Of a stretch of 64,000 bases of DNA, positions 1 to 64,000 are shown piece after piece. The notes under the pieces are model-generated. The model made no database searches, was not told the DNA's origin, and worked only from the letters and a program-made list of their open reading frames with translations. This stretch comes from Octopus sinensis (lineage: Eukaryota): positions 61,876,001 to 61,940,000 of the forward strand of contig NC_043010.1 of NCBI RefSeq assembly GCF_006345805.1, in the 5' to 3' direction. Within the stretch, counting starts at the first letter, position 1. Each line of letters starts with the position of its first letter. Position numbers and translations under genes: made by a program.

Positions 1-164
1 AGAGACAAGATGGCGGTGGCTGCGAAAGAAGCTGGCGATTATTAAAATGATTCGGTTTAAACTATGTACGCCTGATTTTGCATATGGGCAAAAGTTTGTG
101 TATGTGTGTGTGTTAAAACAAGGAATTTTCACGGGTTTCGCCAATGCCTAGACAAATAGATATA

Positions 165-583
165 CTCTTTTACTTGTTTCAGTCATTTGACTGCGGCCAT
201 GCTGGAGTACCGCCTTTAGTCGAGCCAATCGACCCCAGGACTTTGTAAGCCTAGTACTTATTCTATCGGTCTTTTTTGCTGAACTGCTAGTTACGGGGAC
301 ATACTCACACCAGCATCGGATGTCAAGCGATGTGGGGGGGGGGACAAACACAGACACGTACATACATACATACATACATACATACATACATACATACATA
401 CATACATACATACATACATACGTACGTACGTACATACATATTCAGTTTCCGTCTACCAAATCCACTCACAAGGCATTGGTCGGCCCGAGGTTATAGTAGA
501 AGACACATGCCCAAGGTGTCACGCAGTGGGATTGAACCCGGAACCATGTGGTTGGTAAGCAAGCTTCTTACCACTCCTGCACC
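165..583 (-). mobile_element. tRNA-derived SINE family A (internal microsatellite)
   Basis: Head GGCGCAGGAGTGGCTGTGTGGTAAG with B-box GGTTCAGTCCC; tail GACTGAAACAAGTAAAAGAGTA. Other copies at about 20460-20885, 26253-26665, 30535-30930, 46660-47065 and 51180-51585 (minus) and 42720-43020, 61640-61935 and 63854-64000 (plus), plus many fragments. Confidence 0.85.
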
Positions 584-2412
584 ATATGTGTATGTAAGAT
601 ATATATATATCATATCTTTTACTGTTTCAATCATTGGACCGCGATCTAGCTGGAGCACTGCCTTGAAGGGTTTAGTCGAACAAATCGGCCCCAGGACTTG
701 TTTTTCAAAAGCCCGATACTTATTCTATCGGTTCCTTTTGCCGAATCACTAGGTTACACGAACATAAACACACCAACAGCAGTTGTTAAACGGTTGTGGG
801 GGACAAACACAAACATGCGCATCGACACACACACACACACACATACATATATATATATGCGCACACACACTTTTAGTCGAATGAAGCCAGTACTTGTATT
901 TTTTAAAAACCTGGTACATATTCTATCACTCATTATTACCAGACCGCTGAGTCATGGGGACAGAAAGAAATCGATACCAATTATCAGGAGGTGGTGATGG
1001 ACACAAACACACACACACACGATGAGCTTTTTGTCAGTTTCCGTCTTCCAAATCCGATCACAATGATTTGGTCGTCCTATTATAGTCGACGAGGGATCTA
1101 TTCCATTTGACGGACAGTTTTTTAAAATTAATTTTTTAAAACTGAACGCTTTGAAACTTCGGATACTGGTCGAATATGTCACATAGAACAGGGTTTACTC
1201 TTAACGTTTTTGATAAAATTTTGTATTTTAGAAGTCATTTCGAGTTAAAGTTGTCGTATTTGGGTAATTTTAACCAACGAATGACGTGTATTCAGCTGAA
1301 GAAAATTACTGCTCCAAGAGTTCGCGCAGTGAGACTGAACCCGGCATCATGTGGTTGGGAAGTAAAGTTCTTACCACACAGTCATGTCTAATTTCTATTT
1401 TAATGCAAAAAATTTATAGATTTTTATAACATTGTTGGGTTTTTTGTTTTGTTTTGTTTTTTGATGTTTTTTTTTGTTTCATTAAAAGATTACGGTCATG
1501 TTCGATTTCGATCCTTAGTTACAGTTGCTTAAAGCTTTGCCTTTCATCCATTTGTGGTCAATAAAATAAAGTACCAGTCAAGTACTTGGGTTAGTGTACT
1601 CGACATGTCCCCTCCCCTCAAAATTGTTGGTCTTGAACTCTGCAACAGACCTGCATCCCGTTCTGGAGGAATATTATGATTTTGATTACTTGTAAGCCAA
1701 CGGTGATTGGGTCTTAGGGCTTTAGCAAAAAAAAAAAAAGAAAGAAAAAGATGCATAGAGGGAAGGGCTCGACTCCTAACTTTTTGCTGGGTTTTCGTGA
1801 TTGACGAGAGGAAGTTATCCTCAAACCAGAGTCCTGGCTTAAATACTAACAACAGAGTGGACGTCTATAAGGGTCGTGTTAAACCGAACGATGGGTTAAG
1901 GCTGTCATCCATGTAGGTCACGGTGCGATTCGAACTCAGAAAGCGAAGAGTAGGAACAAATACTAGAAGCATCTTGTACGATGCTTTCATGATACCACCA
2001 TTGTGTTCCCTTAGAGCGGTGCCTTATTGAACGACTTCGAAAGGAGAAAAGAAGGGTTGACTTTTACGAGATTCGAACTCAGAGCTCAAGAAACTAGAAT
2101 CAATAAATACAAAGAAGTTTTGTCCCATGTTCTAACGACTAGGACTGGTTCCAAATTTTGGCACAAAGGAACGCGAAAAATATGAAACGATTTTGAGCAT
2201 TAAAGGTACTGAATTATTAACGAATTGTATTTTTTTAAACATAAATAAGAATCGATTTAAAAAGGTCCATCTTGAATACAACATGGAAATTCAAAAATCT
2301 TTAACAGATATAATGTCGTTGACATACAACTAATAAACATGCAACGCCGCCAGTCGGCAGGTCGGCGAGCAACTACAGATAAGCGCGCCCGTTTCATGAA
2401 GACAGTCTAAAC

Positions 2413-2613
2413 CAGTGCTTTTCAAACTTTTTGCTAGAGCGGAACCCCAAAGAAACATTCCACTGGCTCGAGGAACCCCTGTGCAATAATTTAATAGTCT
2501 TATGCACGCATATCTGCACAGGAGAATAAAAAATTACTGCCGATTTTAGCAGTTTTGTAACTCCTTGCGGAACCCCTGGACTGTACTGGCGGAACCCTGG
2601 TTGAAAACCACTG
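2413..2613. mobile_element. hAT (Charlie-like) MITE with 8-bp TSD
   Basis: TIRs CAGTGCTTTTCAAAC / GTTGAAAACCACTG with a perfect TSD gtctaaac at 2405-2412 and 2614-2621. Confidence 0.85.
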
Positions 2614-3192
2614 GTCTAAACGATCTTTACTTATAATGTGCACTCATTGCCCACTTACAGTTAGCTGACATTTTTTTTTAATTTAGCACCCATAATGGCT
2701 ATCCCGATACTAAGAAATGCCAAGACTATTTAAAATTTGGTTTTATATCAAAACTTGTCAATAAAACAATGCCTATGTGCCTGTTATTTGGAAGAAAAAC
2801 TTTCATTAATGATGCCATGAAGTCTGTAAAGATGAAAGGCAATCTCGAACGGGTTTACGCTGATAAAACTAAAAAAATTCGTTATGTAGTTTCATTAAAC
2901 TTCTTTGAATATCTCTAATCAAAAAGCGGTTGTAGCATCAAGAAAAAAAAGTAATTATTGTTTTTAAATCAAGAATTTTAAAAATTAATTATACTTAATT
3001 TTATTTTAGAAATTTACATGACTGAGGTCGATAAGTTAACGATTCCATGAAGGAACGGCCAATCCCTGGCGAATAATATCGCTCCTGACATGGACTTTGG
3101 TCTTCAATGAAGATATTTTCACTTTCTTTCTAACACGGCTATCGTTTCCCGATGATATAATGTGAACACTTCGTTTCTGCGTTCCTTCTTAA

Positions 3193-3592
3193 TCTCTCTC
3201 TATATAAAACTGAAGTTGTCTGTGTGTGGCAGGTTTGGTAGCCTTCAACTAACACTATCTCCTCCGAAACCCTGCGGCACAAGTTGACCAAAATTGGGAG
3301 TATTATAGAAGAAGGCTTGCTCTTCCTTCTGTAGAAAATAAAATTCAAATCGGACCATGTTAACACCAAAAATTATTTACATTAAAAATGTGCTTTTTTT
3401 CTATGAAAATCCCTATTTTTTTAACGATTTTTTGACTGCTGTGTCGCCATTTTTCGGTGTATTTCAACCAGAAAAATGTTCACTTAAAGAGAATAACAAG
3501 CTACATAATGCAAAGTTTTTACTTTTCAAAAATTCCAATTCTAAAGGGTCGAAAAGAAAACAAACCCCAGCAACGCCGGGCAATACTGCTAG
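3193..3592 (+). mobile_element. Non-autonomous Helitron, subfamily D1
   Basis: 5' TC after A, 3' GC-rich hairpin CCC(C/G)AGCAACGCCGGG then CTAG, followed by T (A|T target). Sister at about 41533-41939. Confidence 0.8.
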
Positions 3593-5138
3593 TATGTTTA
3601 TACAACCGAATCTTCCTCGACGAACTAAGGTAAAACGTCAGCATTCTAGACGTATCCCCATTGCATTTGTTTCATTCACATACGCGTGAAGTCATAGCAC
3701 CGACAACCTTTTGAGTGGTGCAGTCTCAGCGATTAAGTATCTCAGATAAACTAAGACTGTTTAAGAAATGTTGACGGGGTGTCTATCTACTATGCAGTTC
3801 CTTGGCATTCATTTAACTGTTCCATCTTGTTATATTTCCCCAGTTCACTATTCGTCGTCATCGTCGACATCGTCACCATCTTCTTCTTCTTCTTCTTCTT
3901 CTTGTCAGCAGCAATACCGCCGTCGTCGTCATCGTAATCATCTTCATCGTCGTTTAATGTTCAGTTCATGCTCCATGGGCGAGACATTTTGACTGGAGCC
4001 GATAGACTCGAAGTCTGCTCCATGCTCCAGTCATCAGCTTTAACATGGTCTCTATGGCCGGATGTCCTTCAAACGCCAACCACTTTACAGCCGATACTGG
4101 GTGCTAGATCCATGGCACCAGCACTAGTGAGGTTGCTGCCATGCAGTCCGCAAAGTTAAGATCCGCTTAGACTGATTGCGGCTACTGTAGAGAGGGAGAC
4201 AGCTTTATGCTTTAAGAGGGGTTAGAGAGTAAGAAAAGGGGCTAGAACAGAACAGGTTTTATGGAGCAGGGTAGCCACACGACTACTCACATTTTAGAAG
4301 AAAGAGAGTGGCCAGGCTGGAGCCGGAAAGAAATAAAAATGAAGGAAGCGAAGGCAGAAGTGCCGGAAGTGTGGGTCGGTGGCCGGGTGGGGACATCGAG
4401 GACTCTGAAGAGTTTGCTTTCCCACAACATTTCTGAAACGGTTTTTATTTCGTGGCGACATTCAAAGTGACAACGGCTGACTATTTCGTTCCTTTGTTCC
4501 TGGTCGTTTTATACATCAGCCACTTAAGATGACAAGCCCTTGTTCTCAGTCGATTATATCGATCCCCACCCTCTTATTTCGGTCAAGTGCTTCTTTTATC
4601 GATTTCTATTTATCGAATGATTAAGTTTTACTTCTTGACATAGTAAACATACACATACACACACGCACACGCACACACACACGCGCGCATACACACATTC
4701 ATACGTATGTGCGGTCGTACATATATAGTTACATGATATTGTCATTACATAAGTACATACATACACATATACATATACACACATGTTTATGTATTTATAT
4801 GTGTATGTATATATATATCCATAAAAAAAAGGATCAAAGCTTCTTCTTGAGCCCTAGGCTCATAAAACCAGTTTCCCGGATTCTGTGGCCATTATGTTCC
4901 ACTCCCCTCTGGACGGAACACCGGTCAGTCGCAGAGTGACTCATTTTTGCCAGCTGAGTGGACTGCAGCAATGTGAAATAAAGTGTTTTGCTTAAGAACA
5001 CAACGCATCACCCAGTTCAAGGATCGAACCCGCAATCTTATGATCCTCAGAGCAGCACCCTAACCACTAAACCACGCTCCTCTACATGCATATATACACA
5101 TAATGAATGCGCATATATGAATGTGTGTGTATATATAT

Positions 5139-5169
<31 letters not shown>

Positions 5170-5197
5170 CATATATCAGGGTAATAAAGAATTTTTA

Positions 5198-5512
5198 GAA
5201 ATTTTGGATCTTTTCGCTTTGACCGGCAGATTTTAAAAATAATTTCTTTGTAACTAAACACTTTTAAATTTCGTATACTGGTAGAATGTGTTTATAAAAC
5301 ACCTCAATAGACGTCATTGATTGGTTGAAATTGTCGAAATGCAAGAAATTTAACAACAAATAGCTTACAAACTACAGAATTTTCTCAAGAAAGCCAAGAG
5401 TAAAAAGATGTTTTATAAACACATTCTACCAGTATACGAAGTTTAAAATTTTTTAGTTACAAAGAAATTATTTTAAAAATTTGCCGGTCAAAGCGAAAAG
5501 ATCCGAAATTTC
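5198..5512. mobile_element. MITE with about 105-bp TIRs
   Basis: 5198-5302 is the reverse complement of about 5408-5512. Solo TIR fragments at about 1095-1175 and 7055-7140. Confidence 0.75.
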
Positions 5513-6779
5513 CACTACCAGTGGCCGAGCGTAGGAGAAACTTAAATTTTTTTTGGAGGCTGCTCCAAAAATGTAAAGCGGAAATCAATTATAGAAAAAT
5601 TTAATATATCTATAAAGAGGATACCGTCGAGGGCCGCCGGAAGAATACTTGAGGGCTGCAAGTGGCTCAGAGAGCCGTGGTTGAGAATCGCTGATCTTAA
5701 CAGTAAGCAGTAAATATATATAGTCACCAAATATATGTTACTGTTATATCATAGTTTATCTACGACTGCAAGAGAGGAACAAAGTCTTATTTGAACCAAG
5801 AAAGTAGCCTCTATGTGGTCACAAAATCTGTGGAAAATAACAGCCGTAACGTCTTTATAAAAGAAACACACTAGATAATGTTGTCCTGTTTCTACCTGTT
5901 GGAATATAAAACGAAAATGGTGACAGCTGGATTGCATTTGATTAAAAGTTCTGTCTGATTAGAAGTGATTTGGTGCTAAACAATACGCAAACATCAATCG
6001 AAGTTCAATAATGTGTTTAGAAGCTAGAGAATGAACGGAAAACATTATAGTACAACGACACCAGTGATAATTCAAGATGGCTATCACTTTGAATCGTATC
6101 GAAAAACAATAACGTGAAACTAGAATTAAGGACGGCGTAAAATCTCAATGGCTTTTATTATTAAATCCTGCTGAAGTCAGCTTTGTTTGTCATCCCTTTT
6201 TTTAGAATGTCGCGAGGGGTGTTGGTTGTTTGCTACGGTTGCATTGGTGAATGAAAATATGTTTCTTGGTCGTGTGAAAAAACAACTTAAGTAACACCCG
6301 CGAACGTTTAACCGAAGCAGTTATTGTTGCACGTAAAAACAATTTGTGTTGGCCATTTACAGTGAACAATAGCAATAACTGCAGACTGGGTGATAGATAT
6401 TGCTCTGAGAACACAGAGAGTTATCATGCAACATGCAGTTAACCCAACATATCTGAAATCAGCTGCGCTATCTTCGTGACGGCCGTCTATGTTGGCCGTC
6501 TGACTCTAAACTCTACGCCAAACGATTTCTTTTTTTATAGAGGACCGGAAACCAAATTCTAGGTTTGTGAAAACCCTGCAACACCATCGCCTCACGCTGA
6601 TTGGCGGGTTAATAAACCGATGATGTGAAACTATGGTGATTTTCTCGTAATGTCTGACCACGTATCCAGCGATCCGGTTTCGAATCACCGCTACAAATTG
6701 TTAGAGCGTCGAACAAAACATTCTGCAGTATTTCTTTCGGTGTTTTACTCCACTAAAAATGGTGGATCTTAGCGTAAAC

Positions 6780-7030
6780 CGGACGGAGAAGATTTTCTCA
6801 CTTCAACTCCATACGTCCAAATCACAATGATAATAGTGCAGACCCCAAACCAGGAACTGTTACTCCTACTTGTGACTTCAACACCAGAGGAGGTCTCGAC
6901 CACAATTCATAGCGAAGCTGGTACTACAAAAGACAATGGACAGCGATTGATCGAGCTTTGCATGCCCACGGATTCTGTATCACCAACGGCTACCTCTAAA
7001 CCAAAACTCAGAACGGATTACCTTGGCGAG
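6780..7030 (+). mobile_element. APE endonuclease remnant of an RTE-like LINE
   Basis: CDFNTRGG ... DNGQRLIELC ... CITNG across frameshifts. Confidence 0.55.
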
Positions 7031-8287
7031 TTCTCCTTTCTAAACAATGACACAAACATTCTACCAGTGTCCGAAGTTTGAAAGTGTTTAGTTACAAGAA
7101 ATTATTTTTTAAATCTGTCGGTCAAAAGGTAAAGATCCCCAACTTGTTCAGAGAATCATAAAACAACGCCATTTGAAACCGTGTGCCCGTGACTCGATCG
7201 TTTAGGAGTGTCGGCAGCTACGTCGATGTCTCTCTTATTTGAATTGGTTTTGAGGAGAAAGAACGTAATTCTTTGATTTATAAGATTTATGTATGGGGCT
7301 CTTCAGGGCGATCACCATATTTAGAAGACTAAACATTTCCAGGGATTGGTGAGAATTAACTTTAAAACTGCAAATCAGAGCGAATACACACACACACACA
7401 CACACACATACACAGCCGTCATAATACATTACATTTATACATACACACACACATGCATACATACATGCACACATACACACACACATACACACACACATAC
7501 ACACATACACACATACACACATACATACATACATACATACATACATACATACATACATGCATACATACACACATACACACATACATACATACATATATAC
7601 ATACATACACACATACATACACACATATATACATACATACACACATACATACACACATATATACATACATGTTATTTAAAGTAATGGAACTGTAGTGAAG
7701 TTAAACTGTTACATCATAAAGAGGCAGATATATATTCATAAATACACACACACACAAATGTACATACATACTTAATATGAAGGAAGTTGATGATAATAAT
7801 GGCGGCGGTTTGATGGTTGGATCAGACGAAACAACATAGAGGAATCTATTGCAACATTCTTTTGATACACAGCTCCAGTTAGCCAGACCAGAAGATCAAA
7901 CACTGACACAGTCACACTTCGATGCAAACAACGTCCTGGGCGACCATCTAACAAACTTCACTGTGGATTTAATTCATGATGTACAAAGTGTTGTCGTCTG
8001 TATTTCACCGCCAAAATCCCCTCTCTATAACACTGCAAGAAATCCATTGATAATTTTATTACCGCTCGAAGATATTTGCCTCAATTGATACCCGTTCATA
8101 AAAGAATTTTTTTTTTTATCAATTAATTAGAGAACTGTTAAAATAAAGTATTAAATAAATGACTGTATGGAGTTACTGATGTTGGTATTCCGAGATAGTT
8201 ATGTATAAAAAGTTTTCTAGATAGATGTGTCAAGCTGTACACACACTACATAATGCCCATATTGGTAAAGTGTTACTTTCATATGTG

Positions 8288-8323
<36 letters not shown>

Positions 8324-8459
8324 ATGTATACATAAGATCTGTCTTCATATCTGGGTATCGTCAGCTACATCTACAAGTACAGTGGTTCCCAACCTGTGGT
8401 CCTCGGATCCCTGGTGATCCACAAAGATAGTACTGGGGTCCGTGAACTAAATTCAAAAC

Positions 8460-8537
<78 letters not shown>

Positions 8538-8620
8538 GGTCCCGGGTTGATTCGGGGTTAACCACAGTAAATAAGGTACTCAATACATAGCAGAGTAAAA
8601 TTAATTATTATATAGAAGAA

Positions 8621-8669
8621 GCTTCTACAGGACTAGAACTGTTTCATTCAAGAGAAATCTTCAGGAAGC
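8621..8669 (-). ncRNA. Type I hammerhead ribozyme, family P2
   Basis: GCTTC-CTGAAGA...GAAA-CAG...CTG-TA-GAAGC on the minus strand. Confidence 0.78.
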
Positions 8670-8716
8670 ATCCTGAAGATTTCTCTTGAATGAAACAGTT
8701 CTAGTCCTGTAGAAGC
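8668..8716 (+). ncRNA. Type I hammerhead ribozyme, family P2 (inverted partner)
   Basis: Same core. Stem I (GCATC/GAAGC) has one mismatch at the inversion junction. Confidence 0.7.
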
Positions 8717-8733
8717 TCCTTCTATATAATAAT

Positions 8734-8798
<65 letters not shown>

Positions 8799-9394
8799 CC
8801 CTTTTGTCCAGCCTTCGCCATGTTAGATCGCTAGTCACTACACATTCTTAATTAAATAAGTACCAGTTACGCACTGGGGTCGATATAATCGACTTAATCC
8901 CTTTGTCTGTCCTTGTTTGTCCCCTCTGTGCTTAGCTCCTTGTGGTAATAAAGAAATAGGTATATATAAAACCATAACTCAACAACACACATACTCATGA
9001 TTGACAATCTAACATACATAGAAATATCAGTTTGATAATTAGAAATCGTTGGAGAAGGTTACAGTTGTGTGAGGAAAATTTGATGGCAAATTCTGCAACA
9101 ATAAAACTAAAAGTGAAGTGAACTACAACCAGTGCATGTATTTATTGGCCAAATGACCGTCCTAAATTACAGGAATCACAGTTTCATAATTCATGTAAAA
9201 TACTTCCAAAAACTGTTCGTGCGTGTGTGTGAGTATATATGCGTGTGTTTATGTGTATGTGTGTGTGTATGGGTGGATGGGTATGTGTATATATATGTAT
9301 ATGTATGTACGCACATGCAAACGAACGTACATGTGGTCCTCGGATCCCTGGTGATCCACAAAGATAGTACTGGGGTCCGTGAACTAAATTCTAA

Positions 9395-9755
9395 TGTTAG
9401 CACGCCGGGCGAAATGCTTAGCGGTATTTCGTCTGCCGTTACGTTCTGTGTTCAAATTCCGCCGTGGTCGACTTTGCCTTTCATCCTTTCAGGGTCGATA
9501 AATTAAGTACCAGTTACGCACTGGAGGTCGATGTAATCGACTTAATCCGTTTGTCTGTCCTTGTTTGTCCTTGTGGGTAGTAAAGAAATGGGTATTTCGT
9601 CTGTCGCTGCGTTCTGAGTTCAAATTCCGCCAAGGTCGACTTTGCCTTTCATCCTTTCGGGGTCGATAAATTAAGTACCAGTTGCATACTGGGGTCGATC
9701 TAACTGACTGCCCCCCCCCACAAAAAAATTTCGGGCCTTGTCCTAGAGTAGAAAA
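9395..9755 (+). mobile_element. SINE family B, tandem dimer
   Basis: Two consecutive bodies homologous to the 21034 copy. Confidence 0.8.
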
Positions 9756-10446
9756 GAAATGTTAGATTATTATTGCTGTTGCGTTAGTATCAGGAAGAGA
9801 ATCCAGGTTAGGACTAAGACATCAAATATTATTTTACTCCTTTTATCAGTAATTCCGAGGAGTTATCATTATTGCTGTTCTCATTCGTAAAAGTCCGTCT
9901 AATTTGTGTTGAAATTTCTATTCGAAAGCAAAACAATCAATATCGCCGTCTTACATTAATATGGCGTAGTTTGGCGGTTTAATGGAAGAACAGATGTTTC
10001 TTCGAGTTGCATTTCTATCCGTCCATATGTTCTGGTGGCATTCTTTGTTAGGTTTCTCTGTTGAAATTATGTTTTTTTGTTTTTTGAAATTGTCAGCTAA
10101 AATCTACACAAATTGTACTGGCAATGGCTACACTATCATTAAATACCATCATGTTATTTCTTTTTATTTACTAGTTAATTGCTACTGTTGCTGTCATTGT
10201 TATTGTTTCTGCTGTTGTTGTATTCCCAGGGTCGACCAACGCTTGACGAGTGTATCTCACAGACGGAAACTGTGCAGAAGCTCGCATAAACTTATGTGCG
10301 TATGCATGCATGCATGCATGTATGTATGCATGCATGTATATATGTATGCATGCATGTATATATATGTGTGTATATGCGTGGATGTATATGTGCATGCATA
10401 TATGTATATGTGTGTATGTATGTATGTATATATGTATGAGTATGTA

Positions 10447-10479
<33 letters not shown>

Positions 10480-10553
10480 ATATATATATATATACATACA
10501 CACACACACCACACACACACACCACACACACACACACACCACACACACACGTA

Positions 10554-11005
10554 CAGACATGCAGGAAGTAAATGGACACCTTTAATTTTCAAAATTTCTG
10601 CTCTAAGCGTCTTAATATGTTTTCTTTTCCATTCCAGGTGCCATAATATTTAACACTTGCGAAGAGTAGCCATGCTACGCACAAAAAAATTCAGCAGAAA
10701 TTGAGGCTGGTCTTAACCAGCGAAAAATTGCCGAAAATCTTCAAATTCCTCTTGCTACTGTTAATAGAATTACAGTGCAATTCAAAAGCCAAGGAAAAGA
10801 ATCAACAGATTCTCGTCCCAGCCGACCTGGGCCCTCAGAAAGGAAGCTTCGCTGTTTGAAGAGAATTGTGGAAAACGAAACCCGTTCGAAGGCTTCTGAC
10901 ATTGCAAAACAGCTGGAAGTTGGTCCAAGAACCTGTGTTACATATCTGCATAAGCTTGGATATTATGGGCGAACAGCTAGAAGAAAACCTCTCCTTCAAC
11001 CAATT
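10554..11005 (+). mobile_element. Tc1-family transposon 5' fragment (TIR + N-terminal HTH of transposase, frameshifted, truncated)
   Basis: TA|CAG start. Reads ...LNQRKIAENLQIPLATVNRI...YLHKLGYYGRTARRKPLL, a Tc1 paired-like HTH with the ARRKP motif. Confidence 0.8.
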
Positions 11006-11242
11006 AATAATAACAACAACAACAACAGCATCGAATAATACCTTAGGAATGAGAACCCAGGTTCGAAACTTCTCCAAGACACTTGAAAGCGAGAGAGTAA
11101 ATCAGCCGAAATTTTGTGTTAACAACAAACAAGATGAGGACAGACATCTGTTAAATGTAAATAATGTAAATAATGTATATCATTCTATATGTATGTGTGT
11201 GTGTGTGTAGGCATGTAGGTATGTATGTGTATGTTGTTGTTG

Positions 11243-11289
<47 letters not shown>

Positions 11290-11843
11290 GAGTGAGAGAG
11301 CAGTTCATGCCATCAAAGTGACACTGGGGTAAAATATACGAAGCCCAATATACCCATCATGACTACCCGTCTGATAAAGGTACACCAGGCACATGCATCA
11401 CAACCATATGTGCGCGACATGGTGGTCTCATATCAAGATAAACAGCACATGACCTTGTAGGTGGAGCCCAGTTAGAATTTTCTTCAGGTCGAGTAGCCCA
11501 TCCCGCTCAAACGGTCCCTGAATAAGGGTTGTTTAAGGATGTTGAAAGAACCACCCATGTTTCCAGAGGTGAACTATTCAAACCCCAAAGAATCCCTCTC
11601 AACACATGGCTATGATGCTCCCCCACTACTTCTGCTCGTGATCAGAGATGCACATATCGTCAGCCACTAAGAGACATGCTCAACTGGTTAAGGTCAAACA
11701 ACTGACAAGCAAATCTGTGGTATTGAGCAGAATATTTGCTGTAGCCCATCTTTTATACTAAGACAAAACAATGTACATGATAACACTTCCAATCAGTTAA
11801 GATTAGAAGCCATGACAGCCACTGCCTGGTACTGCATCAGGGC

Positions 11844-11847
<4 letters not shown>
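11290..11847 (-). mobile_element. Non-coding (TAA)n-flanked element, family C
   Basis: About 560 bp bounded by (ATT)n on both sides; homologous to 49682-50188. Confidence 0.8.
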
Positions 11848-11904
<57 letters not shown>

Positions 11905-11908
<4 letters not shown>

Positions 11909-11980
11909 TCACTGCTTTGGAATCGAACCCGGAATCTTGGGGTTAGTAGCCCCCGCTCTTAACCACTACGACATATGCCC
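11905..11980 (-). mobile_element. tRNA-like SINE head followed by (AAT)n
   Basis: GGGCATATGTCGTAGTGGTTAAGAGC...GGGTTCGATTCC has A- and B-boxes and an anticodon-like stem-loop, but no proper acceptor stem. Confidence 0.55.
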
Positions 11981-12058
11981 GTAGTTATGGGTATATGGCG
12001 TAGTGTAAATAATGTAAATAATGTACATTATTCCTCATCTCTCAAATGCAGAACTGTA

Positions 12059-12289
12059 GAATGATATGATTGCAGAGACTCGCATACAGGACTACAATGT
12101 TCTGTATCAAAGATACGATGATCGCCGCGCTTCTTCAGCTGTTGCAAGTCAGGTTCTCTTAGCACCATCAATTACAAACACGTGTTTTATGGTTCCGGAC
12201 TTGTGACAGCTGTAGAAGTGCAGCGATCATCATATCTTTGATACAGAAACTTAATGTCCTGTACGTGAGCCTCCATAATTCTATCATTC
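12059..12289. repeat. Diverged foldback (about 95-bp arms, about 40-bp spacer)
   Basis: 12059-12153 pairs with 12195-12289; mismatches are mostly transitions. Confidence 0.7.
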
Positions 12290-12423
12290 AATAACTATAG
12301 TCTTCCGTTCCCACCGATATTGATATCTATATTGTCGTCATATGTGGTTTGTCAATATTTTTATACATATGTGTGCGTATATATAAATATACACACAAAC
12401 GCACACACCAATATTTTTATGTA

Positions 12424-12477
<54 letters not shown>

Positions 12478-12904
12478 TCAGAAATGACAAGGTATATATG
12501 CTGGTCATTGACACCGTAACTAAGTTAGAGAATTTGAAATCTTTGAAATGGTCGCAGCTGTGTGTGGTACAATTGATTTAATACTAAAACTGAAGTCTGT
12601 GCGTGTGTGTGTGTGTATGTGTCTGTGTGATTGTGTATATGTATGTGTACGCATGTATGTGTTTGTACATATGAGTGCATGTATGTATGAAGATGTGTAT
12701 GTATTTAGCTGTTTATGTGAATGCGCCTATATGCATGTTTGTGTGTATGTATTTGGATATGTGTATGTGTATGTCTTTATAGTGTGTAGGTATGTGTGTA
12801 CGTATGTACGTATGTATGTATGAATATATGTACATGGGTATGGGTGCATGTATGAGAGAGAGAGGAGAGAGAGGGAGAGACAGAAGGAGAAAGAGAGACA
12901 GATG

Positions 12905-12939
<35 letters not shown>

Positions 12940-13449
12940 ATCTATATCTTCATATATAAAAGGCCATGTCACTGGTTTGTTTTGCTTGTTGGTTTTCTTA
13001 TCTCTGTTCCGCTAGAAGGAGGAAGAGAAAGAAAGGTAGATTAGCGAAGGAAGGAGATAGATGAGAGAGAGAGAGAGAGGGAGAGAAAGAGAGAGAGGGA
13101 GGGAGAGAGGGAGGCATGGAGACAGACAAACAGATTCACAGAAAGAAGGGAAAGGTTTCATGCATCGCATAAAAACGACAGGGGAGACGTTCGGAATAAG
13201 ACAAAAATAATACGTACGCGTGTGTGTGTGTGTGTGGGGTGTGTGCTTGTATGTGTGTGTGTGTGTGTGTGTGTGTATTGAATTGGGGTGAGGACGGAGA
13301 AGACATCCTTCTTTTTTTGTATATAATAGAACGTTTATATTGAAATATTTTATACATAAATCCACACACACATTCATACATAATACACATAGGTAAGTAC
13401 GTATGTGCTTGAGCTTATGTGTACATGTGTGTGTGTGTGTGTGTGTGTA

Positions 13450-13600
13450 CAGTTGAAATTTACAGAAAAGCAAAAGACGAAGACAGGTGTATGAACAACA
13501 AGTATTAGTTTGTATTAGTTTGACGCTCGGGAAGGTGAGAAAGTCTTTAACATTTCGAGCCTACGCTCTTCAACAGAAAGGAATATGAGTAAACAGTAAG
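13450..13600 (-). mobile_element. Hammerhead-bearing element P1a
   Basis: Sister of about 29515-29660, with a partial repeat at about 13660-13710 and its 3' end in (TG)n. Confidence 0.6.
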
Positions 13601-13743
13601 TCCAAAGTGTTGGAGGTTAAAGCAGGTTAAAACTGGCGTGACCACGTGAGCGTACAGCATATAGTTGAAAGTTACAGACAAGCAAACGACGAAGACAGGT
13701 GTATGAACATTCTCTCTATCTGTCTATCTGTCTATCTATCAAT

Positions 13744-13854
<111 letters not shown>

Positions 13855-13858
13855 CTAC

Positions 13859-13919
<61 letters not shown>

Positions 13920-14097
13920 ATCTATCTATATTATATATATATATATTATATATATATATATATATATCTTTATATCTATATCTATATCTATATCATATTA
14001 TATTATATATGTTAGGTCCCGGGTTGATTCGGGGTTAACCACAGTAAATAAGGTACTCAATACATAGCAGAGTAAAATTAATTTATTATATAGAAGG

Positions 14098-14147
14098 AGC
14101 TTCTACAGACTAGAACTGTTTCATTCAAGAGAAATCTTCAGGAAGCT
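14098..14147 (-). ncRNA. Type I hammerhead ribozyme, family P2
   Basis: Reverse complement of the 16390 copy with one base lost from loop III; all core bases and stems retained. Confidence 0.78.
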
Positions 14148-16389
14148 AGTTAACAAGAATTGTATTGGCATTTATACATTTAGGCAGGTTTAACGGGGTG
14201 TTGGTGGGGGACTTTTTTGGGGTAGGCATAGCACAAAATATCATACTTGGGGGAGTGGTCAAGGAGTCAGTGTTAAATTAGATAGAAGAATAATAAAAAA
14301 ATAAAAAAATAAAAAATAAAAAATAAAACAAAAAACCTATATAAAAAAAAAACATATATATAAAAAAACAAAAAAAACTATATATAAAAAAAGGGGGGGA
14401 TAGAGTTTTAGGTAAATAAGGAGATTCTCACTTATACCTATCACACATGTATACATACATACACACACATACAAACTATATACATATACATACACACATA
14501 CATACACACCATTATATAACATATATATACACTTACACATACACATGCATATACATATCTACACATACACATATATGTATACACACACACACTCACATGC
14601 ATACACGTATACACACATGTATATATACACACACGACCTCACATACATATACGCACAGAAAAATATATATCACATACACAACATACTCACATACACGCAT
14701 ACACACACATATCCACACACACACATGCACAACACAGCGCACTAGTCCCTATATACACATATATACACATACACACACATATACACACACATACATACAT
14801 ATAATACATGTATACATATACATATGTGTACCTATGCAAACCTACACATACACACATATATTACACATACTAATACAGACCCTACCCCTAATTTTAATTT
14901 TATTATCTTCGTTTATTACTTTTGTTATCTTTGGCCGCTTGGTCACAAACATCTTGGCTATGACAGCCAGTCCATTTACTTATTTACTTACTTTACTTAT
15001 TTACTATTTACTTATTTTTTGAGTATGCATGTAAGTATGAATATAAGGAGGCGCGTGTGTGTGTTGTATGTGTAAGCATAGATATATGTATACTTTTACG
15101 CATGTGTGTACTTATGTGTATATTGGATGCCGCGGTGTGTGTGTGTGTGTATGGGTACGCATGTACATGTGTATGTGCGTGTAGTGTATATATTTATATG
15201 TGTGTGGCGTATGGTGTGTGTATATATGTGTATGTATATATATGTGAGAATATATATATGTATATATATATTATATATGTATATATATATATATATATAT
15301 AATATATATATATATATATACATGTATGTATTTGTATGTAGGTGTATATGTATGTGGTTGTTTTATATTTTGGTGTATATATATAGACTAGCTTCTAAGA
15401 GTGTAGACATAAATTGTAGGTACGCGTATGTATGTGTATATACGTGAATGTATGTAGATGGATGTATGTATGAATATAACGCGTGCGTGCGTGTATGTGT
15501 ATGAGTGTACGAATAGTGAGAGTACGTGCTAAAGAGTGTGCGTGAGTGAATGAGTGCTTGTTTTCCAGTAGACAGATATGGACTGGCTGTCATAGCCAAG
15601 ATGTTTGTGACCAAGCGGCCAAAGATAACAAAAGTAATAAACAGAAGATAATAAAATAAAATTAGGGAATGGGTCTGTATTTGTATGTGTATATATATGT
15701 GTATGTGTAGGTTTGCATAGGTACACATATGTATATGTATACATATATGTATATGTATGTATGTGTGTGTATATGTGTGTGTTGTGTATATATGTGTATT
15801 AGGGACTAGTGCGCTGTGTGTGCATGTGTTGTGTGTGGATATGTGTGTGTATGCGTGTATGTGAGTATGTGTGTGTATGTGTATATATATTTTTCTGTGC
15901 GTATATGTAGTGAGTCGTGTGGTGTATATATACATGTGTGTATACGTGTATGCATGTGAGTGTGTGTGTGTATACATATATGTGTATGTGTAGATATGTA
16001 TATGCATGTGTTATGTGTAAGTGTATATATATGTATATATATGTGTGTGTATGTATGTGTGTATGTATATGTATATATGTTTGTATGTGTGTGTATGTAT
16101 GTATACATGTGTGCATAGGTATAAGTGAGAATCTCTTATTTACCTAAACTCTATCCCCCCCTTTTTTTTTATATCGGTTTTTTTGTTTTTTTTATATATA
16201 GGTTTTTTATTTTTATTTTTATTTTTATTTTTTATTTTTTTATTTATTCTTCTATCTAATTAACACTGACTCCTTGACCACTCCCCCAAGTATGATATTT
16301 TTGTGCTATGCCTACCCCCAAAAAGTCCCCCCCCCACACCCCTTTAAACCTGCCTAAATGTATAAATGCCAATACAATTCTTGTTAACT

Positions 16390-16440
16390 AGCTTCCTGAA
16401 GATTTCTCTTGAATGAAACAGTTCTAGTCCTGTAGAAGCT
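16390..16440 (+). ncRNA. Type I hammerhead ribozyme, family P2, canonical core
   Basis: AGCTTC-CTGAAGA-TTTC/TCTT/GAAT-GAAA-CAG-TTCTAGTC-CTG-TA-GAAGCT. Stem I is 6 bp, stem II has a tetraloop, stem III is ACAG/CTGT, and the GUA cleavage site falls after 16434. Confidence 0.8.
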
Positions 16441-16586
16441 CCTTCTATATAATAAATATATATATATATATATATATCTTTATATCTATATATTCTATAT
16501 ATATATATATACACACATATATATATACACACACACACATATATATATATATATACACACACATATATATATATACACATATATAT

Positions 16587-16619
<33 letters not shown>

Positions 16620-16679
16620 CACACATATATATATATACACACATATATATATATACACATATATATATATACACACACG

Positions 16680-16724
<45 letters not shown>

Positions 16725-16725
<1 letters not shown>

Positions 16726-17067
16726 AAGGGGCAAGCAACAGGTTGCTTAGCCACATACCGAAAAATTAGAAATAACAGTCAAAGACTGTTTATTTCTATT
16801 TTCAACGAATAAGACTCCACATACAAGGAAAAAATAACGAAAACAAAGTGTATGGGTTAGTTACGGACGCGTTTCTGGATTAGAATTATAAATCAATTCA
16901 TTTCCTTTCTCAACGTAACACTCCACTCGGATAGATTTCTCAAATGCTATACATACCCTCCGCTTCCCGAGCCGGCGTCATCGGAATAGTAGAAGAAAGC
17001 TAGCATAGGCCAAATCCATATAGACGAATGAACTAACTAACGTCCGTAACTAACCCATAGACTTTGT
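16725..17067 (-). mobile_element. Penelope-like pLTR remnant P4 with 27-bp inverted partner
   Basis: acaaagtgtatgggttagttacggacg (about 16844-16869) is inverted at 17041-17067. It contains the degenerate hammerhead, has (TA)n at its 3' end, and abuts the truncated Tigger. Confidence 0.55.
16860..16919 (-). ncRNA. Degenerate type I hammerhead, family P4
   Basis: GTTACG-TTGAGA...GAAA-CGCG-TC-CGTAAC. Stem I is a perfect 6 bp with palindromic ACGCGT stem III and a GUC site, but the CUGANGA box is decayed. Confidence 0.55.
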
Positions 17068-18266
17068 CTAACCAGTCACTCTCCATAACTGGAGGGTGAC
17101 TGGGAGCATTGTTTAACACGAGAAGGCATTTTGGTAGCAAGATTTTTTTTTCTTGCTGATATTTTTTAACACTCGGGGCAAAAACTTCATGAATCCACTC
17201 AATAAAAAATTGTCTGGTTACCCAAGCTGTCATATTAGCCCGCCACATAACAGGCAATTTACTCTTCATAACATTGTTTCTTTGGAAAACCCTCGGATTA
17301 TCGAATGGCTTGACCTTGAAATCGTCACTTGCGTTGCTGCATAACAAAAGAGTGAACCTATCTTTCATTGGCTTGTGCCCTGGTAACGCTTTTTCTTCCT
17401 TAGTAATTTAGGTCCTATTTGGCATTAGTTTCCAAAATAATCCTGTTTCATCCGCGTTGAACACCTGTTGAGAGAGAGATAACCTCCTTCCTTTATCAAA
17501 TCACTAAACTCAATCACAAATTTCTCAGCCGCTTCCTTGTTTGAACTCGCCACCTCTCCATGCCTAATAACACTCTGTATTTCACTTCTCTTCTTAAATT
17601 TCTCGAACCAGCCTCTTCTAGCTTTGAATTCAAAAGTATCACATTCAGCACTTGTACCAGGAGTTTTCTTTACTAGATCATTGTAAATTTCTTATGCTTT
17701 CCCATAAATAAATGCTTCCCTGACACTGTCGCCTGCTGACTGTTTCTCATTTATACAAATGAGCAATAACTTTTCAACTTCTTCGAGTATCTTTGGTCTT
17801 TGTTTATTAATAACAGTCACTTCTTCTGCAACATCGGCTGCTTTTATCACTTCATTATTTTTCAGAATAGTAAATATTGTCGATTTAGGCAGACCGTTAC
17901 TGCACACCGACATCTGACACACGGACACCATTTTCGTGCTTTGCGATGATTTCTGTCTTCACTTCAATTGTTTTTCTCTCAACTTTTCTTTTTCCTTTAC
18001 CAGTATCACTGCTAGCCTTCTTTGGAGCCATGACTAAGGGCTAATGAAGAGAAAAAAAGGCACGGTACAATAAAATTGGAGAACAAAAGCACAGCACAAC
18101 AGACGAATGTATACAATATGGCGGTCGACGTTCGGGTTAACTCGGTCGGCAATGTTGTTCGAGAACCGAAATTTTATTCTATTACCGAGGCATTTTCATT
18201 TCGAATTTTCTATTCGAAAACCGATTTGTTCGACACGTGAGACGTTCGAGAACCGAGTTTGCTTTC
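17068..18266 (-). mobile_element. Tigger/pogo transposon, degraded, 3'-truncated
   Basis: ATG at 18031 (MAPKKAS...), CENP-B-type HTH (LPKSTIFTILKN, EVEKLLLICI) and DDE-region motifs (KDRFTLLLCSNAS, LLVLNNAPSHP). Subterminal TTCGAGAACCG repeats. Confidence 0.85.
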
Positions 18267-19215
18267 GATATATATATTACATAGAGTATGAAAGAAGTAA
18301 GTCAGTGAAAATAATGAAGGAAAATCAGTGGCAGTAAAAAGTATAATTGAAAGGCAAAAAAAAAAGCACAAAGAATTACTGAAGGAAAAAAAGGGAACGA
18401 AATAAACCCCAACATTGTCGACGGATATTACGCTAGTAAATTTTAAGTGTTATCTATCGCTTATTTCAGTCATTCGACTGCGGTCATGCTGGGGCAACGC
18501 CTCGGCGGTCTTATTCAAACATATCGAACCCAGCATTTAATTTTTAAAGACTGATACTTATCCCACCAGTCTATTTTGCCAAATCGCTTCGTTACAGGGA
18601 CGAAAGCAAACCAACCTTGGTGGGAACCAAACACAAACGTAAACACACACACACGACAGGTGACCACACAGTTTCCGTTTACCAAATTTACTCACTTGGC
18701 ATTTGTCATTGTGGGAAGTTTAGCAGACATTCGTATAAAGTGCCGTCCAGTGGGACTGAAACCGTTTACCATGTGGTTTCCGAGCGAACTTCGTAATGAC
18801 ACGGCCTTACCTGTGTTTGTCATTAAGTAGACAGTTTGCCCTGAGAAACTCTTTATCAACTGTCGGCTGTCATCGGTTGTATTTAGTCTTTTATTTATTT
18901 ATTTATTTTATTGTGCAGCGCCCTGGAGATCACACAAAAATTTAATGGTAAATTAAATTAAATGGCATGAAAAATGGGAAAACAAATTATCAGCGTTTTT
19001 AGCATGGAAATTTTGTAAAAAAAATTAATGTTTAAAGGTTTCAATAGTAGGGAAAATTATAGAAAACCGGAATTAATCTTGTGTCTGAAATCATATTTAT
19101 GCCAAGGAAAATATGAATTACGTGTTTTATTGAAGGCGCTCCGTGATTTTTAGGGAGTTTTATTAGAAAATTAAAATATATTTTGAAAATTGCTGCGGAT
19201 CGTTTCAGAACATTG

Positions 19216-19258
<43 letters not shown>

Positions 19259-19328
19259 CGCGCGCGCGCGTGTTGTGTGTGTGTGTGTGTATGTGAGTGT
19301 GTGTGTGTGTGAGTGTGTGTGTGTGTGT

Positions 19329-19360
<32 letters not shown>

Positions 19361-19467
19361 ATTTACTTTACATGAATATAATCACAGAGTTCATTCTGAC
19401 CCCCCTATCCGCGTTCAGGTGACAGGGTTGTCTCAAATACTGTGATCATTGATGATGTAAACATTAT

Positions 19468-19509
<42 letters not shown>

Positions 19510-19642
19510 ACATACACACACGAAACCTGTCGATATTTATTCATCCTCGGATGTCGTCTGTTTCTGTATCACATTGTATCCATTTCTGTGTATAAGTGAA
19601 GGCGTGCGATTTAATGATTGCATTGTGTCTCTTGAACAACAC

Positions 19643-19898
19643 CAGTGACGGACCGATGCCAAGTGGGCCCCTACGCCATTAGAATCCATATTTTAGTATC
19701 TAGGGGGCCCATCCCCTCAAATTTGAGAAATTTTTATTCACTCCTGGAAGAATGCATTATTTCAGCCTGGCTGTGTTTGTAGACAGACGAAAAGAATACT
19801 TTTAACAAAAAAAAAAAAATTAAATCATAGCATTGTAGTTCCAGGAGGGACCCCTTAGTCTCCTGGCAACCAATATTTTTAGACCCAGTCCGCCACTG
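19643..19898. mobile_element. hAT-type MITE
   Basis: TIRs CAGTGACGGAC / GTCCGCCACTG; imperfect 8-bp TSD aacaacac / aacaaggc. Confidence 0.6.
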
Positions 19899-19957
19899 AA
19901 CAAGGCACTTTATTTTACGTGGATCCAGTCCATTCACTTGGCAAAAAAATATATATA

Positions 19958-19993
<36 letters not shown>

Positions 19994-20459
19994 TATTCTT
20001 ACACGTGTCTACCTTCCTTACTACTTACATATATATCAAACATTCATCTATAACACATCCTGGCGACATTGAAAGAAATTACACAGGACTCACTACTAAC
20101 ACATTCAAGGATAGTTACTATTTCTGCTCTAACTCTTCCAATTTATTTACACAGTGTTTCTCAGATTTTTTCCGACTAACACTTCTTTCTCTTTTCCTAA
20201 TACTTTTTCAACGTCCTTGTCCCTTCTTACAAGTCAATTCTTTCACTTTGATATTCATACAGGGGCCAGAATGTTTTAACTCCAGCTAACAGTATGACGC
20301 GGGTGACTACTTGCAGCTTTATAAGCGAATACGATAAACATAGGTTGTATATATATTCGGCTTTCTTTAATTATATATACACATTTCGAATTCTATTATG
20401 ATTGTTGCTGATGCTGTTGTGATTGTGGCTAACCAACAATTCTTCGTATTATATCTTTT

Positions 20460-20885
20460 ATCCTTTATTTGTTTCAGTTATTTCACTGCGGCCATGCTGG
20501 GGCATCGTCTTAAAGAATTTGTAGTTGAACGAGTCGACCCCAGCTCTGGTACTTATTCTATCGGTTTCTTTTGCTGAACTGTGAAGTTACGGGGACGCAA
20601 ACAAACCAACAACAGCTGTCAAGCGTAGCAGTGGTGGTGATGGTGGTGGTGGTGGGAAACACAAATACAACGATACACACACACATACAGATACACACAC
20701 GCATACATACATACATACATTCATACATAGATACATGACGGGCTTCTTTCAGTTTCCATTTACCAAAACCACTCACAAGACTTGGTCGGCCCAAGGCTAT
20801 AGAAGAAGACACTTGCCGAAGGTGTCACGCAGTGGGACTGAACCTGGAACCATGTGATTGGAAAGCAAACTTCTTACCACAACGT
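20460..20885 (-). mobile_element. SINE family A
   Basis: Homologous to 165-583. Confidence 0.8.
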
Positions 20886-21033
20886 CACAGGAATTAAAGA
20901 CTAAAAGAAATGGTCGAATATTTCTATCGGTTTCCTTTTCTCCTCTCCCCTTGTATGAAATTTCCATCACCTCTCCTTTCCCAGGAGACAGGACCACCCA
21001 CTTTACGACGACTGCTATACACTATCTTTATTT

Positions 21034-21450
21034 AAGGCGGCGAGCTGGCAGAAGCGTTAGCACGCCGGACGAAATGCTTAGCAGTATTTCATCTGCCGCT
21101 ACGTTCTGAGTTCAAATTCCGCCGAGGTCGACTTTGCCTTTCATCCTTTCGGGGTCGATTAAATAAGTACCAGTTACACACTGGGGTCGATATAATCGAC
21201 TTAATCCATTTATCTGTCCTTGTTTGTCTCTCTGTGTTTAGCCCCTTGTGGGTAGTAAAGAAATAGGTATTTCGTCTGCCGTTAGGTTCTGAGTTCAAAT
21301 TCCGCCGAGGCCAACTTTGCCTTTCATCCTTTCGGGATCGATTAAATAAGTACCAGTTACGCACTGGAGTCGATGTAATCGACTTAATCCGTTTGTCTGT
21401 CCTTGTTTGTCCCCTCTATGTTTAACACCCTATGGGGAATAAAGAAATAT
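21034..21450 (+). mobile_element. tRNA-derived SINE family B, tandem dimer
   Basis: Head GGCGGCGAGCTGGCAGAA and core GCCTTTCATCCTTTCGGGGTCGAT. Other copies at about 9395-9755 (dimer), 45575-45780, 47401-47625 and 60790-61007 (plus), with several decayed minus copies at 51810-57510. Confidence 0.85.
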
Positions 21451-22303
21451 ATATACATTATATTTATTTCTTTATTGCCCACCGGGGGTTTTACATTATA
21501 AGCTACTAATCTCCCTGTGCACACAATGTGGATTGCTATTCTTTTACTAACGTCTAGAAACTGGTTTGTTTATTTTCCACTGCGGGACTACAGCTACAGA
21601 TTTATTAACAAAAGCAATTATAGCTTGCTTTACATTTCAAATTATCTAAAAATCCCCTTTTGTGCATTACTAAAGAAACTAACTAACCACAATGTTAACA
21701 TATGCCCTGTCGTGCAAATTATACAGAGAAGCTTAACTATCCTAGCTTGTGTATATTATAAATAGACAGAAACTACCCATGTCTCTAGGGACAGAATATT
21801 GTTATTGTTACAGTGACGAAAATTTAAACAGTTTAGAAACTAGTTAGATTGTTCCCAACATTTTCTAGAAAGAATAAAAAAGAAAAAATAGCCATGAGGT
21901 GTAACCACTTCGTTTATTTATTCCAGGGTGTTACGAATACGGAAAAGCTAATGTCTGACCACTCAGAATAAAGAATTCAAATAGAAGACGGTTAGCATGA
22001 ACTTTACTGTCGCGAAATAGTGAAAGTAAATTGTCCTTAGAAAATGAAAGTTGGTTGCGATAGAAACCGGGAGAGTCGACAGTGATATCCCGTAATTTTA
22101 TGTAAACAGTGTGTGTGACATACCGATGTATCAGATGTGTGATCGCACATACGTTTAATATAACATGAAAACCGTAAATATATTTTATACGGGATGAAAG
22201 CAATCATATTTGCGGGGAAAATCTAAGTCATCGATGCAGGAGATGAGATCCAATAATTCTTCTCCATCTCTAAATTCATTTCATCACACACGCTCATGAA
22301 GAT

Positions 22304-22910
22304 ATCATCATCATCATCATCATCCTTTAACGTCCGCTTTCCATGCTAGCATGGGTTGGACGATTTGACTGAGGTCTGGCGAACCAGATGGCTGCACCAG
22401 ACTCCAATCTTGATCTGGCAGAGTTTCTACAGCTTGAAGCCCTTCCTAATGCCAACCACTCCGAGAGTGTAGTGGGTGCTTTTACGTGCCACCGGCACGA
22501 GGGCCAGTCTGGCGGTACTGGCAACGGCCACGCTCGAAATGGTGTTTTTTTTTTACGTGCCACCTGCACAGGAGTCAGTCCAGCGGCACAGGCAACGACC
22601 TCGCTCGAATGTTTTGTTCACGTGTCACCGGCACCTGTGCCAGTAAGGCGACGCTGGTAACGATCACGCTCAAATGTTGCTTTTTACGTTCCACCGGCAC
22701 GGAAGCCTGACAGCCGCTCTAGCAATAATTCCGCTCGGATGGTGCTCTTAGCGCACGGGTGCCAGTCATTGAATTTGGTTCAATTTCGATTTCTCTTGCC
22801 CCAACAGGTCTTCGCAAGCAGGGTTTAGTGTCCAATGAAGGGAGGTTGGGATGGGTGCCAGTTGTTGAATTTGGTTCGATTTCGAATTCAATTTCGATTT
22901 CTCTTGCCTC
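22304..22910 (-). mobile_element. SINE-like family G with (GAT)n tail and internal tandem subrepeats
   Basis: 3' end CCATGCTAGCATGGAAAGCGGACGTTAAA(GAT)n. Sisters at about 48830-49165 (plus) and 55950-56230 (minus). Confidence 0.75.
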
Positions 22911-23994
22911 AAATATGATATAAATAAATCATCACCAATCCAATGTTGTCGCTTTAGTTGCTTCTTGGCAGGCACCCATCGCCCTTCTATTATCTGTCTA
23001 GGGACAATGTCATTATTTGGATCATCAAAATTGAATGAATGGTTTACAACTTCATAAGTATAGAAGTTACCGAGACCCACACAGGAAACCCAGCAACCGG
23101 TTACCAAACGGGTTTTATGGAATTTTGGTGTCTCACTGTCGTCTGGTTTCTGTTGCAATTAACTTTCACTGCTTTATGACGCTAAACTGCATGTTAACCG
23201 CTAAGTCTGAGAGAGAATAAACATTTTGAATGTCCATCATTGACAAGACCAAACAAGATCGAAGTCACGTTACCGAGTGATCTCGGCGCTGGGGGTAGCG
23301 GGTACCAGCGATATAAACAAGAATGCAATTTGTACTAAAAAGCCAATATGAGAGAAACTCTCATGGTAACTACAGCAATATAATTTGGTCTAATGTTACC
23401 TCTCAATAAACATTCAATCCAAAATCGTTAATCTTTCCAAAGAACCATTGGCGAAACAAAATATATTTTGTCGGACTAATGATTATGGATTAAATATTTA
23501 CTTCGTTTACGTTTCACAAAGAGGCTGAGGATAAAATGCATGGCTGAGAAGTTAATTTCGAATTATTAATTAATTAATGCATGTTCATTTTACACAGATC
23601 TATGGGCGTGTGTGTGTGACATAGTTATGATATGATGTACGTGAATGGGTAATGTTCTGTAGTAATGTGTAATGTTATGGCGTACATTCGGTGTGTCACA
23701 TCCAGGAGTTTAGCATGCGTGGTGGTATGCTGTGCCAAGAGTGGCACACTAGTACCCTCAATAGTAGCGGTAGTAGTAGTGGTGGTGGTGGTGGTAGTGG
23801 TGGTTGTGGTGGTGGTGATGGCGGCCATACTGTCGTAAGTCGTATTTCTGTATTTGTAAGAGGGCGAGAGGAATGAAGCTATTAATTGTTGACATTACAA
23901 ATGGTTCTTGATGTTTATCTTAAAACAGGCCATGTTTGTTGGTTCGTATTGGTGGTGGTGGTGGTGGTGGTGGGAGTAGGATCTCCGATTGCTG

Positions 23995-24026
<32 letters not shown>

Positions 24027-24419
24027 GGAGGGGGTGAGTGTAGTAAAGAGAGGGGTAGTGGTGGTAGTGATAATAGTGTTGACGGCGATGGTGATGGTGC
24101 AGTAAGTGGTGGGGGTGGGGTGGGGGGGGGTGGTATTAATGATTGTCGTGGTGGTGGTGGCTTAGCTGCAGGTAAATTTTGACCTCGAAAAATATGATCA
24201 CAAGCATTCCAGTCGTGATCATCCCGCCTTTTATTCAGACACCGTGTAACTAAGACCACTTTATTCAATATTTATATTATTTGAAATGGTAGAGTGTGAC
24301 ACGAAGAATGTTTGGCTGCTATTTCTAGCAGACCAAAATGACTACCTAACTCCTTGGTTGTCCCGTTATGGTGGTGGGGGTGGGGGGCCCAGCAGTATCG
24401 TTGACTGTTATGATGATAT

Positions 24420-25840
24420 AGAGAGAGGGGAAGGGAGAGGAGAGTGATTATAAGCGAGCAAGCAGAAGAGATAAGGGGAAAAGGGAGGAGGTGGCGGGGA
24501 ATGACGGTTTAATGTGTGTGGGGGGGAGACATAACAGGAAGATATCAGGGCAACAGAGGAGAGGAGAAGAGTGAAAGAGAGAAAGATAAAGGAAGAGAAA
24601 AAGAGAGTGAAAGAGAGAGAATTGGTGGGAGACTGCGACGAAGAGAGGAAGAAAGAGAAAAGTAAAAGAAGAGAAAAACAGAGTAAAAGAGAGAGAAGAA
24701 GTAAGAGAGAGGAGGGGAGACTGCAACGAAGAGAGGAAGAAAGAGAGAAGTAAGAAAGAGATATTTAGAGGTAGGAGGCATGATAAAAGGAGTGAGAGGT
24801 AGAGGTAAAAGTAAGAGAGAGTTTATTTATATTGCTTAGTGGTAGGAGGCAAGATGAAAAACAAGGGGGAAAGGATGAGGAGGAAAGAGAGGAAAAAGTA
24901 AGAAAGTAAGAAAAGTAAAGGGGGTGACAAGAAAAAAGTTCAATTATTGTGGTGGCGTTTAAAGAGAGAAAGGAAGAGGGTTTAAAGAATAAATAGAATA
25001 GAAGAGAGAGAGAGAGAGAGAGGAGAGTGGGGAAAGTAGGCCATGTTGTTGGTTGATGGTATTGGTGGGAGATATAATTAGTATTAGAGAGAGAGGGTGG
25101 TGGATAGATAAGAAAAGGAGAAAGTATGAGGAAAGTTACTGTGGTGGTGAGGGGCAAAATGACATAAAAAGGAAGGGGGAAAGAGAGAAGGAGGAGGAGG
25201 AGGAGGAGATAATAATAAAGAGCGAAAGATAAAATGGTCATGTTGCCGGGTATGGCGGCAGGAAAGATAATCGGAAGAGATAAGGAATGAAATGTAGGAT
25301 ATGAGGAGGGAGGGGGGAATAATTAAAGAAAGGGAGAGAGAGTAAGATGAAGGGAAAGAGAGAGAGAGAGGAATAGAAGGAAGGAATGGTATGTAGGAGG
25401 GAGAGGAAGAGAGGAAGAAAGAGGGAGAGAGAGTAACGAGAAAGCGAGAGAGAAAATAAGACGAAGAGAAATAGAGAATAAGAGGAGAAAGGGAGAGAGG
25501 TAGATAGAATAAGGATTGAGATAAAACCACGGAGAGAAAAGGAAAGAGAGTGAGACTTGGTTGTCAGGGAAGAAGATGAAGAGAAAAGAGATAATTTGAG
25601 AGGAAAGGAAAGAATAGGACGAAAGAGAAAGAATGAAAAAATTAGAGAAAACATGAAGGGAAAAGATTAGAGAGAATGTGTAGAGAAGTGTATGAGGACG
25701 ACAGAGGAGGAGGAGAAACGAAATGGCAGGGCAAAGGAAAATTAGAGAAAAAGTCGATAGAAAGAGAGCAATCATGGCGTATGTTTGTGGGGGAGGGAGG
25801 GGGGAAAAGGAATAGAGAAGGGGGAGAGGGAAGAGTTGTG
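24420..25840 (+). repeat. About 1.4-kb purine-rich (GA) low-complexity tract
   Basis: Strong purine strand bias; explains the Leu/Ser/Phe ORFs. Confidence 0.85.
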
Positions 25841-26151
25841 TTTTCTGTGTGTCTTTATCGTCTTTCTTTTACTCGGTTACGTGAGTGTGAGTGTGAGTGA
25901 GAGTGGAGGATGGAGAATGTGATGAAAGTTGGAAGGAAGCGAAGTCAGTGTTGTAGAAAAATAATGAGAAAACGGGGAGAAATCGATAATATCTAGTAAA
26001 AGTTGGGAGGGGGGAAAGGGGTAAGGAAGCGGAGGTTGATGGGGAAAACAATAAAATAACGAATTGCTTAGGGGGAAGGAGGGAGGGAGGAATAGCAGTC
26101 GTAGGAGTTGTGCAGAATATAAAACCACACACACATACACACACACACACA

Positions 26152-26205
<54 letters not shown>

Positions 26206-26252
26206 ACAAATACATATATACACATTACATGTAACATGAATATATACGTATT

Positions 26253-26459
26253 CTTTATTCTTTTACTTGTTTCAGTCATTTGACTGCGGCCATGCTGGAG
26301 CACCGCCTTTAGTCGAGCAAATCGACCCCGGGACTCTGATTCTTTGTAAGCCTATTACTTATTCTATCGGTCTCCTTTGCCGAACCGCTACGCTACGGAG
26401 ACGTAAACACACCAACATCGGTTGTCAAGCGATGTTGGGGGACAAACACAGACACACAA

Positions 26460-26497
<38 letters not shown>

Positions 26498-26663
26498 GTA
26501 TACGAGGGGCTTCTTTCAGTTTCCGTCTACCAAATCAACTTAAGATTTTTCCGGCCGGAGGGCTATAGTAGGAGACAGTTGCCCAAATAACCACGCAGTG
26601 GGACTGAACCCTGCACTATGTGGCTGGTAAGCAAGCTACTTACCACACAGCCACTCGAGCGCC

Positions 26664-26665
<2 letters not shown>
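26253..26665 (-). mobile_element. SINE family A
   Basis: Homologous to 165-583. Confidence 0.8.
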
Positions 26666-26713
<48 letters not shown>

Positions 26714-27763
26714 ACTGAAAAGCATAACATTTAAAACTATAGACACATTCTCATGTGTGCGAATGCGTTCGCGGCCATGCTGTGGCATTTCTCTCATGGT
26801 TTTTATTTTGTTATTTAACTTGTTTCAATCATCAGAATGCGGGCATGCTGGAGCAAAACTTCGAAGAATCTTCGTCGAACGAATTGACCCCAGCACTTCT
26901 TTTTTTTATTTTTTAAAGCCTGATACTTATTCTATCTAGCAGTAGTGGGAAACACACACACACATATGGCGGGCTTCTTTCAGTTTCCTTCCACCATATC
27001 CACTCACAAGGCTTTAGTCGCCCCGAGGCTATAGTAGAAAACACTTGCCCAAGGTGCCATGCAGTGGGACTGAACCCCAAAGCTGTGTGACTAGGAAAGA
27101 AATTTCTTACCACAGTCCCTATTTATTTGGCCCTCGTTTTGCAGGACCCCTAGTGTGAAATCGAATGAAAAGAGAGTTGACAGAATAAGTACTAGGCTGA
27201 CAAAGAATAAGTCCTGGAGTTGATTTGTTCGACGAAAAGCCCTTAAGGCGGTGCTCCCAAGCCACAGTTCATGTCAGAAACAACTAAAGAATATATATTT
27301 ATTCTTTTTCTTAAACTAAACTGCAGCCGGTGTGGTTGCATCCCCATTGGCAGGATAGTTCTGGAAAGGTTCAAATGGTTTCACATTGGAATTCACGTCA
27401 AGAATTCTGCAAAACGATGGCCAAATAAATAGTTGAACAAATCGACCCCAGGACTTATTCTTTGTAAGTCTAGTACTTATTCTATCGATCTCTTTTGCCG
27501 AACCACTAAATTACACCAACATCGGTTGTCAAGCGATGGTGGGGGACAAACACAGACACACAAACACATATACATATGGCGGGCTTCTTTCAGTTTCCAT
27601 CTACTAAATCCTCTCACAAGGCTTTAGTCGCCCCGAGGCTATAGTAGAAAACACTTGCCCAAGGCGCCATGCAGTGGGACTGAACCCCAAAGCTGTGTGA
27701 CTAGGAAAGAAATTTCTTACCACACAGTCCCGTCTGCCTCTATCATTTATTGGTCACTTATTT

Positions 27764-27810
<47 letters not shown>

Positions 27811-27814
<4 letters not shown>

Positions 27815-28110
27815 CGGGAAGCTTTATGAAAATAGACAAAAGACGAAGACAGGTGGAAACAAACAAACAATTGTATTAGTATGGCGCTCAGGAAATATAA
27901 ATAAAACAAGTCTTTAACGTTTCGAGTCTACGCTCTTCAACAGAAAGATACACAGAGAGAAAAAAACACAGAAAGAAGGAGAGAAAAAAAATGCGTGCAG
28001 TAACTAACGAACCAACATGGCGATCTGATTTCGGCCAGAAGTCAAAGATCAAACATGAGACGCGAGAGCGAAATTAGGGGAGATAATAGGGTTGAGTGAC
28101 CAGCTCCAAC
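27811..28110 (-). mobile_element. Hammerhead-bearing element P1b
   Basis: About 300 bp, closely similar to 37592-37890, with its 3' end at (TA)n. Confidence 0.7.
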
Positions 28111-28448
28111 ATGTATATATATATATTATTTATTTGGCCCTCGTTTTACAGGGTCCCAGGTGTGAAATCGAATGTCAAACCATTTGAACCTTTCCTCTCA
28201 ATAAGGATGCAACCACACCGGCTGCAGTTTAGTTAAGTTTTTATGGTTTAATTAATTTATTAATAAGGAGAAAACCATTCAATAAATTTATTAATTCATC
28301 CAGTGCTGTGATGAGTGAGTGGTTCTTCGCAACCATTTGGCTCCCGGGTTCGATCCCACAGCACAGGGCTCTAGGTTTTTGTTTGACTAATCAATGATTT
28401 CTGAGGTGAACATCGTAGACGGAAATTGTGCAGAAGCCCACTACACAC

Positions 28449-28488
<40 letters not shown>

Positions 28489-28497
28489 ACATGTATG

Positions 28498-28529
<32 letters not shown>

Positions 28530-28544
28530 TATAACTTAGAATAA

Positions 28545-29366
28545 CTTAGAAAGGTTTTGGGCAGTATTGGCCCAGGCCATGTCTAACTTAATAGCACCAC
28601 CTGGTGAAGTCTTTCAGTTCAGGATTTGGGCACCAAGGCCCATTCGAGCAGAGAGTTATTGTTTGCGGAGACATATCCGGGTGTGGGTGGTTGTCCGGTA
28701 CTGTTTGAAGGAATTTGTCCAAAGACTTCTTGAATTTTGGTGTGGTCAGTTTCTTTTTGACGTGCCCTGTGTAATGTTGAAGAGAGCAGGTCCAATTGAG
28801 TGAAATAGTTGTGCCGTATTGTCGTTATGTGATGCGATTTAGATTTTTGTGTTGTGGGGATGGCACGTGGTCCAAGCCTTGGATGCATTTTGAAGGTGAT
28901 GCCAACATCATTCGGACAGTGCTGGTGGAATATTTTCCACATCATACAGATAATGTAGCGTTCACGGCGTCGTTGGAGTGAATACAATTTCAGCTTCTCT
29001 AGTCTACCCCAGTAGTCAAGGTCTGACATGCCATCTATCTTTTTTGTGATTGACCTTTGGGGAGCTTCAATTCTCATAATATTTTGCTTTGTGTAGGAGA
29101 CCACAGTGGACAGCAGTATTCAAGGTGGGGTCGGGCAAAAGTGGAGAAGAGAAGGATAATAGCGTGGGAATCTCTCGACTGGAAGGTACTGAGAATCCAG
29201 GAACACATTCTGCGGGCCATGTCAACTTTGCTGCTTATATGTGTAGCCCAGCTTATGTTGTTGTCCACTGTTACTCCCAGGTCTCTGATGTTGTTGGATG
29301 CCATGAGAATTCTCCAGAAGGAAGAGTATGGGAGTTTCAGAGCGTCCTCCCTTCCAAAGTGGATCA
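28545..29366 (-). mobile_element. 5'-truncated CR1-group LINE (RT C-terminus + 3' end), one frameshift
   Basis: IRDLGVTVD, RPHLEYCCPLWSP and YWGRLEKLKLYSLQRRRERY motifs; flanked by (TA)n on both sides. Confidence 0.85.
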
Positions 29367-29514
29367 GATATATATATAATATATATATATATATAATATT
29401 ATATATATATTATATATATATATATATAATATATACATATGTATGTGTGGTGTGTGTGTGCGTGTGTATACATGCATACATGCATATGTTTGCGTGCGTG
29501 TGTGTGTGTGTAGT

Positions 29515-29660
29515 TGGGGTTGAAATTTATAGAAGAACAAAAGACGAAGACAGGTGTATGAACAATAAGCAAGTGTATTAGTTTGACGCTCGGGAAAAAT
29601 GAAAGAAGTCTTTTGAGTTTCGAGCCTACGCTCTTCATCAGAAAAGAATAAGGGCAATTA
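29515..29660 (-). mobile_element. Hammerhead-bearing element P1a
   Basis: gaagacaggtgtatgaacaa...gacgctcgggaa...cgagcctacgctcttc is shared with the 13450 copy. Confidence 0.6.
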
Positions 29661-29989
29661 AACGGAAAGCATAAAAGAAAACTTGTAGATTTAGCAGTCA
29701 AGCATGGTGTATGTATGTATGTATGTATGTATGTATGTATGTATGTATGTATGTACGCATGTGTGTATGTGTGTGTGGCTGGCATACACACACACACACT
29801 TACACACAAACAACGACGGATCACTTGACCAAAATGTCTTTTGGCTCCTTTTCTAAAATGCTAAAAATCTTCGATACATGTAAAGATTTTTTGAGATTCG
29901 TGTAACTCCCAGGTACCAGGGTACGATTTATCCCCGTACCTCTTTCGTGACAGGTGCGTACCTATGCATGCATGTATGCTCTTCTCTTT

Positions 29990-30530
29990 CTCCTTTTTCA
30001 ATTGGATTAAGCTTCGACGAGCCACCTCCCTGGTGGCAACGTTATGAAGGAAGCCGTCTTATTTCGTTCATCATCCTTTAAACTTTAAGATGGTTTTTGC
30101 AGATTTTTATAGAACCAGATATCAGAATCGTTTGAAGTGCGTGAATTAAGGATTTGCGTTCTCTCTCCCAGATCCAAAGTTCAACCATATTTTGCATCCG
30201 GTGGGTAAGTATGTACCCTGCTGCTCCAATAACAATAGTTATGAATCTGAAATTGTACCTTGAGTAGTGGATTCGCAACCCCCTTATTAATGGTTCATAG
30301 ATGTCCTTTGTCTCTTGTATTTTTCTAACCACATTGGTGACCTGCGGCCCGCTGATTTCCTTGTGGTCCCACACAATAATATCTGGCCGGGCGGCTGTTT
30401 TAATTTTCAAGTTCCATTAATATCCTTTTGACCCAACCGTCTCAATTTGGTCAGCAGGTGTTTTCTGTTTTGTTATCTTCTTCCAGACCCTTCCGGGGTC
30501 ACCGCATCATTCCCTCGAATGCACGTATAC
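29990..30530 (-). mobile_element. 3' end of an RLE-type (R2/R4/NeSL-like) non-LTR element
   Basis: RPDIIVWD ... IVIGAAGY ... LQ..LISGSIKI: restriction-like endonuclease C-terminus followed by a short UTR. Confidence 0.7.
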
Positions 30531-30534
30531 TTCC

Positions 30535-30930
30535 TTTTATTTGTTTCGGTCATTTGACTGCGGCCATGCTGGAGCACTGCCTTTAGTCGAACAAATCGAC
30601 CCCAGGACTTATTCTTTGTAAACCTAGTACCTAGTACTTGTTCTGTCGGTCTCTTTTGCCAAACCGCTAGTTACGGGGATGTAAACATACCAACATCGGT
30701 TGTCAAGCGCTGGGAGGGAGGACAAACACAGACCCCCCACCCCCCACACACACACATTATATATACGACAGGCTTCTTTCAGTTTCCGTCTACCAAATCC
30801 ACTCACAGAGCCTTGGTTGATCTGAGGCTATAGTAGAAGACACTTGCCCAAGGTGCAACACAGTAGGACTGAACCCGGAACCATGTGGCTGGTAAGCAAG
30901 ATACTTACCGCACAGCCACTCCTGCACCTA
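30535..30930 (-). mobile_element. SINE family A
   Basis: Homologous to 165-583. Confidence 0.8.
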
Positions 30931-30981
30931 TTTATGATGTATGTATGTGTGTGTGTGTGTGTGTGTGTGTTGTGTGTGTGA

Positions 30982-31265
30982 AGGCGCGTGGATTAGTGGC
31001 TCGCAATGGCAAGGCCGTGAGTTCGATACTCGGCAGGCACTTTATTTCGCGTTGCTTCAGTCCACTCAGCTGGCAAGAATGAGGAGTACCCATATTTCAA
31101 AAAGACCAGCTTTCTCACACGCTGTGTCACACTGAATCTCCCTAAGAACTACGTTGAGGGTACACGTGTCTGTGGAGTACTCAGCCACTTTCACGTTAAT
31201 TTCATAAGCAGGCTGTTCAATGATCGGATCAACTGGAAACCTCATTGTCGAAACCGACGGAGTGC
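30982..31265 (+). mobile_element. tRNA-type SINE family H
   Basis: Decayed A/B boxes. The 3' domain is shared with 47820-48000 and the head region with 4950-5077 (minus). Confidence 0.55.
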
Positions 31266-31282
31266 TAGTCCTTTCATGTATG

Positions 31283-31316
<34 letters not shown>

Positions 31317-32366
31317 TGTATGTATGTGTGCATGTATGTGTATGTATGTATGTATGTATGTATGTATGTATATAATAATAATAATAATAATAATTGTGTA
31401 CAGTGCTCAGGTGCACTACAACTCATCTAAAGTGTATATATAAAGTGTATGTATATATATGTGTGTGTATGTATGTATGTATGTATGTATGTGTGCATGT
31501 TTGTGTGTGTATGTATGTATGTATGTATGTATGTATGTATGTGTGTGTATATATGTATATATGTGTATGTGTGTTTGTGTATGTATGTGGGTGTATGAAT
31601 GTATATGTGTGTATACGTATATATGTGCTAGTAAGCATGAGGTATGCGTGTGTATTTCTAACGGATGAGTGAATGCCTATTTATGTTGCCTGACAGAAGG
31701 AGAGACTGGAGAGTCGCACGAGTGGAGTTTGTTGCCTTGATTAAATACGGAGATAATAATTATGGAGACGTGTGTGAGTGAAGGAGAGGAGGGGCTGTGA
31801 GAGGAGGCGAATGTGTGTGTGGTGTGTGAGAGAGAGAGAGAGAGAAACAGAGAGAGGGAAGGAGTGAGATAAGTGGGGAGCGAGAAAATGAAATAAGCGT
31901 AGGAGATAAGGACAAGATAGAGTGTGGTAGCGAGAGGAAGCGAGAGAGAGAGAGAGAGAGAGAGCGGTAAAGAGAAAGGGAGTTCAGACGGTAAAAGAAA
32001 AATAAAGAAAGTGTAAGGTAAAGTCAGAGGAGGCGGTTTATTGAGAGAAAAAGGAGAGAAGTCATGAGAGAGGAAAGGGGGAATTTGGATAGAGTGAGAG
32101 AGAGAGAGAGAGACAGAGAGACAGAGATAGAGAAAGAGAGGGGTATGGTTGGTAAAGAACGATAGAGAGAAAGAGAGAGGGGGAGAGTGAAGGAGAGCGT
32201 AACAGAGAGATAGAGTGAGAGAGAGAGGGGGGATTTCTGCAACGTGTCCTTGTCCAGTTGTTTAGAGAAGTAAAAAAAGTTAGAACGAATTTTACTCTTT
32301 TTGTTCCATTTGAATCACGTCTCTTTGACAGACGCAACATAACACGTGTTAGACATGCATTTTCTT

Positions 32367-32398
<32 letters not shown>

Positions 32399-32618
32399 AG
32401 TATGTGAATGAATTATCCTAGTATTGATAATTCTGTTAATCGATACCTGGGTAGCAAATTCACGTCAGAAAACACGGTTGTAGCTGCATGCCAAGGGTAG
32501 AAACCCCGTGTTCTTGTGTGGTAATTTGTGTATTATTTAAAATGAATTAAAGAATGGAGTCGGACGGTGAAAGTAAAGGAATTGTGTTAAAATCTTCGTT
32601 CGACTCCATTCTTTTATT

Positions 32619-32659
<41 letters not shown>

Positions 32660-32859
32660 ATAGATAGATAGATCTGTCTTTTCTCTTGTCAAGGATAATA
32701 TTCCTCCAGCGTTCGCTGTTTTACCCTCGTTCTGGTCTACCGACCCTCCATGTTTGTTTTCGTTGTATGTCTCCACCGTCCTGTTTTTATTCCCAGCTTT
32801 CACTCTCCATAGATACCGAGTTTTGTTTTGGTATTTGTGGGAGCAACTACCTTTGAAGA

Positions 32860-33046
32860 CTCATATTGTCGTTCAATGCTCGAAATGAGGAGTAGACAGG
32901 CAGCCGACAACTGATGAAGGGTCGTTCTTTATGTTACTTGTTCTGTTTTCCATTTGTTTCTCTCGTTGTTTGCGTATTCAATTCATTTGTTTTCGTATTT
33001 CATGTTGTTTACTGTTTGTGACGTCCTGTACCCATATATGCATATA

Positions 33047-33050
<4 letters not shown>
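32860..33050 (+). mobile_element. Interspersed repeat P6 ending GACGTCCTGTACCCATATATGCA at (TA)n
   Basis: Related minus-strand copy at about 50810-50990; inverted 3' end at 33301-33347. Confidence 0.5.
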
Positions 33051-33091
<41 letters not shown>

Positions 33092-33113
33092 TATATATAT
33101 ATATATATATATA

Positions 33114-33160
<47 letters not shown>

Positions 33161-33169
33161 TATATATAT

Positions 33170-33204
<35 letters not shown>

Positions 33205-33239
33205 TATATATATATATATATATGCATATATATATGCAT

Positions 33240-33299
<60 letters not shown>

Positions 33300-33742
33300 G
33301 ATATATATGCATATATGGGTACAGGACGTCACAAACAATAAACAACACACACATATATATATATATATTATATATATATTTATATGTTTTGTGTGTATTT
33401 GCATATATATATATATATGTATATATATTGTTTATATTCACACTACAGACACACACACACATATATATATTATATATACATATATTTATACGACAAGCTT
33501 CTTTCAGTTTCCGTATACCAAATCTACTCACAAGGCTTTGGTCGACCCGAGGCTGTAGTCGAAGACACTTCCCCAAGGGCCGCGCTGTGGGACTGAACCC
33601 GGAACCATGTGGTTGGGAAGCAAACATCTAACCACACAGCCACACGTATATATGTATGCATGAATGTATTTATATATGTGTATATATGAATATGTAAAAT
33701 TATGTATGTGTGTATGTATGTGTGTATATATATGTTTATATA

Positions 33743-34507
33743 TTGGATCGTCCCATAAATAATGCGTTTTTTTCAACTGCATGAACTAAAAGTTGGAAGG
33801 GGACAGGATGAACTACCTGCATCAACTTGCTATAAAAGCTGGTAGTAATTTTCCCTTGTCCTTGTTCTTTGTGCAAGTTTTGAAGAGTGCAGTTCGATTT
33901 TAATAGTTATTTTTTTCAAAGCTATATTGGAAGTGACAAAGGAGCATATTCGGCATATTTTTCTGTATCAGCTCAATAAAGGCAAACAACACAACGGAAA
34001 GTGCGAGGAATATTAATGCAGTATATGAGGATTGGACAATAAGCGTCAGTGTCAACGATGGTTCCAGAAATTCCAAGCCGAAACTACAGCCTGGAAGACG
34101 AGCCTCGTCCTAGAAGATCTGTAGAGCTCGATAAGGACGTCCTGCAAATCCTGGGGGAACAAAATCCCATCGTAATTTTTGAGGAACTGGTAGAGAAGCC
34201 TGGATTTGGTCATTCAACCAGTCATTCAAGTCAGCGCTAGAAGGAAAAAACGATCATCTTCAGTTTCAAGACAAAAGGTGTTCTTCCATCAGGATAATGT
34301 TCGGCCACATACAGCGAGGATGACATTCCAAAGGCTGGAGCAGCTTGAATGGGAAACGATGCTCCATGCACCATTTTCGCGGGCATTGCCCCATCTCATT
34401 ATCATTTGCTCTGGAGTCTTCAAAATATTAAGAAAGAACTTTGTTTATCTTAATTTTGAGAAAATAAAATTATTAAAAAAACCCGCAATATTTATAGGAT
34501 GATCCAA
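33743..34507 (+). mobile_element. Internally deleted mariner with both TIRs
   Basis: TA|TTGGATCGTCCCATAAATAATGCG matches CGCAATATTTATAGGATGATCCAA. Transposase remnants include SLEDEPRPRR and FFHQDNVRPHTA. Confidence 0.85.
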
Positions 34508-34541
<34 letters not shown>

Positions 34542-34799
34542 CATTTAATCCAAGATTTAATTTTGACCAACCACCAACTTAAAATTGTGAAAGAAAGTAT
34601 CTTGTCTTGTTAATCGTCCTCTAAATCTTATAATCTTGCATATTATCTTTGTCCCAAATAAAGTGATCATTTGTATCAGGGGTCGATGAAACGGGGTAAA
34701 TTACCGCAAGTGGGGTAAAAACGAAATTCTTAGGGCAATGAAGACTCATTAGACATAAATAAAATTATATAAAAAACCCTGTTTTTTGTTACGACAGCA

Positions 34800-35000
34800 A
34801 TCTTTCTTCTGGCATGAGGAGACAGTCAAAAAGTTGCTGCCTTTTGCAACAACCGACCTTTGCGAACAAGGATTTTCCACTCTAATAAGCATAAAAACAA
34901 AGACGAGTGTTTGATTGGACCCTGAAGACTGAATCCAAATTTCTCTGGCATCAAAATGCCCCAATCTTGATGTAACTGTCACAAAAAAATGGAACATCAT
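34800..35000 (+). mobile_element. hAT (Charlie/Buster) transposase C-terminal dimerization remnant
   Basis: KLLPFATTDLCEQGFSTLISIKTK matches the LLPFxTTYLCExGFS motif. Confidence 0.7.
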
Positions 35001-35389
35001 TTCTCCAAAATCTGAGTTGAAAAAGTTTCTAGAAAAATCCTTGTTTCATAATGAGGATATTAATGTATTTAATTGCATTTGTTTTATACTTTTTGTATTC
35101 ATAACCGTATTCTCCATGTAAATAGATTCAAAAAGCTTTTGAATTCAAAGAATCTATGATTTTCTTCCTTTCAAATCAAGGGAGTAAAGTGTAACTACGA
35201 AATCAAAAGAAATTCAATTTATTGGATCTTTAGCGACTTCAGATATTGCTTATGACAATGTCACCAAATTTCAAAAGTGGATAAAACAAATTCTCATACT
35301 GGGGTGGAGGGGCTGAGATTCTAACTGGGGGTGCTGAGCACCCCATACATCCCCCCCCGTAGCTACGTGCCTGTACTGCACGTGGACTC

Positions 35390-35910
35390 AAACAGAGATT
35401 CCTTTACGGTGACGTTAGCGTCGACGAAAAATGATGTCTTTACGTTAATATGAAGCAGAGGTAAAAATGGCTTGGTCCTGAGAAGCAAGAAAATTATCAG
35501 TATTTGGTTGGACTGGGATGGGCGAATCTTCTACGGAATGTTTGAAAACAACCACACCATCAAAGCAGAGCTGTACATTCAAGAAATGCACCAGTTCCAC
35601 GAGGCACTCCAGCTGAAAACGATCCGACCGGCAACATGGCGTGCTTCTTCAACTGCTAATTTCACCAAAAAACGATTTAGAAAAGCTCGTTTGAGAAGTT
35701 TTAACACAGCCGCCTTATTTTCCCGATAAAACGCCTTCAGATAATTATCTATGTTGGCGGCTCTCCAACAGTCTGCCAGGCGTTCCGATCAACAACGTGG
35801 AGCTGAAGACATGGTTCTATGAATTCTTCGAGTGAAGACCCAGTGATTCTTAGCGTCAGACTATTGACAAGCTAGTGGGACATTGGCAAGAAGTTGTGAG
35901 CAAAAATTTG
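35390..35910 (+). mobile_element. Mariner transposase catalytic-domain remnant
   Basis: VDEK*CLYVN, IWLDWDGRIFY and QPPYFPDKTPSDNYL (PPYSPDLAPSDY-like), with stops and frameshifts. Confidence 0.75.
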
Positions 35911-36009
35911 ATGTAAATTAATTTGCTAAGATTGTTGATGAAAAACAAAGATTAAAGTATATGATAGAAAAAAGAACCCTATATATATATATATATACAC
36001 ACACACACA

Positions 36010-36207
36010 TACTAGAGTAAGCACGTGAATGCGAAACAAGGTGGAAAAAAATAGTACTCGAATACCAGAGTAATATGCTTTATTTAAAAGCAGCAAAAAT
36101 ACCACAAAAAGATCCTATTACTCAGTTTCACGTTCCCTTTCGTCGGACAATTTTGCTTAAACAAAACTGTCCGACGAACGGGAACGTGAAACTTTGAGTA
36201 ACAGTTT
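36010..36207. mobile_element. Penelope-like pLTR remnant P3, inverted pair with tail, in (TA)/(CA)n
   Basis: Same architecture as 8535-8730 with unrelated sequence. Confidence 0.6.
36164..36207 (+). ncRNA. Minimal type I hammerhead-like motif, family P3
   Basis: AAACTGT-CCGACGA-ACG/GGAA/CGT-GAAA-CTTTGAG-TA-ACAGTTT. Stem I is 7 bp, U4 is replaced by C, and stem III is near-palindromic. An inverted copy lies at about 36113-36153. Confidence 0.65.
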
Positions 36208-37057
36208 ATATATATATATATATCTTAATAATATTAAAACTCTAGAGATGTTTATTTGTACCCTAAATATCTCAAAACTAGTATATTTAATCTTTTTTTT
36301 TTTGCATATTTATTTTCATGCTTACCTTCGGCAGTGCAGTACAAATTTTTGTGACATTTGGACCTCTAATTATTAATGAAAACGAGTAAACACAATTTTT
36401 GTTAAAAAAATTTGTCTTGCGTGACGTCAATAGACACATACTGGATACACTCACATATAATGAATGTCATGGCTTGTCAATCAACACAAACACACGTCCG
36501 CTATCTGTAACACACACACACACACACACACACATAGTCTTCGCGGTCTCTAAACATAAAATAAAATGTCGATTTTTGACGTACACACTATTTTAATCAT
36601 TTAGAAATATTTTTAACTGAGCGTGATTTCAAAAATGTAAGTTGTTTGTTCGTATAGTAATATTAGCTTTCTTTAAACAGACAATATTCTAATGTTTTTT
36701 TTAGAATTATTTTCAAGTCGTTAATTTCTGTTAAAATTTTTTTTATTTATTTACATTTATTTTAAAGTGAAAGAGAGGAAACAGTGAAAGATGTTTGTAC
36801 TTGAATACGAAATGGACGTGTGTGTGAAAGAGAGAGGGGGAGAGAGAGAAATGAAACGAGAGAGAAAGAGAGAGATAGAGAGAAAACAGAGATAGAGAGT
36901 GAGTTAAAGGGATGTGTTGTCATGTATACATACATCAATACATATGCGTAAATCTCTTTTGTATGTATATGTGATTGTGTGTGTGAGAGAGAGTGAGTGA
37001 ACGTGTATGTTCTCATGTATGTGTAAGTGGCACACACACACACACACACACACACAC

Positions 37058-37095
<38 letters not shown>

Positions 37096-37591
37096 GTCCA
37101 TTTCATGTACACGTTCATACATCTTTCAGTTTCTCCTCTTTTCCCTTTTAAAACAAAAGTAAATAAATAAATAAAAATTTTACGGAAATTAACGAACAAA
37201 ACCAGCTGATCCAGATGACAGAGTCAAAGCCAAAGATTGCCCCAAGGGAATACCATTACAAAAATCTTACGAGTGCATTCAACGTATCTCAGTTCCAAAG
37301 ATTTGGCTGCTATTTCTAGCACACCCTGCTACCACGTAACAACTATTTGCGATAAAGGACCCGAAATACCTGTTACGTGGTAGCAGGGCACGCAAGAAAT
37401 AGCAACCAAATCTTTTCTTTTCCGGGGAATGGAGCCGTTTATGCATGATTTCGATATCACATTCGTTGGAAGCATACGAAATAACCTGGAAAAAAAACCC
37501 ATGAAACAAAACTCCGTTGCTGGGAAACTCAGACTTTACTGGTGACCAAACGGGTCACGGGTAGTCTAGTCTAGTCTACTATATATATATA

Positions 37592-37890
37592 TAACGGGAA
37601 GTTTTACGAAAATAAACAAAAGACGAAGGCAGGTGGAATACAAACAAACAATTGTATTAGTATGGCGCTCAGGAATATAAATAAAACAAGTCTTTTACGT
37701 TTCGAGCCTACGCTCTTCAACAGAAAGATACACAGAAAAGAAACACAGAAAGAAACAAGGAGAGAAAAAAATGCCTGCAGAGGCTAGCGATTCAACATGG
37801 CGATCTGATTTCGGCCAGAAGTCAAAGATCAAACGTGAGACGCAAGAGCAAAATTAGGGGAGATAATAGGGTTAAATGACCTCGCCCCAA
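37592..37890 (-). mobile_element. Hammerhead-bearing element P1b
   Basis: Sister of 27811-28110. Confidence 0.7.
37691..37728 (-). ncRNA. Minimal hammerhead-like motif, family P1
   Basis: TCTTT-CTGTTGA-A-GAGC/GTAG/GCTC-GAAA-CG-TA-AAAGA. Sister copies at about 13544-13580, 27911-27948 and 29609-29647; the last has canonical CTGATGA. Confidence 0.6.
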
Positions 37891-37934
37891 CATAAGAGTG
37901 TGTTTGTGTATGAGAGAGTATGTAGTGCATAACA

Positions 37935-38214
37935 TACATAAACAATTGCAGCGTGGAAGGTGTTTATAAGCCATTTAAGAAATATACAAAAACCATTAGA
38001 TTCACTTCAGCATTTAAATTTAATTTGCCAAAATATTTTCGTCACTTTGAGACCGCGACCTGTTCACTGACAAAAGATGCAGCACGAAATTTTGTCAGTG
38101 AACAGGTCGCAGTTTCAAAGCGATGAAATTATTTTGGCAAATTAAATGTAAATGTTGAAGTGAATCTAATGGTTTTTGTATGTTTCTTAAATGGCTTCCA
38201 CGCTGCAATTGTTC

Positions 38215-38219
<5 letters not shown>
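37935..38219. mobile_element. Foldback MITE (about 140-bp arms, 14-bp loop) in TA context
   Basis: 37935-38075 pairs with 38090-38219. Confidence 0.8.
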
Positions 38220-38261
<42 letters not shown>

Positions 38262-38268
38262 ATAATAT

Positions 38269-38304
<36 letters not shown>

Positions 38305-39850
38305 GTAGACTAGACTAGACTACCCGTGACCCGTTTGGTCACCAGGAAAGTCTGAGTTTCCCAGCAACGGAGTTTTGTTTCATGATTCTTTTTTCATCCC
38401 AACTACCGCTCCACAACAAGTGTTGGTGTTTACGTTCCTGTAACCTAGCGTTTCGGTTGGAGGAGACCGACGAAATAAGTTCCGGGTTTTAAATATATAA
38501 CTACTGCGGTCGATTCATTCGATTAAAAAAAAAATCTTGAAAGCAATGCCCCAGCATGGTCGCTGTCTCATGACTGAAATGAATAAAAAATAAAAGATAC
38601 GTGTCTGTGTGTGTGTGTACCAAACACCATTTTAAACTCGTGTGTACGTTTATAGATGTGTGATGTTCTATAATTGATTGTTTCTCTACTTTTGTAAGGT
38701 CTTTCCTGTTGCTGTCACATATTGAGAGATTTTAAAATTACGTCAAAACTTTCGAATCTGGTATAGTGAAATAATTTTCCACGTTAAGTCCGATTTTTAA
38801 ATTTATTTGTCGTTTATTTCACTACAATTGTTTCGACTCATTTACGCATCAGTAGCTCACGGGTGAGATGCTGTGCAATCGCCTTGCATCACAGGTGTAA
38901 AATGCGGCTCCTCGGGTGACTTTTGGTTGCAAGATTCTTTTTATGAGTTCGTGTGTTGAAGCATATTCTGTTGTGTCTGGGGAGAGTCATTCTCTTTTGG
39001 TGCCTTACACTGCAAAATTTCCACTTATTTCTTATTTATTTTCCTAAAATTTTCGTTGCGTCTTGCAACCTTTTCAATAGTCTTGACTATTTATTTATTT
39101 GTTCCAGAAAAACTTCAGAAAAATGTTACTGAGGCTGAAAGTTTAATCAGTTTTACCAAATCAGAAAATAGGATTTGGAAGCTGGCATTTTCTGCATGAC
39201 AGCTGTCTATCACGAAATGAAAGCAAAAACATTAGGAGGAAGAATTATTAAACAAACGGAAGCAAAGCATTGCGATGACCAAAGTTGTAAGAAATTCTGA
39301 AGTTTTAATGAATAAAGTCATGTGAAACGGTCGAACAGACACGTAAATAATTAAAAAAGGAAAAATCCGCAAGTTTTTTGGTGAAAAATTGCTCAAATCT
39401 GTCCTTATCAAGAGGCCTATCTGTTGAGGAAGGGATGACCTGGCAGGGAATAAATAAAAAATCTATACAAAACATTCTATTGTAAAAATTGCCTGGCAAC
39501 GACAGCCAATTCAGCTAGTATGTGTGTGTGTGTGTGTGTGTGTATACTTTATCACAATTTAGATTAGCTGAAATATGTTTGTCACATAATTCAGCTGCTA
39601 AAGGCAAATACACTTCATTTACCGTGGAAACAAAATCTCTCTTATGGTCAAAAGGTATGAAAACACCCCGTTCGTTCAGTGTCGCCATCTCTCGGGAATC
39701 TCAGACATTATACGTAAACACTGCTTTGCGCCATTATTTCGTTATATATCCTTTTAATGAAACGTTTTTTAGTTTGCATAAAAGATAACGACCAGCAATA
39801 GCAGTTTTACAGGGTTGTACTGAGCTGTGCCGATATAATGTAGGATAAAT

Positions 39851-39882
<32 letters not shown>

Positions 39883-40084
39883 AATAATAATAATAATAAT
39901 TGATGAAATTTATAAACATTTTAATGCACCGCTACGCGCGTTTCTACAAGAGGTTTTTAAAAAATACATTTAACTGTTTATAAATTCCATCCAAGGATTA
40001 TTATTGTTATTACTACACACACACACACACACGCACACGCACACACGCACAAACAAACAATCACACACAGACACACACATGTAG

Positions 40085-40146
<62 letters not shown>

Positions 40147-41401
40147 TGTATACAGAGAGATACACATATTCATGCATAATATGTAAGTTTTATTCGGTTA
40201 AAAGCTTTGTATAATGCTGTCTAAATCCCGTTCGCAGTTACTGGTTACCTGATGTTATCATACTGTAGAAATCCGATGCGACTGCAATTACCCCAGGAAT
40301 TCCGTAGCATCCTTAAGTTTTTATATAAACAGATCAGAGACAGGAGAAACATGGAATTCGCGAGATTCTTTATTTAAAATCACTACAATTGTTTCCACTC
40401 ATTTACGCATCAGTAGCTCACGGGTGAGATGCTGTGCAATCGCCTTGCATCACAGGTGTAAAATGCGGCTCCTCAGGTGAATTTTTCAACAAGTTCCTCT
40501 CTATATCTTCTCGTCATTTCACTTTGCTTTATAAAAATGATTAGTTAGGATGGTGCTGCTGTCTAGCAGTTCTCAGACGAAACCGAGAGACACATTGACA
40601 AACCAAAAATGAATACACCAATAAAAAAAAATGCAAAGATATATAAAAATACATAGATACAACATACATGAAATCAAAAACAAAATAAAAAATATATAGT
40701 TTATCTATACAGGAAATCAAAATAAAGATATAAATAGAAGCAAAAAGCTAGAAACTCCCATTTGAAGTATTGTGAGGGGAAAAGAAAGAGGGCCAGGAAA
40801 TAAGGTTCTGAAGAAAACAGGAAAAAGAAACAGGAGATAAACCCCCCCCTTTTTTTGTTACACACACGCGCACACATACATACACCCACTCACACACACA
40901 CATTTGCTTAAATATATACATTACTCTTACACACACTTCAAATCTACTCGCCATACATACAACTACGACACTGGACACACACACACTACTACTCAACACA
41001 CACGCTGGCACGTTACATACGCCCCACCTCTTCCCCTCCCTTCCTTCCTCCTTCCTTCATTTTCTTACTACTGACCACTGTCTGCTATGCCTACTACTGT
41101 TCGCCCTACCTCACACGCCTACACACAGACGCACACACTAACATATACATATATTTTTTGTTTTTTTATCTCGCCTCACACACACATACACACACGCACA
41201 CGCACACACTCACACATACACACACATCTGTTGCATTACCAACCCTGTCTCCACTCTTTTGGCTTTAAAAACCTACTTTGCTCTTGTTATCGTAAACTTC
41301 CGCCTTTCACCATGTGTACTTCGTAAACACCAGTCGTTTTTTTTTTTCTCCCTCTTGTTGCCCACTTTGGGATCTTTCTTTCCTCTCTCTTCCTTCTTTA
41401 T

Positions 41402-41436
41402 GTTTCCGACGAAGAGCTCCGCTCGAAACGTCATAC
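41402..41436 (+). ncRNA. Minimal hammerhead-like motif, family P5 (related to P1)
   Basis: CCGACGA-A-GAGC/TCC/GCTC-GAAA-CG-TC. Stem I does not close well in this copy. Confidence 0.4.
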
Positions 41437-41527
41437 CTTCCTGCTTCCATCTTTCCTGAGCGCCTATTAATTATAATACTGTAATTGTTCCACGTGTTGT
41501 TGTTTTTTCTGTTTTCCCGTTTGGATT

Positions 41528-41532
<5 letters not shown>

Positions 41533-41564
<32 letters not shown>

Positions 41565-41939
41565 TTGAAGTTGTCTGTGTGTGGCAGGTTTGGTAGCCTT
41601 CAACTAACACTATCTCCTCCGAGACCCTGCGGCGCAAGTTGACCAAAATTGAGAGTATGATAGAAGAAGGCTTGCGCTTCCTTCCGCAGAAGAAAAAATT
41701 CAAATCGGACCATGTTAACACCAAAAATTATTTACATCAAAAAGGTGCTTTTTTTCTATGAAAATCCCTATTTTTTACGATTTTTTGACTGCTGTGTCGC
41801 CATTTTTCGGTGTATTTCAACCAGAAAAAAATTCACTTAAAGAGAATAACAAGCTACATAATGCAAAATTTTTACTTTTCAATAATTCCAATTCTAAAGG
41901 ATCGAAACAAACCCGAGCAACGCCGGGCGATACTGCTAG
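41533..41939 (+). mobile_element. Non-autonomous Helitron, subfamily D1
   Basis: Nearly identical body to 3193-3592; the 5' end is merged into (TA)n and the element ends CTAG|T. Confidence 0.8.
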
Positions 41940-44439
41940 TAAAGTAATAAAATTCGATCAGTCATTTAGCACATGTCAATCGTCTCTAAAACTTTCCTTC
42001 ATACGTCCAGTTTCTTTCCTTTCGAGTCCACTTGTCGTCTGCCTTTTCTTACAACGATTGTTCCTGCAATTTGTTACCCCTGTTTAATATATATTTCATG
42101 AAGCGATAAGAAACGATGAGCTGTTGTGTTTGCTAAGCCACCCCACCCTTGCATTGGGTGCCACACGGTCACTTGGTGGGTATTCAACATTGTTTCATAT
42201 GTTTGTTCCATTCTCGATCCACACCTGGATCATAAGGGCCGGTTTCCCGATTTCCTTGGCGTATAGGTTCCCCACCTGAACGGGACGCCGGTCCGTCGCA
42301 GGTGAGCTGCAAGATGCAGGAGGAAAGAGTGAGAGAAAGTTGTGACGAAAGAGTTAGCAGAAGTTCGCCATTACCTTCTGCCGGAGCCGTGTTTCGCTCA
42401 TAAACACACACATCGCCCGGTCTGAGATTCAAACCCGTGATCCCTCGACCGCGAGTCCGCTGCTCTCACCACTAGACCATGTGCCTCCACTTTGTTTCAT
42501 ATGTACACACCTATATATACATATAGATGTACACATACACATGCATATATACATACTAGCTTATAAGGGTGGATGTCAGTGTGTCAGACTTCCTCAACTT
42601 TAATAAATCCTTTCTACTAACTTAGTACTAATTTTATCGGCTCTGGAAGGATGAAAGGCAATGTCGACCATGGCGGAATTCGAACTCAAAACGTTAACGG
42701 CAGACGAAATACCGGTAAGCAATGGCGTCAGTCCGACCAAAGCTTTGTGAGTGGATTTCGTAGACGGAAACTGAATGAAGCCCGTCGTATATATGTGTGT
42801 GTGTGTGTGTGGTGTGTGTGTGTGTGTGTTTCTCCTCCACCCACGATTGACAACCGGTGTTGATGTCTTTACGCCCACGCAACTTAGCGGTTCGACAAAA
42901 AGGAATGACAGAATAAGTACCAGGATTAAGAAGAATAACTGGAGTCGATTGGTGCGACTAAAACTCGTCAAGGTCGTGCTCCAGTATGGCCGCAGCCTAA
43001 TGACTGATTCAAGGAAATAAATGTCTGTACACACACACGCATTGTTGAAAGTGTATCTTCCTCTTCACAGTTTCGCCTGAGAATTGCTAGAATGCCACAA
43101 CCGCCCAGTCATGCATTCTGAGAAGGCAAAGGGAAACGGCGAGAAGACATGGCGAGGGACTTGTTGAAAAAGGCAGCTGAGGAGGAGCATTTTACGCCTG
43201 TGATGCAAGGCGATTGATTGCACAGCATCTCACCTGTACGCTACAGGTGTGAAAGTGAGTCGAAACAATTGTAGTGATTTTGAAGGAAGAAAATCGTGAA
43301 TTCCATTTTCTGTCTCTGAGCTATGCAACGTGTGTATGTGTGTGTGTGTGTGTGTGGTGTGTGTGTGTGTGTGTGTGAGCGTGCGTGCGTGTGTGTATGT
43401 CTGTCTGTCTGTCTGTGTGCGTGTGTATGTGTGTGAACGTGCGTGCGTGTGTGTGTGAGTCTGTCTGTGCGTGTGCATATGTGTGTGTGTGAGCGGTGCG
43501 TACGTATGTATGCATGGATGAATGGATGGATGTGTGAGTATCCATGCATTTATACATACATAAGTACATACATACACACACACACATACATACATACGTA
43601 TACGTTTACACACGCATAAATGGATATATGAGAATGTCCTTGACCTCTTCTACAAAACGAGAGCTATGTCGAAAACTGATTCATCCATATCTACAACATG
43701 ACCGATCGGATTTGTAGCGTAAATATGAATGTAATCGACTCCGGATACCAAAATAATCCCCATCTTTGGTGTCCAATGGAACGTCGGCCTGCTGCGGCGA
43801 GCATTGTAAGGGAGACAATCCATTCTACACAGTTGCCTCCCTTATTACACCCTTGCCAAACGTTTTGGAACTTCACTCAAGTTAATTCCTTTGAAAGGAA
43901 AAAGGGACGAATTGAACCCTGAAACACAGAAATCGAAGTTGACCCCCAACGTGATTGGAAGTGAAATAAATAGTTTAAAGTGTTTCGTATTGTAAATTTA
44001 CATTTTGAGCTGCAATTTTGACAGGTTTCCGCGCTCAGTATTAAAGAAACCCAATCTTTACCATAAACAGCCTTGTTTTAAGCAAAGGAAATGTTTGCAG
44101 CCACAACATCACTGAAAACTGATCGATGCCAATAATCGATCGGTATTGGTATAAAATCTCTCTCAGAACATTATTATAAACCAATAAATTGGACCAGTAT
44201 ATGACTGGTATTGATTTTATGGACCGTTAGATGTATTTACGTCAAAAGCATGACGTAATATTTGCACAGTTTTATGTCGCAAATTAAATTTAGATTTAAC
44301 ATTCCTGACACTGATCCGGGAGAGAGATATCCGCATCGGGATTATCGCTGTCATCGTCATCATCGTTGTCGTCATCTTTATTGTGGTGGTAGTGGTGGTG
44401 GCCGCCGTCGCCTTCATTTTCATAGAAGTGGTGGGAAGA

Positions 44440-44512
44440 GTAGTAGTGATGGTGGTAATGGTGGTAGTAGTAGCAGTAGTACTAGTGGTGGTAGTAGTAG
44501 TAGTAGTAGTAA

Positions 44513-44547
<35 letters not shown>

Positions 44548-45320
44548 GTGATGGTGGTATTAGTATTAGTAGTAGTAGTAGTGATGGCGGTGGTGGTGGT
44601 GGCCGTGGTGGTGGTGCTGGTGGTCGTAGTGGTGGTGGTGGTTCTGGTGGTGGTGCTGGTGGTAGTGGTGGTGGTGCTGGTGCTAGTGGTAGTGGTGGTG
44701 GTGCTGGTGGTGGTAGTGGTGGTGGTGGTGCTGGTGGTGGTAGTGGTGGTGGTGGTGCTGGTGGTGGTGCTGGTGGTAGTGGTGGTGGTGCTGGTGCTAG
44801 TGGTAGTGGTGCTGGTGGTGGTGCTGGTGCTAGTGGTAGTGGTGGTGGTGCTGGTGCTGGTGGTAGTGTGGTGGTGGTGGTGGTGGTGGTAGTGGTGGTG
44901 GTGGTGCTGGTGGTGGTGCTGGTGGTAGTGGTGGTGGTGCTGGTGCTAGTGGTAGTGGTGGTGTGGTGGTGGTGCTGGTGCTAGTGGTAGTGGTGGTGGT
45001 GGTGGTGCTGGTGGTAGTGGTGGTGGTGGTGGTGCTGTGGTAGTGGTGGTGGTGCTGGTGGTGGTGCTGGTGCTAGTGGTAGTGGTGGTGGTGGTGGTGC
45101 TGGTGGTAGTGGTGGTGCTGGTGGTGCTGGTGGTAGTGGTGGTGGTGGTGGTGCTGGTGGTAGTGGTGGTGGTGGTGGTGCTGGTGGTAGTGGTGGTGGT
45201 GCTGGTGCTGGTGGTAGTGGTGGTGGTGCTGGTGCTGGTGCTGGTGGTAGTGGTGGTGCTGCTACTGCTGGTTATGTGGTGGTGGCCGTGGTGGTGGTGG
45301 TGGTGGTGGTTGTAGTGTTG
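44440..45320. repeat. Compound (GGT/GCT/AGT)n trinucleotide tract
   Basis: Source of the poly-Gly/Val/Thr ORFs; no splice context. Confidence 0.9.
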
Positions 45321-45893
45321 GTTGTCGTCACCCACCCGATTTTAATGTCCTTCCACCATTTTGTAGCTCCACAGTTCTTAAAAACACCGAAACATTCCGC
45401 ATTTCTCAGAGAAAGAGAGCTTTTCTTTCCAACGAGCAACAATTCCCTAAACCATTTCCCTTCTTACTCTAATTAATCCCATTAATTACATCAACCTTTA
45501 CCTTAATTAACAGCTACATCTTCCAGCGGACACATCTAATGGGCTAACAGTATTATTACTTCGTAATACGAGTACAGCGGGCTGGCAGAACCGTTAGCAC
45601 GCCGGGCGAAATGCTTAGCGACATTTCGTCCGTTTTTACGTTCTGAGTTCAACTTCTGCTGGGGTTGACTTTGCCTTTCATCCTTTCAGGGTCGATAAAA
45701 TAAGTACCAGTTGAGTATTGGGGATCGATGTGATTGTCTTACTCCCCAACTCCCGAAATTGCTGGCCTTGTGCCAAAATGTGAAGTCGTTATTACGTCGA
45801 CGTCACTTCACGTAACTCTTTATTTCGGCAATATTTCCAGCGAACCGCGACATTGGGCGTAAGGATCTGACTAATGAATATTCCCGCTTCATA

Positions 45894-46293
45894 TCTTTAT
45901 ATATAAAACTGTAGTTGTGTGAGTGTCTGTCCCCTTCGATTTAGATTCCTAACTCCTCCCACATTTTGCGGTGCAGTTTAACCAAAACCGGGTATCTTAT
46001 AGTCGTGATTCATATCGAGCCCTTTGGGTATTAGCGCGCGTCTACGATGAGTCTACGATTTAAAAAAAAATTTACCATCATTTTTTTCCATTTAATGCAT
46101 TTTTTCGCTATTATATAAGGGAAGTAACTCTCTAAAAATGTCTACGATGAGTCAACGATTTAAAAAAAAATTTTACCATCATTTTTTTTCCATTTTTAGT
46201 GCATTTTTGGCTATTTTTTGGCTATAACTCTCTAAAAATGCTTATATAGTTATTTCCCTTACAAACCCGAGCAATGCCGGGCGATACTGCTAG
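45894..46293 (+). mobile_element. Non-autonomous Helitron, subfamily D2 (with internal tandem duplication)
   Basis: A|TCTTTATATATAAAA ... CCCGAGCAATGCCGGG...CTAG|T. Confidence 0.8.
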
Positions 46294-46501
46294 TTCCTGT
46301 ATAATTTGGTGTACCTTTCACTTGCTAAATAAGGACCCATGTTAAATAAAGTTGATGTAATGACACTCAGTTAGCCCACTCGATATGTCTGACACAAGAA
46401 CTGAAGGCAGGTGTAATTAATAGAATGGGGAAAGAAGTCCCAGCTTTTATCTTTGGACGGTTTGATGGAATTACCTCTGTTCACAGCATCTTCGCTGTCT
46501 A

Positions 46502-46533
<32 letters not shown>

Positions 46534-46659
46534 CCAGTCAGTCAGTCTGTCTCTCGCTCTTTCTCCTCCCTCCTCTTTCTGTCTGATGGACAGTTTATAC
46601 CATATGATGGCGGAGGTAAAGATCATGGGGATTTTTTATTTTACTCTTTACTCTCTTTT

Positions 46660-47065
46660 ACTCTTTTACTTGTTTCAGTCATTTGACTGCGGCCATGCTG
46701 GAGCACCGCCTTTAATCGAGCAACTCGACCCCGGGACTTATTCTTTTTGTAAGCCCAGTACTTATTATATCGGTCACTTTTGCTGAACCGCTAAGTAACG
46801 GGGACATAAACACACCAGCATCGATTGTCAAGCGATGTTGGGGGGACAAACACAGACACACAAACACACACACGCATATATATATATACATATACATATA
46901 TACGACGGGCTTCTTTCAGTTTCCGTCTACCAAATCCACTCACAAGGCATTGGTCGGCCTGAGGCTAAGTAGAAGACACTTGCCCAAGGTGCCACGCAGT
47001 GGGACTGAACCCTGAACCATGTGGTTGGTAAACAAGCTACTTACCACACAGCCACTCCTGCGCCT
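46660..47065 (-). mobile_element. SINE family A
   Basis: Near-consensus full-length copy. Confidence 0.85.
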
Positions 47066-47400
47066 TTTAATTTTTTCTTTTTCTTTTTCTCTCTTTTTTA
47101 AAAAATTTTTTTACAGGAACACACCATATCGAGGGCGGAGATTCCGAATCTGTAAAAAAAAAATCTGTATTTCAAAATTTAAATCCACCCACAACACCCC
47201 ACGCCACCTCACCCCTATTTCTTAAATTTTCACTTTTTTAAAAAATTTATTTTGGAGAAATACGTAGAAAAATACGGAGATTATGAGTCTGAAAAAAAAA
47301 TTAAATACACCCCCCCCCTCCAACCTGTGACAAGAAGTGAAATTTATTTATTATTTTTTTGCAGATTCGGAATCTCCGTCCTCGATATAGTGTCTTCCTG

Positions 47401-47625
47401 AAGGCGGCGAGCTGGCAGAAACGGTAGCACGCCGGGCGAAATGCTTAGCGGTATTTCGTCTGCCGTTACGTTCTGAGTTCAAATTCCGCCGAGGTTGACT
47501 TTGCCTTTCGGGGTCGATAAGTTAAGTACCAGTTACGCACTGGGGTCGATAGAATCGACTTAATCCCTTTGTCTGTCATTGTTTGTCCCGTCTGTGTTTA
47601 GCCCCTTGTGGGTAGTAAAGAAATA
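47401..47625 (+). mobile_element. SINE family B, full length
   Basis: Near-consensus, CpG-rich. Confidence 0.85.
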
Positions 47626-48521
47626 TATATTGTGTGTTCCTGTAAGAAAAACAAAAATCGTAAAGTGGGTTCGGTCCAGGATCTCTACCTCCGCCCAAAA
47701 ATGATTTACAAATGTAAACACCTAAAGCTCCACAAGGCTCCGGCAGGGGGTGGTGGTGATCCCTGCTGTACTCTTTCACCACAACTTTCTCTCACTCTTT
47801 CTTCCTGTTTCTGTTGTACCTGTATTTCAAAGGGCCAGCCTTGTCACACTCTGTGTCACGCTGAATATCCCCGAGAACTACGTTAAGGGTACACGTGTCT
47901 GTGGAGTGCTCAGCCACTTACACGTTAATTTCACGAGCAGGCTGTTCAGTTGATTCGGATCAACCGGAACCCTCGTCGTCGTAACCGACGGAGTGTTTCT
48001 GCTAAGCTGTCCGTAACAATATGAGGATCAAACGGGGAAATCGTTTTCTGCTATCGAAACGTTTCTAAACTATAATTTTCAGTATTATTCCAATGAAGTC
48101 GGGATCGAATTTCATTTCAGTCTATGAATGTTCAATAACTATTTTCGATGGAAAATAAATTAATTAATCCCGTTTTCCGTTTTCTTCCTTCAAGACTCGT
48201 TTCGACGATTCTTCATCTGACCCGAGACGTGTTGAGTACAAGGGAGGTAACTGTAGACAATGGATTGTCTCCCTTACAATGCTTGCTGCAGTGAACCATC
48301 AATTTCAGAAAGTTTTTTTTACACGTGGAGGTGAGGGAATGACCGTTCGAATACCATTAACGACCATTTTATCTGTTGTCCCTGCTGGAGCAATTACACC
48401 TACTTATACCCCTCGCAACACTGTTGTGTCCTTGTGTCAAGTTTAAAGATATATCTATCTATCTATCTATCTGTCTATCTATCTATCTATCTATCTATCC
48501 ATCTGTCTATCTATCTATCTA

Positions 48522-48561
<40 letters not shown>

Positions 48562-48829
48562 TCTATCTATTTAGCTATCCATCTGTCCATCTCCTTCTCT
48601 TTATCCATCCATCCCTCTCTCCCTCCCTCCATCCCTCTCTCTCTTCATCCCTCTCTCTCTCCCTCCCTCCTCCCCTCCATCCAACCATCCATTTTTCTTT
48701 TCCATTTCCTCCATAGCCATTGCAACAAAGAATTTCTGAAGGGAAACAGCAGAGCTAACATTTCACGCTAAATCATGGACTCTTATCTTTTCCAAGTGCA
48801 GCTTGAATTAAACTCCTCTGCATTGCCAG

Positions 48830-49165
48830 AGTGGCTATCTGGCCTCCGTGCCGGTGGCACATAAAAGACACCATTCGAGCATGATAGTTACCAGCATCGC
48901 CTTAATGGTACTTGTGCCAGTGGCATGTGTAAAAGATTCGAGTCAGGTCTTTGCCAGTACCGCCTGAATGGCCCCGTGCCAGTGGCATGTAAAAGCACCC
49001 ACTACACTCTCGGAGTGGTTGGCGTTAGGAAGGGCATCCAGCTGTAGAAACTCTGCTAGATCAAACTGGAGCCTGGTGTAGCCATCTGGTTCGCCAGTCT
49101 TCAGTCAAATCGTCCAACCCATGCTAGCATGGAAAGCAGACGTTAAAAGATGATGATGATGATGA
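48830..49165 (+). mobile_element. Family G copy just downstream of the protease stop
   Basis: Homologous to 22304-22910. Confidence 0.75.
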
Positions 49166-49379
49166 GTGCAGATTTATCTTAACTTACTGAAGACCATTGA
49201 AGCCTGGTTCAACCAAGGCTAGCGTAGCCAAGCTGAAGCTGTGCTCAGCGGGGCTCACATCAACCAACGATAACTTCGAATCTAAGAGATTACATAAAGA
49301 AGATAACAGATCAAAATGAAGAAAAATAATCAAAAACAAAGGCAATAATGAGAATTAATCAGGACGATTAAGATTAAAT

Positions 49380-49385
49380 TTTAAT
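49380..49385 (-). terminator. Candidate polyadenylation signal (ATTAAA) of the protease gene
   Basis: ATTAAA a few bases after the stop, followed by a T-rich stretch. The region is very AT-rich, so chance occurrence is possible. Confidence 0.35.
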
Positions 49386-49390
49386 TAGAA

Positions 49391-49600
49391 TTAAATTGAC
49401 CTGATAATCATTTTATTAGGATCACCAGTATCAAAGTCACCGTTTCTCTGCTTACGAAATACAGATCGTATCCACTTACTATAGAATGATATTTTACTAA
49501 ATACCGTCAAGTTATACCCAATTCCTCCAGAGTTTGCTCCAGCCAGGACGTATCTGCTTCTGGCATTACTGTAGCAAAATAGACCCGCCCCAGAATCCCC
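49391..49600 (-). CDS. Serine protease exon 6 (catalytic Ser in GDSGAG; to stop codon)
   Basis: Acceptor ttctcttgaatttcag|GGG GAT TCT. A phase-0 intron directly before GDS is typical of the trypsin family. Reads GDSGAGLFCYSNARSRYVLAGANSGGIGYNLTVFSKISFYSKWIRSVFRKQRNGDFDTGDPNKMIIRSI*. Exon total 849 nt = 282 aa + stop. Confidence 0.92.
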   Translation of the reverse strand, partial: GDSGAGLFCYSNARSRYVLAGANSGGIGYNLTVFSKISFYSKWIRSVFRKQRNGDFDTGDPNKMIIRSI

Positions 49601-49634
49601 CTGAAATTCAAGAGAAAACAATAACAATTACCAA

Positions 49635-49681
<47 letters not shown>

Positions 49682-49684
<3 letters not shown>

Positions 49685-50188
49685 TTGGAAGTGTTATCAT
49701 GTACATTGTTTTGTCTTGGTATAAAAGATGGGCTACAGCAAATATTCTGCTCAATACCACAGATTTGCTTGTCAGTTGCTTGACCTTAACAAGTTGAGCA
49801 TGTCCCTTAGTGGCTGACGATATGTGCATCTCTGATCACGAGCAGAAGTAGTGGGGGAGCATCATAGCCATGTGTTGAGAGGGATTCTTTGGGGTTTGAA
49901 TAATTCAGCTTTGGAAACATGGGTGTTTCGTTCAACATCCTTAAACAACCCTTATTCAGGGACCTTTTGAACAGGATGGACTACTCAACCTGAAGAAAAT
50001 TCTAGCTGGACCCCACCTGCAAGGTCATGCGCTGTTTGTCTTGATATCAGATCACCATGTTGTGCACATTTGGTTGTGATGCATGTGTCTGGTGTACCCT
50101 TATCAGACAGGCACTCATAATGGGTAAAATGGGCTTCCTATAATTGTACCCCAGTGTCACTTTGATGGCGTGCACTGCTCTCTCACTT
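49682..50188 (+). mobile_element. Family C copy, 5'-truncated, in protease intron 5
   Basis: Lacks the first roughly 50 nt of the other copy; (AAT)n at both ends. Confidence 0.8.
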
Positions 50189-50342
50189 GATAATAATAAA
50201 TGAATAAATAAAAGTAAAAAGTAAAAAATAAAACAGTAAACAACTGTTTTATAATTATCAGTCTGTCTATCTGTCTGTCTATGTACGTCTGTCTGTCTGT
50301 CTGTATGTATGTATGTATGCTATCTATCTGCCTATATATTTA

Positions 50343-50412
<70 letters not shown>

Positions 50413-50434
50413 ATATAATATAATATAATATAAA

Positions 50435-50741
50435 TCTTTATATATAAAATTCAAGTTGTGTGTGTGAGACTCTGTCTCCCCCGATTTAGATTCCTAACTA
50501 CTCCCACATTTTGCGGTGCAGTTTAACCAAAACCGGGTATCTTATAATCGTCATTCACATCGAGCCCTTCTGGGTATTAGCGCGCGTCTACGATGAGTCT
50601 ACGATTTAAAAAAAAATTTACCATCATTTTTCCGCATTTTAATTGAATTTTGCTCGGGTTATATAAGGGAAGTAACTCTCTAAAAATGCTTATATAGTTA
50701 TTTCCCTTACAAATCCGAGCAACGCCGGGCGATACTGCTAG
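50435..50741 (+). mobile_element. Non-autonomous Helitron, subfamily D2, in protease intron 5
   Basis: Same ends and body as the 45894 copy, without the duplication. Confidence 0.8.
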
Positions 50742-51179
50742 TAATATATAAATATATGCATATATACATATATATATGTACATGCCCACATCTATATGTA
50801 TATATACATGCATATATGGGTACAGGACATCAAAAAAACGTTGAACACAATGAGAAACAAAAACGTAAAAACAAAAACATAGAAAACGAACAACACAAAA
50901 CACAAACAGAGAAACGAGACATACAACATAAAGAAAATTCCCCCTCATCAGTTGACCCCGTTTCATCTACTCCGCATTTCGAAGGCAAGAAAAAGACCTG
51001 ACTTTGTTGAAACGGTCCTTCCCGCAAAGCAAATTAAATAAAATTTGGGATTTTTATATATATATATCTGACTGTCTATCCGTCTGTCTGTCTCTCTGTA
51101 TCTATCTAATTAGATGTACTATTCTGTACGTGAATAGGTGTAAATAATTATCATAATTAAAGTTATTAATTACTCTTAC

Positions 51180-51585
51180 TCTTTTACTCTTTTACTTGTT
51201 TCAGTCATTTGACTGCGGCCATGCTGGAGCACCGCCTTTAGTTGAGCAACTCGACCCCGGGACTTATTCTTTGTAAGCCCAGTACTTATTCTATCGGTCT
51301 CTTTTGCAGAACCGCTAAGTGATAGGGACATAAACAAACCAGCATTGGTTGTCAAGCAATGCTAGGGGGACAAACACAGACACACAAACACACACACGCA
51401 TATATATATATATACATATATACAACGGGCTTCTTTCAGTTTCCGTCTACCAAATCCACTCGCAAGGCTTTGGTCGGCCCGAGGCTATAGTAGAAGACAC
51501 TTGCCCAAGGTACCATGCAGTGGGACTGAACCTGGTACCATGTGGTTGGTAAGCAAGCTACTTACCACACAGCCACTCCTGCGCC
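51180..51585 (-). mobile_element. SINE family A in protease intron 5
   Basis: Near-consensus full-length copy, about 50 bp from the exon 5 donor. Confidence 0.85.
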
Positions 51586-51637
51586 TATTAATTACTGAAG
51601 TTAATTACAAATTGAGACCCGGAATGTATTGACTTAC

Positions 51638-51789
51638 ATTAGCTGTGGTTTGTAACTTCGGCATGAACCTTTTCATGCAAATGTCAGAATCTTCGGAGAA
51701 AGAGCTGTTCTCAGACCTGCAGTCTTTTGGGTTCGTCATGACCATCACTCCCTCATGTAACGTATTTGTTAATATCTTTTTTTTGCGAC
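51638..51789 (-). CDS. Serine protease exon 5 (SRKKKILTNTLHEGVMVMTNPKDCRSENSSFSEDSDICMKRFMPKLQTTAN)
   Basis: Acceptor tatttgtag|GT, donor AAT|GTAAGT, 152 bp, phase 1-0. L-H-E motif plus two Cys at the 168 and 182 positions. Confidence 0.88.
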
Positions 51790-52027
51790 CTACAAATACA
51801 AATAATCTTTTCTATTAAAGGCACAAGGACTGAAATTTGGGAGAGAGGGGACTAGGCAGTTACAGCGACCCCAGTACACAACAGGTACTTCATTTATTGA
51901 CCTCGAAAGGATGAAGGACAGAGTTAACCTTGGCAGAGTTTGAACTCAAAACGTAAATACGGATGAAATGCTGCCAAGCATTTTGCCTGGTGTGCTAACG
52001 ATTCTGCCAGCTTGCTGCCTTGATATA

Positions 52028-52326
52028 AATAATGATGATGACAACGACGATGACGACTATGATGACGATGATGACGACGATGATGATGATGATGACAATG
52101 ATGATGATGATGACGATGATGACAATGATGACGACGATGATGACGATGATGACGACGATGATGACGATGATGACGTCGATGACGACGATGACGACGATGA
52201 TGATGATGACGACGATGACGATGATGACGATGATGACGACGATGACGACGATGATGATGATGATGACGATGATGACGATGATGATGATGATGATGATGAT
52301 GATGATAGTAATAATAATAATAATAA
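52028..52326. repeat. (GAT/GAC)n then (TAA)n trinucleotide tract
   Basis: Directly visible. Confidence 0.95.
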
Positions 52327-52327
52327 T

Positions 52328-53580
52328 GTAAATGTGGAAGTTACTGTCAGGAGGAATTGCAGAAGAACTGTATAAGTTTCTTGATGAAAACGATATATTA
52401 CCGACAGAACAAAAGAACTGTAGAAGGAGATGCAGAGGTACCAAAGATCAACTATTGATAGACAAAATGGTAATCCAAGATTGTAAACGAAGGAGAACAA
52501 ATCGTGGATCATGGAGTGCTTGGATCTGTTTGGAATTGCGAGGAATGTAACGTGTTTCCTGAAGAGAAGTATGGTGGGAGGGAAAACTGAACTGACATCT
52601 TACAGAAAAAAGCTTGGGCACCTTGGGTATCTGAAGAGGGATTTTCCAGGGTGGCAGCCTATCTCCATTGCTTTTTTTTCTCTGCATGATACCCCTGACC
52701 TTGGTACTCAAGAAAGTGAACCTGGAGTACCAACTAAAGGAAAGATCCCAAACAATCGGCCACCTCCTCTTCATGGATGAAATGAAACTTTATGGCAAAG
52801 ATGAGACACAAGTCAGTTCCTTGGTGAACATGGTTCACTGTTTTAGAACTGATATTAGAATGGAATTTGGACTGAGAAAGTGTGGAGTAATTTACCTAAA
52901 AAGAGGCAAAGTACAGTCCCTAGCAGGGATAGAATTACCAAATAGAAACTTGAATAAGCAAATTGAAATGGAAGGATACAAATACCTTGGTGTACTTGAG
53001 TTCAATGAGATAAACGAAGAGGACATGAAAGAGCAACTGAGGATGGAGTATTTCCGAAGACTGAGGTTGGTGTTGACTGGATGGAATAACATTCAAGCAG
53101 TTAATATGTGGGCGATAGCATCACTTCGGTATGAAGCAGGAATTATAAAATGGCAAAAGAGAGAAATGAAGAAAATGGATGCCAAGACCAGAAAAATGTT
53201 GAGAGTACGCAGGGCCTTCCATTCTAAGAGTGACACCGATAGGCTGTACTTGTCCAGAAGAAAGGATGGGAGAGGTTTGATCAGTTGCCAGGACTGTATT
53301 GAAGCAGAGGAATATAAAAAGCCTAGGTATATAAAAAACGCTGTGGAGCCACTGTTGAAACACACAAAGAAGGCCAGTGTCATCAAAGCTGAAAATTGTG
53401 GACCTGCCACATGATAAAAACTGGTGGGAACAGAAACCACCTCCAATACTTGAAAATGACCGCGTCACACTCCTCTGAAACTTCACCATTCAAACTGACA
53501 GAAAGATAGATGCAAATAGGCCAGACGTTATGTTGAAAGACTTCAGACCAAAATCATGCCTCCTCATTGATATGACAACC
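52328..53580 (+). mobile_element. R4/Dong-like LINE fragment (RT + RLE with internal deletion), in protease intron 4
   Basis: [21 protein letters not shown] and YKYLGVLE RT motifs, then TIQTDRKIDANRPDVMLKD...CLLIDM endonuclease motif. The 5' edge abuts (TAA)n. Confidence 0.8.
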
Positions 53581-53872
53581 CATTAACCACTTCTATAAGG
53601 TGCAAAGGCCTTAGATTTTGGCGAAAGGGGACTGGTCAATTACATCAACCCCAGGACTCAACTGGTATTTATTTCATCAACCCCAAAAGGGCACAAAGCA
53701 AAGCTGGAGTTTGAACTCAGAACGTAAAGACAGACAAAATGCTGCTAATGATTCTGCCAGCCTGCCACCATAGTGATGATGATAATGATGATGATGACGA
53801 CGACAATGATGATGATGATGACGGTAGTAGTGATGATGATGATGATGACAACGACGACGACGATGATGATGC

Positions 53873-53903
<31 letters not shown>

Positions 53904-54007
53904 GATTCTTTCTAACCTTGACCCAGTGCCATGAGTTTTGTCAGTTTTACATTGAGCCCAGTGTTTGACTGGTTGTTTTTTTTTCTTTCATTGACTCAGA
54001 AAGGATC

Positions 54008-54274
54008 AAAGATTAAGATGAAAGATTAAGATGAAAGATTAAGATGAAAGATTAAGATGAAAGATTAAGATGAAAGATTAAGATGAAAGATTAAGATGAA
54101 AGATTAAGATGAAAGATTAAGATGAAAGATTAAGATGAAAGATTAAGATGAAAGATTAAGATGAAGATTAAGATGAAAGATTAAGATGAAAGATTAAGAT
54201 GAAAGATTAAGATGAAAGATTAAGATGAAAGATTAAGATGAAAGATTAAGATGAAAGATTAAGATGAAAGATTA
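54008..54274. repeat. 13-bp minisatellite (AAAGATTAAGATG), about 20 units
   Basis: Near-perfect array embedded in a decayed SINE B. Confidence 0.95.
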
Positions 54275-54554
54275 GAATGTAAAGAGTTGGAAGAAAAGCT
54301 GCCAAAGTATTTCCTTTGATGTGTTTCCAGGATTTTGTCACCTCGATGCCTTAATATTGGTTTCAAATTTTGGCACAAGGCCAGCAATTTTGGCAGAGGG
54401 GTTAAGTTGATTAATATCAGCCCCAGTGTTCAATTGGTGCTTATTTTATTGACCCCAAAAGGGATGAGAAACAAAGTTGCCCTCGTCAGAATTGGAACTC
54501 AGATGGACAAAATGCTGCAAAGCAATTTGCCTGGCATTTTAACAATTCTGCCAG

Positions 54555-55055
54555 CTCACTACCTTACACTGCCTCACACTGCCTCACACTGCCTCACACT
54601 GCCTCACACTGCCTCACACTACCTTACACTGCCTCACACTGCCTCACACTGCCTCACACTGCCTCACACTGCCTCACACTGCCTTACACTGCCTCACACT
54701 GCCTTACACTGCCTCACACTGCCTCACACTGCCTCACACTGCCTCACACTACCTTACACTGCCTCACACTGCCTCACACTGCCTCACACTGCCTCACACT
54801 GCCTCACACTGCCTCACACTACCTTACACTGCCTCACACTGCCTCACACTACCTTACACTGCCTCACACTGCCTCACACTACCTTACACTGCCTCACACA
54901 GCCTCACACTGCCTCACACTGCCTCACACTGCCTCACACTACCTTACACTGCCTCACACTGCCTCACACTGCCTCACACTGCCTCACACTGCCTCACACT
55001 GCCTTACACTGCCTCACACTGCCTCACACTGCCTCACACTGCCTCACACTGCCTT
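54555..55055. repeat. 10-bp minisatellite (GCCTCACACT), about 50 units
   Basis: Array with an ACCTTACACT variant, at the head of a minus-strand SINE B. Confidence 0.95.
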
Positions 55056-55444
55056 AATAATGACAATAATTCATTCTGCCATAGGCACAAGGCCTGAAAT
55101 TTTAAGGGAAAGAACCAATCGATTTCATCAACCCCACTACATGACTGGTACTTATTTTATTAACCTCCAAAAAGACAAAAGGCAAAGTTCACCTTGGGGA
55201 AATTTGAATTCAGAATATAAAATCTCAAGAAATAGTGTTAAGGATTTTGTCAGATGCCTGAATGGTTCTGCCAGCTTGAAGCCCTAATGATGATGATGAT
55301 GATGATGATGACAACAACGACAATGATGATGATGATGATGGTAAAGACAACAACAACCACTGCCTCAGCAACAACAACCAACAACAATTAAAACAAACAG
55401 GATTAACATAGAATTAATGACATCAAAGCCATTTTTATACTTAC

Positions 55445-55579
55445 TTAATCTCCCCCAACCTGCCACATAGCAGGTATCCTTCAAGTTGTTCACATCCACT
55501 GGTTTAATCATTTCGGCAATCTGCACAGATTTCGACAGTTGCACTGGAACTTTGGTGTACAACATGGCAATGTCGTTTC
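55445..55579 (-). CDS. Serine protease exon 4 (catalytic Asp in NDIAML; CYVAGWGRL)
   Basis: Acceptor caacag|GA, donor TTA A|GTAAGT, 135 bp, phase 1-1. Lies within ORF 55365..55652. Confidence 0.92.
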
Positions 55580-57099
55580 CTGTTGATTCCAAGAAAATCA
55601 AAAAAAAGGAAAAAGATTGGAATGATGAACGGATTAAGTTGAAAATATTCAAATAAGGAGAAGCAAATGAAATTTAGTTAATCCCTGGTTGCCATATTTC
55701 CCAGCATGCAATTTGACAAATAATATGGTCTAAACATTCAAACAGAGTTTAATGCTGGAAGAACAACTTTGAGTAAATGTTTTCTAATCCTTTTGTTACC
55801 AAGCTGGCTGAAACCAGCTCTGGCTCTGTAGTACAAATGTCTTGTTTTCATAAGTTTTGAATTAAAATCTTCTACCAAACCTTAGTCACAATTCATGTTC
55901 CTAACACTAACTTAATGATAGCCAAATTATTTTACTAAATTCTTTGTTATCATCATTATCATCATTTAACGTCCGCTTTCCATGCTAGCAAGGGTTGGAT
56001 GATTTTGACTGAGGACTGGTGAACCAGATGGCTGCACCAGGCTCAAGTCTTGATCTGACAGAGTTTCTACAGCTGGATGCCCTTCCTAACGCCAACCACT
56101 CTGAGAGTGTAGTGGGTGGTTTTACGTGCCACCTGCACGGGGCCATTCAGGCGGTACTGACAATGACCTCGCTCAAATCTTTTTACATGTGCCACCGACA
56201 CAGGTGCCAGTGAAGCAACGTTGGTAATGATCAGCGACGTTGGTTATATTTAAAATTAATTGAAAGAAACACAGAGCCTCTCAAAAGAAATACTCATAGC
56301 AATAGAACCATATTTACCATATTCATCTATATTGACCCTTTTGACACCAACCAGCTTAAGACTGCCCCTGACCCAATGATACAGATTCCTTGTTTTAAAA
56401 TAATCTAAATTAAAGCCTGTCATCAAAATTTGATGTTAATTTAGGATCTAAACAGCAGCTTAATAACGATGCAATTATTTTACCAAATTTTTTAATATTT
56501 TCAAAATTAATTAAAACCGGTGTTAATTTATTTCAACAGAAATATTGTAACAAAAGGATGAATAGTTTAAGTTTTATTTGTAAAACCACAGAGGGAAAAA
56601 GATAATAATTAATTCGTTTGTTAGCCATAAGGACTCACATAAAATTACATTAAAAGACATACAACAACAAAAAAGACAAAAACAAGATGAAAGAATGGGG
56701 TTTACAATGTGAAAACAATATAACAATGATCAAAAATTAAACAAATTAAAACTCCCAATAAGGGAGGTGCATTAAGGACCTCATGAAAAAACCTACAAAA
56801 GTCACAGGTACCTGAACAACAGGGCAAGAACCATTCTCCTTTTCTTTAATAATATGCCTAAATGCTTATATAGTAATGAACCAGTTCCAGCATTTGATCC
56901 TCAGAAGAGAAGAGTTTGGTAAAACAGTCAAAGTTACTATCTTCAGTTTGGTTTCGGTGCCAATCTTTAGCAATGGTCATAAATATTGGTTATTGACTGA
57001 AAGATCCTCTGATGGATCTCTCGAATAATGTCACTTGACAAATTGCATAGCTTAGAGATCAAGGAATCTCTCCAAGATGAGTTGTTACTTTTCCACTTA

Positions 57100-57365
57100 G
57101 AGAGGTCACAGTCCCGGTACTACAGACATGTAATCAGGAAAAGACCCAAAGGCAGATTCTTCAAGAACTAGTTAACCAGCAGGGGACCCAGGGGAAGACT
57201 GAGAACAAGATGGCTAGATAATATCCAGAGTTTCATTTGATTAGACTTGGGGATCAAACCAGAAAGTCTAATGACAGTTGCTTCTGATAGGATCGTATGG
57301 GGAAGGTTCTTGACAATTCTACCACTACAGTCCACCTAGGAATAATGGATGGAGAAGATGAACAG
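57100..57365 (+). mobile_element. RTE LINE 3' fragment
   Basis: RLRTRWLDNI ... VASDRIVW, an RTE C-terminal pattern. Confidence 0.5.
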
Positions 57366-57852
57366 ACAGAATTTTTGCAAGACACCAAGATGGTAGAATC
57401 GTTACAACACCAAAGAAATGCTTTGTGCTATTTGTTACAATTCTTTACATTCAGAGTTCAAATCACACTTGAGTCTACTTTGCCTTTCATTCCTCCAGGG
57501 TTGAGAAAATAAAGAACCACTCAAGTACTGAAACTGAGTGCACCTTCAACGCTTCAAGTTGTTGCTTTTGAGTCTAAATCAGAAACCATTTACGAGGTTG
57601 AGCCCTCCCTCAGATGTCATTTGCCTGAGGTGCTGCAACAAGGAATTGAACACAGCACTGAGGGATTGAGAAACAGACTTCTTAATAACACAACCTGAGC
57701 TTTTACAGAAGGAACTGTTGGTACCATCACCACCATGTCCACCACTACCACTACTACTAACACCACCACCACCATAGCCATCATTATCTCAACCACCACC
57801 ACCACCACCACCACCATGCATACTCAGAAAGAAAGAATGTCGGTCCACGTAC

Positions 57853-57971
57853 TTCTGCCGGTTACATTCCCACCATAGTCTGGGTGGCGGATGACGGCTT
57901 TAATTGTGTATTTCCTTCCAGAGAATTTTTTGTTGTCTCCAACATAAACTTCAATGGGTGGGGGTTTAAAA
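57853..57971 (-). CDS. Serine protease exon 3 (FKPPPIEVYVGDNKKFSGRKYTIKAVIRHPDYGGNVTGR)
   Basis: Acceptor tttctccccag|T (phase 2), donor AGA A|GTACGT (phase 1), 119 bp. Contains the V-x-V-G and I-x-H-P-D-Y motifs of S1A proteases. Phases match both neighbours. Confidence 0.88.
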
Positions 57972-57999
57972 CTGGGGAGAAACAAAGGCAGAGATTATG

Positions 58000-58520
58000 T
58001 TGGATTTGTAACGTATACGGAACATGGATGAGAGAGCTGGAGGCCAGGAGGTGTTTGTATTGAATTAGTAAGATAGATGGAGGGTGGAGGATAGAACTGG
58101 AGGCCAGAAGGTGTTTGTATTGAATTTGTAACATAGATGGAGGGTGGATGAGAGAGCTGGAGGCCAGAAGGTGTTTGTATTGAATTAGTAACATAGATGG
58201 AGGGTGGATGAGAGAGCTGGAGGCAAGGAGGTGTTTGTATTGAATTAGTAACATAGATGGAGGGTGGAGGATAGAACTGGAGGCAAGGAGGTGTTTGTAT
58301 TGAATTAGTAGCCTGAATGGAGGATGGATGAGAGAGCTGGAGGCAAGGAGGTGTTTGTATTGAATTAGTAACATAGATGGAGGGTGGAGGATAGAACTGG
58401 AGGCAAGGAGGTGTTTGTATTGAATTAGTAGCCTGAATGGAGGATGGATGAGAGAGCTGGAGGCCAGAAGGTGTTTGTGTTGAACTGGTATGGATGGTGG
58501 ATGAGAGGGCTGGAGGACAG
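58000..58520. repeat. 60-bp minisatellite, about 8.5 units, in protease intron 2
   Basis: Consecutive 60-nt lines of the listing align directly. Confidence 0.95.
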
Positions 58521-59219
58521 AGTGTCTTTGTGCAACCCATAGCAGTGATATAAGAGTCAGGTTGTGAGGTCAAGGAATATATTGTACACAAATGATAAAT
58601 GATACACCATGCTTTACATATATACTTTGATATTCATTGCCAAACACAATTTTAGGGGTAGGCATGGCTGTGGGGTAAGAAGCTTGCCTCTCAACCACAT
58701 GGTTCTGGGTTCAGCCTCAGTGTGTGGCATCTTCAGTAAGTGTCTTCTACAATAGCCTTGGGCTGGCCAAAGCCTTGTGAGTGAATTTGGTAGACGGAAA
58801 CTGAAAGAAGCCCACCGTATATGTGTGTGTGTGTGTGTGTGTAAATTTCAATGTAACTCATTATCTTCATTCAAACAGACCTCAACATTTATTTTCTTCG
58901 CCCCTGCTGCCAATATGCACACACACACACACAGGCGTGCGCACACACACACAAACAGGCACGCGCACACACACACACACACAGGTGCGCGCACACACAC
59001 ACACAAACACGTGCACTTACAAACACACACACACACAAACACACGCACACACACACGCACACAAACACATGTGCACACACACAGACACACACACACACAC
59101 ACACACAAACACGTGCACACACGAACACACGCACACACACACACACAGACACAAACACATGTGCACACACACACACACACATCACTGCTGCTGCCAACCT
59201 GGATAAACCGTTTACTCAC

Positions 59220-59370
59220 GTGCAGTGGGATGCTGTGAGGATGAAGTGTGATGATATCAGATTGCCGCTGCACGTTCCAACCGATATGCGGACAAAGACG
59301 GCCGAAGGATGTTTGAAGATGGACGTCACCTTACCATTGGCAACGGCATAACTGCCCAAAGACTCTTGAT
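59220..59370 (-). CDS. Serine protease exon 2 (activation site SYA|VANG, Cys42, catalytic His in TASHC)
   Basis: Acceptor cctttacag|AT, donor TGC AC|GTGAGT. Translates DQESLGSYAVANGKVTSIFKHPSAVFVRISVGTCSGNLISSHFILTASHC. A phase-2 intron just after the His motif is typical of trypsin-family genes. Confidence 0.92.
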
Positions 59371-60019
59371 CTGTAAAGGATGAGAGAAAGAAAGAAAGAA
59401 GTAAATGTGTGTTGGTAGAATATGGTGGTGGTGGTCGTGGAGGGAGATGGTTAATATTTGTCTGTTTTGTTGTCATCAATTATTCTCTCACTGCCACTTC
59501 TGTCATCATAATTGTCATTGTTATCATTGTCCACGACCATGACCACCACCATGAAGACGACGACCACGACGACGACCTTGACCACCACGACCACCACCAT
59601 CACCACCACCACCACCACCACCACCACCACCGCCACCATCACCACCACCACCACCATCTTCATAAATTCCTCATCGTCTAATATTGTTAATGACGAAGCC
59701 ACTGAACGGTGACCATCCTGGGAAACAGTCCCATGTATGTCTTGTGTCTTGGGAGGGTCATAACACCAACAGTAATAATAATAACACATGCACTGGTTCA
59801 ACAGCACTTGTTTATTGATTGTTAATTGGTGAAATATTTAACGAATTTGACCAATTTCTTACTCGAGCCATTTCCTCCCTATGGACCATTGGCCATCCAC
59901 AACTTTTCTCCATTATCATTGAATGCAGGCTGTCTTTTTCTGCATCTCTCCACTTGGATCCCTGCATTTTCAGGTTTCCCTGAGTATCCTGCCTCCAGCT
60001 ATTTTTAGGGTCCCCTCTC

Positions 60020-60230
60020 TCATCATCATCATCATTGTTCAACTGTGGTCGAGACAATGGAATTTACCATGCTACGCCAGACTTCATGGTCCATCATGGC
60101 ATTACGGAGGTCCTGTTGCTTGATGCCTGTAGCTGATCCCCCTCTCTTGTGGGTTCTGGGCCAGGGCCTGAATACGTTTCTCTGGACAAAAGCCTTTCTC
60201 TCTCAGCTTTTATTCGTTTTGAAGGGTCAC
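60020..60230 (-). mobile_element. RTE LINE 3' end with (TGA)n tail
   Basis: GIKQQDLRNAMMDHEVWRSMVNSIVSTTVEQ* followed by tgatgatga. Confidence 0.6.
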
Positions 60231-60369
60231 TGATGCTTCTGTAATTTTACTTGTTTCTAGGCAGGAGGTGTTGACCCTCCGCAGCCCCGTTTTTATTTCT
60301 GGGCAGAGGTGGCTCACAATAATCTGACCTGTATTGTTTGTCCTTTAGTGGGCAGATACCATCTGTTAC

Positions 60370-60451
60370 CTGTCAGCTGGAGATATTTCTCTCTCTGTGA
60401 CAATACACAGGCAAAACAGACATAAATAACTATAGAGAAACTGTAAGTCAT
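60370..60451 (-). CDS. Secreted S1A serine protease, coding exon 1 (signal peptide + start of propeptide: MTYSFSIVIYVCFACVLSQREKYLQLT)
   Basis: ATG at 60451-60449, then a hydrophobic stretch ending VLS. Phase-1 donor ACAG|GTAACA joins the phase-1 acceptor of exon 2 to make GAT (Asp). Not in the ORF track; found by reading the reverse strand. Confidence 0.75.
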
Positions 60452-60559
60452 TGACTGTATTAAACAATATGGCAGCCAAGTATTAATATGGTGACCATCA
60501 CCACTGACTGGAAAAACAATTCATAAGTGGAGAAAAACAGGAGATATTGAAGGAAACAG

Positions 60560-61520
60560 AAACGAAGGAAACATGGATTTTATTGTACCTGTGCATCTTC
60601 CACACACAAAAGCTATTTTCCATGTTAACCTTTTTCTGATATTACTGTACCCCTTTTGTGTCCATAGCTTATACCAAGTACATCTTATGGAGTTTTTACC
60701 TATGCCTTTTCTACAGGTCGAGCAATACCATCTACCTGAAGGGATTTGTGATTTGTCTGCCTTCCTGCTTACTAAGACTTTGGTTTTTGTAAACGGTAGC
60801 ACACCGGGCAAAATGCTCAGCAGTATTTCATCTGCCGATACATTCTGAGTTCAAATTCCACCAGGGTCAACTTTGCCTTTCATCTTTTCGGGGTCGATAA
60901 ATTAAGTACCAGTTACACACTGGTGTCGATGTAATCGACTTGATCCGTTTGTTTGTCCTTGTTTGTCCCCTCTGTGTTTAGCCCCTTGTGGGTAGTAAAG
61001 AAATAGGTTTTTGATAGGTTAACTCTAAGGTCCTTCGATTCTGGACCTTGCATTCACACCTGAAATTTCTTCTCTAGTTCTGGTAGTGATTCAGCTATAA
61101 GAACAAGGTCATCAGCATAGAGGAGCTCCCAGGGACAGCAGCCTCTCTTACCTTCCTCTGTTATTACCTGGAGGACTATGATGAACAAGAGGGGACTTAG
61201 GATTGATCCTTGGTGGACCCCTACTTGTACCCTGAATTCTTCACTCTACTCATTGCCAACCCTCAACTTGTTCAGCTCTCCCTAACCACTCATCTATCCC
61301 TAGTTTCCGCATTGTTCACCGGATATGGAATCAGGGGAACAAAAGCCAGGTACAGAGGTTTATCTTTGGTTCTGCATTTCTCCTGCAGCTTCCTTGCCAG
61401 AAATACAGCATCAGTGGTGCTTCTTTCAGGCACAAATCCAAACTGCATCTCATTTAGATTAACTCTCTCCCTAATTAGTTGGGCTGTGATCCTCTCTGTA
61501 ACTTTCATCACCCAATGATA
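60560..61520 (-). mobile_element. RTE-clade RT fragment split by a SINE
   Basis: MQFGFVPERSTTDAVF, QGSILSPLLF and LLYADDLVL motifs plus a Cys-rich C-terminus. SINE at about 60790-61007 with GGTTTTTG on both sides. Confidence 0.8.
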
Positions 61521-62379
61521 ATATATATATGCAATGTATGTGCTTTGCTTTGTCTGCCAGTCGGCTGTAATTTCACACGGTGGAGATGACTGACCCAAAG
61601 CACTCGGGGTTAAAATACCTGGACGTCATAGTCAAAGCAGTGTCTTCTACATACCTAAGCCTTGTGAGTAGATTTGGTAGATGGAAACTGAAAGAAGCCC
61701 ATCATGTGTGTGTGTGTGTGTGTGTCTGTGTTTGTTTCCCACACGACTTTTGACAACTGGTGCTGGTGTGTTTGTGTCCCCATAGCTTAGCAGTTCAGCA
61801 AAAGAAACCAATAAAATAAGGACCAGGCTTAAGAAAAAAACATGCTGGAGTCAATTCATTTGACTAAAAATTATTCAAAGGTATTACTCCAGTATGACCA
61901 CAGTCTAATGACCGAAACAAGTGAATGATAAAAGATAAAACACACACACACAGAGACACACACAGACACACACAGACACGAAAACAGACAGACACACACA
62001 CACACACACACAGACACACACACAGACACACAGCGACACACACACACAGACACACGCACAGAGACACACAGAGACACACAGACACACACACACGTGCACA
62101 CACACGGAAACGGACACACACACACACACAGACACACATGGACATGGACACACACACACAGAAACACAGGGACACGGACACATACACACACACACACACA
62201 CACGCACACACATTAGGTCCAGGCATGGGTGTGTAGTTAAAAAAGTTTGCCTGCCAGCCATGTAGATTTGGGATCAGCCGCACTACATGGCGCCTTGGTC
62301 AAGGGTTCTTTACGATAGCCCAAGGTTAACCAAGGCTTTGTGAATAGCTTTGGATAGATGGAAACTGAGAAAAGGTCTG

Positions 62380-62415
<36 letters not shown>

Positions 62416-62702
62416 TGATAGTTGTAAATGAGTTTCACTGTCACACAATTAAAGTTATTTGTTTCCAATATTCTAAGAAAAACGTGTTGTTATGAGAAAA
62501 CTATTACCTTGCTTGGAAGAACAGGTGAAGGTTGGTAAGGGTTAGCAACAGGAAGGGTGTCTGTCCGTAGCAAATCCACCCGGAAGAAACCCTGCCTGTT
62601 CCATGCAAACATGGAAAAGTGGACATTAAAATGATGATGATTATGATGGCAGAGGTGGTGGTGGTGGTGATGGTATTGGTGATGGTATGATGGTAGCATG
62701 AC

Positions 62703-62736
<34 letters not shown>

Positions 62737-63227
62737 ATGGTGGCATTCTGTAGTTCATTTTAGTGGTGGCAGTGGCGGTGGTGGTTGTGGTGGTGGTGGT
62801 TGTGGTGGTGGTTGTGGTGGTGGTTGTGGTGGTGGTGGTGGTGGTGGTGGTGGTGATTGGTTTCGATGATGGTAGTGATGATGGTTGTGTAATGTGGGTG
62901 GTGTTTTGTAGCTGATGGTAACGATGATGATGATGATGATGATGATGCTGATGTTATTGATGTAGTGGCTGTGATGCTGGTAATCACACATTTATATAGA
63001 GAGATCAACAGATACACATAAGAAAGAACTCACCGTGATATCCTTGACCAGTGGCCATTATATGAACGAAGAGTGAAAGCCATGTAAAGAAGGCAACCAC
63101 GGGTCTGTAGGGTCCCCTCCTTCCGGCTGTTTCCAATGTGGATAACCAGCGCTGACCAATAACCATCTTCCTTCAACAAACTCCGGTGAACAAATAGAAG
63201 ATCCGTTTGCAATATTTAAGCTCCCAG

Positions 63228-63263
<36 letters not shown>

Positions 63264-63515
63264 TACACACACACACACAAAGATGCATGCTTAGAGAAAG
63301 AGAAGAGAGGTGAAGGGAGAGGAGAGTGAGCCATATACGCATGTACAAATGTATAAATATCTTGATATAGATATCTACACAGATTATACACACGTATACA
63401 TACATACAGATATACAGATAGACACACACATATGTATATATATATACATATATATATTATATATATATATATATATATACATGCATGCATGCATATGTAT
63501 ATATATATATAATAT

Positions 63516-63557
<42 letters not shown>

Positions 63558-63853
63558 CGTACTGAGGAGGAGAGACGGAGAGCAGGGGTCACATATGTGT
63601 GTACATACACAGATACAGGCATTTGTAAATATAATTATTGTTAATTACTTAATAAACATTGGAGACACCTGTTACGTGGATTACATTACATCATTGTTCA
63701 GGTGACAAACGATCCTCTGTGTGTGTGTGGGGGGTTAAGTAGCCACCCCCAAACATCACTTTTACTTAAGCACAGTCATCATAAAGTATTGGGTATGCGT
63801 ATGTGTGTTTGTGTGTGTGTGTGCATATGGATATATATTATATATATATATAT

Positions 63854-64000
63854 AGGCGCAGGAGTGGCTGTGTGGTAAGTAGCTTGCTTACCAGCCACAT
63901 GGTTCCGGGTTCAGTCCCACTGCGTGGCATCGTGGGCAAGTGTCTTCTGCTCTAGCCTCGGGCCGACCAATGCCATGTGAGTGGATTTGGTAGACAGAAA
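63854..64000 (+). mobile_element. SINE family A head, runs off window
   Basis: GGCGCAGGAGTGGCTGTGTGGTAAGTAGC start. Confidence 0.8.

What the first reader, a model, noticed from the sequence alone, without database searches (positions are those of the whole stretch)
49391..60451. Complete unannotated six-exon secreted serine protease with coordinated loss of the C191-C220 disulfide
Seen: a 282-aa product with signal peptide and intact His/Asp/Ser. Only the Cys at 42/58, 136/201 and 168/182 remain. Position 191 is Ala (TTAN-GDS) and 220 is Tyr (SGGIGY), so both partners are lost together; W215 is Gly, G197/P198 are Ala/Gly, and the 220 loop is short. Known: absence of this disulfide characterises granzymes, chymase and cathepsin G, and cephalopod posterior salivary (venom) glands express diverse S1A proteases. 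Inferred: a lineage-specific, possibly venom or digestive, protease with a remodelled substrate cleft.
Basis: partly seen in the sequence, partly recalled or inferred. Interest (0 to 1): 0.7.

Follow-up and report, generated by a model that had tools for sequence, protein, structure and literature searches.

The report
Annotated octopus three-disulfide serine protease gene

Summary
Exons 2-6 and all the residue-level observations are confirmed. The catalytic His/Asp/Ser are intact. There are only six Cys (42-58, 136-201, 168-182). Position 191 is Ala, 220 is Tyr, 215 is Gly and 197/198 are Ala/Gly.

Two claims fail.
- The gene is not unannotated. The window is identical to Octopus sinensis chromosome CM016872.1. 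The corrected 299-aa product equals RefSeq XP_036365259.1 ("granzyme E isoform X1"). Predicted orthologues exist in O. vulgaris and O. bimaculoides.
All three annotations use a first exon at 63166-63034.

The gene is under purifying selection (dN/dS 0.18 in the protease domain) and models confidently as a chymotrypsin fold.

An exhaustive search found only two further relatives, both transcripts from unidentified sequencing runs (38-43% identity), and both also lack Cys191 and Cys220. The four sequences form a clade with 99.5% bootstrap. It is weakly sister to octopus salivary-gland proteases and separate from vertebrate granzymes, so the disulfide loss is convergent.

The activation site has no basic residue. 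Tissue, substrate and any venom role are untested. Interest is low to moderate.

The parts
63034..63166 (-). True coding exon 1 (133 nt, ends in phase 1, donor G|GTGAGT). It encodes MVIGQRWLSTLETAGRRGPYRPVVAFFTWLSLFVHIMATGQGYH: a basic n-region, a 16-residue hydrophobic core, then A-T-G, so a probable cleavable signal peptide.
   Evidence: tblastn of the O. bimaculoides N-terminus hits here at E=1e-20. The sequence was read. The ORF, ATG and donor are conserved without indels in O. bimaculoides, and the 5' flank is highly conserved. The same ORF is intact in O. vulgaris. With this exon the product equals XP_036365259.1.
60370..60451 (-). Judged to be intron-1 sequence and not part of the gene product.
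   Evidence: The O. bimaculoides homologue has an in-frame TAA before the donor. Its identity equals the intron baseline. It is absent from the annotated products in three species. It is intact in O. vulgaris, but its only two differences from the O. sinensis window are both amino-acid changes, and the species are too close to be informative.
59220..59370 (-). Exon 2 (151 nt). It holds the propeptide end and the start of the mature domain (..SLGSY-AVANGK..), Cys42, and His57-Cys58 (His codon 59227-59225).
57853..57971 (-). Exon 3 (119 nt): FKPPPIEVYVGD...HPDYGGNVTGR.
55445..55579 (-). Exon 4 (135 nt): Asp102 (codon 55574-55572) and Cys136 (CYVAGWG).
51638..51789 (-). Exon 5 (152 nt): Cys168, Cys182, Thr189 and Ala191 (codon 51643-51641). 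It ends after Asn192 in phase 0.
49391..49600 (-). Exon 6 (210 nt including the stop). It holds Gly193-Asp194-Ser195 (Ser codon 49594-49592), Ala197, Gly198, Cys201, Ser214-Gly215-Gly216, Tyr220 (49516-49514), the NLT sequon, and a 25-residue C-terminal tail.
63167..63236 (-). Conserved 5' flank or 5'UTR directly upstream of the start codon. It is nearly identical in O. bimaculoides.
   Evidence: alignment. Function as UTR or promoter is inferred, not shown.

Best explanation
The locus is LOC-type gene 'granzyme E' of Octopus sinensis, a name assigned automatically. It is a single-copy, six-coding-exon gene spanning 63166-49391 on the minus strand, and it encodes a 299-aa secreted zymogen of a divergent chymotrypsin-fold (S1A) serine protease.

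Shown here:
- The gene model, and its identity to the RefSeq product.
- Orthologues in O. vulgaris and O. bimaculoides.
- Purifying selection.
- An intact catalytic triad, oxyanion-hole Gly193, Asp194 and Ser214.
- Three disulfides only.
- A confident chymotrypsin-fold model.
- Membership of a four-sequence clade that all lack Cys191 and Cys220 and have no Trp215.

Inferred:
- A signal peptide is cleaved around A-T-G|Q.
- A propeptide of about 12-13 residues is then removed at ..S-Y|A-V-A-N-G or ..Y-A|V-A-N-G. The P1 residue is therefore Tyr or Ala, not Arg/Lys, so activation is not by a trypsin-like enzyme.
- The enzyme is catalytically active with a non-tryptic S1 pocket (Thr189, Gly216, Thr226). 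This predicts a preference for small to medium uncharged P1 residues.
- Without the 191-220 staple and without Trp215, the S1 to S3 wall is more open or flexible, as in vertebrate granzymes, chymases and cathepsin G.
- The disulfide loss arose independently of that vertebrate group.

The tissue and physiological substrate are unknown.
For: - Gene model and splice sites.
- The window is identical to O. sinensis CM016872.1 over 24,610 nt with 0 mismatches.
- The product is identical to XP_036365259.1.
- Orthologues.
- dN/dS against O. bimaculoides is 0.23 overall and 0.18 in the protease domain, with dS 0.31.
- Pfam Trypsin at 105 bits.
- PDB alignments place Ala at Cys191, and show no Cys in the 220 loop.
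- In a column census of 501 aligned domains, Cys191 is present in 394 of 429 non-gap cells.
- AF2 gives pLDDT 88.2 and pTM 0.86. The only disordered stretch is residues 4-17 of the 263-aa form, which ends exactly before VANGK.
- Foldseek matches proteases only, with target-normalised TM-scores of 0.75-0.88 over the 50 rows shown, the highest for bovine duodenase.
- The relatives P0012/P0153 and P0016 share the features.
- NJ tree: the clade has 99.5% bootstrap and the vertebrate granzyme/cathepsin G sequences group elsewhere.
Against: - No transcript or protein data were available here, so exon 1 usage rests on orthologue conservation and on others' automated annotations.
- The signal peptide has an unusually long n-region (22 residues) and could not be scored with a dedicated predictor.
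- The activation site is non-canonical. The residue that would pair with Asp194 (Ala or Val) is uncertain, so the protein might need an unknown activator or be poorly active.
- The NJ tree is a simple distance tree at about 30% identity.
Confidence: 0.8

Rival explanations
1. The reader's model is right, or is a real alternative isoform. Transcription can start inside intron 1, and exon 60451-60370 supplies a compact signal peptide, giving a 282-aa secreted protease in O. sinensis and O. vulgaris.
For: The ATG, the open frame, a strongly hydrophobic core and a good phase-1 donor (CAG|GTAACA) are present. The frame is also open in O. vulgaris. It is the only candidate outside simple repeats with a good donor in intron 1.
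Against: O. bimaculoides has an in-frame stop in the homologous stretch. Conservation is not above the intron baseline. Both RefSeq isoforms and the O. vulgaris and O. bimaculoides models start in the 63166 exon. The only two O. vulgaris/O. sinensis differences in the stretch both change amino acids. It lies just downstream of a degraded retroelement fragment.
Confidence: 0.08
2. It is a posterior-salivary-gland (venom) protease, a divergent member of the cephalopod-specific venom-gland S1 expansion.
For: The closest named relatives outside the clade are S1 peptidases cloned from octopus venom glands (O. kaurna and Abdopus, 33-35% identity). The tree puts the clade as their sister. Salivary-gland expression in octopods is dominated by serine proteases of a cephalopod-specific clade (PMC7656900).
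Against: The sister grouping has only 52% bootstrap. Those gland proteases keep Cys191-Cys220. The gene is a singleton, with no second S1 domain in 64 kb and no other called gene within 10 kb on either side. No expression data exist, and nothing was found in the O. vulgaris gland database supplement, which is truncated and annotation-only.
Confidence: 0.2
3. It is a catalytically dead or decaying protease homologue. The lost disulfide, W215G, the altered 197/198 and the non-canonical N-terminus together mean it no longer cleaves peptides.
For: Several normally conserved positions are changed at once (Pro198 in 387 of 427 and Cys191 in 394 of 429 non-gap cells). There is no basic activation site.
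Against: The triad, Gly193, Asp194 and Ser214 are all intact and conserved wherever present in every clade member. dN/dS is 0.18. Vertebrate granzymes and chymases are active without this disulfide (established knowledge; alignments). Ala197 (41 domains) and Gly198 (24 domains) recur in other domains of the census.
Confidence: 0.08
4. It is a true orthologue or homologue of vertebrate granzymes, as the RefSeq name 'granzyme E' implies.
For: The best PDB sequence hit is rat granzyme B (1fi8, E=4e-17), followed by elastases, cathepsin G and granzyme C. Elephant granzyme H-like proteins are the next profile hits after the clade. It shares the absence of Cys191-Cys220.
Against: Identity is only 27-30%. 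The tree separates the two groups. The propeptide and N-terminus differ. The gene has six coding exons with His, Asp and Ser on exons 2, 4 and 6. The attraction is most simply explained by the shared missing cysteines and shorter loops.
Confidence: 0.02

Closest known systems
RefSeq XP_036365259.1 'granzyme E isoform X1' [Octopus sinensis] (and isoform X2, XP_036365260.1)
   Same: The corrected 299-aa product of this window is 100% identical to it. The window DNA is identical to that assembly. It is the same gene.
   Different: Nothing differs. The name is an automated best-hit label, not a tested function.
O. vulgaris CAI9733387.1 'transmembrane protease serine 12-like' and O. bimaculoides 'chymotrypsin-like elastase family member 2B' (P0001, P0002)
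   Same: They are orthologues (one residue different, and 87% identical overall). They have the same six-exon structure, the same TTANGDSGAG and NSGGIGYN motifs, and the same six Cys.
   Different: The O. vulgaris model starts at internal Met37, although the upstream ATG is intact in its genome. The O. bimaculoides introns are shorter: the gene spans 6.85 kb against 13.8 kb.
Cephalopod posterior-salivary-gland S1 peptidases (O. kaurna ACJ22645.1; Abdopus aculeatus SP1-Abd-16; O. sinensis 'chymotrypsin-1')
   Same: They are the nearest named relatives (29-35% identity). Their activation sites are also non-basic (..H|IVNG..Q|IVEG). The O. kaurna protein also has GDSGTG instead of GDSGGP.
   Different: They retain Cys191 and Cys220 and an aromatic residue at 215. 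The grouping is only weakly supported, at 52%.
Vertebrate granzymes, chymases, cathepsin G and duodenase
   Same: They have the three-disulfide pattern without Cys191-Cys220, a shortened 220 loop, and non-tryptic S1 pockets in several members. They include the best PDB sequence match and the highest target-normalised TM-score.
   Different: Identity is about 27-30%. They form a separate clade. They keep Gly197-Pro198. They are activated by removal of an N-terminal dipeptide to expose Ile-Ile-Gly-Gly (established knowledge), whereas this protein has a longer propeptide and A-V-A-N-G.
Pancreatic elastase (e.g. 1bru, 1b0e)
   Same: They are the second-best PDB sequence matches (E about 4e-16) and share the same fold. 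Thr226, as in elastase, suggests a restricted S1 pocket (the residue assignment is by alignment).
   Different: Elastases keep Cys191-Cys220 and longer 220 loops, and are activated by trypsin.

Membership tests
Peptidase family S1A (chymotrypsin fold; Pfam PF00089 Trypsin) | Significant match to the family profile above the curated cut-off | tested here: met
   105.4 bits against a cut-off of 20.6, E=5e-30, covering profile positions 4-220 of 220
Peptidase family S1A (chymotrypsin fold; Pfam PF00089 Trypsin) | Catalytic triad His57, Asp102 and Ser195, with oxyanion-hole Gly193 and Asp194 | tested here: met
   TASHC, NDIAM and NGDSGAG sit at the aligned columns. They are conserved in every clade sequence that covers them.
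Peptidase family S1A (chymotrypsin fold; Pfam PF00089 Trypsin) | Double beta-barrel chymotrypsin fold | tested here: met
   The AF2 model has pLDDT 88.2 and pTM 0.86. Foldseek gives 1,634 PDB matches at E<=0.001, and the 50 shown are all S1A proteases or complexes containing one, with target-normalised TM-scores of 0.75-0.88.
Peptidase family S1A (chymotrypsin fold; Pfam PF00089 Trypsin) | Zymogen activation by cleavage after Arg/Lys15 to expose Ile/Val16 | tested here: not met
   There is no basic residue before the mature domain. The sequence is ..ESLGSY-AVANGK.., and the relative has ..ANY-TVVGK... This feature is typical of the family but not universal.
Peptidase family S1A (chymotrypsin fold; Pfam PF00089 Trypsin) | Peptidase activity | not testable with these tools
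   Needs recombinant or native protein.
Vertebrate granzyme / chymase / cathepsin G group (the RefSeq name) | Absence of the Cys191-Cys220 disulfide | tested here: met
   Ala191, and no Cys in the 214-227 loop.
Vertebrate granzyme / chymase / cathepsin G group (the RefSeq name) | Phylogenetic grouping with the vertebrate haematopoietic proteases | tested here: not met
   In the NJ tree the elephant granzyme H-like and fish cathepsin G-like sequences form their own group. The octopus clade groups with cephalopod peptidases.
Vertebrate granzyme / chymase / cathepsin G group (the RefSeq name) | Two-residue activation peptide and an Ile-Ile/Val-Gly-Gly N-terminus (from established knowledge) | tested here: not met
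   The predicted propeptide is about 12-13 residues and the N-terminus is A-V-A-N-G.
Cephalopod-specific salivary-gland (venom) S1 peptidase clade | Monophyly with the gland-derived cephalopod S1 peptidases | tested here: inconclusive
   Recovered as sister group, but with 52% bootstrap and 29-35% identity.
Cephalopod-specific salivary-gland (venom) S1 peptidase clade | Expression in the posterior salivary gland or presence in saliva | not testable with these tools
   No expression data are reachable. Literature and supplement searches were negative.
TMPRSS12 / type II transmembrane serine proteases (the O. vulgaris name) | N-terminal transmembrane anchor and stem region, and orthology to TMPRSS12 | tested here: not met
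   The only hydrophobic segment is 16 residues long and is followed by A-T-G. There is no stem domain. Dolphin TMPRSS12 is 34% identical over the matched stretch and 30% in the trimmed tree alignment, and it groups elsewhere.

The most novel reading that the evidence does not exclude
The four sequences define a previously unrecognised clade of three-disulfide, Trp215-less S1A proteases, possibly restricted to cephalopods. These enzymes would be activated by a non-tryptic cleavage (P1 Tyr or Ala) and would converge structurally on vertebrate granzymes and chymases. They would have their own substrate specificity and a specialised role, for example in immunity, venom or extracellular digestion.
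Probability: 0.15. Interest if true: 0.45.

Novelty: new member of a known kind. Interest (0 to 1): 0.22.

Why it matters
If the enzyme is active, it is a natural, independent repeat of the structural change that defines vertebrate granzymes, chymases and cathepsin G: loss of the 191-220 disulfide that staples the S1 pocket wall. It could show how that change alters specificity in a very different lineage.

In practice the result mainly corrects three things:
- The gene model. The real first exon is 2.6 kb further upstream.
- The claim that the gene is unannotated.
- Three mutually inconsistent automated names: granzyme E, TMPRSS12-like and elastase 2B.

This is otherwise an ordinary conserved gene of a very large family.

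Tried and rejected
- Sequencing runs. I tried to identify the organisms behind SRR6517992, SRR7369732, SRR8281662, SRR8281663 and SRR8281687, which carry the only other clade members. Literature searches for the accessions found nothing relevant, so their taxon is unknown.
- Literature. I searched for the gene under its three automated names and for three diagnostic peptide strings, and found no paper.
- Gland database. I searched the supplements of the O. vulgaris salivary-gland protein database paper for the peptides and found no hit. The files are truncated and mostly hold annotation, so this is not evidence of absence.
- Model geometry. I looked for the AF2 coordinates, to measure the triad, the N-terminus to Asp194 distance and the 191/220 contact. 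No coordinates are exposed.
- Chance estimate for exon 1. I tried to estimate how often a fake first exon arises by chance in intron 1. The count is dominated by microsatellite ORFs and gives no usable probability.
- Intronic ORFs. A Pfam scan of intronic and flanking ORFs gave only a sub-threshold reverse-transcriptase hit.
- Pseudogene or dead enzyme. Rejected on the intact triad and dN/dS.
- True granzyme homology. Rejected on the tree, the propeptide and the exon structure.

Full report
**1. What is in the sequence**

It has six pieces (60451-60370, 59370-59220, 57971-57853, 55579-55445, 51789-51638, 49600-49391). All introns are GT-AG. The CDS is 849 nt and the product is 282 aa.

The product matches Pfam Trypsin (PF00089) at E=5e-30 and 105 bits, against a cut-off of 20.6. 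It matches hundreds of solved S1A proteases. The best are rat granzyme B, elastases, cathepsin G and granzyme C. tblastn of the product against the whole window finds no second protease copy.

**2. Source and annotation**

A search of 5.8 billion proteins returned a 263-aa O. vulgaris protein ('transmembrane protease serine 12-like') that is 100% identical over exons 2-6. It also returned a 299-aa O. bimaculoides protein ('chymotrypsin-like elastase family member 2B') at 89%.

The same 90% cluster holds O. sinensis RefSeq XP_036365259.1 and XP_036365260.1, 'granzyme E' isoforms X1 and X2.

The window is identical, with 0 mismatches over 24,610 nt, to O. sinensis chromosome CM016872.1 at about 61.92-61.95 Mb. 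The gene is therefore annotated in three species. 'Unannotated' is wrong.

**3. The first exon**

The O. bimaculoides N-terminus maps to window 63166-63020 at E=1e-20.

That site has an ATG at 63166, a 133-nt open frame and a strong donor (CACG|GTGAGT) in phase 1. Phase 1 is what exon 2 needs.

Aligned to O. bimaculoides, the ATG, the frame (no indels) and the donor are all conserved. The 70 nt upstream are almost invariant. The internal Met37 that the O. vulgaris model uses as its start is Val in O. bimaculoides. The upstream ATG is intact in the O. vulgaris genome.

With exon 1 at 63166-63034 the CDS is 900 nt, and the 299-aa product is identical to XP_036365259.1.

- The homologous O. bimaculoides stretch reads MTYSFYKVIYVCFACVLSQREISPAE-stop, with the stop before the conserved GT.
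- Its 85% DNA identity is no higher than that of the surrounding introns, which are 77-92%.
- The frame is open in O. vulgaris. However, that species is about 2% diverged, and its only two differences from the window sequence in the stretch both change amino acids.
- The stretch sits just 3' of a degraded retroelement fragment.

RefSeq isoform X2 joins the 63166 exon directly to exon 3, skipping exon 2 and losing His57. It again uses the 63034 donor.

I cannot exclude rare use of it without RNA-seq.

**4. The residue observations**

These hold. The 299-aa protein has exactly six Cys, at chymotrypsin positions 42, 58, 136, 168, 182 and 201. In PDB alignments Ala aligns to Cys191 of elastase, and no Cys exists in the 214-227 loop.

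I made a column census of 501 aligned S1 domains drawn from the closest proteins in the two big searches. The counts below are out of the non-gap cells in each column.

| Position | Usual residue | Count in census | This protein |
|---|---|---|---|
| 191 | Cys | 394 of 429 | Ala |
| 198 | Pro | 387 of 427 | Gly |
| 197 | Gly | 353 of 426 | Ala |
| 215 | Trp or Phe | 214 of 386 | Gly |

The loop from 214 to 227 is 6 residues shorter than in two elastases and 3 longer than in granzyme B. His57, Asp102, Gly193, Asp194, Ser195 and Ser214 are intact.

**5. Is it a working gene?**

- Against O. bimaculoides, dS is 0.28 and dN is 0.063. This gives dN/dS of 0.23 overall and 0.18 in the protease domain. 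The leader evolves faster, at 0.56.
- AF2 with a 59-sequence alignment gives pLDDT 88.2 and pTM 0.86. Apart from the weakly modelled C-terminal tail (block means 65-67), the only stretch below pLDDT 50 is residues 4-17 of the 263-aa form. That stretch is the propeptide and ends just before V-A-N-G-K.
- Foldseek finds only S1A proteases among the rows shown, with target-normalised TM-scores up to 0.88 for duodenase.

This is a constrained gene that is probably catalytically competent.

**6. Relatives**

An exhaustive HMMER scan of 1.84 billion cluster representatives found 10,710 homologues. Only two are close and single-domain: P0012 (39%) and P0016 (43%). P0153 is a near-identical cluster-mate of P0012.

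All of these come from roughly 1-kb contigs assembled from five sequencing runs whose organism I could not determine.

They share AGWGxLSR, GDSG(A/T)x and VxAGxxS motifs with this protein. They lack both Cys191 and Cys220, and they have Arg at position 215 instead of Trp. A profile search of the 5.8-billion-protein set added no further members.

The next best named relatives are octopus venom-gland S1 peptidases from O. kaurna and Abdopus, at 33-35%. Both keep the disulfide.

In an NJ tree with 200 bootstraps:
- The four-sequence clade has 99.5% support.
- Its sister position to the gland peptidases has only 52% support.
- Vertebrate granzyme H-like and cathepsin G-like proteins group elsewhere.

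The coordinated loss is therefore real, shared by a small clade, and convergent with the vertebrate case. Other scattered domains in the census also lack both cysteines, so the event is not unique in the family.

**7. How it probably works (inference)**

- The leader has a 22-residue basic n-region, a 16-residue hydrophobic core (VVAFFTWLSLFVHIMA) and then T-G-Q. That fits a cleavable signal peptide better than a membrane anchor.
- The propeptide (about QGYHDQESLGSY[A]) has no Arg or Lys at its end. The relative has ..ANY-TVVGK.. at the same place. A conserved Tyr therefore sits one or two residues before the new N-terminus. This points to activation by a chymotrypsin- or elastase-like cut, or by self-activation.
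- By alignment, the S1 pocket residues are Thr189, Gly216 and Thr226. These predict a non-tryptic preference for small or medium uncharged side chains.
- Losing the 191-220 staple and Trp215 should make the S1 to S3 wall more open or flexible.
- An N-x-T sequon directly follows position 220. It is conserved in O. bimaculoides and in P0016 and may carry a glycan there.

None of this has been tested.

**8. Role**

Octopod posterior salivary glands are rich in a cephalopod-specific expansion of serine proteases (PMC7656900). I found no expression or proteomic evidence for this gene. It is a singleton rather than part of a tandem array. A venom or digestive role remains a guess.

**9. Verdict**

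This is an ordinary, conserved and already predicted gene of a very large family, with a modestly interesting convergent structural change. The exon 1 and signal peptide assignment and the claim of novelty were not.

Noticed in passing
window 39391-64000 (whole stretch compared): The window is byte-identical to Octopus sinensis assembly GCA_006345805.1, chromosome CM016872.1, at about 61.915-61.949 Mb (reverse strand). No other gene is called within 10 kb either side of the protease gene.
   Followed up: yes
window 63085-63034 joined to 57971 onward (minus strand): RefSeq isoform X2 (221 aa) skips exon 2 (151 nt, which holds His57). It uses a different ATG and frame within exon 1 to stay in frame with exons 3-6. 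It is probably a non-productive or aberrant transcript.
   Followed up: partly
L008 9893-10025 (O. vulgaris OX597827.1): The O. vulgaris annotation (CAI9733387.1, 263 aa) starts at internal Met37 and so lacks the signal peptide. The upstream ATG and the full 44-codon exon 1 are intact in that genome, so the annotated model looks truncated. It also has Val instead of Gly at residue 42.
   Followed up: yes
They include FGFVPERSTTDA and YADD-type reverse-transcriptase motifs, and the Pfam RVT_1 hit is sub-threshold (E=0.008). The insertion is shared with O. bimaculoides.
   Followed up: partly
window 49511-49513 region (protein residues 260-262, NLT): An N-glycosylation sequon sits immediately after position 220, where the lost cysteine would be. 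It is kept as NMT in O. bimaculoides and as NLT in the distant relative P0016, but not in P0012. A glycan might substitute for the disulfide in stabilising the loop.
   Followed up: no
protein residues 197-201 (window about 51739-51725, exon 5): Five consecutive residues differ between O. sinensis and O. bimaculoides (MTNPK against TAEAG), just before Cys168, in an otherwise conserved domain. This is a local hot spot in a surface loop.
   Followed up: no
window 54004-54274, 54557-55054 (intron 4); 58025-58484 (intron 2); 44581-45322; 33034-33316; 21084-21449: There are large tandem arrays: a 13-mer x21, a 10-mer x50, a 60-mer x7.7, (GTG)n over about 740 bp, (AT)144, and a 183-bp unit x2 with a tRNA-like B-box motif. 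Similar SINE-like copies give near-identical short ORFs at about 48850-49080 (+) and 55985-56230 (-).
   Followed up: no
window 24001-26000: A 2-kb block has extreme strand asymmetry (GC skew +0.72, AT skew +0.35). It is presumably a purine-rich low-complexity repeat.
   Followed up: no
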